Source: an uncultured Bacteroidia bacterium (GTDB lineage Bacteria > Bacteroidota > Bacteroidia > Bacteroidales > UBA932). Taken from it: DNA of 41,279 nt. Where the stretch lies: positions 1 through 41,279 of the forward strand of contig CACXHG010000145.1 in NCBI GenBank assembly GCA_902767355.1, written 5' to 3'. The notes below the pieces were generated by a model that was not told where the DNA came from, did not search any database, and saw only the letters and a list, made by a program, of their open reading frames with translations. Position numbers and translations under genes: made by a program. Positions within the stretch are counted from its first letter, which is position 1. Each line of letters starts with the position of its first letter. Positions 1-41,279 of the stretch are shown here, in pieces.

Positions 1-273
1 GCGGATGCCGCGATAGCAACCGATATCCATCAGTCGTTTGATGTTCATCTGAACCGAAGAGCGAAGCTCGCCCTCGATCTTGTACTCTTCAGCAATCTTA
101 CCACGGATTGCTGCAATCTGCTCGTCGTTCCAATCCTTGACCTTTATGTTCTCGTCAATGCCGAGCTCACCGAGGATCTTCTGGGAGGAACTGCGACCAA
201 TTCCGTAGATATAGGTCAGACCTATAACTCCGCGCTTGTTTTTTGGTAAGTCAACTCCGGCTATACGTGCCAT
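1..273 (-). CDS. rpsM: 30S ribosomal protein S13 (first 91 codons; gene runs off the window start)
   Basis: Absent from the ORF track because it is truncated. Translation from the ATG at 273-271 (minus) gives [39 protein letters not shown]..., a canonical S13 N-terminus. It lies downstream of infA-rpmJ as expected. Confidence 0.93.
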
Positions 274-309
274 AATTTATCTTTACTTTATTGTTTGTTC
301 GGTTAAAAA

Positions 310-426
310 TTATGCTTGACGCATTTTGAATTTCGGATTCTTCTTGCAAATAACATACAAGCGGCCTTTACGCTTAACGATCTTGCAATCGTCACTACGC
401 TTTTTGATGGAAGTCTTAACTTTCAT
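310..426 (-). CDS. rpmJ: 50S ribosomal protein L36
   Basis: A 38-codon ORF below the track threshold: [41 protein letters not shown] stop at 312-310. Sits between infA and rpsM. Confidence 0.92.
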
Positions 427-446
427 TTTGTTTGAAGTATTTAATG

Positions 447-665
447 TTATTTATATCTGAAGGAAATTCTTCCTTTGGTCAAATCATACGGAGACATCTC
501 TACCTTTACCTTGTCTCCCGGCAATATCTTGATGTAGTGCATACGCATCTTGCCCGAAATGTGGGCTATGATGACGTGGCCGTTGTCAAGCTCTACGCGG
601 AACATAGCGTTTGACAAAGCCTCAATGATGGTACCATCCTTTTCTATTGCTGATTGTTTTGGCAT
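447..665 (-). CDS. infA: translation initiation factor IF-1
   Basis: 72 aa; S1-like IF-1 sequence ([39 protein letters not shown]); conserved position after map. Confidence 0.96.
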
Positions 666-693
666 AAGTTGTTGTTTCCGTTGATATTGATTA

Positions 694-1461
694 TTATTTA
701 TTATTCTCGATAAAGTCGTAGGTAGTCAGTCTCTCGGCAGCGCCCTTGCGCACCACGACCGTCATTTCAAAATGAGCCGACTTTTTGTGGTCGGCGGTGT
801 AAACACCCCAGCCGTCGTCGTCAAGATAAACTTCCTTGACGCCCTGGTTGATCATAGGCTCTATGCAGATCACCGAACCCTCGGGGAGCTTGACCCCGTG
901 GCCGCGGCGCCCGTAGTTGGGCACCTCGGGGCTTTCGTGCATAGTGCGTCCGATACCGTGGCCCACCAACTCGCGTACCACCGAAAAACCGCGCTCTTCG
1001 CAATAGCTCTGAACCGCGTATCCGATGTCGCCCGTGCGGGAGCCCGCCTTGGCGGCTTCGATACCTTTGAACAGGGAGGCCTTAGTAGTATCCAGCAAAT
1101 GCCGGTCAGCCGCACTAAGCTCTCCGCATCCAAAAGTATAGGCCGAGTCTCCGTAGTATCCCTTGTAAACCGTACCGCAGTCCACAGACACGATGTCGCC
1201 TTCTTTGAGCTCATATTCTGAGGGGAAGCCGTGCACGACGTATTCGTTGACTGAGATGCAGAGGGAGTACGGATATCCGCCATAACCCAAGAAGCCGGGC
1301 TCTGCGCCGTGGTCGCGGATAAACTCCGCAGCCAGCGCGTCAAGATCCTTGGTCTTGACCCCGGGCGCGATGTGCCTGCCAACTTCGGCAAGCGTCTTAG
1401 AGACAAGTATTGCATTCTCTCTAAGCAGCGCGATTTCTTCTTCGGTTCTGACTTTGATCAT
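694..1461 (-). CDS. map: type I methionine aminopeptidase
   Basis: 255 aa; MetAP blocks ([28 protein letters not shown]); sits between secY and infA. Confidence 0.95.
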
Positions 1462-1488
1462 AACTATCTTACGTTCTTTATAAGAATG

Positions 1489-2814
1489 TTACATTCCTGA
1501 ACGGCCCTGAAGACGACCGGTCTTCATAAGTCCGTCGTAGTGACGCATAAGCAGGTGGCTCTCAATGTGCTGGAGAGTATCCAGAACCACACCCACGAGA
1601 ATCAGCAGGGAAGTGCCGCCGTAGAAGTGTGCAAACTGGTTGTTGACTCCGAGCAGCTGTGCGAATGCGGGCAAAATGGCCACAAGCGCCAGGAAGAAAG
1701 AGCCGGGAAGGGTTATGCGGGACATAATCGCATCAAGATATTCAGCAGTCTTCTTGCCGGGCTTAACGCCGGGGATGAAACCGCCGTTCTTCTTGAGATC
1801 TTCAGACATATTGGTGGGGTTGATGGTCACCGCTGTGTAGAAGTAGGTGAATATGATCACCATAACTGCGAAGATGAAGTTGTACCAGAATCCTACCGGG
1901 TTGTTAAGCACGGCTGCAAGGCCCTTGGTAACGTCGAAGCGGGTGAACAGCAGAGGGATGAGCATCATCGCCTGGGCAAAGATGATAGGCATAACGCCTG
2001 CAGCATTGACCTTCAGGGGGATGTTGTTCTTCACGCCGCCGTACATCTTGCCGCCGACTACGCGCTTTGCATACTGTACGGGAACCTTGCGGACAGCCTG
2101 TACCAGGGCGATGGTGGCCACGAACACGAAGAAGAGAACTACAAGCTCAACGATAAACATAAGGATACCGCCGGTGGTCTTGGAGAACTTCTCCATAAGC
2201 TCGAGGTAGAGTGCCTGGGGAAGGCGTGCAATGATACCTATCATAATTATCAGGGAGATACCGTTGCCGATACCGCGGTCGGTGATTCTCTCACCAAGCC
2301 ACATCACGAACATAGAACCGCCCAGAAGGATGAGGGTTGCTATGAAGGCGTACCAGCCGCTGCCCATCTGAACCAGGAATGCGCTTGCGGGAAGCTGTGC
2401 GCGGAGGTTTGCGATGTAAGCGGGGCCCTGGATGGCGATAATCAGGATAGTGAGATACCTGGTGTACTGATTCATTTTTCTGTGGCCGCTCTCACCCTCG
2501 CGCTGGAGGCGCTGGAAGAACGGGAACATCACACCCAGAAGCTGGATGACGATGGACGCAGAAATATAAGGCATAACGCCCAGTGCGAACACCGAGGCGT
2601 TACCGAACGCACCACCCGAGAACATATTCATAAGGCCGAGCAGGCCCTCGGATGACTGCTGTTGGAGATTGGCGAGCTGGGAGGCGTCTATACCGGGAAT
2701 CACAATGTAGCAACCGAGACGGTATACTGCTATCAGGGCGATGGTATAGAGGATCCTCTTGCGGAGCTCTTCAATCTTCCAGATATTCTTTATAGTCTGA
2801 ACAAAATTTGCCAT
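1489..2814 (-). CDS. secY: preprotein translocase subunit SecY
   Basis: 441 aa polytopic membrane protein with typical SecY sequence (GIMPYISASIVIQLL, GERITDRGIGNGISLII); follows rplO. Confidence 0.96.
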   Translation of the reverse strand: MANFVQTIKNIWKIEELRKRILYTIALIAVYRLGCYIVIPGIDASQLANLQQQSSEGLLGLMNMFSGGAFGNASVFALGVMPYISASIVIQLLGVMFPFFQRLQREGESGHRKMNQYTRYLTILIIAIQGPAYIANLRAQLPASAFLVQMGSGWYAFIATLILLGGSMFVMWLGERITDRGIGNGISLIIMIGIIARLPQALYLELMEKFSKTTGGILMFIVELVVLFFVFVATIALVQAVRKVPVQYAKRVVGGKMYGGVKNNIPLKVNAAGVMPIIFAQAMMLIPLLFTRFDVTKGLAAVLNNPVGFWYNFIFAVMVIIFTYFYTAVTINPTNMSEDLKKNGGFIPGVKPGKKTAEYLDAIMSRITLPGSFFLALVAILPAFAQLLGVNNQFAHFYGGTSLLILVGVVLDTLQHIESHLLMRHYDGLMKTGRLQGRSGM

Positions 2815-2819
2815 AGTCT

Positions 2820-3266
2820 TTAAAGAACGGTTGTTGTGCCTTCCTTAGCCTCAATCTTTGCGATTGCGCTCTTGGAGAAAGCGTGTGCGGTTACATCCAA
2901 CTTTGCGGTGAGGTCGCCGTTTCCGAGGACCTTGACGGGCATACCGGGACGAACCAGACCGCCTACTACCATATCATCGATAGAGATGGTGGTGGAACCG
3001 GTCTTCTCGCTGAGTGCCTGGAGAGCCGCTACGTTGACTACTGCAAATTCTACTCTTGTGGGGTTCTTGAAGCCGAATTTCGGAAGACGACGCTGGATAG
3101 GCATCTGACCGCCTTCGAATCCGATCTTATGTGAATAACCGCTGCGTGCCTGCGCACCCTTGTTACCACGGGTAGCTGTTCCGCCATAACCGGAACCCTG
3201 GCCGCGGCCGATGCGTTTCTCGCTCTTTACAGAACCTGCTGCGGGTTTAAGATTGTTAAGTTTCAT
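2820..3266 (-). CDS. rplO: 50S ribosomal protein L15
   Basis: 148 aa; MKLNNLKPAAGS...RIGRGQGSGYGGTATRGNKG, typical L15; spc operon order. Confidence 0.96.
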   Translation of the reverse strand: MKLNNLKPAAGSVKSEKRIGRGQGSGYGGTATRGNKGAQARSGYSHKIGFEGGQMPIQRRLPKFGFKNPTRVEFAVVNVAALQALSEKTGSTTISIDDMVVGGLVRPGMPVKVLGNGDLTAKLDVTAHAFSKSAIAKIEAKEGTTTVL

Positions 3267-3281
3267 AGTGCTGTCTTCTCC

Positions 3282-3464
3282 CTATTTTACTTCTTCAACT
3301 TTTACAAGATGACGAACCTTTTCTATCATACCTGCAGTAACCGGGGTGAGCTCGATCTCTACGGTCTCGTGCATTCTGTGAATGCCCAGGGCGCGCATAT
3401 TGGCCTGCTGACGCTCGGTTGCGCTGGCTGTACTTTTAATTTGGGTAACTTTTACTTTTGCCAT
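3282..3464 (-). CDS. rpmD: 50S ribosomal protein L30
   Basis: 60 aa; MAKVKVTQIKS...LGIHRMHETVE; between rpsE and rplO. Confidence 0.93.
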   Translation of the reverse strand: MAKVKVTQIKSTASATERQQANMRALGIHRMHETVEIELTPVTAGMIEKVRHLVKVEEVK

Positions 3465-3477
3465 AGTTCAGATCTCC

Positions 3478-3996
3478 TTAACCGTTAAATACCCTTTCCA
3501 TAGGAATACCGCGAAGACCTGCTACAGTGTAGGCGTCGCGCATTTCGCACAGAGCCGCAACGGTGGCTTTCACCAGGTTGTGGGGGTTGGATGAACCTTT
3601 ACTTTTTGCAATGACATCGTGAACACCCACTGCCTCGAACACTGCACGCATCGCACCACCGGCCTTAACACCGGTACCGGGAGCTGCGGGTTTCATAAAC
3701 ACGCGGGCACCGCCAAACTTGGCTGCCTGCTCGTGGGGGATTGTCTGCTTGCTCAGAGGGATCTTCACGAGATTCTTCTTTGCATCCTCGATGCCCTTGG
3801 AGATGGCTGTGGTAACCTCGTTGGCTTTTCCAAGGCCATAACCTACGACACCATTTTCGTCGCCTACTACGACGATTGCAGCGAAGCTGAAGTGACGGCC
3901 ACCCTTGGTAACCTTGGTCACTCTCTGAACCGCTACCAGTCTGTCCTTAAGTTCCAGGTCGACTGTCTTAACTTTCTTGGTATTGATATCTGCCAT
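3478..3996 (-). CDS. rpsE: 30S ribosomal protein S5
   Basis: 172 aa; [37 protein letters not shown]5 signature; operon order. Confidence 0.96.
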
Positions 3997-4001
3997 AGCG
4001 C

Positions 4002-4361
4002 TTAGAATTTAAGACCACCCTCGCGGGCAGCGTCTGCCAAACTTTTAACTCTGCCGTGATAAAGGTAACCTCCGCGGTCGAAAGACACGGTGCTGATACC
4101 TTTTTCAAGAGCGCGCTGCGCGATGCAGCCGCCTACAACCTTGGCAGCCTCGATGCCGGACTTGCCCTTGCACTGATCTGCGAGAGCCTTCTCGAGAGAG
4201 GATGCCGAAGCCAGGGTGACACCCTTGGTGTCGTCTACAACCTGGACATAGATCTGCTTATTGCTTCTGAACACTACCATACGGGGGCGCTCGGGAGTAC
4301 CGTTAACGACTTTGCGGATGCGGTAGTGGACTCTTTGTCTTCTTTCTTGTTTAGTCATCAT
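4002..4361 (-). CDS. rplR: 50S ribosomal protein L18
   Basis: 119 aa; [20 protein letters not shown]...[26 protein letters not shown]. Confidence 0.95.
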
Positions 4362-4376
4362 AATTCAATCCTCCTG

Positions 4377-4937
4377 TTATTTAGCTGCAGCAGACTTACC
4401 GGCCTTACGACGAAGCTGTTCGCCCACAAACTTGATACCCTTACCCTTGTACGGTTCAGGCTTGCGGAATGAACGGATCTTGTGAGCCACCTGACCAAGC
4501 AGTTGCTTATCAGCGCTTTTGAGAACCAATACCGGGTTTGCACCCTTCTTAACGGCCTCGGCCTCTGCCTTGACCTCCTTGGGAAGCTGGAACTGGATAT
4601 CGTGGGAATAACCAAGGCTGAATGTAAGCATCTGGCCCTGGACATCAACGCGGTAACCAACGCCGACCAGCTCCTGTTTAATGGTGAACATCTCGTGGCA
4701 GCCAGTCACCATATTCGCGATGAGTGCGCGGTAGAGACCGTGCATAGAGCGATGGCGGGGCTGGTCTGTCGGACGGGACAGTGTGAGTTCGTTTCCCTCA
4801 ATCTTGACTTCGATGTCGGGATCCACTTTCTGGGACATCTCGCCGTGAGGGCCTTTAACCTTGACCACGTTGTCCTTTGTAACCTCAACGGATACGCCGG
4901 CGGGTAGGTGTACAGGTAATTTTCCGATTCGTGACAT
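4377..4937 (-). CDS. rplF: 50S ribosomal protein L6
   Basis: 186 aa; MSRIGKLPVHLPAGVSVEV...GVGYRV...EPYKGKGIKFVGE. Confidence 0.95.
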   Translation of the reverse strand: MSRIGKLPVHLPAGVSVEVTKDNVVKVKGPHGEMSQKVDPDIEVKIEGNELTLSRPTDQPRHRSMHGLYRALIANMVTGCHEMFTIKQELVGVGYRVDVQGQMLTFSLGYSHDIQFQLPKEVKAEAEAVKKGANPVLVLKSADKQLLGQVAHKIRSFRKPEPYKGKGIKFVGEQLRRKAGKSAAAK

Positions 4938-4970
4938 TATTGTATTATTTAAATTATTAGCAATTGGGCA

Positions 4971-5366
4971 TTAATAAACGTAGCAGAGAACCTCACCGCC
5001 TACGTTCATCTCTTTAGCTTCCTTGTCGGTGATGACACCCTTGGAAGTGGAGATGATAGCGATACCCATTCCGTTAAGTACTCTGGGCATATCATCGGCA
5101 CCGGTGTAGCGGCGCAGACCCGGACGGCTCACGCGGACAATCTTCTTGATGGCCGCGGTCTTGGTTGCGGGGTGATACTTGAGAGCGATTTTGATGGTGT
5201 TGGAAGGAGTGCCTTCTACCACCTTGTACGCGAGAATGTAACCCTTCTCGTGCAATACGCGAACGATTTCGCCTTTGAGCTTTGAAGCGGGAACCTCTAC
5301 GGTCTTGTGGCCTGCTGCGTAAGCATTGCGAATTCTCGTCAGCAAATCTGCAATTGGATCAGTCAT
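4971..5366 (-). CDS. rpsH: 30S ribosomal protein S8
   Basis: 131 aa; MTDPIADLLTRIRNA...GIAIISTSKGVITDKEAKEMNVGGEVLCYVY. Confidence 0.96.
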   Translation of the reverse strand: MTDPIADLLTRIRNAYAAGHKTVEVPASKLKGEIVRVLHEKGYILAYKVVEGTPSNTIKIALKYHPATKTAAIKKIVRVSRPGLRRYTGADDMPRVLNGMGIAIISTSKGVITDKEAKEMNVGGEVLCYVY

Positions 5367-5447
5367 TTCTAATTTCTTTTTTTGATAGCGACGCCTGCTG
5401 CGGCGCCCGATATCCTAATTGTTATTATTAATTATATGTATTCTTGT

Positions 5448-5717
5448 TTACCAGCTTGCTTTCTTCACGCCCGGAATGAGGCCCTTGGAAGCCATCTCAC
5501 GGAACTGAATACGGCTGATGCCAAACTGGCGCATATATCCTTTCGGACGGCCGGTGATAGAGCAACGATTGTGCTTACGGCAGGGGCTCGAGTTCTTGGG
5601 GAGCTTGTCGAGAGCGGCCCAGTCGCCAGCGGCTTTGAGGGCTGCACGTTTCTCTGCGTATTTGGCAATTAATTTTGCGCGCTTAACCTCGCGTGCTTTC
5701 ATTGATTCCTTTGCCAT
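5448..5717 (-). CDS. rpsN: 30S ribosomal protein S14
   Basis: 89 aa; [16 protein letters not shown]...[39 protein letters not shown]. Confidence 0.95.
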
Positions 5718-5723
5718 ATCTAG

Positions 5724-6323
5724 TTATTTCTTGATGTTTTTAAACGGTAAACCAAATTCGCGAAGGAGAGCGTAAGCTTCCTGGTCGGTCTTGGCGGTGG
5801 TCACGAAAGTGATCTCCATACCCATAACCTTCACGATCTTGTCAATGTCAATCTCGGGGAAAATGATCTGCTCCTTGATACCGAGAGTGTAGTTGCCACG
5901 GCCGTCAAAGTTCTCTGCGATACCCTTGAAGTCGCGGATACGGGGCAGGGAAACGGCGATGAGCCTCTCGAGGAACTCATACATAGTGTTGCCACGGAGA
6001 GTGACCTTTGCGCCGATGGGCATGCCGCGACGCAGCTTGAAGTTGGAAATATCCTTGCGGGAAACGGTCTGAACCGCTTTCTGGCCGGTGATTGCGGTGA
6101 GCTCTTCCTGAGCGACCTCAACCATCTTCTTATCCTGGGTAGCCTGGCCCACACCTTCGTTGAGGGTGATCTTGACCAGCTTGGGAACCTGCATTACAGT
6201 GGTGTAAGAGAATTCCTTCATCAGGTTGCCCACAATCTCCTCTTTATATTTGGTGCGGAGAGAGGGAATGTAACCTGTGTTCACGGGTGCTGCCTGAGCA
6301 GCTGCTGCTTTCTTAGTTGCCAT
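5724..6323 (-). CDS. rplE: 50S ribosomal protein L5
   Basis: 199 aa; L5 blocks ([57 protein letters not shown]). The Ala-rich N-terminal extension leaves the exact start slightly uncertain. Confidence 0.93.
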
Positions 6324-6643
6324 TATTTGAGTTCCTCCCCAGATTTTTTAGCGTAGCGTACAAGCTTGCCGTTTTTACCTACACGGCGACCGATCCTGGT
6401 GGGACCGCCCTTGACGGGATCCACAACCTGAAGGTTGGAGATGTGTATGCCAGCTTCCTGTTTGATAATACCACCCTGAGGGTGCTGTGCATTGGGTTTG
6501 GTGTGTTTGCTCACCATATTGATGCCTTCTACGATAGCGCGGTCCTTGTCTTTAAGAACCTCAAGCACCTGACCGGTTTTGCCCTTGTCGTTGCCGGCAT
6601 TTACATAAACCGTATCACCTTTCTTAATATGTAACTTCTTCAT
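6323..6643 (-). CDS. rplX: 50S ribosomal protein L24
   Basis: 106 aa; [32 protein letters not shown] motif; 1-nt overlap with rplE. Confidence 0.95.
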
Positions 6644-6655
6644 AATCGCTGTTAA

Positions 6656-7021
6656 TTAAATTACCTCAGGGGCAAGTGAAACGATTTTCATATAATTCTC
6701 ACGAAGCTCGCGGGCAACGGGACCGAAGATACGGGTTCCGACAACCTCGCCGGCTTTGGTGAGCAATACACAAGCATTGTCGTCAAAACGGATGTAAGAA
6801 CCGTCGGGACGGCGGATTTCCTTCTTGGTGCGGACTACGACTGCGTTGGACACGGTACCCTTCTTGGTGTTGCCACCGGGGATGGCGCTCTTCACAGCCA
6901 CAACTATCTTGTCGCCTACACTTGCGTAGCGGTGACGGGTTCCCCCGAGCACGCGGATGCAAAGAACCTCTTTTGCACCGCTGTTGTCAGCTACTAATAA
7001 ACGTGTTTCCTGCTGTATCAT
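6656..7021 (-). CDS. rplN: 50S ribosomal protein L14
   Basis: 121 aa; [27 protein letters not shown]. Confidence 0.97.
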
Positions 7022-7022
7022 A

Positions 7023-7277
7023 TTACTTAACTTTTTCTACGATTTCTACTAATCTCCAGCGTTTGGTCTTGCTAAGGGGACGGGTCTCCATGATGCGTAC
7101 CTTATCGCCTTCGCTGCACTCGTTCTTGTCGTCCTGAGCGACGAACTTGGTAGTCTTGTTTACGAACTTGCCGTAAATGGGATGTTTCTCTTTGGTCTTG
7201 ACAGCAACGACAATAGACTTGTCCATTTTGTTGCTAACCACGATCCCGACTCTCTCTTTACGAAGATTTCTTTCCAT
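7023..7277 (-). CDS. rpsQ: 30S ribosomal protein S17
   Basis: 84 aa; [21 protein letters not shown]...HPIYGKFV...[31 protein letters not shown]. Confidence 0.95.
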
Positions 7278-7290
7278 AAGTCAAATCTAT

Positions 7291-7494
7291 TTATTTTGCT
7301 GATTCTGCTTTTTCCCTCTCTTGGAGAATAGTAATCATACGGGCGATATCGCGGCGCGATTTAGCAATCACCGAAGTATTGTCCAGCGGAGAGATGACGT
7401 GGTTCATTTTGGTAACAGAAAGATTCTGCTTTTCGGTCTCGATTCTTTCACGGAGATCCTGGAGCGACATCTCGCGAATTTCTTTAGCTTTCAT
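7291..7494 (-). CDS. rpmC: 50S ribosomal protein L29
   Basis: 67 aa; MKAKEIREMSLQDLRERIETEKQNL; between rplP and rpsQ. Confidence 0.92.
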   Translation of the reverse strand: MKAKEIREMSLQDLRERIETEKQNLSVTKMNHVISPLDNTSVIAKSRRDIARMITILQEREKAESAK

Positions 7495-7505
7495 TTCTAT
7501 TCTCT

Positions 7506-7934
7506 TTAATTCATTGATTCAACAAAGTCTCTTCTTACAATGAACTTGCAAGAAATAGGGAGTTTCTGTGCGCCAAGCTCCAAAGCCTCTTTAGCGACCT
7601 GTGCAGGAACGCCTTCTGCCTCGAAGATTATGCGACCGGGAGTGATGGGAGCCACGAAGCCCTCGGGGTTACCTTTACCTTTACCCATACGGACCTCTGC
7701 AGGTTTCTTGGTGTAGGGCTTGTCCGGGAACACGCGGATCCAGAGATTACCCTCACGTTTCATATGACGTGCAATAGCCTGGCGGGCTGCCTCGATCTGC
7801 TGACCGGTGAGCCAGCAGCTCTCAAGAGTCTTAAGACCAAATGAACCGAAAGCGAGTTGGTTGCCCCTGCCCGCGTTACCTTTCATACGGCCTTTCTGCT
7901 GCCTTCTAAATTTGGTTTTCTTAGGTTGTAACAT
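7506..7934 (-). CDS. rplP: 50S ribosomal protein L16
   Basis: 142 aa; [35 protein letters not shown]...[15 protein letters not shown]. Confidence 0.96.
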
Positions 7935-8010
7935 TGTCTTGTTATTTAAATAATTTCTAAGTATCTGTTAATCAATCCCTTAATGGCGCTGGTGCCGGAA
8001 TAAGGGATTG

Positions 8011-8041
8011 CAAAGGTAGACAAATTCTTCAAACTGCCAAA
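8011..8041 (-). promoter_or_regulatory. Bacteroides-type promoter for the rplP-led operon
   Basis: On the minus strand, TTTG (8041-8038) is followed by a 19-bp spacer and TAccTTTG (8018-8011). This matches the TTTG-N19-21-TAnnTTTG consensus. The -7 box lies 76 bp upstream of the rplP ATG (7934). Confidence 0.55.
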
Positions 8042-8165
8042 TTATTTCTGCATTTTTTTTGCATTTTTCGACCAAATTTTTTGACAGCGATTTTTCACTT
8101 ATTCAATCATTTACACACTTGCACTCACCGGCACAATCCGCGCTTTGCGACCAAACTTGACGGAC

Positions 8166-8200
8166 GTAAAAAAAGCAGCCCCGGAAAAACTGGGGCTGCT
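8166..8200 (-). terminator. rho-independent terminator downstream of the GDPD gene
   Basis: Stem GCAGCCCC (8175-8182) pairs with GGGGCTGC (8192-8199) around a 9-nt loop. On the minus strand a T run follows (plus-strand A run 8168-8174). It lies 26 bp after the stop at 8226. Confidence 0.75.
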
Positions 8201-8225
8201 GCTGGTGACATATTAATTATATGAG

Positions 8226-9044
8226 TTAGTACTCGATGGTGTACCAGGGAAGGTTCTTGTTGAAGGCCTTCTTGGCGGCGGCGGGGATGTCGGTGCAAAC
8301 ATTGTCGGCGCCCAGGCTGATGCCGAGGATGATGCCGTTGATGTCTTCGGTGGGCCAGAGGTTGACCTTGAGACCCTCTTTATGGGCCTTTTCCACAGCA
8401 TTGTAGCAGGTGCCGTCTATGCGGCCTGCAAGGCGGCCTACGCCCAGGTCGACGGCCTTATCTATGGTGGTGTTGTTCACCGGCTCATTGGTGATGAGCA
8501 TCAGCTCTGCGGTGGGGAAACTCTTTGCAAGATACTCCAGAGGCCTGGGGTCGAAGGAAGATATCACAAAGGTGGCGCCAATGGGCTTGACGGCCATAAC
8601 CCTGTGATAAACAGCCTCGCACATCTCCTTGACAGCCTCGTCGGAATAGAGTGCGGCGTCGCTCTTGATCTCGAACTCGAAATACTCGATGTCGCCCTTC
8701 TTCTCTATCCATTTGAGCAGGTCTTCCAGGAAGAGCACTCTGCTCTTGCCGACCTTGAGATTCTTGATCTGTTTGGCCTTGGAGGTCTCCACATTGCCCT
8801 TGCCGTTGGTGGCGCGGTCCAGGGAGCTGTCGTGCAGCAGCACCAGCTCGCCGTCGCTGGTCATGCGGATGTCGGTCTCGAAACCGCGGAAACCGGCCTT
8901 GTAGGCCCCGTCGAAAGCGGACTGGGTGTTCTCGTCAAATTCTGCGCGGCCGCCGCGGTGGGCGTACAGACGCACTGCATTGTCCTGAGCGACTGCCATA
9001 AATGACATCAGCGCCATAGCGCAAATAATAAGTGTCTTTTTCAT
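8226..9044 (-). CDS. secreted glycerophosphodiester phosphodiesterase family protein
   Basis: 272 aa; signal peptide (MKKTLIICAMALMSFMAVAQ); GDPD catalytic blocks (YAHRGGRAEFDENT, ETDIRMTSDGELVLLHD). Confidence 0.85.
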   Translation of the reverse strand: MKKTLIICAMALMSFMAVAQDNAVRLYAHRGGRAEFDENTQSAFDGAYKAGFRGFETDIRMTSDGELVLLHDSSLDRATNGKGNVETSKAKQIKNLKVGKSRVLFLEDLLKWIEKKGDIEYFEFEIKSDAALYSDEAVKEMCEAVYHRVMAVKPIGATFVISSFDPRPLEYLAKSFPTAELMLITNEPVNNTTIDKAVDLGVGRLAGRIDGTCYNAVEKAHKEGLKVNLWPTEDINGIILGISLGADNVCTDIPAAAKKAFNKNLPWYTIEY

Positions 9045-9054
9045 AAGTTATTAA

Positions 9055-9831
9055 TTATTTGAATATAGATGATTTGCGTTTCTCTTTCTTGCGAGCGGCG
9101 CGGCCCCTTTCCTTGTTTTTCTCCAGCGACTTGTAATACGGCTCGCGGAACTTCTCCGGGATGACAATCTCGGGGCGCGGACGCCCGAACAGGAACTCGT
9201 ACAGCTCGTCGAACTCCCCGTAGTTCCAGGCCTTGCACAGCTGCTCCAGGTCGGCATCTTCGCCCTCCGGCTCGTAGCGCTGCTTGATATTGCCCTTGAA
9301 CAGCTTGGCCACGCCCTGCCAGAAGCCGGCATTCACACGGCCGAGATACTTCTTGATGATGTCGTAGGGCGGCATGCCCACCTCACGGTCTATCAGGCGT
9401 ATCATCATCAGTCCCTGACTCAGCGTGAGCTGCTTGAACAGCGGCTCAAAGTCGTTCAGAAGCTCGTCTTTGATGCTCTGCAGATACTTTTCCTGCTGGC
9501 GCTCGTTGTAGTTGCGCGCCGCAAAGAGACTGTCGGTCTCGCGTATGGTCTGGGCTATGAACAGCGCGTAGGGGTACGCCTTGCTGAAATTGTGCACACG
9601 GCGGGCACGGGCGCGCCACTCCCGCTTGGAAAGATATTTCTTGGGGTGGATGCGGGCCGGCCGGATTTCATCGACATAGATGGTGTCGCCGCGGGAGTCG
9701 ATCTCATATTTGAGAATCTGATCCTGGGGTCGTCCCTGCGTACGCGCCTGGCCGAAGGCAGGCCCGAAAGCCGCCAGAAGGGCAAGCACAAAGAGCGCCG
9801 CGCGCAGCCGGATATGTCGCAAAAAAGTCAT
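9055..9831 (-). CDS. secreted hypothetical protein, DUF4294-like
   Basis: I prefer the start MTFLRHIRLRAALFVLALLAAFGPAFGQ (ATG at 9831). It avoids overlapping radA and yields a signal peptide. The blocks LTLSQG..IRLIDRE and GFWQGVAKLF...YEPEGED match my memory of DUF4294 proteins; this is unverified. Confidence 0.7.
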   Translation of the reverse strand: MTFLRHIRLRAALFVLALLAAFGPAFGQARTQGRPQDQILKYEIDSRGDTIYVDEIRPARIHPKKYLSKREWRARARRVHNFSKAYPYALFIAQTIRETDSLFAARNYNERQQEKYLQSIKDELLNDFEPLFKQLTLSQGLMMIRLIDREVGMPPYDIIKKYLGRVNAGFWQGVAKLFKGNIKQRYEPEGEDADLEQLCKAWNYGEFDELYEFLFGRPRPEIVIPEKFREPYYKSLEKNKERGRAARKKEKRKSSIFK

Positions 9832-9833
9832 AT

Positions 9834-11207
9834 CTACTTGAACACAAGCCTGCAAAGGGCAGGTATGTCGGCTACAGGTACAACTTCAATGCCAGTCTCG
9901 GAAAAAGAGCCTTCCTTATTGAAGGATGATATGTATATCTTCTTGAAACCTATCTTCTTAGCCTCTGCAATGCGGCGCTGCACCTGACTCACCGGGCGCA
10001 GCTCTCCGCTGAGGCCGATCTCTGCGCAGAAGCAGCTGGTAAGGGGCACGCTCAGGTCGAAGTTGCTGGCCAGGATGGCCACGGCCACGGCCATGTCGCA
10101 GGCGGGATCGGTCACGCGCAGGCCGCCGGCCACATTCAGGAAAACGTCCTTGGCGGCCAGCTTGAAGCCGGCCCGCTTCTCCAGCACCGCCAGCAGCATG
10201 TTCATGCGGCGGGCGTCGAAGCCGTTGGCGTTGCGCTGCGGCATACCGTAGGCCGCCGTGCTCACCAGCGCCTGTATCTCCAGCATGAAAGGCCGCGTGC
10301 CGTCCATCACGGAGGCGATGGCTATGCCGCTCAGATCGTCCTGATGCATGGGGATGAGTATTTCCGACGGGTTCAGCACCTGGCGCAGGCCCTCGCCGGT
10401 CATCTCGAACACCGCCAGCTCCGAAGTGCTGCCGAAGCGGTTCTTGATGCTGCGCAGCAGGCGGTAGGCGCCGCGGGTGTCGCCCTCGAACTGCAGCACC
10501 ACATCCACTATGTGCTCCAGCACCTTGGGCCCGGCGATGGTGCCGTCTTTGGTGATGTGGCCTATGAGAATCACCGGCGTGCCGCTCTCCTTGGCGTAGC
10601 GCAGCAGGCGGGCGGCGCATTCGCGCACCTGCGACACGCTGCCGGCAGACGAGTCCAGGGCGTCGGAGTAGATGGTCTGTATGGAATCCACCACCAGCAG
10701 GTCTGGAGCCACGGCGGCCGCCTGCTCCAGGATATTCTCCAATATTGTCTCCGACAGGATGCTGCAGTGCGAAGAATCGCCGCCCAGGCGCTGGGCGCGC
10801 ATCTTTATCTGCCGCGGACTCTCCTCGCCCGAGACATAGAGCGTCTTGAGATTGGGGCAGCCGAGCGGGATCTGCAGGGCCAGGGTGGACTTGCCTATGC
10901 CGGGCTCGCCGCCCAGCAGTATCATCGAACCCTCTACCAGGCCGCCGCCCAGCAGGCGGTCCACCTCTGCCAGGCCTATCGAGAAGCGGTTCTCGCTGGT
11001 GAGGGAAATCTCGTCGAGAGACATGGGCCGGGCGTCGGACTCGGTGGCCACGAACGCCCTGCTACGGGTGGCAGCAGAGGATTTCCTTTCCCTTTTCGGC
11101 TCCTCCACCATCGTGTTCCACTCGCCGCATGCCGGGCAACGGCCCATCCATTTGGGGCTCTCGTTGCCGCAGGAAGTACAGTACCAAACGGTTTTCTCTT
11201 TTGCCAT
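9834..11207 (-). CDS. radA: DNA repair protein RadA
   Basis: 457 aa; N-terminal zinc finger (CTSCGNESPKWMGRCPACGEW), Walker A (GGEPGIGKST), KNRFG motif, Lon-protease-like C-terminal domain. Confidence 0.95.
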   Translation of the reverse strand: MAKEKTVWYCTSCGNESPKWMGRCPACGEWNTMVEEPKRERKSSAATRSRAFVATESDARPMSLDEISLTSENRFSIGLAEVDRLLGGGLVEGSMILLGGEPGIGKSTLALQIPLGCPNLKTLYVSGEESPRQIKMRAQRLGGDSSHCSILSETILENILEQAAAVAPDLLVVDSIQTIYSDALDSSAGSVSQVRECAARLLRYAKESGTPVILIGHITKDGTIAGPKVLEHIVDVVLQFEGDTRGAYRLLRSIKNRFGSTSELAVFEMTGEGLRQVLNPSEILIPMHQDDLSGIAIASVMDGTRPFMLEIQALVSTAAYGMPQRNANGFDARRMNMLLAVLEKRAGFKLAAKDVFLNVAGGLRVTDPACDMAVAVAILASNFDLSVPLTSCFCAEIGLSGELRPVSQVQRRIAEAKKIGFKKIYISSFNKEGSFSETGIEVVPVADIPALCRLVFK

Positions 11208-11210
11208 AAT

Positions 11211-12065
11211 CTATTTTTTTACCACAATGAAGCGGTCTTTGCCATTGATGTCCTGGATTACGGCCGCGCCGGTAAAGAGCGCTGCCGTTTCGGCTGCAAG
11301 AGAGGCGTTTATCTCCAGCCAGAGGCTGCCGCCGTCCTTGAGCAGCCCATCTGCCCAGAGCGCGATGGCGCGGTAGAAGCGCAGCGGGTCACTGTCCGGC
11401 ACAAAAAGCGCCTGCTCCGGCTCCCAGTCCAGCACGTTGGGCTCCATCTGCGCCCTCTCCGACTCCATCACATACGGCGGATTGCTCACTATGAGGTCGA
11501 ATTTGGGCAGGCCTGCCGGCGGAGCGGCCAGCACGTCGGCCTGGAACAGCACGGGGCGCGCGCCCTGCAGCTTGACCCTCTGGCGGCAGGCTATCTTGAG
11601 GGCGGCGTCGCTGATGTCGCAGCCGAACACCTGCGCCTCGGGAAACTCGCTGGCAAAGGCATAGGCCAGGCAGCCGCTGCCGGTGCAGATGTCCAGGATG
11701 GAGAAATTGTCGTCCTGGCTTTCCTGCATCAGCCTGTCGCAGTCCTCGGCCGCAAGCTCGTAGAGCTGCTCCGTCTCCGGGCGCGGAATCAGCACCCCGG
11801 GGCCGACCTTGATGCGCAGACCCGCGAACCAGGTGTAGCCCAGCACATATTGCAGCGGCTCGCCCTTTGCCAGGCGCTCGGCCGCCTCGGCCAGCAGCTG
11901 CCCTTTGGCGTCATCTACCACGGTGTCCGGCTCGCTCAGATGCTTGTAGTCCGGCACTGACAGCAGGCTGGTGACGGCGCGGATGGCAATCGAGCGCGCC
12001 TCCCTGGGCTCGTACAGCGGTTCCAGAGAAGCGGCAATGGCGTCTATGTGCTCCTTGAGTGTCAT
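11211..12065 (-). CDS. prmC: peptide chain release factor N5-glutamine methyltransferase
   Basis: I prefer the start MTLKEHIDAIA (ATG 12065-12063), which forms an ATGA overlap with the ddl stop. The 83-codon upstream extension in the track lies inside ddl. SAM motif ILDICTGSGC and the NPPY motif (IVSNPPY) are present. Confidence 0.9.
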   Translation of the reverse strand: MTLKEHIDAIAASLEPLYEPREARSIAIRAVTSLLSVPDYKHLSEPDTVVDDAKGQLLAEAAERLAKGEPLQYVLGYTWFAGLRIKVGPGVLIPRPETEQLYELAAEDCDRLMQESQDDNFSILDICTGSGCLAYAFASEFPEAQVFGCDISDAALKIACRQRVKLQGARPVLFQADVLAAPPAGLPKFDLIVSNPPYVMESERAQMEPNVLDWEPEQALFVPDSDPLRFYRAIALWADGLLKDGGSLWLEINASLAAETAALFTGAAVIQDINGKDRFIVVKK

Positions 12066-13039
12066 TTGCGCAGCGCGTTTTCTATAAGGGCCGTGAAGAA
12101 CTCTGTCATATTGCGTCCGGAGGCACGCACCATCTTGGGCACCAGGCTCATGCGCGTCATGCCGGGGGTGGCGTTGATCTCCAGGAAATATACGCCTTCG
12201 CTGCCGGCGATATAGTCTATGCGTATCAGGCCAGTGCCGCCAAGATGAGTGTAAATCTTTTTGGTGCAGGCCGTTATCTGGCCTGCCAGCTCTTCTGATA
12301 TGGGCGCGGGGCAAAGCTCCTCGCTCTTGCCGTTGTATTTGGCGTCGTAATCGAAATACTCGTTGGTGGTGACAATCTCCGTGATGGGCAGGGCCACCGG
12401 CTCGCCGCCGTCCATATAGATGGCCTGGGTCAGCTCGCGGCCGACTATAGCCTTCTCTATCAGGATGGTATCGCCCTCACCAAAGGCATAGTCTATGGCT
12501 GCGGGCAGCAGCGAGGGGTCCTTGACCTTGGTCACGCCAAAACTGCTGCCGCCGTCGGACGGTTTCACAAATACCGGCAGGCCCAGCTTGGCCACGATAT
12601 CTTCTGCATCGTATTGCTGGCCGCGGCGCAGGAACACGTCGGCGGCCATCTTCACGCCCGTGTCTGCCAGAAGCCGCTTGCAGGAATATTTGTTGAAGGC
12701 GATGGTGCACACGAAAGAAGAGCAGGTGGTCACGGGCACGCCCATCATCTCAAAGTAGCCCTGCAGCAGGCCGTTCTCTCCGGGGATGCCGTGAATCATG
12801 ATGCAGGCCACGTCAAACTTGACGCCGGCGCAGGAGAAGTCGCCTTTATCCACCTCCCCTAGCACCTTCATGGTCTCGCCTTCCCACTCTACCAGCTGCC
12901 AGCTGTCGGGGTTGAAGAGCACCTCGAATACATTATATCTTTCCCTATCGATAACAGAAGCGGCATATCTGCCGCTCAAGATTGAAATCGGGCGCTCCGA
13001 AGACGGACCGCCGTAAATTACTGCAACATTCTTTTTCAC
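12062..13039 (-). CDS. ddl: D-alanine--D-alanine ligase
   Basis: 325 aa; MKKNVAVIYGGPSSERPISILSG, ATP-grasp blocks (LPVFVKPSDGGSSFGV, EINATPGMT). Confidence 0.94.
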   Translation of the reverse strand: MKKNVAVIYGGPSSERPISILSGRYAASVIDRERYNVFEVLFNPDSWQLVEWEGETMKVLGEVDKGDFSCAGVKFDVACIMIHGIPGENGLLQGYFEMMGVPVTTCSSFVCTIAFNKYSCKRLLADTGVKMAADVFLRRGQQYDAEDIVAKLGLPVFVKPSDGGSSFGVTKVKDPSLLPAAIDYAFGEGDTILIEKAIVGRELTQAIYMDGGEPVALPITEIVTTNEYFDYDAKYNGKSEELCPAPISEELAGQITACTKKIYTHLGGTGLIRIDYIAGSEGVYFLEINATPGMTRMSLVPKMVRASGRNMTEFFTALIENALRK

Positions 13040-13054
13040 TTCAAAAACTACACT

Positions 13055-15415
13055 TTAATCGAAATAATCATTCTCTTCGTCATAGCCGCCCTCGGACTCA
13101 CCCCAAGAGAGGTTTTCGCCGCCGGAAGCGCAGCTGAGGTCCATATCCCAGCCTGCCGGAGGCACGAACTGCTCGCCGTTGCTTATGCCGATGCTCTTGT
13201 CGGCCATGACCTTCTGCATGAACAGGCCCCAGATAGGCAGTGCCATATTGCTGCCGCCGCCCAGCCGGGTGCTCTCGAAGTGGACCTGACGGTCCTCTGC
13301 GCCCACCCATACGCCGGCGGTGAGCCTGGGCACATAGCCTATGAACCAGCCGTCGGAGTTGTCGTTGGTGGTACCGGTCTTGCCGGCGGCACCCTGTATG
13401 CCGTATTTCCACTTGAGGCGGGTGCCGGTGCCCTCGTTCACCACGCCCTGCATCAGATTAACCATCAGATAGGCTGTCTGGGCGCTCAGGGCCTCCTTCT
13501 TGTGGGGGGCGAAAGTGGTCAGCAGGTTACCCTGGCTGTCCTCTATCTTATCTACGAACATGCTGGTGATATACACGCCCCGCGAGGGGTAGGTGTTGTA
13601 GGCAGACACCATCTCGAACACGGATATGTCGCACGAACCCACGCAGAGCGAGTACACGGGCTCCAGATAGCTGCTGATGCCCATCTTACGGCACATCTCT
13701 ATCATGGCCTCCGGGCCGAACTGCTTCATCAGAAAGGCCGAGATATTGTTGGACGAGTGCGCCAGGCCCCACTTGAGGGTGACCGTCTGGCCTATCCACT
13801 CCGCCCTGTCGGTGCTGCGGGGGGTCCAGGTGGTGTTGCCTATCTCGAAGGTATAGGGTATGTTGGCCACCCTGTCGCAGGGAGAATAGCCTTCCTGCAT
13901 GGCCAGGGTATAGAGATATGGCTTTATGGTAGAGCCCACCTGACGGCGGCCCTGCCGCACGTTGTCGTATTTGAAATAGCGGTAGTCGGGACCGCCCACA
14001 TAGGCCTTGACCTTGCCCGTGTTGGGCTCCACGGCCATCAGCGCAGCCCTCAGGAAGGACTTGTAGTAGCGTATGGAGTCGTTGGGCGTCATCACGGTGT
14101 CTATGCTGCCCTGCCTGTTCCAGGCAAAGACATTCATCTGCACCGGCGTATCGAAGCTCTTGAGGATTTCCTTTTCCGATATGCCCTGCTTTTTCATCCC
14201 CATCCAGCGGTCGCTCCAGCGGCGGGCCTGATTCATGGCGCTGTTTATCACGTCCTGCGGGATGTCGTTGGAGAAGGGGCGGTTGCGCTTGCCGCGCAGC
14301 TCGCGGTCGAAGGTCGGCTGCAAATCCTTGCCAAGATGCTGGCGCACAGCCTGTTCGGCATAACGCTGCATACGGCTGTCGATGGTGGTATATATCCTCA
14401 GGCCGTCCTTGTCCAGATTGTATTTGGTGCCGTCCGGCTTGGTGTTCTTGTTGAGCCAGCCATACAGCGGGTCATCTACCCAGGCGGTGGAATCCACCTG
14501 ATAATCTACCCAGTTGCGATAGTCGCTGCGCTTGGGCTTGGTTGCGTTCATGGTGCGGCGGAGCATATCCCTCAGATAGGGGGCCAGGCCGGTGTTGTGG
14601 TCCTGCCGCTCGTATTTGAGCACAATGTCCAGCTGCTGCAGCGAGTCGCACTCGTGCTTGGTCAGATAGCCGTGCTGGCGCATGCGCGACAGAATCAGGT
14701 TGCGGCGGGCCATCGACTGGTCGTAATTCAGGGCCGGGTTGTAGCGGGTGGGCTTGTTGATCATGCCCACAAGGCAGGCGCTCTCTTCTGCCGTGAGCTC
14801 GCTGGGGTGCTTGTCGAAGAAGGTGCGGGCCGCGGTATTGATGCCGTAGGCGTTGCTGCCGAAGAACACGGCATTCATATACATGGTGATAATCTCGTTC
14901 TTGGTGTAGTTGCGCTCCAACTTGACGGCTGTGATCCACTCCCTGAACTTGATGTTGACCATGTGGATGACCTTGGCGCCCGGGAAGTGCGGATAGCTCT
15001 CGGACCGCGGATAGAGCGTCTTGGCCAGCTGCTGGGTGATGGTGCTGCCGCCGCCCGCAGAGCTCTCACGCATGGCCAGCGTCTTGACCGCCACGCGGGC
15101 CAGGCCGCGGAAATCGATGCCGGAATGCTTGTAGAAGCGGGCGTCTTCGGTGGCCACCGCCGCGTCTATCAGACACTGCGGCAGGTCTTCAAAAGAAGCG
15201 AAGGTCCGGTTCTCGATGTGATAGGTGCTCAGCACGCGGCCGTCGCAGCTGATAAGCTCGGTGGCCAGATTGCTCTTGTGGTTTTCCAACTCCTCGAAAG
15301 ACGGGATTTTGGCAAACAGGGCGACCAGGAGCAGCCAGAAGCCTATGAGCACGAAGGGGGCGACCAAAAGAATCCACCACCACTTTATAATTGTTTTGCG
15401 AGTTTTATCTTTCAT
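13055..15415 (-). CDS. mrcA: penicillin-binding protein 1A (bifunctional transglycosylase/transpeptidase)
   Basis: GT51 motifs (EDARFYKHSGID, GGSTITQQL) and transpeptidase motifs (STIKP, SSN, KTGTT). I prefer the start MKDKTRKTII (ATG 15415) because a TAcaTTTG -7 box (15437-15430, minus) falls inside the longer ORF that begins at 15463. Confidence 0.92.
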   Translation of the reverse strand: MKDKTRKTIIKWWWILLVAPFVLIGFWLLLVALFAKIPSFEELENHKSNLATELISCDGRVLSTYHIENRTFASFEDLPQCLIDAAVATEDARFYKHSGIDFRGLARVAVKTLAMRESSAGGGSTITQQLAKTLYPRSESYPHFPGAKVIHMVNIKFREWITAVKLERNYTKNEIITMYMNAVFFGSNAYGINTAARTFFDKHPSELTAEESACLVGMINKPTRYNPALNYDQSMARRNLILSRMRQHGYLTKHECDSLQQLDIVLKYERQDHNTGLAPYLRDMLRRTMNATKPKRSDYRNWVDYQVDSTAWVDDPLYGWLNKNTKPDGTKYNLDKDGLRIYTTIDSRMQRYAEQAVRQHLGKDLQPTFDRELRGKRNRPFSNDIPQDVINSAMNQARRWSDRWMGMKKQGISEKEILKSFDTPVQMNVFAWNRQGSIDTVMTPNDSIRYYKSFLRAALMAVEPNTGKVKAYVGGPDYRYFKYDNVRQGRRQVGSTIKPYLYTLAMQEGYSPCDRVANIPYTFEIGNTTWTPRSTDRAEWIGQTVTLKWGLAHSSNNISAFLMKQFGPEAMIEMCRKMGISSYLEPVYSLCVGSCDISVFEMVSAYNTYPSRGVYITSMFVDKIEDSQGNLLTTFAPHKKEALSAQTAYLMVNLMQGVVNEGTGTRLKWKYGIQGAAGKTGTTNDNSDGWFIGYVPRLTAGVWVGAEDRQVHFESTRLGGGSNMALPIWGLFMQKVMADKSIGISNGEQFVPPAGWDMDLSCASGGENLSWGESEGGYDEENDYFD

Positions 15416-15483
15416 TTGAGAAGTTTTGGCAAATGTAGAAATAAATCCTTTACTTTGCCACACTAAAATAATAATGGACTGAT

Positions 15484-17763
15484 ATGGGAGAAAATTTGGT
15501 GATAGTGGAGTCCCCGCACAAAGCGAAAACCATCCAGGGTTTTCTGGGGAAGGATTTTGTAGTCAAGTCGAGTCAGGGCCATATCCGCGATTTGCCCAAA
15601 AACAACAATGGCATAGACGTGGACCACGGCTTTGCGCCAAAATACGAAGTGTCGCCGGACAAGAAAAAAATTGTTGCCGACCTCAAGAAATCGGCAGAGA
15701 AAGCCGACATGGTGTGGCTGGCTTCCGATGAAGACCGCGAGGGGGAAGCCATAGCCTGGCACATCAGCGACACTCTGGGCCTGGACAAGTCCAAGAGCAA
15801 GCGCATCGCCTTTCACGAGATTACCAAAAGCGCCATTCTCAACGCCTTGGAGAATCCGCGCGACATAGACATGGACCTGGTGATGGCCCAGCAGGCCCGC
15901 CGTGTGCTGGACCGCCTGGTCGGCTTCGAGCTCTCGCCCATACTCTGGCGCAAGGTGCAGGGGAACCTGTCCGCCGGCCGCGTACAGTCGGTGGCCGTGC
16001 GCCTCATCGTAGACCGGGCCCGCGAGATCGCAGCTTACGATTTTAAACCTTACTTCAAGGTTGACGGCACCTTTATCGCCAAGGGCAACCGCAGCCATCT
16101 GCACGGCACCCTGGACCGCAAGTTTGCCACCGAGGCCGAGGCTGAAGGTTTCCTTAAAAAGTGCATCGGCTGCAATTTCCGCGTCGGCAACATAGAAAAG
16201 AAGACCGGCACCCGGACCCCGGCGGCGCCGTTCACCACCAGCGTGCTGCAGCAGGAAGCCGCCCGCAAGCTGGGCTTTTCCGTGAGCGCCACCATGCAGG
16301 TGGCCCAGGGCCTTTACGAGCGCGGTCTTATCACCTACATGCGTACCGACTCCGTGAACCTGTCTTCGCTGGCCATCAGCACCGCAAAAGAGTTTATCTC
16401 GGAGCATTACGGGGCCGAGTATTCCCATGTGCGCCAGTATCACACCCGCAGCAAAGGCGCCCAGGAAGCCCATGAGGCCATCCGCCCCACCTACATCCAG
16501 AACACCTCTATAGAAGGCACGGCGGCAGAAAAACGCCTCTACGAGCTCATCTGGAAGCGCACCATCGCCAGCCAGATGGCCGACGCCCGCATAGAGAAGA
16601 CCAGCGTGGACATTCTCGGCGACAAGATAGAAGAGAAATTCGTGATGGAGGCCGAGAAAGTACTCTTCGACGGTTTCCTGAAGGTTTACATAGAAGGCCG
16701 CGACGACGAGCCCGAAGAGTCCCTGGCGGCATCGCTGCCCGAGCTCGAGGTCGGCTGCCCGATGCAGAACATAGACATCACCGCCAAGGAGCGCCTGACC
16801 CAGGGCCCCCAGCACTACAGCGAGGCCACCCTGGTCAAGAAGCTCGAAGAGCTGGGCATAGGCCGCCCCTCGACCTACTCCCCCACCATATCCACCATCA
16901 TCAAGCGCGGATATGTGGTCAAGGGCGATGTGCCGGGCGTGCAGCGCCAGTGCACCACCCTCACCCTCAAGGGAGAGGTGATAAGCAGCGCCACCGCCGT
17001 GGAAACCATAGGCAAGGAAAAGAAGAAACTCCTGCCGGAAAACATCGGTATGGTGGTCACAGACTATCTGGAGGCCAATTTCCCCGACATCCTGGACTAT
17101 AACTTCACTGCCAAGGTAGAAGAGGATTTCGACGACATCGCCAAGGGCCACAAGGTCTGGAACGAGGTCATCAGCGAGTTTTACACGCCCTTCCACGCCA
17201 CCGTCAAGGCCAAGATGGAAGACCGCGAATACACCCACGCCGAGCGTGTCATAGGCACCGACCCGGCCAGCGGCAAGCCCGTCATCGCGCGCATGGGCCG
17301 CTTCAGCCCCATCGTGCAGAAGGGCGCCAACGACGACCCCGACAAGCAGTACGCCGGCATGAAGAAGGGCCAGCTGATAGAGAATATCACCCTCGAAGAG
17401 GCCCTCAAGCTGTTTGACCTCCCCCGCAAGGTCGGCATGTTCGAAGATGCCGAGATCGTGGCCGCCATAGGCCGCTTCGGCCCCTACATCAAGCATGGCG
17501 GCAAGTTCTATTCCCTGCCGAAGAACCTCTCGCCGTACAGCATCACCGAAGATGAGGCCGCCGAGGTCATCCGCACCCGGCGCAGCCAGGAAGCCGCCTC
17601 GCATATCGCAGCCTTCCCCGAGCAGGACATCGAGATCAGAGTCGGCCGCTTCGGCCCCTACATCAAGCATGGCGGCAAGAATTACAAGATTCCCAAAAAG
17701 CTCGACCCGGAGAAGCTTTCGGCAGAAGAATGCATGAAAATAATTAACTCTCAAAACAAATAA
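15484..17763 (+). CDS. topA: DNA topoisomerase I (type IA)
   Basis: 759 aa; TOPRIM start (LVIVESPHKAKTI), active-site region GLITYMRTDS, repeated C-terminal GRFGPYIKHGGK motifs. Confidence 0.96.
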   Translation: MGENLVIVESPHKAKTIQGFLGKDFVVKSSQGHIRDLPKNNNGIDVDHGFAPKYEVSPDKKKIVADLKKSAEKADMVWLASDEDREGEAIAWHISDTLGLDKSKSKRIAFHEITKSAILNALENPRDIDMDLVMAQQARRVLDRLVGFELSPILWRKVQGNLSAGRVQSVAVRLIVDRAREIAAYDFKPYFKVDGTFIAKGNRSHLHGTLDRKFATEAEAEGFLKKCIGCNFRVGNIEKKTGTRTPAAPFTTSVLQQEAARKLGFSVSATMQVAQGLYERGLITYMRTDSVNLSSLAISTAKEFISEHYGAEYSHVRQYHTRSKGAQEAHEAIRPTYIQNTSIEGTAAEKRLYELIWKRTIASQMADARIEKTSVDILGDKIEEKFVMEAEKVLFDGFLKVYIEGRDDEPEESLAASLPELEVGCPMQNIDITAKERLTQGPQHYSEATLVKKLEELGIGRPSTYSPTISTIIKRGYVVKGDVPGVQRQCTTLTLKGEVISSATAVETIGKEKKKLLPENIGMVVTDYLEANFPDILDYNFTAKVEEDFDDIAKGHKVWNEVISEFYTPFHATVKAKMEDREYTHAERVIGTDPASGKPVIARMGRFSPIVQKGANDDPDKQYAGMKKGQLIENITLEEALKLFDLPRKVGMFEDAEIVAAIGRFGPYIKHGGKFYSLPKNLSPYSITEDEAAEVIRTRRSQEAASHIAAFPEQDIEIRVGRFGPYIKHGGKNYKIPKKLDPEKLSAEECMKIINSQNK

Positions 17764-17765
17764 CT

Positions 17766-18287
17766 ATGCCTATCACCACAGAAGGGCACCAATTAGATGC
17801 CACCGACCTCAAAATCCTAGCATTCCTGGTCAAGAATGCGCGTATGCCTTACCTCGAAATTTCCAGGGAGTGCGGCATTTCCGGCGCTGCCATACATCAG
17901 AGAGTCAAGAAGATGGAGAACATGGGCATCATCACCGGCAGCCGTCTGCTCGTTAAGCCGCAGGCACTGGGGCTCAATGTGTGCTGCTACATAGGCGTCA
18001 CACTGTCCAGCGCCAACGAGTATCCCCACGTCGTAGAAGAGCTCAAGAAGCTCCCCGAGGTTGTGGAATGCCACTTCATCACCGGCGTCCACGCCCTCAT
18101 GCTCAAGCTCTACTGCTTCGACAACGAACACCTCATGAAGGTGCTCATCAACACCATCCAGAACATCGACGGCATCAAGAGCACCGAGACATGGATATCC
18201 CTGGACCAGGCGTTCGAACGCCAGGTATGGGTAAAGGACTACGGCAGCAACGACGCTCCCGCCAAGGCAAAGAAGAAAAACAAATAG
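17766..18287 (+). CDS. Lrp/AsnC family transcriptional regulator
   Basis: 173 aa; N-terminal HTH (LDATDLKILAFLVKNARMPYLEISRECGISGAAIHQRVKKMENMGII) followed by a RAM-like C-terminal domain. Confidence 0.88.
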   Translation: MPITTEGHQLDATDLKILAFLVKNARMPYLEISRECGISGAAIHQRVKKMENMGIITGSRLLVKPQALGLNVCCYIGVTLSSANEYPHVVEELKKLPEVVECHFITGVHALMLKLYCFDNEHLMKVLINTIQNIDGIKSTETWISLDQAFERQVWVKDYGSNDAPAKAKKKNK

Positions 18288-18290
18288 GCT

Positions 18291-19277
18291 TTATTCCCCC
18301 GTGTAAAGCGTGGCTTCCCAAGAGAGGACTTCTCCGGGAATGGTCCACGACGCAGGGGTCATCACCGTCACGAAGCCCAGGCCGCCGGAAACGTTTTCCG
18401 GATATATGACAGGTTCTGTCATAAATTCCAGATCGATTCCGTCCCCGTCTTGGGCTTTGACATACATGAATTCGTCAAAGCTGATGGAATACACCTGGAT
18501 CACGGTGTCTATGGCATAGAGGTCGCCGTCTTCCAGATTGGCAAAGAAGTCGTTCCAGTCATTGTAGCGGATAGCATAGCCCTGTTCTACATTGAGCGTG
18601 CAGGTGCCGCCCGCGAACATCTCGTCTGAAAAGAGATTGAAATAATTCGAGATGCTCAAAAATTCCGAGGCCTGGTCGCCTATGGGATTGAGCAGTTTGT
18701 CTTTGCTGCCGTCAAGGTGAATAGGACCCCGTATGCTCGCCAGGGTATTGCCGTCCGCATCCAGTTTCCGGGCCAGCTGATAAGCGGCGAGCATATAGTA
18801 GTCTTTCTGGCCGGCTTGGTCACGAACGCTTATAGCATATTTTGTGACGGGCTGCTTCCCGACATAGTCGGGGGTGCTGTTGTCCATTTCCCGCTTTGTT
18901 TCGACAGCGGTGATTTCGGCAGCGCTTTGCGGCACAATGGCTTCTGCACTGGCTCTAAGGTCGCGCCAGCTGGCCTGCAGGGCGATTTTGTCACCCGGCT
19001 TTAAGTCCGCATCGAACACATAGCCATAGTCTCCATATTCTATGGTCACGGGCGCCGACCCGTTCACGCTGTAGCTCAGGCGGGCATCTTCCAAATAATT
19101 GCAACCGGCGCCTTCGCTGCAATAAATCTGCACGCGATGGCGCGTTTCGTCTTGCTTTAGCTGCGCACACAGCACCAGCACAGGATTGTTGGTGTCTCGC
19201 CAGAGAATCTCCACGTCGTTTTCGCAGGAAGTGAGAGTCAGCAGGGTGGCCAGTGCGGCATATATGGTCTTTTTCAT
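18291..19277 (-). CDS. DUF4249-like lipoprotein (partner of the upstream TonB-dependent receptor)
   Basis: 328 aa; lipoprotein signal (LLTLTSC). Lies immediately downstream of a CarboxypepD_reg-type TonB-dependent receptor, the usual DUF4249 context. The family call is by context and recollection. Confidence 0.65.
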   Translation of the reverse strand: MKKTIYAALATLLTLTSCENDVEILWRDTNNPVLVLCAQLKQDETRHRVQIYCSEGAGCNYLEDARLSYSVNGSAPVTIEYGDYGYVFDADLKPGDKIALQASWRDLRASAEAIVPQSAAEITAVETKREMDNSTPDYVGKQPVTKYAISVRDQAGQKDYYMLAAYQLARKLDADGNTLASIRGPIHLDGSKDKLLNPIGDQASEFLSISNYFNLFSDEMFAGGTCTLNVEQGYAIRYNDWNDFFANLEDGDLYAIDTVIQVYSISFDEFMYVKAQDGDGIDLEFMTEPVIYPENVSGGLGFVTVMTPASWTIPGEVLSWEATLYTGE

Positions 19278-19282
19278 ATCCG

Positions 19283-21748
19283 TCAGAATTTATAAGTATA
19301 GCTGAAAGATGGGAGTATGGGCAGCACCGTCACCTTCTTGACACCGAGGCCCTCACGCTTTTGAGTGTGGCCTTCGTCCCATTTTGTGATATTTTCCGTA
19401 TAGACAAAATCCGGGTTCATATTGTTGTACACATTATAGATACTTATGTTCCAGATTCTCTCGCCGTGGCGCTTTTGCTTGCGGAAATTGATGCCCAGAT
19501 TCAGGGTGTGCGAAGGCGGCAGCCGGTAGTTGCCGCGCGAGGTGACATAAGTCGGTATCTGCGAATAGTATTCCGGAGAAATTACCGCAAACCTACGGGT
19601 GGACAGGGTCGTGACGCCGCCGGTGAAGAACTTCCAGCTGCCGGAGATGTCTATGCGGTTCGAGAACTTGTGATTGACCACCAGGCTTATATCGTGCCGG
19701 CGATCGTATTTGAAGGGGAACCAGGCCCCGCGGTTGATGGTCCCGTCGGGGAAGCAGCGTTCGCTCTTGGCCAGCGTATAGCCCAGCCAGCCGGTGGTGG
19801 CGCCCATAGTCTTCTGCACGAAAAACTCCATTCCGTAGGCGCGGCCACGCCCCATCGCCACCTTGTCTTCCCAGCCGGTGGAGGTAATCAGCACGGACAT
19901 ACCGTCTTTGTACTCCAGCACATTATTCATTGCCTTATAATAGCCTTCCAGCGAGATTTCCCAGCCGCCGGCGCCTTTCCAGTAGGTTCCCAGCGAAACC
20001 TGGTCGGCAATTTCGGGCTTGATGTCGCGGGTGATGGGCACCCAGAGGTCGGTGGGGAGCGATATGTCGGTGGACGAGAGCAGATGCACATATTGCGACA
20101 TACGGGCGTAGGAGGCCTTTATGCTGACCCCGCCGCCGACATCGACCCTGCCCGAGAAGCGCGGCTGCAGGGATGCGTAGGTCTTGCCCTGGGTGTTGAA
20201 GACGCCCAGGTGCAGGCCGGGGTTAAAGGACAGCCTCTGCCCTATCACAAAGTCGTCCTCTACATAGAGGTTAACCTCGTGGCCAGGCAGCGGCTTGCCG
20301 GAGGCCATATTCATGGTGGTGTCTATCCAGGTCTTTTCGCCTTCGGTCTGCTTTTGAGAGAGCGTGGCGGTCTGGGGGCGGAAATTGTGATAGACATATT
20401 CCGCTCCGAACTTGACAAGATGCTCGGGGACAGGATTATAGTCAAAGTCTATCTTGAAGTCGATGTCGTTTATGCCCGAGTCGTAGGTAACTCCCATTAT
20501 CTCCCGCGTCTGTTCTTCCTTCTCTTTATGATAGAGATCGCTTGCAACATCGACGTCCATCTCGTAGTGATTGTAGGCCAGGGTCGTATTGGCAAACAAC
20601 TTGCTGCCGAAGGCGTGGTTCCAGCGCAGGGCCGCCACGGTGTTGCCCCAGTCCAGATTCATTTTGGCGGTTTCCCTGCGGATTACATCTTTGTCGGTGC
20701 CCTTGTAGTTGTCTATCCAGCTTTGTGAGCCGCCCCCATCGCCATAATCGTAGCCATAACCATCATCGGTGCGCATCAGAAAGCGGTCGCGGCCGTGATA
20801 GACGGTGGCAATCAGGCGGTCGCCATTGACAAACCGGTGGGTTATCTTGCCGTTCATGTCGTAGAAATAGTAGTTGGCCGGCACGTCCTTGAGCTTGAGC
20901 AGCGGCGTGAACAGGAAGGTGTGCAGCACGCGGGCGCTTATGCTGTAGGATGTCTGTCCATATACAATCGGGCCCTCCAGATGGAAGCGGTCCGAGAGCA
21001 TTCCCACGCTGACAAGGCCGTGAGTCTCTTTCGCATTGCCGTCGTTGGTGCGCACGTCTATCACCGACGACAGGCGGCCGCCGTAGCGGGCGGGGAAAGA
21101 GCCCTTGAACAGGGTCACCTTCTTGACCGCCTCGGGGGTGAACACCGAGAAGATGCCCAGCATATGACTCACGTTGTAAAGGGGTATGTCGTCCAGCAGA
21201 ATCAAGTTCTCGTCGGGGCCGCCGCCGCGCACATAAATGCCGGAAGTGCCGGTAGTTCCGCCCTGAACGCCCGGCAGATACTGAAGCGACTTGAGCACAT
21301 CCTTCTCCCCGAACAGGGCCGGCATACTCTCCAGTGCATACTCCGGCACCTCCACCGCGCCGGTGTTCGTAGAGTTGATACCTGCCTCCTTACGGGCCGT
21401 TACCACCGCCTCCTTTATGGCGGCCGAAGGGCTGAGGGCGATGTTTATCACCGTGTCGCGCCTCAAGTCTATTGTCTGGGTCTGTTCGGCATAACCTATA
21501 TAAGACCAGGTCAGCGAACGCTCCCCGGCGGGGAGACTCAGGGTATAGAATCCGTAATTGTTGGCCACCGCGCCCACCAGGGGGGCTTTAGGGTCGGGGT
21601 TGTTATACACCACGCCAGCGCCGATGAGCATCTCGCCACTGCCGGCATCGCTGATATAGCCGCTCACCGTGACCTTCTGCGCCTTGGCTGTCAGCGACAC
21701 GAGCGCCGCCACCGCCGTCATCATCATTACTTTCAATATCTTCTTCAT
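19283..21748 (-). CDS. TonB-dependent outer membrane receptor with N-terminal carboxypeptidase-regulatory-like domain
   Basis: I prefer the start MKKILKVMMMTAVAALVSLTAKAQ (ATG 21748). The upstream 48 codons in the track run into a repeated non-coding module. Plug motif (VLKSLQYLPGVQGG..GIYVRGGGPDENLILLDDIPLYN); the barrel ends in an aromatic residue (SYTYKF). Confidence 0.92.
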   Translation of the reverse strand: MKKILKVMMMTAVAALVSLTAKAQKVTVSGYISDAGSGEMLIGAGVVYNNPDPKAPLVGAVANNYGFYTLSLPAGERSLTWSYIGYAEQTQTIDLRRDTVINIALSPSAAIKEAVVTARKEAGINSTNTGAVEVPEYALESMPALFGEKDVLKSLQYLPGVQGGTTGTSGIYVRGGGPDENLILLDDIPLYNVSHMLGIFSVFTPEAVKKVTLFKGSFPARYGGRLSSVIDVRTNDGNAKETHGLVSVGMLSDRFHLEGPIVYGQTSYSISARVLHTFLFTPLLKLKDVPANYYFYDMNGKITHRFVNGDRLIATVYHGRDRFLMRTDDGYGYDYGDGGGSQSWIDNYKGTDKDVIRRETAKMNLDWGNTVAALRWNHAFGSKLFANTTLAYNHYEMDVDVASDLYHKEKEEQTREIMGVTYDSGINDIDFKIDFDYNPVPEHLVKFGAEYVYHNFRPQTATLSQKQTEGEKTWIDTTMNMASGKPLPGHEVNLYVEDDFVIGQRLSFNPGLHLGVFNTQGKTYASLQPRFSGRVDVGGGVSIKASYARMSQYVHLLSSTDISLPTDLWVPITRDIKPEIADQVSLGTYWKGAGGWEISLEGYYKAMNNVLEYKDGMSVLITSTGWEDKVAMGRGRAYGMEFFVQKTMGATTGWLGYTLAKSERCFPDGTINRGAWFPFKYDRRHDISLVVNHKFSNRIDISGSWKFFTGGVTTLSTRRFAVISPEYYSQIPTYVTSRGNYRLPPSHTLNLGINFRKQKRHGERIWNISIYNVYNNMNPDFVYTENITKWDEGHTQKREGLGVKKVTVLPILPSFSYTYKF

Positions 21749-21839
21749 ACTCCTCTCAAATGCAAAAGGGGCGCAAATATAACACCTTCGCACGAAATAG
21801 CTTACCGCCTGCGGCCGTTTTGCTTTCGCGCCGTTTCGC

Positions 21840-22048
21840 CGAACTGTTGCGACTGTTCCCGGAGTCTCTTCCCCGGCCCGCAACACAGTCATCCCCGGCC
21901 CCCCCCTAAATCTCCTTCAACCCGAAAAATGTCGCCTTCAGAGCGAAAAATGTCGGGTTCGCGGTTTTTCGCTTTTTCTCCGGATTATTTGTATATATGT
22001 TTGCGGCCGAGTTTCATTCTGAATATAGTTTTTTAAGAAGACAGAAAT
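21840..22048 (+). repeat. promoter module copy A (upstream of lipoprotein P1)
   Basis: Nearly identical to 27835-28041 (inverted) and to 24184-24350. Contains an inverted repeat TGTTGCG/CGCAACA (21845-21885), a C8 tract (21899-21906), a direct-repeat pair, and a TAtgTTTG -7 box (21996-22003). Confidence 0.9.
21923..21955 (+). promoter_or_regulatory. paired direct repeats CGAAAAATGTCG-N9-CGAAAAATGTCG (candidate LytTR box)
   Basis: Exact 12-mers at 21923-21934 and 21944-21955, a 21-bp period. The proximal repeat ends 40 bp upstream of the -7 box. Confidence 0.6.
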
Positions 22049-22720
22049 ATGAATAGTAGAATCATACAATTATTTGCTGCCATCGGGTGCGTAGCAATCT
22101 TTGCCTCATCATGCATTCCACAATATGAAAAGGTGGAAAATGACCCATATGAGGCCATATACCGCGTCGAAGACATTAATGCTGAGATTATTTTTCATCA
22201 GTTATTTATCCGCCCGCTGATAGGTGAGAAAGATGAAGCTTTCGATGCCGAAAGCAGATCTTTCTACAGCAGTGTGGATACTTCGCTCTGTTTTACGGGG
22301 AAAGTGCCATATACGGCTTTTAACGGAGGTTATCGCCCCGTCTTGTCTGCCGTAGACTGGCGGATTTCGAAGATGGATGTTATTACGCTTGAGGATTTTG
22401 ATGCAGCTCACCCTGCCGGATCATCACTTATGGATCTTTGTGAGCTATGGTATGAATATAAGCATAGCGATATCATCGGCCCTCTCAAAGATGTCTATCT
22501 CAATCCGTTAATGCTCACAGACTACGATCCTTGGAATAAGGGTCACCACGAAATACTTAAAATCGAGTTACATTCTTCTGCAGATAAAATACCACCGAGA
22601 GCAGAGTATCCGCACTATAAGAAACGCGACTATGACAGCAAGGATCTAACGAACTTTCCAGCTGTCGAGGTTCGTATCACCGACTCTTTCGGCCGCGAAT
22701 TCATAAAGCGGGTGGAATAA
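22049..22720 (+). CDS. small lipoprotein P1, unknown function (paralog of 27163-27834)
   Basis: 223 aa; signal peptide with lipobox (IFASSC). Homologous over its full length to the 223-aa product of 27163-27834. I recognise no family. Confidence 0.85.
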   Translation: MNSRIIQLFAAIGCVAIFASSCIPQYEKVENDPYEAIYRVEDINAEIIFHQLFIRPLIGEKDEAFDAESRSFYSSVDTSLCFTGKVPYTAFNGGYRPVLSAVDWRISKMDVITLEDFDAAHPAGSSLMDLCELWYEYKHSDIIGPLKDVYLNPLMLTDYDPWNKGHHEILKIELHSSADKIPPRAEYPHYKKRDYDSKDLTNFPAVEVRITDSFGREFIKRVE

Positions 22721-22741
22721 TAAGCAACAAAAAGTTTATAC

Positions 22742-22778
22742 AGCGGAGCTGGCCTATCGTGGCGGCTCCGCTTTTTTT
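22742..22778 (+). terminator. rho-independent terminator of P1
   Basis: Stem AGCGGAGC (22742-22749) pairs with GCTCCGCT (22765-22772), followed by a T run. The same sequence recurs inverted at 27104-27141. Confidence 0.75.
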
Positions 22779-22813
22779 GCAATATGCTTAACGCCAACGT
22801 GGCGAAGAACTTA

Positions 22814-23158
22814 TCAGGCAAATTGATTTGACATCAAATATTCCTTGAGCATAGGAAGGTCTTTCTTGAGGATCTCCCATATTGTATTCATATCCACATT
22901 GTAGTAGTCGTGGACAAGAATATGCCTTAATCCCGCTATTGCTTCCCAATCAATCTCGGGATGCGCTGCCACGAAGGCCCTTGAGAGCATATAGGAGCCT
23001 TCTCCAATGCACTGAAGATTATAGATGACGGCGTGGCACAATAACTTGTTTGATGTAAAATCTTCGCTGGAGTTCACCCCCGAGAGGAATTCTTCTATGT
23101 TGGCGACAGCTTCTTTCATCAGCTCCAGCCGGGCGGTGTCATTGACTTTATCTCGCAT
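22814..23158 (-). CDS. hepT: HepT-like (DUF86/HEPN) toxin of a HepT-MNT toxin-antitoxin pair
   Basis: 114 aa; Rx4HxY HEPN motif (RHILVHDY). Overlaps the upstream nucleotidyltransferase gene by 11 nt. Confidence 0.85.
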   Translation of the reverse strand: MRDKVNDTARLELMKEAVANIEEFLSGVNSSEDFTSNKLLCHAVIYNLQCIGEGSYMLSRAFVAAHPEIDWEAIAGLRHILVHDYYNVDMNTIWEILKKDLPMLKEYLMSNQFA

Positions 23159-24101
23159 AAATCAGATACTTGTCCCGTTCTGCGGATGGGATTGCGAATG
23201 GCTTGAGTGAACCATTAGTGACAAGGTCAACCTCTCGCCCGATAGAGCGCTCCATATCAAGCTTATATCTTATAATATCCAGCAGCGATACGTGCGCCTG
23301 GCGGTCGTAATCCACAAGCAGATCCAGATCACTTGAATCATTCTCTTCCCCTCGGGCAAAAGAGCCGAATACCCACGCCTTAACCACAGGAGTTGACGAC
23401 AGGAAACCCTGAATTTTTGAGAACATTTCAATTCGGTGCATATCAAGCGAAGACAGGCGATGGTGCAATTCTTCGCAAACGCCGCGCCTTGCCGCATAAC
23501 GGTTCAATTTGTTGCGATTGACAGGATACACTTCCATCATCTTCTGGTAGTGACGTTTAAGATAATCCTCTGACACATTCTTGCGGCAAAGCAGGTCCAC
23601 CAAATCTTTCTCCAATGACGGGAGCACGATGTCTCCTTCTTCAATCAACGGCGCTTCTGTCACTCGCGGGCCAACAATTATGTACCCTTCAATACGTGCC
23701 GGAAATTGTTCTGCAGAATGCTTGTCCACAACTTTGTATCCATGTGAATCAAGACATTCGACTATTCTGGGAATGTCGCCTTTGTAGGTCTCTATATACA
23801 GATTTGCATCCCTTTCACACAGGCAATGGTCAATGCCGATACATTCGTCTATCAGCAAATCGTTAACTTCACGCATCCAAGGTGTGATGTCCGGCAGATA
23901 TTTAGGTTTGTGCACGGGAATATACCTGCCTCGGCCGACCCTGGAAACGCGCCCGGCCAGGCAGAGAGCGCGAATCTTGGAGTACACGGTTGCAGCAGGT
24001 TTGTCGCCGCACACAGACATAAAATCTTCTGTGCACAGCTCCCGGCCTTGCGCAAGCAGACACTCTATTTCGCTTCCTAAGTGCATCGCTTCGTTTTTCA
24101 T
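23148..24101 (-). CDS. MNT-type nucleotidyltransferase antitoxin fused to a long wHTH/AbiEi-like N-terminal region
   Basis: The C-terminus carries the GSx10DxD minimal nucleotidyltransferase motif (GSFARGEENDSSDLDLLVDY). The N-terminal ~230 aa has a wHTH-like segment (ATVYSKIRALCLAGRVSRVGRGRYIP). I prefer the ATG at 24101 (MKNEAMHLG). The track ORF starts 10 codons earlier at a TTG (24131) that lies inside a palindrome. Confidence 0.8.
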   Translation of the reverse strand: MKNEAMHLGSEIECLLAQGRELCTEDFMSVCGDKPAATVYSKIRALCLAGRVSRVGRGRYIPVHKPKYLPDITPWMREVNDLLIDECIGIDHCLCERDANLYIETYKGDIPRIVECLDSHGYKVVDKHSAEQFPARIEGYIIVGPRVTEAPLIEEGDIVLPSLEKDLVDLLCRKNVSEDYLKRHYQKMMEVYPVNRNKLNRYAARRGVCEELHHRLSSLDMHRIEMFSKIQGFLSSTPVVKAWVFGSFARGEENDSSDLDLLVDYDRQAHVSLLDIIRYKLDMERSIGREVDLVTNGSLKPFAIPSAERDKYLIYAR

Positions 24102-24118
24102 TTCGGGTGCAATATATA

Positions 24119-24157
24119 AATAATTCGGCAAAATACAATTATAATTGCCGAATTATT
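24119..24157. promoter_or_regulatory. perfect 13-N13-13 palindrome, candidate operator of the MNT-HepT operon
   Basis: AATAATTCGGCAA (24119-24131) and TTGCCGAATTATT (24145-24157) are exact reverse complements. The element lies 18-56 bp upstream of the ATG at 24101. Confidence 0.5.
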
Positions 24158-24183
24158 AAAACTGGTGCCGTCATTCGCCCCCT

Positions 24184-24365
24184 TTGTTGCGACCGTTCCC
24201 GGAGTCTCTTCCCCGACCCGCAACACAATCATCCCCGAGCCCCCAAAAACACCTTCAATCCGAAAAATGTCGCCTTCAGAGCGAAAAATGTCGGGTTCGC
24301 GGTTTTTCGCTTTTTCTCAGGGTTTTTTGTATATATGTTTGCGGCTAGATTACTAGAACACGGAA
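24184..24365 (+). repeat. promoter module copy B (upstream of lipoprotein P2)
   Basis: Same module as copy A: inverted repeat TGTTGCG/CGCAACA (24185-24225), C5 tract, direct-repeat pair, TAtgTTTG (24334-24341). The 5-prime UTR after about 24346 differs from copies A and C. Confidence 0.9.
24261..24293 (+). promoter_or_regulatory. paired direct repeats CGAAAAATGTCG-N9-CGAAAAATGTCG (candidate LytTR box)
   Basis: Exact 12-mers at 24261-24272 and 24282-24293. The proximal repeat ends 40 bp upstream of the -7 box. Confidence 0.6.
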
Positions 24366-24995
24366 ATGAAAAGGTTCATATTTGTTTTTCTCGCCGCTGT
24401 ACTATGCTCATGTGGGGAACACATTGGTTCTGCCAAGTACTATTCAAAGGACATTATTGGGTGGTACAAGTGCACTGTTGCAGAATGGATGCACCCTATG
24501 GCTATAGATATCAACAACGATGGAGTTGTAGGGCGAGACCTAATGAGTGAAGTAGAGAGCATAACCATGGCCGATATAGCTCTGAAAAGGATACCCGTAA
24601 GGATAACTGATATAAATGGGTTTGATACACCTTCGGACTATATCTACGTGCAAGTCCCTCACCAAGGCCTATTCTACGAGGAATCGTCAGATACTTATAT
24701 ACCTGGGCTAACGACAGATTTCTTTTATTTTTATTTTACGTATTCCATTGACACTAATGGTGATATCCGCATATCTCGACCGGTTGTCGAAGATTTGGGC
24801 CTTAGCTATGTACAGTTGCCGGGAAATAAGGATGTCAATATCAATCAGCTTGGTAATAATGTCCTTGATTATACAATTATTACCACTTTTTATGACTTTA
24901 ATTCGCAGCGCTTTGTGACCGGCCCGGTACATTATCGCTATGAGAGGATATATAGTGATCCATACGAGACTAGTTGGAAGACGCTGGTAAAATAG
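24366..24995 (+). CDS. small lipoprotein P2, unknown function
   Basis: 209 aa; lipoprotein signal (FLAAVLCSC). Unrelated in sequence to P1 and P3. Contains two D-x-N-x-D-G-like loops (DINNDGVVGRD, DTNGDIRIS). Confidence 0.8.
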   Translation: MKRFIFVFLAAVLCSCGEHIGSAKYYSKDIIGWYKCTVAEWMHPMAIDINNDGVVGRDLMSEVESITMADIALKRIPVRITDINGFDTPSDYIYVQVPHQGLFYEESSDTYIPGLTTDFFYFYFTYSIDTNGDIRISRPVVEDLGLSYVQLPGNKDVNINQLGNNVLDYTIITTFYDFNSQRFVTGPVHYRYERIYSDPYETSWKTLVK

Positions 24996-25018
24996 ATGCA
25001 TCCTTACATATTTGCTAA

Positions 25019-25054
25019 CGTGGGGCAGCCCGTTTTGGCAGCCTCACGTTTTTT
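25019..25054 (+). terminator. probable rho-independent terminator of P2
   Basis: Imperfect stem CGTGGGGCAGCC (25019-25030) pairs with GGCAGCCTCACG (25037-25048) at 10 of 12 positions, followed by T6 (25049-25054). Confidence 0.6.
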
Positions 25055-25127
25055 GAATGTTGCTGCTGATGTGACGTTGCCTGAATCTGGCAGTCGATAT
25101 TTCAAGATCCTGCCCGCCGTTTCAACC

Positions 25128-25219
25128 CGAAAAATGTCGCCTTCAGCGCGAAAAATGTTGCCTTCGCGGGGTGCGGAAATCTCCGGGTTTGTACGGGGCT
25201 GACAAAAACGGTATATTTG
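25128..25219 (+). promoter_or_regulatory. promoter of the kinase/regulator operon with its own direct-repeat pair
   Basis: CGAAAAATGTCG (25128-25139) and CGAAAAATGTTG (25149-25160) are 21 bp apart. A consensus -7 box TAtaTTTG (25212-25219) lies 51 bp downstream, and the ATG is at 25240. Confidence 0.6.
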
Positions 25220-25239
25220 TCCGACAGGAGCAGTGCGCA

Positions 25240-26349
25240 ATGGGCATCAACATTTTCAACACATATAAGACCACCAGGCGCGAGATGCACATGCGGCATC
25301 TCGGACTGATAGCCCTGGCCGTGGTTTTCAGCTGGGTGCTGTGGGTTATCGTGGACTATCCGGAGTATTCCACGCTTCACGGTAAAGCTCTGGTGCTGGA
25401 ATTGCTCAAACAGTTCGGCGAACAGCTTGTAGAGACTACGATTCTGCTGGAGATATCCTTGCTGTACATCAAAGGCATCGTCCGCTTTTTCTGGGACAAG
25501 GAGAAGAATCTTAAGAACCTCATTATCCAGGTGATGATTCTGGCAGTGCTCAACGGCTTCTCATCGGTGATGATGGGCCTTCTCTACCGGCAATTATACC
25601 CCGCAAAAGAGCGCATCTTCGCGCAGATAGCCTTTACGGATTATCTTAGTCTCTCAGTGCTGACCACAGCCTATTTGGTCATCTTCCTTATCAACCGCTA
25701 TCGAGACGAGATGGATGCTCACCTTGAGGCGGAGCGCAAACTCAAGGAAGAGGAGAATATCCGCCTGAAAGCGCAATTGAAAAACCTGTCGCTTCAGACC
25801 GACAATCACTTCGTTTTCAATAGCTTGAGTACGCTCGCCAGCCTCATCAAAACATCACCGGAAGATGCGGGCGCCTTTGTGGTTGATTTCTCCAGTATGT
25901 ACAGATATCTGGTTACAAACGGAGCCAGGGACATCGTTTCGCTAAAAGACGAACTCGCGTTTGCGGGCGATTACATTGAGCTGCTAAAGTACCGCTACAG
26001 CGGCGTCAGTGTGATCATAGATGCCTCGCTCTCCGCTATTCACGGCTATGCCAGTCCTGCGGCCATTGAGGGCCTGATAGAGAACGCCGTAAAGCATAAC
26101 CGGCACGGCAAAGATGACACCCTGCGCATTGAGATAAAGAAAGACGGGGACTACATAGTAGTATCCAACAACATTTTACCTATAGCAGGCGAAAGCCGCA
26201 CCACTGGCACCGGACTGGCCACACTCAGGGATAGGTATCTCATGCTGTGCGGCAAGCCGGTGACAGTGTTGAACGACGGTGCAACCTTCACCGTCACACT
26301 TCCGATTATGTATGAGGAGGACCTGAAAGATGAAAGTATTGATTATTGA
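25240..26349 (+). CDS. LytS/YehU-type sensor histidine kinase (His_kinase PF06580-like)
   Basis: I prefer the start MGINIFN (25240), just downstream of the -7 box. About four N-terminal TM helices with short loops, a coiled coil, an H-box (HFVFNSLSTLASLI) and an N-box (IENAVKHN). Confidence 0.88.
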   Translation: MGINIFNTYKTTRREMHMRHLGLIALAVVFSWVLWVIVDYPEYSTLHGKALVLELLKQFGEQLVETTILLEISLLYIKGIVRFFWDKEKNLKNLIIQVMILAVLNGFSSVMMGLLYRQLYPAKERIFAQIAFTDYLSLSVLTTAYLVIFLINRYRDEMDAHLEAERKLKEEENIRLKAQLKNLSLQTDNHFVFNSLSTLASLIKTSPEDAGAFVVDFSSMYRYLVTNGARDIVSLKDELAFAGDYIELLKYRYSGVSVIIDASLSAIHGYASPAAIEGLIENAVKHNRHGKDDTLRIEIKKDGDYIVVSNNILPIAGESRTTGTGLATLRDRYLMLCGKPVTVLNDGATFTVTLPIMYEEDLKDESIDY

Positions 26350-27088
26350 GGATGAGGCTCATATTGCAGCCGCGATGAAAGCGCTGCTGAAGAAGTTGCG
26401 GCCGGAGGCAGAAATAGTGGGTGTGACCACCAACATAAGCGACTCGCGCCGGATGATAGAATCGCACCCGGACCTGGATATAATCTTCTCCGACATAAGG
26501 ATAGACGACGGCCTGTCTTTCACGATATTCGAGAGCGTTAAGACTGAGGCGATGATTGTCTTTACCACCGCCTATAACGAATATGCGCTCAAGGCATTTG
26601 ACTTTCATTGCGTGGATTACCTCCTAAAGCCCGTCACAGAAAAGACGCTGGAGGTGACACTTCTCAAATGCGAATCCCGCACCGCCAGAATAGATAACGC
26701 TGTCATTAGGGCCATCACAGAAGAAATCCTCAGCCGCAGCGTCCGCTACCGCCAGCGTATCCTGCTTCATGTCGGCCGAGAAACCAGCATCTGGCCTGTG
26801 TCCAGAATAAGCTATATAACGACGGAAAAAGGCGTGACAAGTGCCTTTTTGGACAACGGTCAGGCCGGGATAGTAAACTACTCCATCACAGATTTGGCCG
26901 AGAGCTTGCCACCTGAGACATTCCTGCGCATCAACCGCCAGGCCATAGTGAACATAGGCAGCATTGCAAAGCTATCACGTGGCGATAGTCGCGAAAACAC
27001 CCTTACACTTGCAGAGCCTTACTCTGGCATAACATTCCCCATCAGCCAGGAAAAGAAGAAGCAGCTGCAGGAATTGCTGGACAGGTAA
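26330..27088 (+). CDS. LytR/AlgR-family response regulator (REC + LytTR DNA-binding domain)
   Basis: 252 aa; REC domain (MKVLIIEDE...IIFSDIRIDDG) and LytTR domain (ISYITTEKGVTSAFLDNGQ...FLRINRQAIVNIGSI). Overlaps the kinase gene by 20 nt. Confidence 0.92.
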   Translation: MKVLIIEDEAHIAAAMKALLKKLRPEAEIVGVTTNISDSRRMIESHPDLDIIFSDIRIDDGLSFTIFESVKTEAMIVFTTAYNEYALKAFDFHCVDYLLKPVTEKTLEVTLLKCESRTARIDNAVIRAITEEILSRSVRYRQRILLHVGRETSIWPVSRISYITTEKGVTSAFLDNGQAGIVNYSITDLAESLPPETFLRINRQAIVNIGSIAKLSRGDSRENTLTLAEPYSGITFPISQEKKKQLQELLDR

Positions 27089-27103
27089 TGCAGGTATGCA
27101 ATG

Positions 27104-27141
27104 CAAAAAAAGCGGAGCCGCCACGCTAGGTCAGCTCCGCT
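27104..27141 (-). terminator. rho-independent terminator of P3 (inverted copy of the P1 terminator)
   Basis: Stem AGCGGAGC (27111-27118) pairs with GCTCCGCT (27134-27141). The plus-strand A run at 27104-27110 is a T run on the minus strand. It differs from the 22742-22778 copy only at 2 loop positions. Confidence 0.75.
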
Positions 27142-27162
27142 GTATAAACTTTTTGTTGCTTA

Positions 27163-27834
27163 TTATTCCACACTCTTTATGAATTCGCGGCCGAAAGCGT
27201 CGGTGATACGGACTTCTACCGGCGGGAAAGGGGTCGTATTATTCCTCTGATATGCAAATTTTTTATACTCAGGATATTCTTTCTTAGGGTGATTATCTTC
27301 TGATCTTTTGAATAGACATATGCTAAACCCACCAACAGTAGTACTACTCCAACTGTATGGGTAGTAATCTGTGAGCATTGCTGTGCCATAAGTCAGATCT
27401 TCCAATGGTCTTAATATGTATGAATGCTTATACTCGTACCAGACCTGACATAAATCGTTAATAGAAGAACCTGCCTTATGTGCATCATCGTAATCATCAA
27501 GTGTAATTATATCAACATCACACAGTCGCCAATCTACAGCGCACCAGCATGACCGGGACATCGTGGCGGAAGTTAAAGCGGGTCTTTTCCCCGAATAAGT
27601 CAAGTTAGTATCGATAGCTTTATAGAATCGTCGGCTGTCGGAGTCATATTCTTCATTGTAATCAGCGAGATTGCCGTTGATATTAATCCTATCGTCCCCA
27701 ATATCTATGCTTATATCCTCAACCCTATATATACGCGAATACGGTTCACCAACTACGGCCTCTGTTGTCTTTACACATGATTGAAGAAATAAAACGAACA
27801 TGGCCAATGTTATCATTGAAAGAACTCTATTCAT
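27163..27834 (-). CDS. small lipoprotein P3, unknown function (paralog of 22049-22720)
   Basis: 223 aa; lipobox (LFLQSC). Shares blocks with P1: YRVEDI, AVDWR, ITL-D-D-AH-AGSS, DLC--WYEYKHS, MLTDY, VEVRITD-FGREFIK-VE. Confidence 0.85.
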   Translation of the reverse strand: MNRVLSMITLAMFVLFLQSCVKTTEAVVGEPYSRIYRVEDISIDIGDDRININGNLADYNEEYDSDSRRFYKAIDTNLTYSGKRPALTSATMSRSCWCAVDWRLCDVDIITLDDYDDAHKAGSSINDLCQVWYEYKHSYILRPLEDLTYGTAMLTDYYPYSWSSTTVGGFSICLFKRSEDNHPKKEYPEYKKFAYQRNNTTPFPPVEVRITDAFGREFIKSVE

Positions 27835-28041
27835 ATTTCTGCCTCCTTAAAAAACTATATTCAGAATGAAATTCGGCCGCAAACATATATACAAAAAAAC
27901 CGGAGAAAAAGCGAAAAACCGCGAACCCGACATTTTTCGCTCTGAAGGCGACATTTTTCGGGTTGAACGGGGGGTGGGTGGTTCGGGGATGACTGTGTTG
28001 CGGGCCGGGGAAGAGACTCCGGGAACGGGCGCAACAGTTCG
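27835..28041 (-). repeat. promoter module copy C (upstream of lipoprotein P3, inverted orientation)
   Basis: Its reverse complement aligns with 21840-22048, apart from an ~18-bp variable patch and a few substitutions. Inverted repeat arms at 27996-28002 and 28030-28036; -7 box at 27887-27880 (minus). Confidence 0.9.
27928..27960 (-). promoter_or_regulatory. paired direct repeats CGAAAAATGTCG-N9-CGAAAAATGTCG (candidate LytTR box)
   Basis: Exact 12-mers on the minus strand at 27960-27949 and 27939-27928. The proximal repeat ends 40 bp upstream of the -7 box. Confidence 0.6.
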
Positions 28042-28343
28042 CCAAAGTGGCGTCAAGGCGATGTGCCCCAGAGGAATCTCAGAGGGGGATTGGCTTGGCG
28101 CCATAGGCCAAAATCGGGCTCTGGCGACAAGCGGATCACGGCCGTAGGCCCTTCTGGCGCAGGTGGGTTTGACGCCACCTTGGCAGATCTGGGAGCCGGT
28201 GAGCGTTTCGCGGCTCCACGCTCACGGGAGGCGACGGCGAGGCACGCCGGTGAGTAAACCGCGGCCATACGCTCACCGGGGGCGAGTGTGGGTGCAGCGA
28301 GCCACGGCCGGCCAAACGATGCCGGTGGGAGCGCCCCCCTGCC

Positions 28344-29015
28344 CTAGCCCAGCAGCGGGCGGGCCAGGTCGAGGTCTTCGGGGGTGGTGATCTTGAGGTT
28401 GTAGCGCAGGCCGTCCACCAGGTTGATGCGGTAGCCGGCGGCTTCAACCACGGAGGCGTCGTCGGTGTAGGCGGGGTCGTAGGGCAGACGGTAGGCGGCC
28501 TTGAGCACTTCGCTACGAAAGATCTGCGGGGTCTGGACCAGGCGGATGTCGTCGCGGCGCAGCACATAGCTCTCCGGGCCGCTGACCTCGCGCACGGTCT
28601 CTACAGGAGCTACTGCCGGCACGGCATTGCCCAACTCTTCGCCGGCGGCGAACATCCTCTCCAGAAATTCGGCAGTGACCAGCGGCCGCACGCCGTCGTG
28701 CACCGCCACCACGGTCTCGTCGGGCAGATACTGAAGCGCATTGGCCACTGAGTGAAAGCGCGTTATGCCGCCGGATGGAATGGCATAGCGCTCCAGAAAA
28801 CCCGTCTCGGAGCAGTATTTTTTCCAATAATCTTTCCACTCAGGGCTCACCACGACGATGATGCCCACCGGAAAGGACAGCGACAGAAACTTCTCTATCG
28901 TGTGCTGCAGCAAGGGTTTTCCGCCCAGCTTGATGAACTGCTTGGGGATGTCGGCGCCCATACGGGTCCCGCTGCCACCGGCAACGATGATTGCATATTT
29001 TTTCCGCCCTGCCAT
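28344..29015 (-). CDS. ispD: 2-C-methyl-D-erythritol 4-phosphate cytidylyltransferase
   Basis: 223 aa; AIIVAGGSGTRMGADIPKQF... and VAVHDGVRPLV, typical IspD blocks. Confidence 0.93.
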   Translation of the reverse strand: MAGRKKYAIIVAGGSGTRMGADIPKQFIKLGGKPLLQHTIEKFLSLSFPVGIIVVVSPEWKDYWKKYCSETGFLERYAIPSGGITRFHSVANALQYLPDETVVAVHDGVRPLVTAEFLERMFAAGEELGNAVPAVAPVETVREVSGPESYVLRRDDIRLVQTPQIFRSEVLKAAYRLPYDPAYTDDASVVEAAGYRINLVDGLRYNLKITTPEDLDLARPLLG

Positions 29016-29097
29016 AAGAAGAGTTTTTTTGTACTACAAAAGTAAATTATTTCCCACAATTTGACTAAATTTGTGGGCTATTATACGGTGTTCTCAA

Positions 29098-30624
29098 ATG
29101 GATAAAATCAAGAAAATAGAAAGTGCTCTGATATCAGTCTTTTACAAGGACGGTATCGACGAAATAGCCGCTGCCCTGAGCGCGCGCGGCACCAAACTGA
29201 TTTCTACCGGCGGCACCTGGGACTACCTCACCGGCAAGGGATTCGATGTGGCCAAGGTCGAGGACCTGACCGGATATCCCTCTATCCTGGGCGGCCGCGT
29301 CAAGACCCTGCACCCCAAGGTATTCGGCGGCATCCTGGCCCGCCGCGACAATGCCACCGACCGCGAGCAGATGGCTCAGTATGAGATCCCGGCAGTGGAC
29401 CTGGTCATCGTGGACCTCTACCCCTTCGACGAATATGTGGCTAAGGGCGCTAGCCATCAGGAGATTATCGAGAAGATAGACATCGGCGGCATTTCGCTCA
29501 TCCGCGCCGCCGCCAAGAACTATAAGGACGTGGTGATCGTACCCTGCAAGGATCTCTACGGCAAGCTTCTGGAGTGCATCCAGGCCCACGACGGCGGCAC
29601 CACCGAGGCCGAGCGCCTGGGCTTTGCAAAATGGGCTTTTGCCGTGAGCAGCAACTACGACACTTCCATTTTCAACTACCTCAACCGCGACGGCGAGGTC
29701 AAAGCCTTCTCTTTCAACAGCCTGGAGCCGACACACCTGCGCTACGGCGAGAATCCTCACCAGGAAGCGGCCTTCTACGGCAAGGCCGGCGCCCTGCCCC
29801 GCCAGCTGCACGGCAAGGAGATCTCCTACAACAATATGCTGGACATAGAGGCGGCCATAGAGCTCATAGACGACTTTGACTCCACCGCCCTGGCCATCAT
29901 CAAGCACAACAACGCCTGCGGCTGCGCGGTGCGTCCCACCGTGCTCGAGGCCTGGAAGGACGCCCTTGCCGGCGACCCGGTGAGTGCCTTCGGCGGCATC
30001 ATCATCACCAACGCCGCCATAGACGCCGCTACCGCAGAAGAAATCAACAAGATATTCTTCGAGGTTATCATCGCGCCCGAATACAGCGCCGAAGCCCTTG
30101 AGATTCTCGAGAGTAAGAAGAACCGCATCATCCTGGAGCGCGGCGGCGTGAAACCCAGCGCCATCAAGTTCCGCTCCATGCTGGGCGGCGCCCTGGTGCA
30201 GCAGCGCGACACGGTGGCCGAGACCGCGGCCGACCTGACTCCGGTGACAGACAAAAAGCCCACCGAGGCCCAGGTAAAGGACCTGCTGTTCGCCAACCGG
30301 CTGGTGAAACATTCCAAATCCAACGCCATCGTGCTGGCAAAGGACAATATGCTTCTGGCCAGCGGAATAGGCCAGACATCCCGCGTGGATGCCTTACGGC
30401 AGGCCATCGCCAAGGCCCGCAGTTTCGGCTTTGACCTGAGCGGTGCAGTGATGGCTTCGGACGCCTTCTTCCCCTTCCCCGACTGCGTGGAGATTGCCCA
30501 CGAGGCGGGCATCACCGCAGTGATTCACCCCGGCGGCAGCATCCGCGACGGCGAGAGCGTGGATTTCTGCAACGGCCACGGCATGGCCATGGTGACCACC
30601 GGCAAGCGCCACTTTAAACATTAG
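29098..30624 (+). CDS. purH: bifunctional AICAR transformylase / IMP cyclohydrolase
   Basis: I prefer the start MDKIKKIESALISVFYKDG (ATG 29098). MGS-like domain (GRVKTLHPKVFGGILARR) and AICARFT domain (KHNNACG, IHPGGSIRD). Confidence 0.95.
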   Translation: MDKIKKIESALISVFYKDGIDEIAAALSARGTKLISTGGTWDYLTGKGFDVAKVEDLTGYPSILGGRVKTLHPKVFGGILARRDNATDREQMAQYEIPAVDLVIVDLYPFDEYVAKGASHQEIIEKIDIGGISLIRAAAKNYKDVVIVPCKDLYGKLLECIQAHDGGTTEAERLGFAKWAFAVSSNYDTSIFNYLNRDGEVKAFSFNSLEPTHLRYGENPHQEAAFYGKAGALPRQLHGKEISYNNMLDIEAAIELIDDFDSTALAIIKHNNACGCAVRPTVLEAWKDALAGDPVSAFGGIIITNAAIDAATAEEINKIFFEVIIAPEYSAEALEILESKKNRIILERGGVKPSAIKFRSMLGGALVQQRDTVAETAADLTPVTDKKPTEAQVKDLLFANRLVKHSKSNAIVLAKDNMLLASGIGQTSRVDALRQAIAKARSFGFDLSGAVMASDAFFPFPDCVEIAHEAGITAVIHPGGSIRDGESVDFCNGHGMAMVTTGKRHFKH

Positions 30625-30647
30625 AAAACAAATCAATACTCAAGAAT

Positions 30648-31667
30648 ATGGCATTTTCTATCCTGACACAAGAGTTGGCCATCGACCTCGGTACTGCCAA
30701 CACCGTCATTTTCATGAATGACAAGAAGGTCATCGACGAACCTTCTATTGTTGCCATCGATGCTTATACCGACAAGCCCCTGGCGGTCGGTACGCGCGCC
30801 AAACTGATGCACGAGCGCACCAACCCGGGCATCAAGACCATCCGTCCCCTCAAAGACGGCGTGATTGCAGATTTCGACGCTGCGGAGATTATGATCCGGG
30901 AGCTGATAAAGATGATTAACTATAAGAAGTCGTTCCTCACCCCCAGCCTCAAGATGGTCGTGGGCATCCCCCAGGGCTCTACAGAGGTAGAGAAGAGGGC
31001 CGTGCGCGACAGCTGCGAGCACGCCGGCGGCCGCGACATCTATATGGTATATGAGCCTATGGCCGCAGCCCTTGGCATCGGTCTGGACGTGACCGAGCCC
31101 AGCGGCAACATGATTGTCGATATCGGAGGCGGTACCACCGAGATCGCCATCATCTCCCTTGGCGGCATCGTGGCAGCCGAGAGCATACGCGTGGCAGGCG
31201 ACATCTTTACCTATGAGATCCAGCAGTACATGCGCCAGCAGCACAATATCCGCGTGGGCGAAATCACCGCCGAGGACATCAAGATCAAGATCGGCGCCGC
31301 CATCACCGACCTGGAAGAGGAGATCCCGCCGATGGTGGTCAAGGGTCCGAACATCATGACCGCTCACCCCATCGAGGCCGAAATCACTTCTCAGGAAGTT
31401 GCGCACTGCCTGGACAAGCAGCTGGCACGCATCGAGGCCGGCATCCTGGAGGTTCTGGAGCAGACTCCGCCCGAGCTCTACTCCGACATTGTGGACAAGG
31501 GTATCTACCTGACCGGCGGCGGCGCCCTGCTCAAGGGCATCGACCAGCGTTTCGCCAAGAAGATCAACATCCCCTTCCACGTGTCTGAAGACCCGCTGAG
31601 GGCTGTCGCCCGCGGAACCTGCGCCGCCCTGAAGAATATAGAGAAGTATCCCTTCCTGATGAGATAG
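30648..31667 (+). CDS. mreB: rod shape-determining protein MreB
   Basis: 339 aa; actin-fold motifs (LAIDLGTANTVIF, MIVDIGGGTTEIAIISLGGIV, GIYLTGGGALLKG). Confidence 0.96.
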   Translation: MAFSILTQELAIDLGTANTVIFMNDKKVIDEPSIVAIDAYTDKPLAVGTRAKLMHERTNPGIKTIRPLKDGVIADFDAAEIMIRELIKMINYKKSFLTPSLKMVVGIPQGSTEVEKRAVRDSCEHAGGRDIYMVYEPMAAALGIGLDVTEPSGNMIVDIGGGTTEIAIISLGGIVAAESIRVAGDIFTYEIQQYMRQQHNIRVGEITAEDIKIKIGAAITDLEEEIPPMVVKGPNIMTAHPIEAEITSQEVAHCLDKQLARIEAGILEVLEQTPPELYSDIVDKGIYLTGGGALLKGIDQRFAKKINIPFHVSEDPLRAVARGTCAALKNIEKYPFLMR

Positions 31668-31683
31668 AGCACTTTAAGCCCTG

Positions 31684-32508
31684 ATGGACTACCGCTCCGG
31701 CTCATACAAGGTGCTTATCACCGTCGGCGTATTCATCGCCCTGGAAGTCATATCCATAATCATGATCGTGCAGAACAGCGTTTTGCAGCGGTACATGATT
31801 ATGGGCGGCATCCGTACATCCCAGGTGTTCATCTGGGAGCGGAGCGAGGGTCTGCGCGAGTTTTTCCGGCTGCGCTCCTACAACCAGGCGCTGCAGGAAG
31901 AGAATGCGCAGTTGCGCTCCAAGCTGGCCCAGATGCAGTATCTGGAAGAATTCAAGGAGGTTACAGACACCACCATGGGCCTGTACCGCTGGATTCCGGC
32001 CAGCATCATCAAGAATATCCCCAACAAGCAGCACAACTACCTCATCCTGAACCGGGGCGCCAAGGACGGGGTGGAGCCCGAGATGGGCGTGGTCACGCAC
32101 AAGGCCATAGTGGGCGTCGTGGGCGCCGTGAGCGAGAATTACTGCTATGTGATATCGTTCCACAACAAGAGCCAGAAGGCCAGCGCCATGATTTCCGGCA
32201 CCAACGACTTCGGACTGCTGACCTGGGACGGGACCGACGGCCACACCGCCACCCTGTCGCACGTGCCGCTCTCCACGACGGGAGCCGTGGGCGACACCAT
32301 CTGCACCAGCGGCTACTCCACGATTTATCCGCCCGACATTCCCGTCGGCATAGTGACCGACGTGGACGCCGTGAGCGGCATGTACAAGGATATGAAGGTG
32401 GATATGTTCCAGGATGTGCGCAGCCTCAAGTATGTTTACATCGTGCAGCGCCACCATCAGGCCGAGATAGATCAATTGTCAAAAACCAAGGTTACCAACA
32501 GAGAGTAG
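31684..32508 (+). CDS. mreC: rod shape-determining protein MreC
   Basis: 274 aa; single N-terminal TM helix, coiled coil (LQEENAQLRSKLAQMQ), C-terminal beta domain (TSGYSTIYPPDIPVGIV). Follows mreB. Confidence 0.9.
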   Translation: MDYRSGSYKVLITVGVFIALEVISIIMIVQNSVLQRYMIMGGIRTSQVFIWERSEGLREFFRLRSYNQALQEENAQLRSKLAQMQYLEEFKEVTDTTMGLYRWIPASIIKNIPNKQHNYLILNRGAKDGVEPEMGVVTHKAIVGVVGAVSENYCYVISFHNKSQKASAMISGTNDFGLLTWDGTDGHTATLSHVPLSTTGAVGDTICTSGYSTIYPPDIPVGIVTDVDAVSGMYKDMKVDMFQDVRSLKYVYIVQRHHQAEIDQLSKTKVTNRE

Positions 32509-32509
32509 A

Positions 32510-33019
32510 ATGCCGGGATATCTGCGACAGATAATCATTTATGCGGTGGTGATCCTGCTTCAGGTCATCCTGAACAACTATGTCAATCTGGGTCCGATGA
32601 TATACATCTGCCTGGTGCCGCTGCTGATTGTATATCTGCCGCTGGACCAGAAGCCCTATGTCTCGCTCATCATAGCCTTCGGGCTGGGCCTGCTGATAGA
32701 CATACTCGCCGACGGGGTACTGGGGCTCAACGCCGGCGCGGCGACCCTCGTGGCACTGGTGTACCGCCCCATCTTCTATCCCGTATTCCAGAAGAACAAC
32801 TACAGCAAGAAATACATCCCGCCCATCCGCGAGAGCAACATCTGGCACCACGTGCTTTACATGACCATTATCCTGGCCATATACTTCCTGTTCTACATCG
32901 CGTTCGACGGGCTGGCCGTCTCCACCCTGCTGTCTTCGCTGCTGCGCTACCTGCTCAACATTGCCGTAAACCTGGCGCTGGTAATCATTGTTGACCTCAC
33001 TCTCTTCAACAAGAGTTAA
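32510..33019 (+). CDS. mreD: rod shape-determining protein MreD
   Basis: 169 aa polytopic membrane protein between mreC and mrdA. The call is mainly positional. Confidence 0.8.
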   Translation: MPGYLRQIIIYAVVILLQVILNNYVNLGPMIYICLVPLLIVYLPLDQKPYVSLIIAFGLGLLIDILADGVLGLNAGAATLVALVYRPIFYPVFQKNNYSKKYIPPIRESNIWHHVLYMTIILAIYFLFYIAFDGLAVSTLLSSLLRYLLNIAVNLALVIIVDLTLFNKS

Positions 33020-33031
33020 CACCCGGCGCTT

Positions 33032-34873
33032 ATGAAGTTTTACCTGAGCAGGCGCAACACCATATTGCTGGTAGTCTTTGTGATCTTCGTGATAATAGCC
33101 GTGCGGCTGTTTACCATCCAGATACTGGACGACCAGTACAGCGTGACATCGGAAAACAACGCCCTCAAATATGTGACCATCTACCCCGCCCGCGGCCGCA
33201 TCCTGGACCGCAACGGAGAGACCATCGTAGAGAACAAGATCACCTACGACATTATGGTCACGCCCCGCCAGGTGAGCGACTTTGACACGCTGGCAATATG
33301 CGAGATCTTCGGCCTGACGCCCCAGTTCGTGCGCGAGCGCTTCGATTCCTACTCCAGCAACGAGCGCAAGATAGGCTTCGGCTCCATGCCGTTCTTAAAG
33401 CAGGTCAGCAGCGAGCAATACAACGCCTTCGCAGAGAAGGCTTTCCTCTTCCCGGGCTTCGACGCCGTGGCCCGCAGCGCCAGGGTCTATCCCGTGAACG
33501 CCGGCGGCAACCTGATAGGCTATGTGTCTGAAGTGGACCGGGACTACATCGAAAAGCATCCCGACTACAAACCCGGCGACTATGCCGGCAAGACGGGCAT
33601 AGAGCGGGCCTACGAGCACCGCCTGAGCGGCGAAAAGGGCTACACGGTGTACTACCGCGACGCCCGCGGCCGCATCAAGGGCCACTACGAAGACGGCGCG
33701 ATGGACAAGGAGGCGATTGCCGGCAGCGACATCGTCACCACAATAGACGCCGAGCTGCAGTCCTACGGCGAGACTCTCATGCGCAACAAGGTCGGCAGCG
33801 TGGTGGCCATAGAGCCCTCTACCGGCGAGATTCTGACCCTTATCTCCAGCCCCGGCATAGACGTCAGCCAGCTGGCGGAGATCAACAAATACTATAAAGA
33901 AATCAGCGAGAACCCCTATAACCCCATGTTCAACCGCACCGTGCAGAGCGCGCAGCCTCCGGGCTCGGTGTTCAAGCTGGTCAACGGCCTGATCGGCCTG
34001 CAGGAGGGCGTGCTCACGCGGGACACCCGCTACCCCTGCAGCCGCGGCTACACCAACGGCAAGGTACACGTGGGCTGCCACGGGCATCCGTCGCCCATCA
34101 ACCTGCCCCAGTCCATAGCGATGAGCTGCAACGCCTATTACTGCTATGTGCTGCGCAACATTATGGACAACCGCAAATACGACAATATAGAAGAGGCCTT
34201 TGAAAAGTGGCGCGAGTATGTCTGCAGCTTCGGCTTCGGCCACAAGCTGGGCAGCGACGTGCCCTACGAGCTGGGCGGCAATGTGCCCACCGTGAACACC
34301 TACAACAAACTGCACGGCAAGGGCCGCTGGAAGTCGCTCTCCATCATCTCGCTCTCCATCGGGCAGGGCGAGCTGGGCTGCACCCCGCTGCACCTGGCCA
34401 ATCTGGCGGCGACCATAGCCAACCGCGGCTATTACTATGTGCCCCACATGATCAAGGGCGACGAGCAGTATCCGCTGGACTCCACCTACACCGTGAAGAA
34501 CTATACCATGGTCGATCCCAAGTATTTCCCGCTCATAGTGGAGGGGATGAACCAGTCGGTCTATGGCGACGGCGGCACCTCGCACGTGGCCCAGGTGCCG
34601 GGCGTGAACATGTGCGGCAAGACCGGCACGGCCCAGAACCCGCATGGCGACGACCACTCCGTGTTTATCTGCTTCGCGCCCAAGGACAACCCCAAGATTG
34701 CCGTGGCGGCCTACATAGAGAACGGCGGTTTCGGCGCCACCTGGGCGGCTCCGATCGCCTCGCTCATCGTGGAGAAATACCTCAACGGCGAGATTCAGCG
34801 CACCGAACTTGAGACGCGCGTAAAGAACGGATATCTGCTCAACAAAGTGCCCGTAAGAAGGAGGAGAAAGTAA
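33032..34873 (+). CDS. mrdA: penicillin-binding protein 2 (elongasome transpeptidase)
   Basis: 613 aa; N-terminal TM helix, PBP dimerisation region, transpeptidase motifs (SVFK, SCN, KTGTA). Follows mreD. Confidence 0.93.
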   Translation: MKFYLSRRNTILLVVFVIFVIIAVRLFTIQILDDQYSVTSENNALKYVTIYPARGRILDRNGETIVENKITYDIMVTPRQVSDFDTLAICEIFGLTPQFVRERFDSYSSNERKIGFGSMPFLKQVSSEQYNAFAEKAFLFPGFDAVARSARVYPVNAGGNLIGYVSEVDRDYIEKHPDYKPGDYAGKTGIERAYEHRLSGEKGYTVYYRDARGRIKGHYEDGAMDKEAIAGSDIVTTIDAELQSYGETLMRNKVGSVVAIEPSTGEILTLISSPGIDVSQLAEINKYYKEISENPYNPMFNRTVQSAQPPGSVFKLVNGLIGLQEGVLTRDTRYPCSRGYTNGKVHVGCHGHPSPINLPQSIAMSCNAYYCYVLRNIMDNRKYDNIEEAFEKWREYVCSFGFGHKLGSDVPYELGGNVPTVNTYNKLHGKGRWKSLSIISLSIGQGELGCTPLHLANLAATIANRGYYYVPHMIKGDEQYPLDSTYTVKNYTMVDPKYFPLIVEGMNQSVYGDGGTSHVAQVPGVNMCGKTGTAQNPHGDDHSVFICFAPKDNPKIAVAAYIENGGFGATWAAPIASLIVEKYLNGEIQRTELETRVKNGYLLNKVPVRRRRK

Positions 34874-36318
34874 TGGCGATCCGCAAGCATACATACCGCA
34901 ATCTGGACTGGACCCTGATAATCTGCTATCTGATTCTGGTGTTCTTCGGCTGGCTCAACATCTTTTCTGTGCTGCACGGCGACAAGACCAGCATCCTCGG
35001 CATATTCGACTTCACCCAGAAATACGGCATGCACCTGGTGTGGATCATTATCTCCCTGACGGTGGCGTTCCTGATTATCAGGGTGCTGCCGGCCAATTTC
35101 TGGCAGGGCATAGCCTGGCCGGCCTACGGGGGAGTTATATTGCTGCTGATGGCCACGCTCGTGCTGGGCGTGAGCAGCCACGGCTCCCAGAGCTGGATAC
35201 AGATTGGCGGCTTCCGCCTGCAGCCGGCCGAGTTTTCAAAGATTACCACGGCGCTGGCGCTGGCGACGGTCATGAGCAAATATGGCTTTTCCATAAAGAA
35301 CATCTCCGACATCGCCAAGGTGGCCGGGCTGCTGCTGCTGCCCATGGCCATCATCCTGCTGGAGAACGAGACCGGCAGCATGCTGGTCTATGTGGGGTTT
35401 CTGGTCGTGCTCTACCGCGAGGGAATGTCTGGCTGGATCATCACCCTGGGCTTTCTGACAGTGCTGGAGTTCATCCTTACCATCATCACCTCGCCCTATG
35501 TGGCCGTGTCCCTGGGCATCTGCATATTCCTGCTGGTATATTTCTTCCGCAGGGACGAGTATATCCTGGGGCTGATCGTGGTGGCGCTGTCGGTGGTGGC
35601 GCTTGTATTTATTCCCAAACTGCTTGAAATAGACGCCATTGCCGCCATAAACCCGCTGCCGGCGGCAGCCTGGCTCTCTATCATAGCCGGCGGCGTGGTC
35701 CTTTTCTTCATCGTCCGCCTCACCCTGCGCTTCCCGCGCCTGAAGTTCGAGCGCAACGCCCTGATTGTGCTGCTGTGCGGCATATTGTTCGTGCATTCGG
35801 TACAGTTTTTCTACAACAACGTGCTGCAGGACCACCAGCGCAACCGTATAGACGTGTTCCTGGGGCTGGTAGATGACCCCAAGGGCGTGGGCTACAACCT
35901 GCACCAGTCGATGGTGGCCATAGGCAGCGGCGGCCTGTTCGGCAAGGGCTTCATGAACGGCACCCAGACTTCCCTGGGCTATGTGCCGGAGCAGGAGACC
36001 GACTTTATTTTCTGCACCATAGGCGAAGAATGGGGCCTGCTGGGCGCCCTTGCCGTACTGGTGCTGTACTTTGTCATCATCTCCAGGCTCATTATCCTGG
36101 CAGACAAGACCAAAGACACCTTTACCCGGGTGTTCGGCTACAGCGTTGCCATGTGCATAGCCGTGCACGTGGTCATAAACATAGGCATGACCATTGGCCT
36201 GATGCCGGTCATCGGCATCCCGCTGCCCTATCTGAGCTACGGCGGCAGCGCCCTGCTGGCCTTTACCACCATGCTGGCCATATTTATCAAACTTGAATTC
36301 GATTCCCGGAAAATATAA
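34873..36318 (+). CDS. rodA: rod shape-determining protein RodA (SEDS family)
   Basis: 481 aa polytopic protein; SEDS blocks (FRLQPAEFSKI, ETDFIFCTIGEEWG, PLPYLSYGGSA). 1-nt overlap with mrdA. Confidence 0.92.
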   Translation: MAIRKHTYRNLDWTLIICYLILVFFGWLNIFSVLHGDKTSILGIFDFTQKYGMHLVWIIISLTVAFLIIRVLPANFWQGIAWPAYGGVILLLMATLVLGVSSHGSQSWIQIGGFRLQPAEFSKITTALALATVMSKYGFSIKNISDIAKVAGLLLLPMAIILLENETGSMLVYVGFLVVLYREGMSGWIITLGFLTVLEFILTIITSPYVAVSLGICIFLLVYFFRRDEYILGLIVVALSVVALVFIPKLLEIDAIAAINPLPAAAWLSIIAGGVVLFFIVRLTLRFPRLKFERNALIVLLCGILFVHSVQFFYNNVLQDHQRNRIDVFLGLVDDPKGVGYNLHQSMVAIGSGGLFGKGFMNGTQTSLGYVPEQETDFIFCTIGEEWGLLGALAVLVLYFVIISRLIILADKTKDTFTRVFGYSVAMCIAVHVVINIGMTIGLMPVIGIPLPYLSYGGSALLAFTTMLAIFIKLEFDSRKI

Positions 36319-36333
36319 ACAAACACTATATCT

Positions 36334-39132
36334 ATGAATTTTGCAGACAGACACATTGGCCCCCGCGGGGAGCAGACACAGCAGATGTTAAAGGCTCTGG
36401 GCCTCGGCAGCCTGGACGACCTGGTGGCCCAGACCGTCCCCGGCGACATACTCCTGCCGGAGCCGCTGAAGCTCTCACCCGCAATGAGGGAAGGCGAATA
36501 TCTGGCTCATCTCAAGGAGATTGCCGCAAAAAACAAGCACTTCCGCTCCCTGATCGGCATGGGCTGGTACCGCAGCGACACCCCCGCGGTGATAGAGCGC
36601 AACATTTTTGAGAATCCCTCCTGGTACACTTCCTACACCCCCTACCAGGCAGAAATATCGCAGGGACGGCTGGAGGCGCTCATGATTTTCCAGACGATGG
36701 TCGCCTCCATGACCGGCTTCAACCTGGCCAACTGCTCCATGCTGGACGACGCCACTGCCGCAGCCGAGGCGATGCGCATGATGTACAACCTGCGCAGCCG
36801 CGAGGCCGTAGCCGCAGGCAAGAACCTGCTGTTTGTAGATAAAAACATCTTTCCCAACGTGCTGTCGGTGCTCCAGACCCGTGCCGAAGCCCTCGGCATA
36901 GCTCTGGATGTGAGCGACTGGGAGAGCTACACCATCCGCGAGCGCTGCTTCGGAGCCATCCTGCAGTACCCGGCTGCCAACGGCGAGGTGCGCGACTACT
37001 CGGCCTTCTGCCAGAAGGCTCACGAGCGCGGGATGCTGGTGACAGCCTACTGCGACCTGCTCTCGCTGGCCCTGTTCAGGGAGCCGGCCGCCTGGGGGGC
37101 GGACATCGCCGTGGGCAGTGCGCAGCGTTTCGGCCTTCCCATGGGCTTCGGCGGCCCCACAGCCGGCTTCATGGCCACCCGCGACGAATATAAGCGTTCC
37201 CTGCCGGGCCGCATCATCGGCGCCTCCAAGGACCGCCTTGGCAATACCGCCTACCGCCTGGCCCTGCAGACCCGCGAGCAGCACATCAAGCGCGAGAAGG
37301 CCACCAGCAACATCTGCACGGCTTCGGCGCTGATGGCCGTCATGACCGGCATGTTTGCCGTATGGCACGGTCCCGAGGGCATCAAGACCATCGCCCGCCG
37401 AGCCTACGACTATGCCCACCTGTTTGCCCGCGCCCTGGCAAAGAACGGCTACATCCTGGCCTCCAAGTGCTTCTTTGACACGATAGAGGTGCACGCCCCC
37501 AATGTGGATGCCATACGCGCCCGCGCCCTGGAGAAAGGCTTCAATTTCTACTATCCCGACGAAGAGCGGGTGCGCATCAGCTTTGACGAACTCTCCTGCG
37601 ACGACGAGATCGCGCAGATGTGCGAGATTTTCCAGATAAAGACTGCCGAGCTGCCCCAGACCCAGGAGCCCCTGGCGCGCCAGAATGCATTTCTGACATC
37701 CGAGGTGTTCAGCCTCTACCACAGCGAGACCGAGATGATGCGCTACATCAAGAAGCTGGAGCGCAAGGACATCTCCCTCACCCACTCCATGATTCCGCTA
37801 GGCAGCTGCACGATGAAGCTCAACGCCGCCACGGAGATGATTCCCCTCTCCTGGCGCGAATTTGCCGACATCCACCCTTACGCGCCCAAAGACCAGACGG
37901 CCGGCACAATGCAGATAATAAGCGAACTGGAGCACGACCTGGCGGTGATCACCGGCCTGGACGCCTGCTCGCTGCAGCCCAACAGCGGCGCGGCGGGAGA
38001 ATACGCCGGCCTTATCACCATACGCAACTATTTCAATGCCACCGGCCAGAGCCAGCGCAGGGTGATGCTCATCCCGGCCAGCGCCCACGGCACCAACCCC
38101 GCAAGCGCCACCATGGCCGGCTTCGAGCTGGACATCGTGGACTTTGACGAAAACGGCGACGTGAAGGTGGATTCCCTCCGCGAGAAGGCTGCCGCTGCCG
38201 GCGAGCGCCTGGCGGGCCTGATGATAACCTACCCCTCTACCAACGGCATCTTCGAGGCCAAGATACGCCAGATCGTGGACATCATCCACAGCTTCGGCGG
38301 CATGGTGTATATGGACGGAGCCAACATGAATGCCCAGTGCGGCCTCACCAACCCCGGCTATATCGGAGCCGACGTATGCCACCTGAACCTGCACAAGACC
38401 TTCGCCATGCCCCACGGCGGCGGCGGTCCCGGCGTAGGTCCCATCTGCACGAGCAAGACCCTGGCGCCGTATATGCCCGGCCATCCGGAAGTGCCCTCCT
38501 GCGGCGGGGCGGGCATGAGCGCCGTGAGCGCAGCCCCCTACGGCAGCCCGCTGCTGCTGACCATCACCCACGCCTACATCAAGATGCTGGGCGCCGAAGG
38601 CCTGAGGCGCGTCAGCCAGATGGCCATTCTCAATGCCAATTACATTGCCAAGGCCCTGGAGCCGGAGTTCAGCACCCTCTATAAGGGCGAGGGCGGCCGC
38701 GTGGCCCACGAATGCATCATCGACCTGCGTCACTTCAAGGCCACCTACGGCGTGGATGCCACCGACGTGGCCAAGCGCCTGATGGATTTCGGTTTCCACG
38801 CCCCGACCCTGAGCTTCCCCGTGCACGAGACGCTCATGGTAGAGCCCACCGAGAGCGAGCCCAAAGAAGAGCTGGACCGCTTTGCCCAGGCCATGAAGGC
38901 CATCAAGGCCGAGTGCGAGGCCATCCGGGACGGCCGGCTGGACGCAGCCGACAACCCCGTGAAGATGGCTCCCCACACCGCCGTAGAAGTCTGCGGCGAC
39001 GCATGGAGCCACCCCTATGGCAGGCAAGTTGCAGCGTTCCCCCTGGAATGGATCAAAGACAATAAATTCTGGCCCGCCTGCGCCCGTGTAGACAACGGCC
39101 TGGGCGACAGAAACTTAATAGCTAATTTATAA
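36334..39132 (+). CDS. gcvP: glycine dehydrogenase (decarboxylating), single-chain P protein
   Basis: 932 aa; FADRHIGP start, YTPYQAEISQGRLE, PLP-lysine region (HLNLHKTFAMPHGGGGPG). Confidence 0.96.
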   Translation: MNFADRHIGPRGEQTQQMLKALGLGSLDDLVAQTVPGDILLPEPLKLSPAMREGEYLAHLKEIAAKNKHFRSLIGMGWYRSDTPAVIERNIFENPSWYTSYTPYQAEISQGRLEALMIFQTMVASMTGFNLANCSMLDDATAAAEAMRMMYNLRSREAVAAGKNLLFVDKNIFPNVLSVLQTRAEALGIALDVSDWESYTIRERCFGAILQYPAANGEVRDYSAFCQKAHERGMLVTAYCDLLSLALFREPAAWGADIAVGSAQRFGLPMGFGGPTAGFMATRDEYKRSLPGRIIGASKDRLGNTAYRLALQTREQHIKREKATSNICTASALMAVMTGMFAVWHGPEGIKTIARRAYDYAHLFARALAKNGYILASKCFFDTIEVHAPNVDAIRARALEKGFNFYYPDEERVRISFDELSCDDEIAQMCEIFQIKTAELPQTQEPLARQNAFLTSEVFSLYHSETEMMRYIKKLERKDISLTHSMIPLGSCTMKLNAATEMIPLSWREFADIHPYAPKDQTAGTMQIISELEHDLAVITGLDACSLQPNSGAAGEYAGLITIRNYFNATGQSQRRVMLIPASAHGTNPASATMAGFELDIVDFDENGDVKVDSLREKAAAAGERLAGLMITYPSTNGIFEAKIRQIVDIIHSFGGMVYMDGANMNAQCGLTNPGYIGADVCHLNLHKTFAMPHGGGGPGVGPICTSKTLAPYMPGHPEVPSCGGAGMSAVSAAPYGSPLLLTITHAYIKMLGAEGLRRVSQMAILNANYIAKALEPEFSTLYKGEGGRVAHECIIDLRHFKATYGVDATDVAKRLMDFGFHAPTLSFPVHETLMVEPTESEPKEELDRFAQAMKAIKAECEAIRDGRLDAADNPVKMAPHTAVEVCGDAWSHPYGRQVAAFPLEWIKDNKFWPACARVDNGLGDRNLIANL

Positions 39133-39135
39133 GAT

Positions 39136-40071
39136 ATGTTCAATCTGCTGTACGTAACCTGGGATGTCAATCCCATATTGCTTCAGATAGGCCCCTTGGC
39201 CATCAGGTACTATTCCCTACTGTTCATTGCCGGTTTCCCGCTGGGCTACTGGATGGTGTGGAAGTTCTATCAGCGCGAAGGCAAGAACACCGACCTGCTG
39301 GAGCCGCTGCTCTACGCCCTGCTGCTGGGCACCATCGTGGGCGCCCGCCTGGGCCACTGCCTCTTCTACGAGCCCGAATTCTATCTGAAACATCCGGCCG
39401 AGATCATCAAGGTATGGCACGGCGGCCTGGCCAGCCACGGCGGCGCGATAGGCGTGCTGCTGGCCATCTGGTGGTATGCCAATAAATACGGCAAGAAAAA
39501 CGGTTTCGACTTCATGTGGCTGCTGGACCGCCTGGTGATAGCCATCTGCTTCGCCGGCTGTTTCATACGCCTTGGCAACCTGTTCAACTCGGAGATTTTC
39601 GGCGGTGCAACCACCCTGCCATGGGGCTTCAAGTTCCCCCGCAGCGCACAGTGGGTGGCCGAATACGGCCCGGCGGTGTATCCGCCCGACGGCGCGGCGT
39701 GCCATCCAACCCAGATCTACGAGGCGCTGAGCTACCTGCTGCTGGGCTTCTTCCTGCTCTGGATCTACTGGAAGAAGGCCGACAAGGTGTACAAGGGCTG
39801 GATTTTCGGAGTTTTCCTGATCGTGCTCTTCGGGATGCGCTTCCTTATAGAGTTCATCAAAAACGACCAGGTCGGCTTTGAAAACGGGATGCTCTTCAAC
39901 ATGGGACAGCTGCTCAGCGTGCCGTTCATAGTTGCCGGCATCATAATTCTCGTGCTGAGCTACGTCAAGAAGCGCCCGCTGCTGATGATATCCAAACCCA
40001 AAGAGGAACCCAAGGAAAAAGGCCCGCGCATGTCGCACTCAAAGCGTATGGCGGCCGGCATGAAACAGTAG
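39136..40071 (+). CDS. lgt: prolipoprotein diacylglyceryl transferase
   Basis: 311 aa; IRYYSLLFIAGF, KVWHGGLASHGG, GRLGNLFNSEIFG, HPTQIYEAL, canonical Lgt blocks. Confidence 0.94.
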   Translation: MFNLLYVTWDVNPILLQIGPLAIRYYSLLFIAGFPLGYWMVWKFYQREGKNTDLLEPLLYALLLGTIVGARLGHCLFYEPEFYLKHPAEIIKVWHGGLASHGGAIGVLLAIWWYANKYGKKNGFDFMWLLDRLVIAICFAGCFIRLGNLFNSEIFGGATTLPWGFKFPRSAQWVAEYGPAVYPPDGAACHPTQIYEALSYLLLGFFLLWIYWKKADKVYKGWIFGVFLIVLFGMRFLIEFIKNDQVGFENGMLFNMGQLLSVPFIVAGIIILVLSYVKKRPLLMISKPKEEPKEKGPRMSHSKRMAAGMKQ

Positions 40072-40077
40072 CGAGCC

Positions 40078-40986
40078 ATGACATTTGAAACCCCCTCAAC
40101 TGCCTGGAAGGACTACGAGCTTATCGACTGCGGCGACTTTTGCAAGCTGGAGCGCTTTGGCAAATACGTCACTATCCGCCCCGAGCCCAAAGCCCTGTGG
40201 AAAAAGTCCCTCCCCGACGCCGAGTGGAGACGCATGGCCCACACCGAGTTTATCCCGGGCGGCGGCTTCTCCACTGCCGGGCAGCAGGACAGCGGATCCT
40301 GGAAAACCCTCCGGAAGATGGATCAGCAGTGGCCCATAGTCTATCAGCCGCTGCATCTGACGCTCAGGATGGGCATGACTTCGTTCAAGCACGTGGGCGT
40401 CTTTCCCGAGCAGGCTCCCAACTGGGAGTTTATCTATAGCAACACCAGTCGAATAGTGAATAATGCCGGCGGCGCTCCTGTGAAAGTGCTCAACTTGTTT
40501 GCCTACACTGGGGCCGCCTCGCTGGCTGCCCGCAAGGCCGGGGCCGACGTCACCCATCTGGATTCGGTGCGCCAGGTGGTCACCTGGGCCCGCCAGAACA
40601 TGGAGCTCAGCCGGTTGGACGGCATACGCTGGATAGTGGAGGATGCCCTCAAATTCGTGCGCCGCGAGGCCCGCAGGGGCAATGTCTATCAGGGCATAAT
40701 GCTGGACCCGCCCGCCTACGGCCACGGCCCCGACGGCGAGAAATGGAAGCTGGACGACTGCCTCTACGAGATGCTCTGCCTCGTTGGGCAGATTCTCGCC
40801 CCGAAAGACAGTTTCCTGATACTGAATCTCTACGCCAACGGCTACTCTTCGCTGCTGGCAGACACGGCCTTGCGCAGCGCCCTGAACCTCAAAAAGGACG
40901 CCGACATAGAGTGCGGCGAGCTGGTTTTGCGCGACAGCTTCGGTAAAGCTTTACCGTTAAGCGTCTTTGCAAGACTAAAAAGATAG
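40078..40986 (+). CDS. class I SAM-dependent methyltransferase, RlmI-like (no PUA domain)
   Basis: 302 aa; Rossmann SAM-binding region VLNLFAYTGAASLAARKAGADVTHLDS and catalytic-type MLDPPAYG, resembling the RlmI/YwbD family. The substrate is not inferable. Confidence 0.75.
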   Translation: MTFETPSTAWKDYELIDCGDFCKLERFGKYVTIRPEPKALWKKSLPDAEWRRMAHTEFIPGGGFSTAGQQDSGSWKTLRKMDQQWPIVYQPLHLTLRMGMTSFKHVGVFPEQAPNWEFIYSNTSRIVNNAGGAPVKVLNLFAYTGAASLAARKAGADVTHLDSVRQVVTWARQNMELSRLDGIRWIVEDALKFVRREARRGNVYQGIMLDPPAYGHGPDGEKWKLDDCLYEMLCLVGQILAPKDSFLILNLYANGYSSLLADTALRSALNLKKDADIECGELVLRDSFGKALPLSVFARLKR

Positions 40987-41061
40987 GATAATTGAATTAT
41001 TTATTACTTTTGCAGTCCGCATAAGTTTTTCTTAGGCTAAGAAATTTTAACACAATTAGAT

Positions 41062-41279
41062 ATGCAAAACATTTCAAACTACGATTTCTCCGGCAAAAGA
41101 GCCATTGTGAGAGTCGATTTCAATGTACCTCTGAACGAAAAATTTGAGATTACAGACGACACCCGTATCCGTGCTGCCATCCCCACCCTCAAGAAGGTGC
41201 TCGAAAAAGGCGGTTCGCTCATCATCATGTCCCACCTGGGCCGTCCGAAGGGCGTAGAGGAGAAGTTCTCCCTCAAACA
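41062..41279 (+). CDS. pgk: phosphoglycerate kinase (N-terminal 72 codons; continues beyond the window)
   Basis: Translation from the ATG at 41062: [64 protein letters not shown], a canonical PGK N-terminus. A TActTTTG -7-like box lies at 41005-41012. Confidence 0.93.

Follow-up and report, generated by a model that had tools for sequence, protein, structure and literature searches.

A paired 21-bp repeat as probable operator of a LytTR two-component system and its neighbouring lipoprotein genes in an uncultured Bacteroidales bacterium

The window analysed in this study, a stretch of 41,279 nucleotides from an uncultured member of the Bacteroidales (contig CACXHG010000145.1), contains pairs of direct 21-bp units which, judged from sequence comparison, probably constitute the operator of the LytTR response regulator encoded next to them. 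A first-pass annotation of this DNA had already proposed the repeats to be the site through which this regulator controls the neighbouring lipoprotein genes, and the comparative evidence supports this proposal. As the same layout recurs beside distant relatives of the kinase/regulator pair, the repeats are very probably the binding site of the regulator. The locus combines a statistically non-random repeat architecture, which is conserved next to orthologous two-component systems, with a mosaic of promoter cassettes and cargo genes.

Results

Of the source genome, the analysis covered this contig. A scan of the window for CGAAAAATGTCG with at most one mismatch yielded eight matches, compared to 0.18 expected, and none of 100 shuffled sequences reached this number. 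All eight matches fall in four pairs with a start-to-start distance of 21 bp, located at 21923 and 21944, 24261 and 24282, and 25128 and 25149 on the plus strand, and at 27928-27939 and 27949-27960 on the minus strand; the match at 25149 reads CGAAAAATGTTG. The reported 12-mer pairs with a 21-bp period at four sites are thereby confirmed. Likewise, the spacing of 40 bp between pair and TAtgTTTG is exact at all three lipoprotein promoters, where by direct reading the final 12-mer position is 21955, 24293 or 27928 and the -7 box begins at 21996, 24334 or 27887, respectively. With respect to the repeat unit itself, pairs of CGAAAAATGTCG do exist, but the informative core is AAATGTCGnnTTCA, and the consensus of the paired 21-bp units is approximately AAAATGTCGnGTTCAcGG, present in two tandem copies.

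Three of the four sites belong to promoter cassettes. Cassette 1 (21845-22007, plus strand) combines an upstream stretch rich in GC with two 21-bp units, whose 12-mers span 21923-21934 and 21944-21955 and whose extended forms span 21923-21943 and 21944-21964, and with the -7 box TATGTTTG (21996-22003). It drives lipo1 (22049-22720, plus strand), which encodes a lipoprotein of 223 aa. Cassette 2 (24185-24345, plus strand; units 24261-24272 and 24282-24293, -7 box 24334-24341) drives lipo2 (24366-24995, plus strand; 209-aa lipoprotein), and cassette 3 (27876-28036, minus strand; units 27960-27949 and 27939-27928, -7 box 27887-27880) drives lipo3 (27163-27834, minus strand; 223-aa lipoprotein). 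The cassettes are 86-96% identical to each other, and their homology ends about 8 nt past the -7 box, at about the transcription start. Behind them, lipo1 and its paralogue lipo3 share 43.5% amino-acid identity, and lipo2 is unrelated to both. The three identical lipoprotein sites noted before are present, but they belong to one paralogous repeat of about 165-235 bp (promoter cassette of about 165 bp), and as copies of a single promoter module they are not independent observations.

Promoters of the Bacteroidetes primary sigma factor combine a -7 box TAnnTTTG with a -33 TTTG placed 19-21 nt upstream of it. All three cassettes and the kinase promoter exhibit a perfect -7 box. The earlier statement that these promoters have no good -33 element holds for the cassettes of the window, in which this element is degenerate (T-rich). 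It does not hold at the kinase promoter, nor at most of the target promoters in orthologous loci, where TTTG is present. An Rfam scan of 21-29 kb in E-value mode returned merely two chance snoRNA-like matches, and RNA folding of the GC-rich cassette segment on both strands and of the lipo1 5′ UTR gave no structure signal (z-scores -0.56, -0.42 and +0.66).

The Pfam annotation confirmed the proposed pair of histidine kinase and LytTR regulator. The membrane histidine kinase (25240-26349, plus strand) matches PF06580 His_kinase (E 8.6e-18) and, weakly, HATPase_c, and no 5TMR_LYT or GAF sensor domain was found in it by Pfam. The response regulator gene (26330-27088, plus strand) overlaps the kinase gene by 20 nt and encodes a receiver (Response_reg, E 2.8e-11) and a LytTR domain (E 1.3e-15). 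The receiver residues D9, D55, T83 and K105 are intact and conserved in an alignment with orthologues.

Upstream of the kinase gene, a repeat pair (25114-25169, plus strand; units 25128-25139 and 25149-25160, the second being CGAAAAATGTTG) precedes a promoter with a -33 TTTG (25188-25191), 20 nt and the -7 box TATATTTG (25212-25219, plus strand). From the end of this pair to the -7 box there are 51 nt instead of 40 nt, which places the pair 11 nt, or one helical turn, further out than the cassette pairs, and the region shares with the cassettes only the repeat core of about 49-56 bp. Two units with this 11-nt shift are also present in locus L026, a relative of the window locus (such loci are numbered L019 to L040 here). 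L019 and L027 contain a single unit, mutated to TGCCG in L027, and the kinase-upstream region of L019 is a hybrid of cassette and kinase sequence. As homologous copies evidently recombine, as in this hybrid, the identity of the sites within the lineage of the window could reflect gene conversion and not selection. In more distant loci, L036 has no site upstream of the kinase gene, the sole site of L039 lies in a divergent region shared with the kinase gene and faces a lipoprotein operon, away from the kinase, and the kinase genes of L034 sit inside the regulated operon. A repeat pair precedes the kinase operon in the window, but this site, and with it the autoactivation suggested in the first-pass annotation, is not conserved. 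Because of the additional helical turn and the single unit in close relatives, autoregulation of the kinase operon through the repeats appears doubtful.

These findings raise the question whether the repeats are a passive part of a duplicated, gene-converted promoter module, with the 21-bp duplication being a slippage product and the proximity of the two-component genes a coincidence. Such a scenario would fit with three of the four sites lying in one paralogous cassette, with one or two units at the kinase promoter among close relatives, and with recombining cassettes and an island interior that is inverted between strains. Within the cassette, however, the repeat and the -7 region are the best conserved part and the GC-rich upstream part varies. 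Moreover, the motif, its 21-bp period and the 35-nt distance occur in L020, L034, L036 and L039 in otherwise non-homologous sequence and are absent from controls and simulations, so that a passive module is very improbable.

The comparison of orthologous loci was based on a template taken from the window alone, namely AAATGTCGNNTTC twice at 21 bp, followed by 35 nt and the -7 box TAnnTTTG. In 108 kb from six orthologous loci, whose regulators are 43-56% identical, this template found four matches in three lineages (L020 twice, L034 and L036), with the thresholds of this composite test having been chosen after the first orthologous matches were seen. The same template gave no match in 118 kb of control DNA and none in 500 Markov simulations. 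For L039/L040 the criterion was fixed beforehand, and this out-of-sample test added a fifth lineage, with a score of 21/22, the exact 21-bp period and the exact 35-nt gap. The co-occurrence of the motif with orthologues of the kinase and regulator, suggested earlier as a check, is supported in the loci scanned by four matches against zero in controls, and additionally by L039/L040. A search of the kinase-upstream regions of L020-L023 for periodic 9-mers (at most one mismatch) or GAAAAATGT had found none; the orthologous sites emerged with TGTC-N3-TTC as the new core. The composite matches of three orthologous loci, L022, L037 and L038, were no better than weak or imperfect and were excluded from the support.

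The 21-bp period is exact at all four sites of the window and at the strong orthologous sites (L020 twice, L034, L036 and L039/L040), and the two-unit motif occurs at the same 35-nt distance, measured from the proximal TTC to TAnnTTTG, in four or more further lineages whose flanking sequences are non-homologous. In L020-, L034 and L039 a canonical -33 TTTG follows exactly 11 nt after the repeat TTC. Every template site adjoins kinase/regulator genes and faces lipoprotein genes. It is conceivable that the motif is a genuine operator, yet one for a transcription factor encoded elsewhere. The LytTR domains of the motif-sharing orthologues are only 42-49% identical, and L036 encodes a separate LytTR-only protein nearby, both of which would be in line with this idea. 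On the other hand, no regulator other than the kinase/regulator pair is shared by all motif-bearing loci, the geometry of two direct repeats with a 21-bp period at 10-11 nt from the promoter is a hallmark of LytTR regulators, and the GTTCA/G core resembles the GTTnA/G core generally attributed to LytTR sites. Control by a factor other than the adjacent regulator is hence considered unlikely.

The strict two-unit pattern was found in three contigs among 241 million metagenome records, all of them variants of the window locus with yet other cargo. A generic dispersed repeat without a link to promoters, which would have contradicted the proposed regulon, is at odds with these strict matches, as they are all at this locus. 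A scan of GTDB representatives did reveal, in three Bacteroidales MAGs from termite gut, tandem arrays with a 21-bp period whose 3 to 23 copies include CGAAAAATGT, as might be expected if the 33-bp unit belonged to a generic Bacteroidales 21-bp satellite family. These arrays share only the 10-mer, without the TCGnnTTCA half, and have neither a promoter box at the right distance nor a kinase or regulator gene nearby, and the 21-bp period had been selected by the search pattern itself. The arrays were consequently rejected as a relevant parallel, and a satellite origin of the unit is extremely unlikely.

Regarding the putative targets, the signal peptides at the start of all three small genes (...ASSC, ...LCSC, ...LQSC) agree with the earlier view of three lipoproteins as the output, to which a related strain adds a C10 protease operon. 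A limitation of the output to lipoproteins does not hold, as orthologous loci include an operon of lipoprotein, TonB-receptor and DUF4249 genes. The lipo1 family is tiny, as 5.8 billion searched proteins yielded 12 members, and in relatives the gene is located directly downstream of a Peptidase_C10 gene. No Pfam match was obtained for lipo1, and its AlphaFold model (pLDDT 82.7) gave a best PDB fold match of only E 0.18. The lipo2 family recurs in regulated operons of orthologous loci (L034_210, L039_200 and L027_211). Divergent from cassette 1, the window encodes a CarboxypepD_reg/Plug TonB-dependent receptor (19283-21748, minus strand) and its DUF4249 partner (18291-19277, minus strand); the proximity of this gene pair (18291-21748) to members of the kinase/regulator family is conserved. 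In L034 and L039 the pair forms part of the regulated operon, and in L037 it is just a neighbour, convergent downstream of the regulator gene. A toxin-antitoxin-like pair of HepT and a DUF6577 nucleotidyltransferase (MNT) inside the island (22814-24131, minus strand) is probably a passenger outside the circuit.

The same cassette is found with different cargo in the window, L019, L024, L026 and L027. In a related strain, a C10 cysteine protease operon is driven by one of the cassettes, and in L027, L032 and L020 a lipoprotein C10 protease gene shares an operon with a small lipoprotein gene downstream of it; the C10 proteins possess an Inhibitor_I69 propeptide. The island, whose GC content is below that of its flanks and which has inverted copies at its boundaries, has its interior inverted between the window and L027, with the crossover at the 3′ ends of lipo1 and lipo3, and Pfam annotation revealed no recombinase gene in it. 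Both the changing cargo behind one cassette and the inverted interior of this bounded, low-GC island could be taken to mean that the cassettes are mainly substrates for recombination, by which surface-lipoprotein genes are shuffled or inverted, with two-component control being secondary or absent. Yet the island lacks a recombinase gene, the crossover is not at the repeats, and orthologous loci keep the motif without a multiplicity of cassettes. A mainly recombinational role is thus very improbable, and it would in any case be compatible with regulation and not exclusive of it. Regarding the regulatory role, it appears possible, if tentative, that the cassette is a portable, regulator-addressed promoter module which homologous recombination places before interchangeable lipoprotein cargo (a C10 protease, its partner and further small lipoproteins), giving one sensor a strain-variable panel of 'plug-in' outputs. 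If true, the cassettes would be to promoters what gene-cassette systems are to genes, and Bacteroidales could quickly exchange envelope or secreted effectors that all respond to one signal.

Discussion

Taken as an operator of the adjacent regulator, the repeats suggest the following mechanism. The membrane kinase (25240-26349) would sense an envelope or extracellular cue and phosphorylate the regulator (26330-27088), a dimer of which may bind both direct repeats from the same side of the helix. The unit nearer the promoter stops 11 nt short of the -33 position and 35 nt short of the -7 TAnnTTTG, and from there the bound regulator is predicted to activate transcription by the RNA polymerase with the Bacteroidetes primary sigma factor. 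We infer binding by the regulator, activation rather than repression, and dependence on phosphorylation. The operator would be carried by the portable cassette of about 165 bp, which stops at about the transcription start and has presumably been recombined onto lipo1, lipo2 and lipo3, and in sister strains onto the C10 protease operon and other small lipoprotein genes.

In gut Bacteroidales, pairs of a PF06580 kinase and a LytTR regulator belong to the most common two-component systems. A literature search found no defined operator or regulon for such pairs in these bacteria, and the sole related item predicts sites in silico for a LytTR system of another kind, which has no kinase (PMC6193735). 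The locus and its orthologues define the motif itself, AAAATGTCGnGTTCAcGG in two copies at a 21-bp period, and constant distances to the promoter elements, 11 nt to -33 and 35 nt to -7. They also define a conserved target set, which comprises a lipoprotein of about 530 aa, the lipo2 family, the TonB receptor together with DUF4249 and, in certain lineages, C10 cysteine proteases. With motif, geometry and target set, the regulon therefore becomes computable across genomes, and direct tests of the signal, of binding and of a link with protease expression become possible. The locus may thus be read as a candidate regulon for a class of signalling systems in gut bacteria that is so far uncharacterised.

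The system resembles AgrA, ComE, BlpR, PlnC/PlnD and VirR of the Firmicutes in having a receiver-LytTR regulator encoded beside a kinase, two direct repeats with a period of about 21 bp just upstream of the promoter, and small secreted or exported products encoded nearby as targets. It differs in that the kinase is of the PF06580 (LytS/YehU-like) and not of the HPK10 type of AgrC/ComD, in that the promoter is of the Bacteroidetes -33/-7 type, and in that autoregulation is not conserved. No pheromone-precursor or processing/export gene was found between 21.9 and 28.1 kb. The conserved unit spans about 17 nt (AAATGTCGnnTTCA), compared to a 9-mer of the ACAGTTAAG type in Firmicutes. LytTR operators follow the consensus [TA][AC][CA]GTTN[AG][TG], of which only the GTTCA/G core fits the units described here and the flanking positions do not. 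LytSR and YehUT (BtsSR) share the pairing of a PF06580 His_kinase-domain kinase with a LytTR regulator; unlike in these systems, a 5TMR_LYT/GAF sensor domain was not detected here, and the putative targets comprise lipoproteins, a protease and an operon with a TonB receptor instead of holin-like genes (lrgAB/cidAB) or a pyruvate transporter.

With the Bfp/Btp loci for C10 (SpeB-like) proteases in Bacteroides (PMC2873492, PMC3462683), the loci L027, L032 and L020 share the arrangement of a protease with an adjacent small lipoprotein, which in Bfp/Btp loci is an inhibitor. The downstream partner in the present loci, a member of the lipo1 family (200-224 aa), however, has no detectable similarity to the staphostatin-like Bfi/Bti and no PDB fold match, and a search of PMC3462683 for a two-component system or histidine kinase yielded no mention. 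A parallel in promoter layout is provided by the 'LRS-like' operons predicted in silico for Bacteroides thetaiotaomicron and B. ovatus, in which direct repeats of 11 bp with an 11-bp spacer lie 11 bp upstream of a TGTA-N19-TATCTTTG Bacteroides promoter (PMC6193735). These systems encode a membrane protein and a transmembrane LytTR protein instead of a kinase/response-regulator pair, their repeat period is 22 bp compared to 21 bp here, the motif sequence differs, and only the operon's own promoter was considered (PMC6193735). Nevertheless, the repeat-to-promoter distance in LytTR operons of that study, 10-11 bp, is the same as the one observed here, and both motifs end in TTCA.

Repeat pairs and promoter cassettes

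With one mismatch at most, the 12-mer CGAAAAATGTCG has eight matches in the 41-kb window, where 0.18 would be expected, and all of them occur in pairs (n = 4) with a start-to-start spacing of 21 bp. Three pairs, at 21923/21944 (+), 24261/24282 (+) and 27960/27939 (−), precede genes which open with a lipoprotein signal peptide, namely lipo1 (22049–22720, +), lipo2 (24366–24995, +) and lipo3 (27163–27834, −), and here exactly 40 nt separate the end of the proximal 12-mer from a perfect −7 box of the Bacteroidetes type, TATGTTTG (at 21996, 24334 and 27887, respectively). The fourth pair (25128/25149, +; second copy CGAAAAATGTTG) lies upstream of a PF06580 histidine kinase gene (25240–26349) and a receiver+LytTR regulator gene (26330–27088), both assigned with Pfam; the receiver retains D9, D55, T83 and K105. 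As repeat counts, 40-nt spacing, signal peptides, Pfam domains and receiver residues all agree, the first-pass annotation was correct in describing 12-mer pairs of 21-bp period at four sites around a kinase/LytTR pair, three of them at a fixed distance from the −7 box of a small lipoprotein gene.

The same annotation had noted identical 12-bp repeats at the three lipoprotein sites. These sites are not independent, as alignment and repeat finding identified them as copies of one ~165-bp module with 86–96% mutual identity (cassette 1, ~21845–22007, +; cassette 2, ~24185–24345, +; cassette 3, ~27876–28036, −). The homology between cassettes ends ~8 nt past the −7 box, which is about where transcription would start; of the proteins encoded behind them, those of lipo1 and lipo3 are 43.5% identical, and that of lipo2 is unrelated. 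Eight cassette copies, taken from five contigs, hardly differ between the repeats and the −7 box. The GC-rich upstream part is variable, and folding gave no significant RNA structure for it. Cassettes 1–3 furthermore contain a 7-bp inverted repeat, CGAAAAA of the second unit and TTTTTCG 14 nt downstream (21944–21971 in cassette 1), which neither the kinase site nor the orthologous sites share.

Distribution and rearrangement of the island

The cassettes and the two-component genes lie in an island (22.0–28.0 kb) of 41–52% GC, compared to 55–68% in the flanks, which is bounded by inverted copies of a cassette with its lipoprotein gene. Both features suggest that the island was horizontally acquired. 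A scan of the metagenome collection found the strict two-unit pattern on three contigs only, all of them variants of the window locus. Of these three, L025 is arranged like the window, and in L024 a cassette fronts a different 148-aa lipoprotein gene beside the regulator gene. In L026 a TonB receptor gene is followed by a cassette, a gene fragment, a lipo2-like gene, a repeat pair and the kinase gene. In a sister genome, L019, whose regulator is 96% identical, and on a complete 54-kb contig (L027) the locus occupies the same chromosomal site, between a TonB receptor gene and ispD/purH, with its interior inverted relative to the window. One cassette of L027 drives a Peptidase_C10 gene followed by the lipo1 orthologue; a lipo2-like gene and a gene for ~150 aa lie behind other cassettes. 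All cassettes found were close to the two-component system, with the source genome covered by this contig only. With cargo swapped and the interior inverted between strains, a role of the cassettes in recombination and variation is real at the strain level, and it is compatible with a regulatory role.

The inversion comprises 22744–27219 of the window and 10616–15101 of L027, with collinear flanks, and contains a toxin-antitoxin pair, cassette 2, lipo2, kinase and regulator. Inverted repeats are found at 22603–22781 and 27102–27280, and the crossover likely took place where lipo1 and lipo3 are 81% complementary, at their 3′ ends. The toxin-antitoxin-like pair (22814–24131, −) combines a HepT-like RNase with a nucleotidyltransferase that has DUF6577 at its N terminus, and is absent from L026.

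Recurrence in loci of distant regulator orthologues

The nearest further homologues of the regulator are at most 56% identical, and a first search of their loci for identical 9-mers failed. With a relaxed core, TGT[CT]-N3-TTC at 20–22-bp spacing, pairs were found in two of these loci, L020 (two sites) and L036, in both of which the proximal TTC lies exactly 35 nt before the −7 box. This is the distance in the window, from which alone it had been defined. A third locus, L034, shows the same layout with the core variants TGAC/TGAG. A formal template, derived from the window only, consisted of two copies of AAATGTCGNNTTC at exactly 21 bp (at least 18/22 matches), exactly 35 nt, and TAnnTTTG (at least 5/6 matches). 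It matched four times in 108 kb from six orthologous loci, and not once in unrelated control loci (118 kb in all) or in 500 first-order Markov simulations. As the threshold had been picked when the first orthologous matches were already known, the criterion was then fixed and one more orthologue examined (P0048; regulator 50% identical). Its locus, L039, scores 21/22, as does L040, an independent contig, with the units CAATGTCGGTTTC / AAATGTCGGTTTC at a 21-bp period, a 35-nt gap, the box TATGTTCG and a −33 TTTG 11 nt past the repeat; the site is placed between the kinase gene and a lipoprotein operon, which diverge from each other. The loci L022, L037 and L038 gave weak or imperfect matches only and were left out of the support.

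Duplication or gene conversion alone, an unlikely reading, would account for the identity of the repeats within the lineage of the window; it leaves unexplained, however, that the architecture recurs in non-homologous sequence of other lineages. Less probably than of the adjacent LytTR regulator, the repeats may be the target of another transcription factor, yet the kinase/regulator pair is the sole regulator common to all motif-bearing loci.

Behind the weak candidate site of L022 (6740–6893, −) a terminator-like hairpin, AAAAAGCCTAAAAAGGCTTTTT, lies ~30 nt past the predicted start and ~200 nt before the lipoprotein gene; it could represent an attenuator or small RNA, or the site itself may match by chance. 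In L020 (12538–16762), genes for conjugation (relaxase, TraG-like coupling protein, lytic transglycosylase) and others of a defence-like kind (SLFN/AlbA_2, NA-iREase2) adjoin the orthologous locus, so that this two-component module is carried by mobile elements.

Termite-gut Bacteroidales MAGs carry tandem arrays whose 21-bp units, with CGAAAAATGT or CGGAAAATGT, number 3 to 23 (L009 807–1294; L001 ~3410–3485; L018 ~960–1255; L004 26–769; L015 1–230). These appear unrelated to the paired units, with only CGAAAAATGT common to both and neither promoter context nor a kinase or regulator nearby. The arrays of L004 and L015 adjoin other 21-bp arrays of unrelated sequence (TTTTGGGAGCTCCCAATTTCA ×13.6; CGTCCCCGCCCGGCTAATCGT ×6.5).

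Putative targets of the sites

All strong sites face lipoprotein genes beside the kinase/regulator pair. In L020 these are the operon of the C10 protease and the gene of a 463-aa lipoprotein; in L036 they are two paired genes for 386 aa and 205 aa, and the 386-aa product carries a lipoprotein signal peptide. Both L034 and L039 have an operon that encodes a lipoprotein of ~530–565 aa, another of ~200 aa, a TonB-dependent receptor (CarboxypepD_reg/Plug) and DUF4249. Lipo2 belongs to this ~200-aa family (L034_210, E 7e-17; L039_200, E 4e-5), and a TonB receptor/DUF4249 pair (18291–21748) adjoins cassette 1 divergently. The ~530–565-aa lipoproteins (L034 3459–5156, L037 5583–7205, L039 7221–8804) are conserved neighbours of the two-component family, 28–29% mutually identical and without a Pfam match; their gene comes first in the motif-bearing operons of L034 and L039 and has only a weak motif match upstream in L037.

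Peptidase_C10 (SpeB-like) lipoprotein genes followed by a small lipoprotein gene adjoin the kinase/regulator family in L027 (8557–10675), L020 (5253–6781) and a further locus, L032 (2195–4283). In L027 and L032 the gene directly behind that of the protease belongs to the lipo1 family; in L020 the small lipoprotein that follows is unrelated and has 139 aa. The lipo1 family is very small, as only 12 members turned up when 5.8 billion proteins were searched. The window has lost the protease gene, keeping lipo1 straight behind the cassette. The AlphaFold model of lipo1 is confident and beta-rich (pLDDT 82.7, pTM 0.76) and has no significant fold match in the PDB (best E 0.18); it may represent an undescribed fold.

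Kinase promoter and proposed operator mechanism

The kinase-upstream region shares only the 49–56-bp repeat core with the cassettes. A good −33 element had been reported missing from all four promoters, which holds for the cassettes, where it is degenerate and T-rich, but not for the kinase promoter, where TTTG (25188–25191) and the −7 box TATATTTG (25212–25219) form a canonical pair at 20 nt. Autoactivation of the kinase operon is doubtful. The distance from its repeat pair to the −7 box is 51 nt, against 40 nt in the cassettes, which shifts the pair by 11 nt (one helical turn); L019 and L027 have a single, partly mutated unit upstream of the kinase, L036 has no such site, and the sole site of L039 points away from the kinase gene.

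The geometry of the sites, two direct repeats of 21-bp period ~10–11 nt upstream of the −35-equivalent element, matches that of LytTR regulators. LytTR operons generally show a strong bias for a 10-bp repeat-to-promoter distance, and for a different Bacteroides LytTR system a distance of 11 bp to a TGTA-N19-TATCTTTG promoter was predicted (PMC6193735). The conserved unit spans ~17 nt, AAAATGTCGnGTTCAcGG, the promoter-proximal copy being the better conserved of the two. Known LytTR boxes have a GTTnA/G core, and the GTTCA/G within the unit is similar to it, which can be taken as a lead only. From geometry and conserved unit we propose that the phosphorylated regulator would bind the two units as a dimer and activate the adjacent −33/−7 promoter; regulator binding, sign of regulation and signal are what we infer here. 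The degenerate −33 of the cassettes fits activator dependence, but as most orthologous target promoters have a canonical TTTG this argument is not general.

Comparison with known systems

For kinase-linked LytTR regulators of Bacteroidota, a literature search turned up neither a defined operator nor a defined regulon. The proposed mechanism is the expected one, and an abundant, uncharacterised class of gut-bacterial sensors becomes computable across genomes and directly testable. The system would work like LytTR regulons of the AgrA/ComE/PlnC class. It is, however, not a peptide quorum-sensing circuit, as genes for a pheromone or an exporter are lacking and the kinase is of the PF06580 type, and it is not LytSR proper, as it has neither a 5TMR_LYT domain nor holin-like targets. 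What it adds to known LytTR regulons is a portable promoter cassette and a link to C10 proteases.

Follow-up and report, generated by a model that had tools for sequence, protein, structure and literature searches.

Two lipoprotein genes that lie as mirror images of each other in an uncultured ruminant-gut Bacteroidales are closely similar at their ends and strongly diverged inside, which raises the question of how the ends have stayed alike and what the inverted ends mean for the segment that they bracket. The genes are located in a strain-variable, low-GC island of about 6 kb that is flanked by housekeeping genes within the window (the whole stretch of 41,279 nt that was analysed). This island is probably a small LytTR regulon in which each cargo gene stands behind the same promoter. 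The same confidence applies to the joint reading, in which the LytTR regulon is combined with shared promoter and terminator modules and with repeat-driven rearrangements among strains.

Gene content of the island and extent of the inverted arms

The following genes were identified in the island:

22049..22720, plus strand: P1, predicted lipoprotein of 223 aa with a signal peptide ending in ...ASSC, from a family without a Pfam model
22814-23158, minus strand: HepT (domain search)
23148-24131, minus strand: MNT nucleotidyltransferase with an N-terminal DUF6577 domain (domain search)
24366..24995, plus strand: P2, near-orphan predicted lipoprotein of 209 aa, unrelated to P1 and P3
~25017-25055, plus strand: P2's own terminator (folding)
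25240..26349, plus strand: sensor histidine kinase of the LytS/YehU type (PF06580; domain search, 8.6e-18)
26330..27088, plus strand: response regulator with receiver and LytTR DNA-binding domains (PF00072, 2.8e-11; PF04397, 1.3e-15)
27163..27834, minus strand: P3, predicted lipoprotein of 223 aa and paralogue of P1 (44% amino acid identity by alignment)

The P1 and P3 reading frames each comprise 672 nt including the stop codon, as the original prediction had it. The Ser-Cys pair at positions 21-22, recognised by eye as part of a lipobox, is invariant across the P1/P3 family, and the lipoboxes of P2 and the other cargo genes end in ...CSC and ...PSC. The C-terminal peptide VEVRITDxFGR is a motif of the whole family, which contains about 50 clusters at 50% identity (E below 1e-10). 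Pfam, NCBIfam and PDB sequence searches and a fold search gave no match for P1/P3 or P2; a P1-family profile had 0 matches to PDB sequences, and an AF2 model (pLDDT 82.8) had no PDB match with E below 0.09. P2 was also considered as a relative of P1 and was rejected by comparison. HepT and MNT (22814..24131, minus strand) form a toxin-antitoxin pair that is a passenger of the island and is absent from some strains.

The inverted arms were recovered by independent repeat detection as the pairs I2 (22603-22781 / 27102-27280, with 4320 nt between the arms), I3 (21916-22056 / 27827-27967; 141 nt, 96%) and I4 (21822-21905 / 27976-28059; 86%). By global alignment, the upstream 209 nt that had been called almost identical are 91.0% identical (193 matches, 13 mismatches and 6 gap columns), and the proximal 133 nt are 96.2% identical. 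The last 55 nt of the coding sequence, also described as nearly identical, reach 89.1%, and near-identity in fact starts at codon 208 (~22670). The 63 nt after the stop codon are 95.2% identical, with three mismatches rather than the two reported, of which two lie in the terminator loop. The coding interiors are indeed strongly diverged (58.8% nucleotide and 44% amino acid identity), and identity immediately outside the arms is 48-50%. The sliding-window identity comparison that had been proposed shows sharp steps at ~22050 and ~22660. The mosaic pattern is real and far beyond chance. The arms amount to 110-210 nt of general homology, and exact runs of 68 nt and 40 nt are common to the repeats.

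The arms have further counterparts: the upstream module is also present before P2 (24185-24345, plus strand; third copy) and, as the core only, before the kinase operon (25121-25169, plus strand; fourth copy). Both had been overlooked when the arms were seen only as a pair. Because P2 and the kinase/LytTR operon carry the upstream module, most of the 5' conservation is explained, and the segment between the cassettes can be reframed as the cassettes' regulator.

The promoter module and its candidate operator

P1, P3 and P2, a lipoprotein gene unrelated to them, are each preceded by a promoter module of ~165 nt. Two CGAAAAATGTCG boxes with a distance of 21 nt are found in its 49-nt core. The regulatory features of the locus are as follows:

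21845..22009, plus strand: promoter module copy 1, predicted to drive P1 (repeat comparison, box search)
21923-21934 and 21944-21955, plus strand: boxes of copy 1, CGAAAAATGTCG, 12 nt each, 21 nt start to start
21996-22003, plus strand: -7 box of copy 1, TATGTTTG, Bacteroidetes-type, with a predicted transcription start at ~22009
22010..22048, plus strand: 5' leader GAGTTTCATTCTGAATATAGTTTTTTAAGAAGACAGAAAT, common only to P1 and P3 (sequence comparison)
24185..24347, plus strand: promoter module copy 2, predicted to drive P2 (boxes 24261-24272 and 24282-24293; -7 box 24334-24341)
25121..25219, plus strand: kinase-operon promoter, which shares with the other modules just the 49-nt two-box core (25121-25169)
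25128-25139 and 25149-25160, plus strand: boxes of the kinase-operon promoter, inside the 49-nt core
25212-25219, plus strand: the kinase operon's own -7 box, TATATTTG, 11 nt farther from the boxes than in the cargo promoters
27835..28036, minus strand: 5' leader and promoter module copy 3, predicted to drive P3 (boxes 27949-27960 and 27928-27939; -7 box 27880-27887)

The two-box pattern was observed four times in the window against 0 expected, all four in this locus, and Tandem Repeats Finder independently reported a 21-nt period with two copies at 4/4 sites. A TAnnTTTG box, which is the Bacteroides -7 consensus (PMC4747536), is located downstream of the boxes at every one of the four sites. 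Each of the four promoters has two copies of the 9-nt core GAAAAATGT, separated by 12 nt. The centre of the proximal box lies at ~-59 with respect to the predicted start in the cargo promoters and at ~-70 in the kinase promoter, where the extra 11 nt correspond to about one helical turn. A sigma-70 consensus scan was discarded as uninformative for Bacteroidetes. Among 24 module copies from many strains, the part from the boxes to the -7 box is nearly invariant and the distal 85 nt are variable; in modules with different cargo, similarity ends ~6 nt past the -7 box, at the predicted start site. An Rfam search of the locus found no structured RNA, and no run containing the locus was found among the RNA runs searched.

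Multiple copies with sharp boundaries could also be left by a small mobile or repetitive element (MITE/REP-like) that landed here by chance. This explanation is extremely improbable, as all copies are found in one locus, keep a constant orientation to the downstream gene and end at the predicted start, the distal part has no fold (z -0.56), and the box pattern or module had 0 matches in 185,579 species-representative genomes. Three contigs from JGI metagenomes contain the box pattern, all from this locus.

The LytTR response regulator is encoded beside a sensor kinase, as expected of a LytTR regulon. The kinase has about four N-terminal transmembrane segments (by eye) and lacks a large external domain, and the best NCBIfam match is BtsR, below its cut-off. 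LytTR sites typically consist of two 9-11-nt repeats with 11-13 nt between them (PMC4847170), and AgrA sites lie near -60 (PMC4227749); the paired direct repeats upstream of the four core promoters have the same dimensions. In the proposed mechanism, the membrane kinase (25240-26349) would phosphorylate the LytTR response regulator (26330-27088), which would bind repeats centred at ~-59 and ~-80 in a weak Bacteroidetes promoter whose -7 box is TAnnTTTG. The same operator, carried in the ~165-nt portable promoter module, would front the three separately terminated lipoprotein genes P1, P2 and P3, and the operator before the kinase operon would give positive autoregulation, which is documented for such LytTR repeats (PMC6193735). 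Judging from the sequence, the P1/P3 promoter is probably controlled by the two-component system located between them, and the LytTR regulon is probably autoregulated.

The boxes may instead be real operators of a different regulator, not of the LytTR protein encoded beside them, or a repressor site. A small palindrome, TCGC-N7-GCGA, in the spacer between the boxes points in this direction, as does the finding that clear CGAAAAATGT box pairs were not seen at orthologous two-component systems with 54-56% identity (L032-L037), a distance at which specificity may differ. Ahead of distant P1-family genes, a search for repeats spaced by 21 nt yielded nothing convincing. Assignment to another regulator is nevertheless quite unlikely, since direct repeats at a 21-nt distance and a location near -60 are in line with LytTR sites (PMC4847170, PMC4227749) and the boxes occur only around this two-component system, its own promoter included.

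A LytTR regulon of this kind resembles the Firmicutes LytTR loci (pneumococcal blp with BlpR/BlpH, Lactobacillus plantarum pln, staphylococcal agr P2/P3) in its operon of a kinase and a LytTR regulator (PMC4517551, PMC4227749, PMC6193735), in the pair of direct repeats with a 21-22-nt period before the regulator's own promoter and several neighbouring operons, and in its strain-variable, mosaic cargo. It differs from them in its Bacteroidales host and -7/-33-type promoter, with regulation that is predicted here, and in its kinase, which belongs to the LytS/YehU family (PF06580) and not to the peptide-sensing HPK10 type. Genes for a pheromone, a bacteriocin or an ABC exporter are lacking, and the cargo consists of lipoproteins and, in some strains, a C10 peptidase. 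The kinase and regulator families are those of E. coli YpdA/YpdB and BtsS/BtsR, and YpdB recognises a 10-nt motif that is directly repeated after an 11-nt spacer (PMC4847170). In contrast to those systems, which sense pyruvate and have one transporter gene as target, several lipoprotein targets and apparent autoregulation are found here.

LytTR two-component systems are abundant in Bacteroidales, and to our knowledge their operators and targets in this order are essentially uncharacterised. The locus provides a precise 49-nt operator candidate with four occurrences and a defined target set, and is therefore directly testable by gel-shift and reporter assays.

Diverged interiors and probably homogenised ends

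The 3' ends of P1 and P3 carry a second shared module:

22670..22783, plus strand: 3' module copy 1, the last 16 codons of P1 and an intrinsic terminator (pS 0.18, folding, alignment)
~22742-22772, plus strand: terminator hairpin of copy 1, GCGGAGCYG...CGGCTCCGC, followed by T7 (-25.2 kcal/mol, z -4.1)
27100..27213, minus strand: 3' module copy 2, the last 16 codons of P3 and a terminator (repeat, pS, folding, alignment)

Both copies have the form of Rho-independent terminators, with hairpins of -25.2 and -26.2 kcal/mol (z -4.1) and T7 after the hairpin. The proposal that recombination or gene conversion homogenises the ends gained support. Between P1 and P3, pS falls from 0.78 in codons 4-207 (pN 0.41) to 0.18 in codons 208-223 (pN 0.05), and the terminator-loop variants are strain-specific, yet the same in both copies within a strain. 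This support comes from few sites: besides the fall in pS, it consists of three loop positions that are linked.

The interiors of P1 and P3 are probably those of ancient paralogues, whose ends have stayed similar through operator and promoter constraint in combination with recombination or gene conversion. The interiors would have diverged because the two genes are ancient paralogues under purifying selection. A common regulated promoter and leader would account for the similar 5' ends, and continued homogenisation by recombination or gene conversion for the similar 3' ends, which comprise the last 16 codons and the terminator.

Diversifying or balancing selection on the exposed body of a variable surface antigen or immunity-type lipoprotein, with ends that are merely constrained, was the other explanation offered at first. 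In its favour, deeply diverged P1/P3 and P2 alleles coexist in close strains with 98% identical flanks, the P1-like gene of some strains (P1b) is an intragenic mosaic, and the cargo of the island is polymorphic. The P2 alleles repeat the pattern of P1/P3, with a diverged body and identical last 44 codons. The claim of positive selection was not upheld: dN/dS is 0.09-0.27 among close alleles, pN/pS is ~0.16 (0.082/0.525) in the diverged half of P1b, and the value of about 0.2 (formally ~0.19) for P1 versus P3 is uninformative because dS is saturated, so that ancient episodic selection is not excluded by dN/dS. Conserved motifs are found throughout the body of the family's proteins, and constraint on the protein cannot explain near-identical synonymous sites and a near-identical non-coding terminator. 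Selection of this kind is an unlikely account.

Rearrangements and cargo among related strains

Four rearrangements were identified in related strains from ruminant gut metagenomes: inversion of the inner 4.3 kb, exchange of the P1 and P3 bodies, a minimal locus, and loci with other cargo. The expectation that the inverted ends mediate rearrangement is supported by inversion of the segment 22744-27219 (window coordinates) in L007/L008 and X7, and the proposed comparison of orthologous loci revealed that in L013-L016, L002 and X13 the P1 body occupies the slot of P3 and vice versa. The breakpoints fall inside the 110-210-nt repeats with 40-68-nt exact runs. The strain loci are all metagenome contigs, in which repeats can give chimeric joins, and each key adjacency occurs in 3-7 independent assemblies; for the window's own adjacency of response regulator and P3, independent contig support was not found. 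Logan contigs with the locus break at the repeats, and the isomers were read across strains.

General homologous recombination can act on the 68-nt and 40-nt exact runs. Inversion of the inner segment, exchange of the P1 and P3 bodies, loss of cargo and entry of new cargo in the various strains would all be products of such recombination. Every isomer retains complete transcription units, and promoter and terminator travel with each gene. As none of the arrangements separates a gene from its promoter or terminator, the rearrangements appear to be neutral by-products rather than a switch.

Programmed, reversible inversion (shufflon- or inverton-like), with the arms as recombinase targets that switch which lipoprotein is made, would also place inverted repeats around a segment that is found in both orientations among strains, and Bacteroidales are rich in invertible regions (PMC4747536, PMC8748976). 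However, no recombinase domain was found in sizeable ORFs of the window or in called genes of related loci, although a recombinase may act in trans, and orientation would leave expression unchanged, which together make programmed phase variation unlikely. The isomers differ by 2-10% in sequence and therefore represent old lineages, not flips within a clone, and 110-210 nt of general homology is unlike short recombinase sites. We regard this mechanism as very unlikely. General recombination between the arms resembles rrn- or IS-mediated inversion, with breakpoints in repeats and with inversion, swap and deletion isomers among strains. The repeats of this locus differ from rrn and IS copies in being promoter and terminator modules of one regulon, and the rearrangements are therefore expression-neutral. 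The locus illustrates how part of the core genome of a gut commensal can undergo inversion, exchange of cargo and replacement of alleles with repeated regulatory modules, rather than mobile elements, as recombination handles.

The other cargo includes a C10 peptidase gene, which in some strains is inserted in the 5' leader region (X4 has a loose end at 22035). In L007-L012 and X4, this gene, which encodes a C10 peptidase lipoprotein, has an 8-nt overlap with the start of the P1-like gene P1b, and in L023, a distant MAG, a P1-family gene (P0010-type) follows a C10 gene after 13 nt. This adjacency was not seen for P1 and P3 of the window, whose strain has no C10 gene, nor at six other family loci. 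A 139-aa lipoprotein beside a C10 gene in L032 was compared with P1 and is unrelated. The arrangement in L007-L012, X4 and L023 is like that of Bacteroides bfp/bfi, where the C10 peptidase genes (bfp) share transcripts with genes for small lipoprotein inhibitors and lie on variable elements (PMC2873492). Unlike bfp/bfi, the window strain lacks a C10 gene, the inhibitor role is hypothetical here, and the P1 family does not resemble the staphostatin lipocalin-like barrel of Bfi in sequence or fold. It is conceivable, at a low probability, that the P1/P3 family is a new class of lipoprotein partners (e.g., inhibitors or 'immunity' proteins) of secreted C10 cysteine peptidases, and that the two diverged orphan copies of the window strain, under an envelope-sensing LytTR system, protect against the peptidases of neighbours. 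The island would then be a polymorphic protease/anti-protease competition locus in rumen Bacteroidales, like LytTR-controlled bacteriocin-immunity regions. That a C10 peptidase gene repeatedly accompanies a P1-family gene is the first functional lead for this unannotated lipoprotein family.

The locus is best read as a LytTR regulon island, in which shared promoter and terminator modules would be both the source of the identical ends of two paralogous lipoprotein genes (P1 and P3) and the handles for their recombination. The island contains the following genes in the window:

22049-22720 (+), P1, predicted lipoprotein
22814-23158 (-), HepT, toxin-antitoxin pair with MNT
23148-24131 (-), MNT nucleotidyltransferase (antitoxin-type) with a long N-terminal DUF6577 domain
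24366-24995 (+), P2, lipoprotein of 209 aa, unrelated to P1 and P3
25240-26349 (+), HK, histidine kinase
26330-27088 (+), RR, LytTR response regulator
27163-27834 (-), P3, predicted lipoprotein

Mosaic ends of the P1 and P3 cassettes

The P1 and P3 open reading frames are of equal length (223 codons), and inverted arms were located on both sides of them by a repeat finder. The promoter-side arms (21916-22056 and 27827-27967) are 141 nt long and 96% identical, a second promoter-side pair (21822-21905 and 27976-28059) is 86% identical, and the terminator-side arms (22603-22781 and 27102-27280) are separated by 4320 nt. The exact runs common to the arms (68 nt, promoter; 40 nt, terminator) are enough for RecA-type recombination. 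Global alignment and sliding-window comparison of the cassettes showed that the noted mosaic of near-identical ends and diverged interiors is real and has sharp boundaries.

Identity between the P1 and P3 cassettes
Upstream 209 nt: 91.0%
Proximal 133 nt upstream: 96.2%
Interior of the coding sequence: 58.8% (nt), 44% (aa)
Last 55 nt of the coding sequence: 89.1%
63 nt past the stop codon: 95.2% (three mismatches, two in the hairpin loop)
Directly beyond the arms: 48-50%

Both P1 and P3 close with a strong intrinsic terminator (-25 and -26 kcal/mol, z -4.1), and P2 has its own, different terminator. Besides the kinase operon, P1, P2 and P3 form three separate transcription units. The whole P1/P3 protein family conserves the C-terminal peptide VEVRITDxFGR. 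Protein constraint does not explain the synonymous near-identity of this end, nor that of the non-coding terminator. The pS between P1 and P3 is 0.18 in codons 208-223, whereas it is 0.78 in codons 4-207. Variants of the terminator loop are strain-specific and common to both copies (CCTA[T/G]CG in the window, CCCAATG in the strains with swapped cassettes), a probable signature of concerted evolution, read from few sites. The drop in pS and this within-strain sharing both argue for the predicted recombination at the ends.

Giant T9SS proteins contain repeats of the SdrD_B or carboxypeptidase-regulatory-like kind in which a short match to the C-terminal peptide recurs. Among them, P0056, P0060, P0063 and P0066, T9SS-secreted proteins of 1155-2842 aa with a CHU_C domain, consist of SdrD_B-like repeats and match the final 25-30 residues of P1-family proteins many times over. 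Because of these repeated matches, the P1 C-terminus may be a beta-sandwich strand pair, as in the SdrD_B-like repeats.

Promoter module and candidate operator

The upstream arms of P1 and P3 had been treated as a pair; they are real, but the module that they carry is not limited to them. P2 is preceded by a third copy (24185-24345, +), which has 87-88% identity to those of P1 and P3, and the module core is found at 25121-25169, directly 5' of the operon between the cassettes that encodes HK (PF06580) and RR. The core, 49 nt long (21916-21964 in the P1 copy), is composed of two units, TTCA-N3-CGAAAAATGTCG-N2, with a period of 21 nt. Four matches to the two-box pattern were observed against zero expected, and at each of the four sites Tandem Repeats Finder independently reported two copies with a period of 21. 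A TAnnTTTG box, which is the Bacteroides -7 promoter consensus (PMC4747536), is present downstream of each site. The three cargo promoters have a gap of 40 nt between site and box; in the kinase promoter the gap is 51 nt, longer by one helical turn. If transcription starts about 5-6 nt past the -7 box, the proximal box would be centred at about -59, the region also occupied by AgrA sites (PMC4227749). LytTR sites generally consist of two 9-11-nt repeats, 11-13 nt apart, including those of the LytS/LytTR-type YpdB (PMC4847170), and autoregulation via such repeats is documented (PMC6193735).

When 24 module copies, taken from the window and from related metagenome contigs, were aligned, hardly any variation was seen over the stretch that runs from TTCAAC across the boxes to TATGTTTGCGGCC. 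Variation is free in the distal 85 nt, and no fold was detected in this part (z -0.56). Similarity between modules with different cargo stops about 6 nt past the -7 box, which is the predicted start site, and each cargo type has a separate leader past this point. The cargo types are P1/P3, P2, a C10 peptidase, a 155-aa lipoprotein and one further unknown gene. The module was not found among 185,579 species-representative genomes and in JGI metagenomes was confined to this locus; the module is therefore taken to be a locus-specific promoter, not a dispersed element.

Judged from its sequence, the island would work as a LytTR regulon of the pln, blp and agr type, from which it differs in its Bacteroidales host, its lipoprotein and peptidase cargo and its LytS-type kinase. 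The main yield is an operator candidate that can be tested, together with a clue to the function of a lipoprotein family that lacks annotation.

Structural variation and selection among strains

Gut metagenomes of cattle, sheep and goats contain the locus. The flanks, which contain ribosomal protein genes and the genes for SecY, RadA, TopA, PBPs, MreBCD, PurH, IspD, GcvP and Lgt, are 98% identical between contigs, and the island varies.

Arrangements of the island (TBDR, TonB-dependent receptor; L and X numbers, related loci and contigs)
Type A (window): TBDR / P1> / <HepT <MNT / P2> HK> RR> / <P3 / IspD
Type A': order as in A, the bodies of P1 and P3 each in the other's slot
Type B (L007-L012): inner segment (window 22744-27219) inverted, breakpoints within the terminator arms
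Type C, minimal locus (L001, X16, X17): TBDR / HK RR / <P1 / IspD
L031 variant: TBDR / P2 allele / HK
L029 variant: another cargo gene adjoining RR

The P1>HepT junction of type A recurs in L030, X2, X4, X29, X30 and X32. The evidence for type A' is P3 adjoining HepT in L013-L016 and X13, and P1 adjoining RR in L002; a single sample yielded both L002 and L015. In type B, a C10 peptidase gene is located between the promoter and P1b (a P1-like allele), the P2 allele differs and the P3 slot contains a 155-aa lipoprotein. X7 is a type B variant without the P3-slot gene.

The type B breakpoints and the swapped bodies of type A' support the view that the inverted ends mediate inversion and cassette exchange. 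We conclude that both occur by occasional homologous recombination. A programmed switch is unlikely: no recombinase gene is present in the 41-kb window, each unit has its own promoter and terminator so that expression would be unchanged in every isomer, and the isomers diverge by 2-10% within the island and are therefore lineages, not recent flips.

End recombination, inversion and cassette swapping are thus retained from the original prediction, but diversifying selection on the lipoprotein body is unsupported. Close alleles have a dN/dS of 0.09-0.27, and between P1 and P3, where dS is saturated, dN is 0.54 and dN/dS is formally about 0.19. Between P1 and P1b (L007), pS is 0.024 in codons 23-120, and pS and pN are 0.525 and 0.082, respectively, in codons 121-207; P1b is an intragenic mosaic. 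P2 alleles of different strains have a pS of 0.84 and a pN of 0.34 in the body and a pS of 0.036 in the last 44 codons. No signal of positive selection was detected in the close-allele, P1/P3 (dS saturated), P1b and P2 allele comparisons. The picture suggested is one of old alleles reshuffled by recombination under purifying selection, and balancing selection may possibly keep these alleles.

The GC content of the island (21900-27900) is 40-52%, against 58-69% in the flanking housekeeping genes, and the island looks like foreign or fast-turnover DNA set in a core region. The HepT/MNT pair is either carried or missing as a whole, depending on the strain. The TBDR/DUF4249 pair adjoining the island (18291-21750, -) has 79-93% identity among strains (L001, L031), versus 98% in the outer flanks. 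A GC-rich non-coding piece of about 150 nt, 5' of the P3 promoter module (28038-28191), is inverted beside TBDR in other strains (L007 8172-8321, L001 12763-12913), which gives these strains a longer outer inverted repeat. Downstream of ispD (28195-28285) are two tandem GC-rich hairpin units, GCCGGTGAGCG...CGCTCACSGG, at 51-nt spacing, and a 51-nt copy-number difference was found in one run (X2). Long antisense ORFs (up to 491 aa) opposite TBDR, PurH and others, including 19253-22036 (+), were rejected as high-GC artefacts.

Cargo families and their gene neighbourhoods

The P1/P3 family is small (12 clusters at 90% identity) and has no Pfam or NCBIfam model. A profile search recovered 52 representatives with E below 1e-10. 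All family members located beyond this species came from MAGs of uncultured Bacteroidales and Muribaculaceae. The AlphaFold prediction, which is confident (pLDDT 82.8, pTM 0.76), consists largely of beta-strands, and neither fold nor sequence has a match in the PDB.

A C10 cysteine-peptidase lipoprotein gene in type B strains and X4 extends 8 nt into the start of P1b. The distant MAG L023 carries a C10 gene, 39% identical to the type B one, 13 nt before a P1-family gene with 38% identity to P1. In L032, a related kinase/LytTR pair (56% identity) adjoins both a C10 gene and a small lipoprotein; the element that carries them is conjugative and encodes TraG and T4SS components. The C10 genes near P1-family genes or LytTR systems are at L007 8557-10675, L023 7118-9160 and L032 3253-4781. 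In Bacteroides, C10 peptidases are known to share transcripts with lipoprotein inhibitors (PMC2873492). No similarity was found between the P1 family and these inhibitors, and no C10 gene is found in the window strain. The C10 pairing is put forward as a hypothesis on the function of the P1 family.

P2 is a near-orphan with three clusters. In another species (L036), a 26%-identical relative forms a colinear block with genes for a TonB-dependent receptor, DUF4249, a kinase and a regulator; this colinearity suggests a functional link between the window's TBDR/DUF4249 pair and the HK/RR two-component system. The kinase/LytTR pair colinear with the P2-like gene in L036 is orthologous to that of the window.
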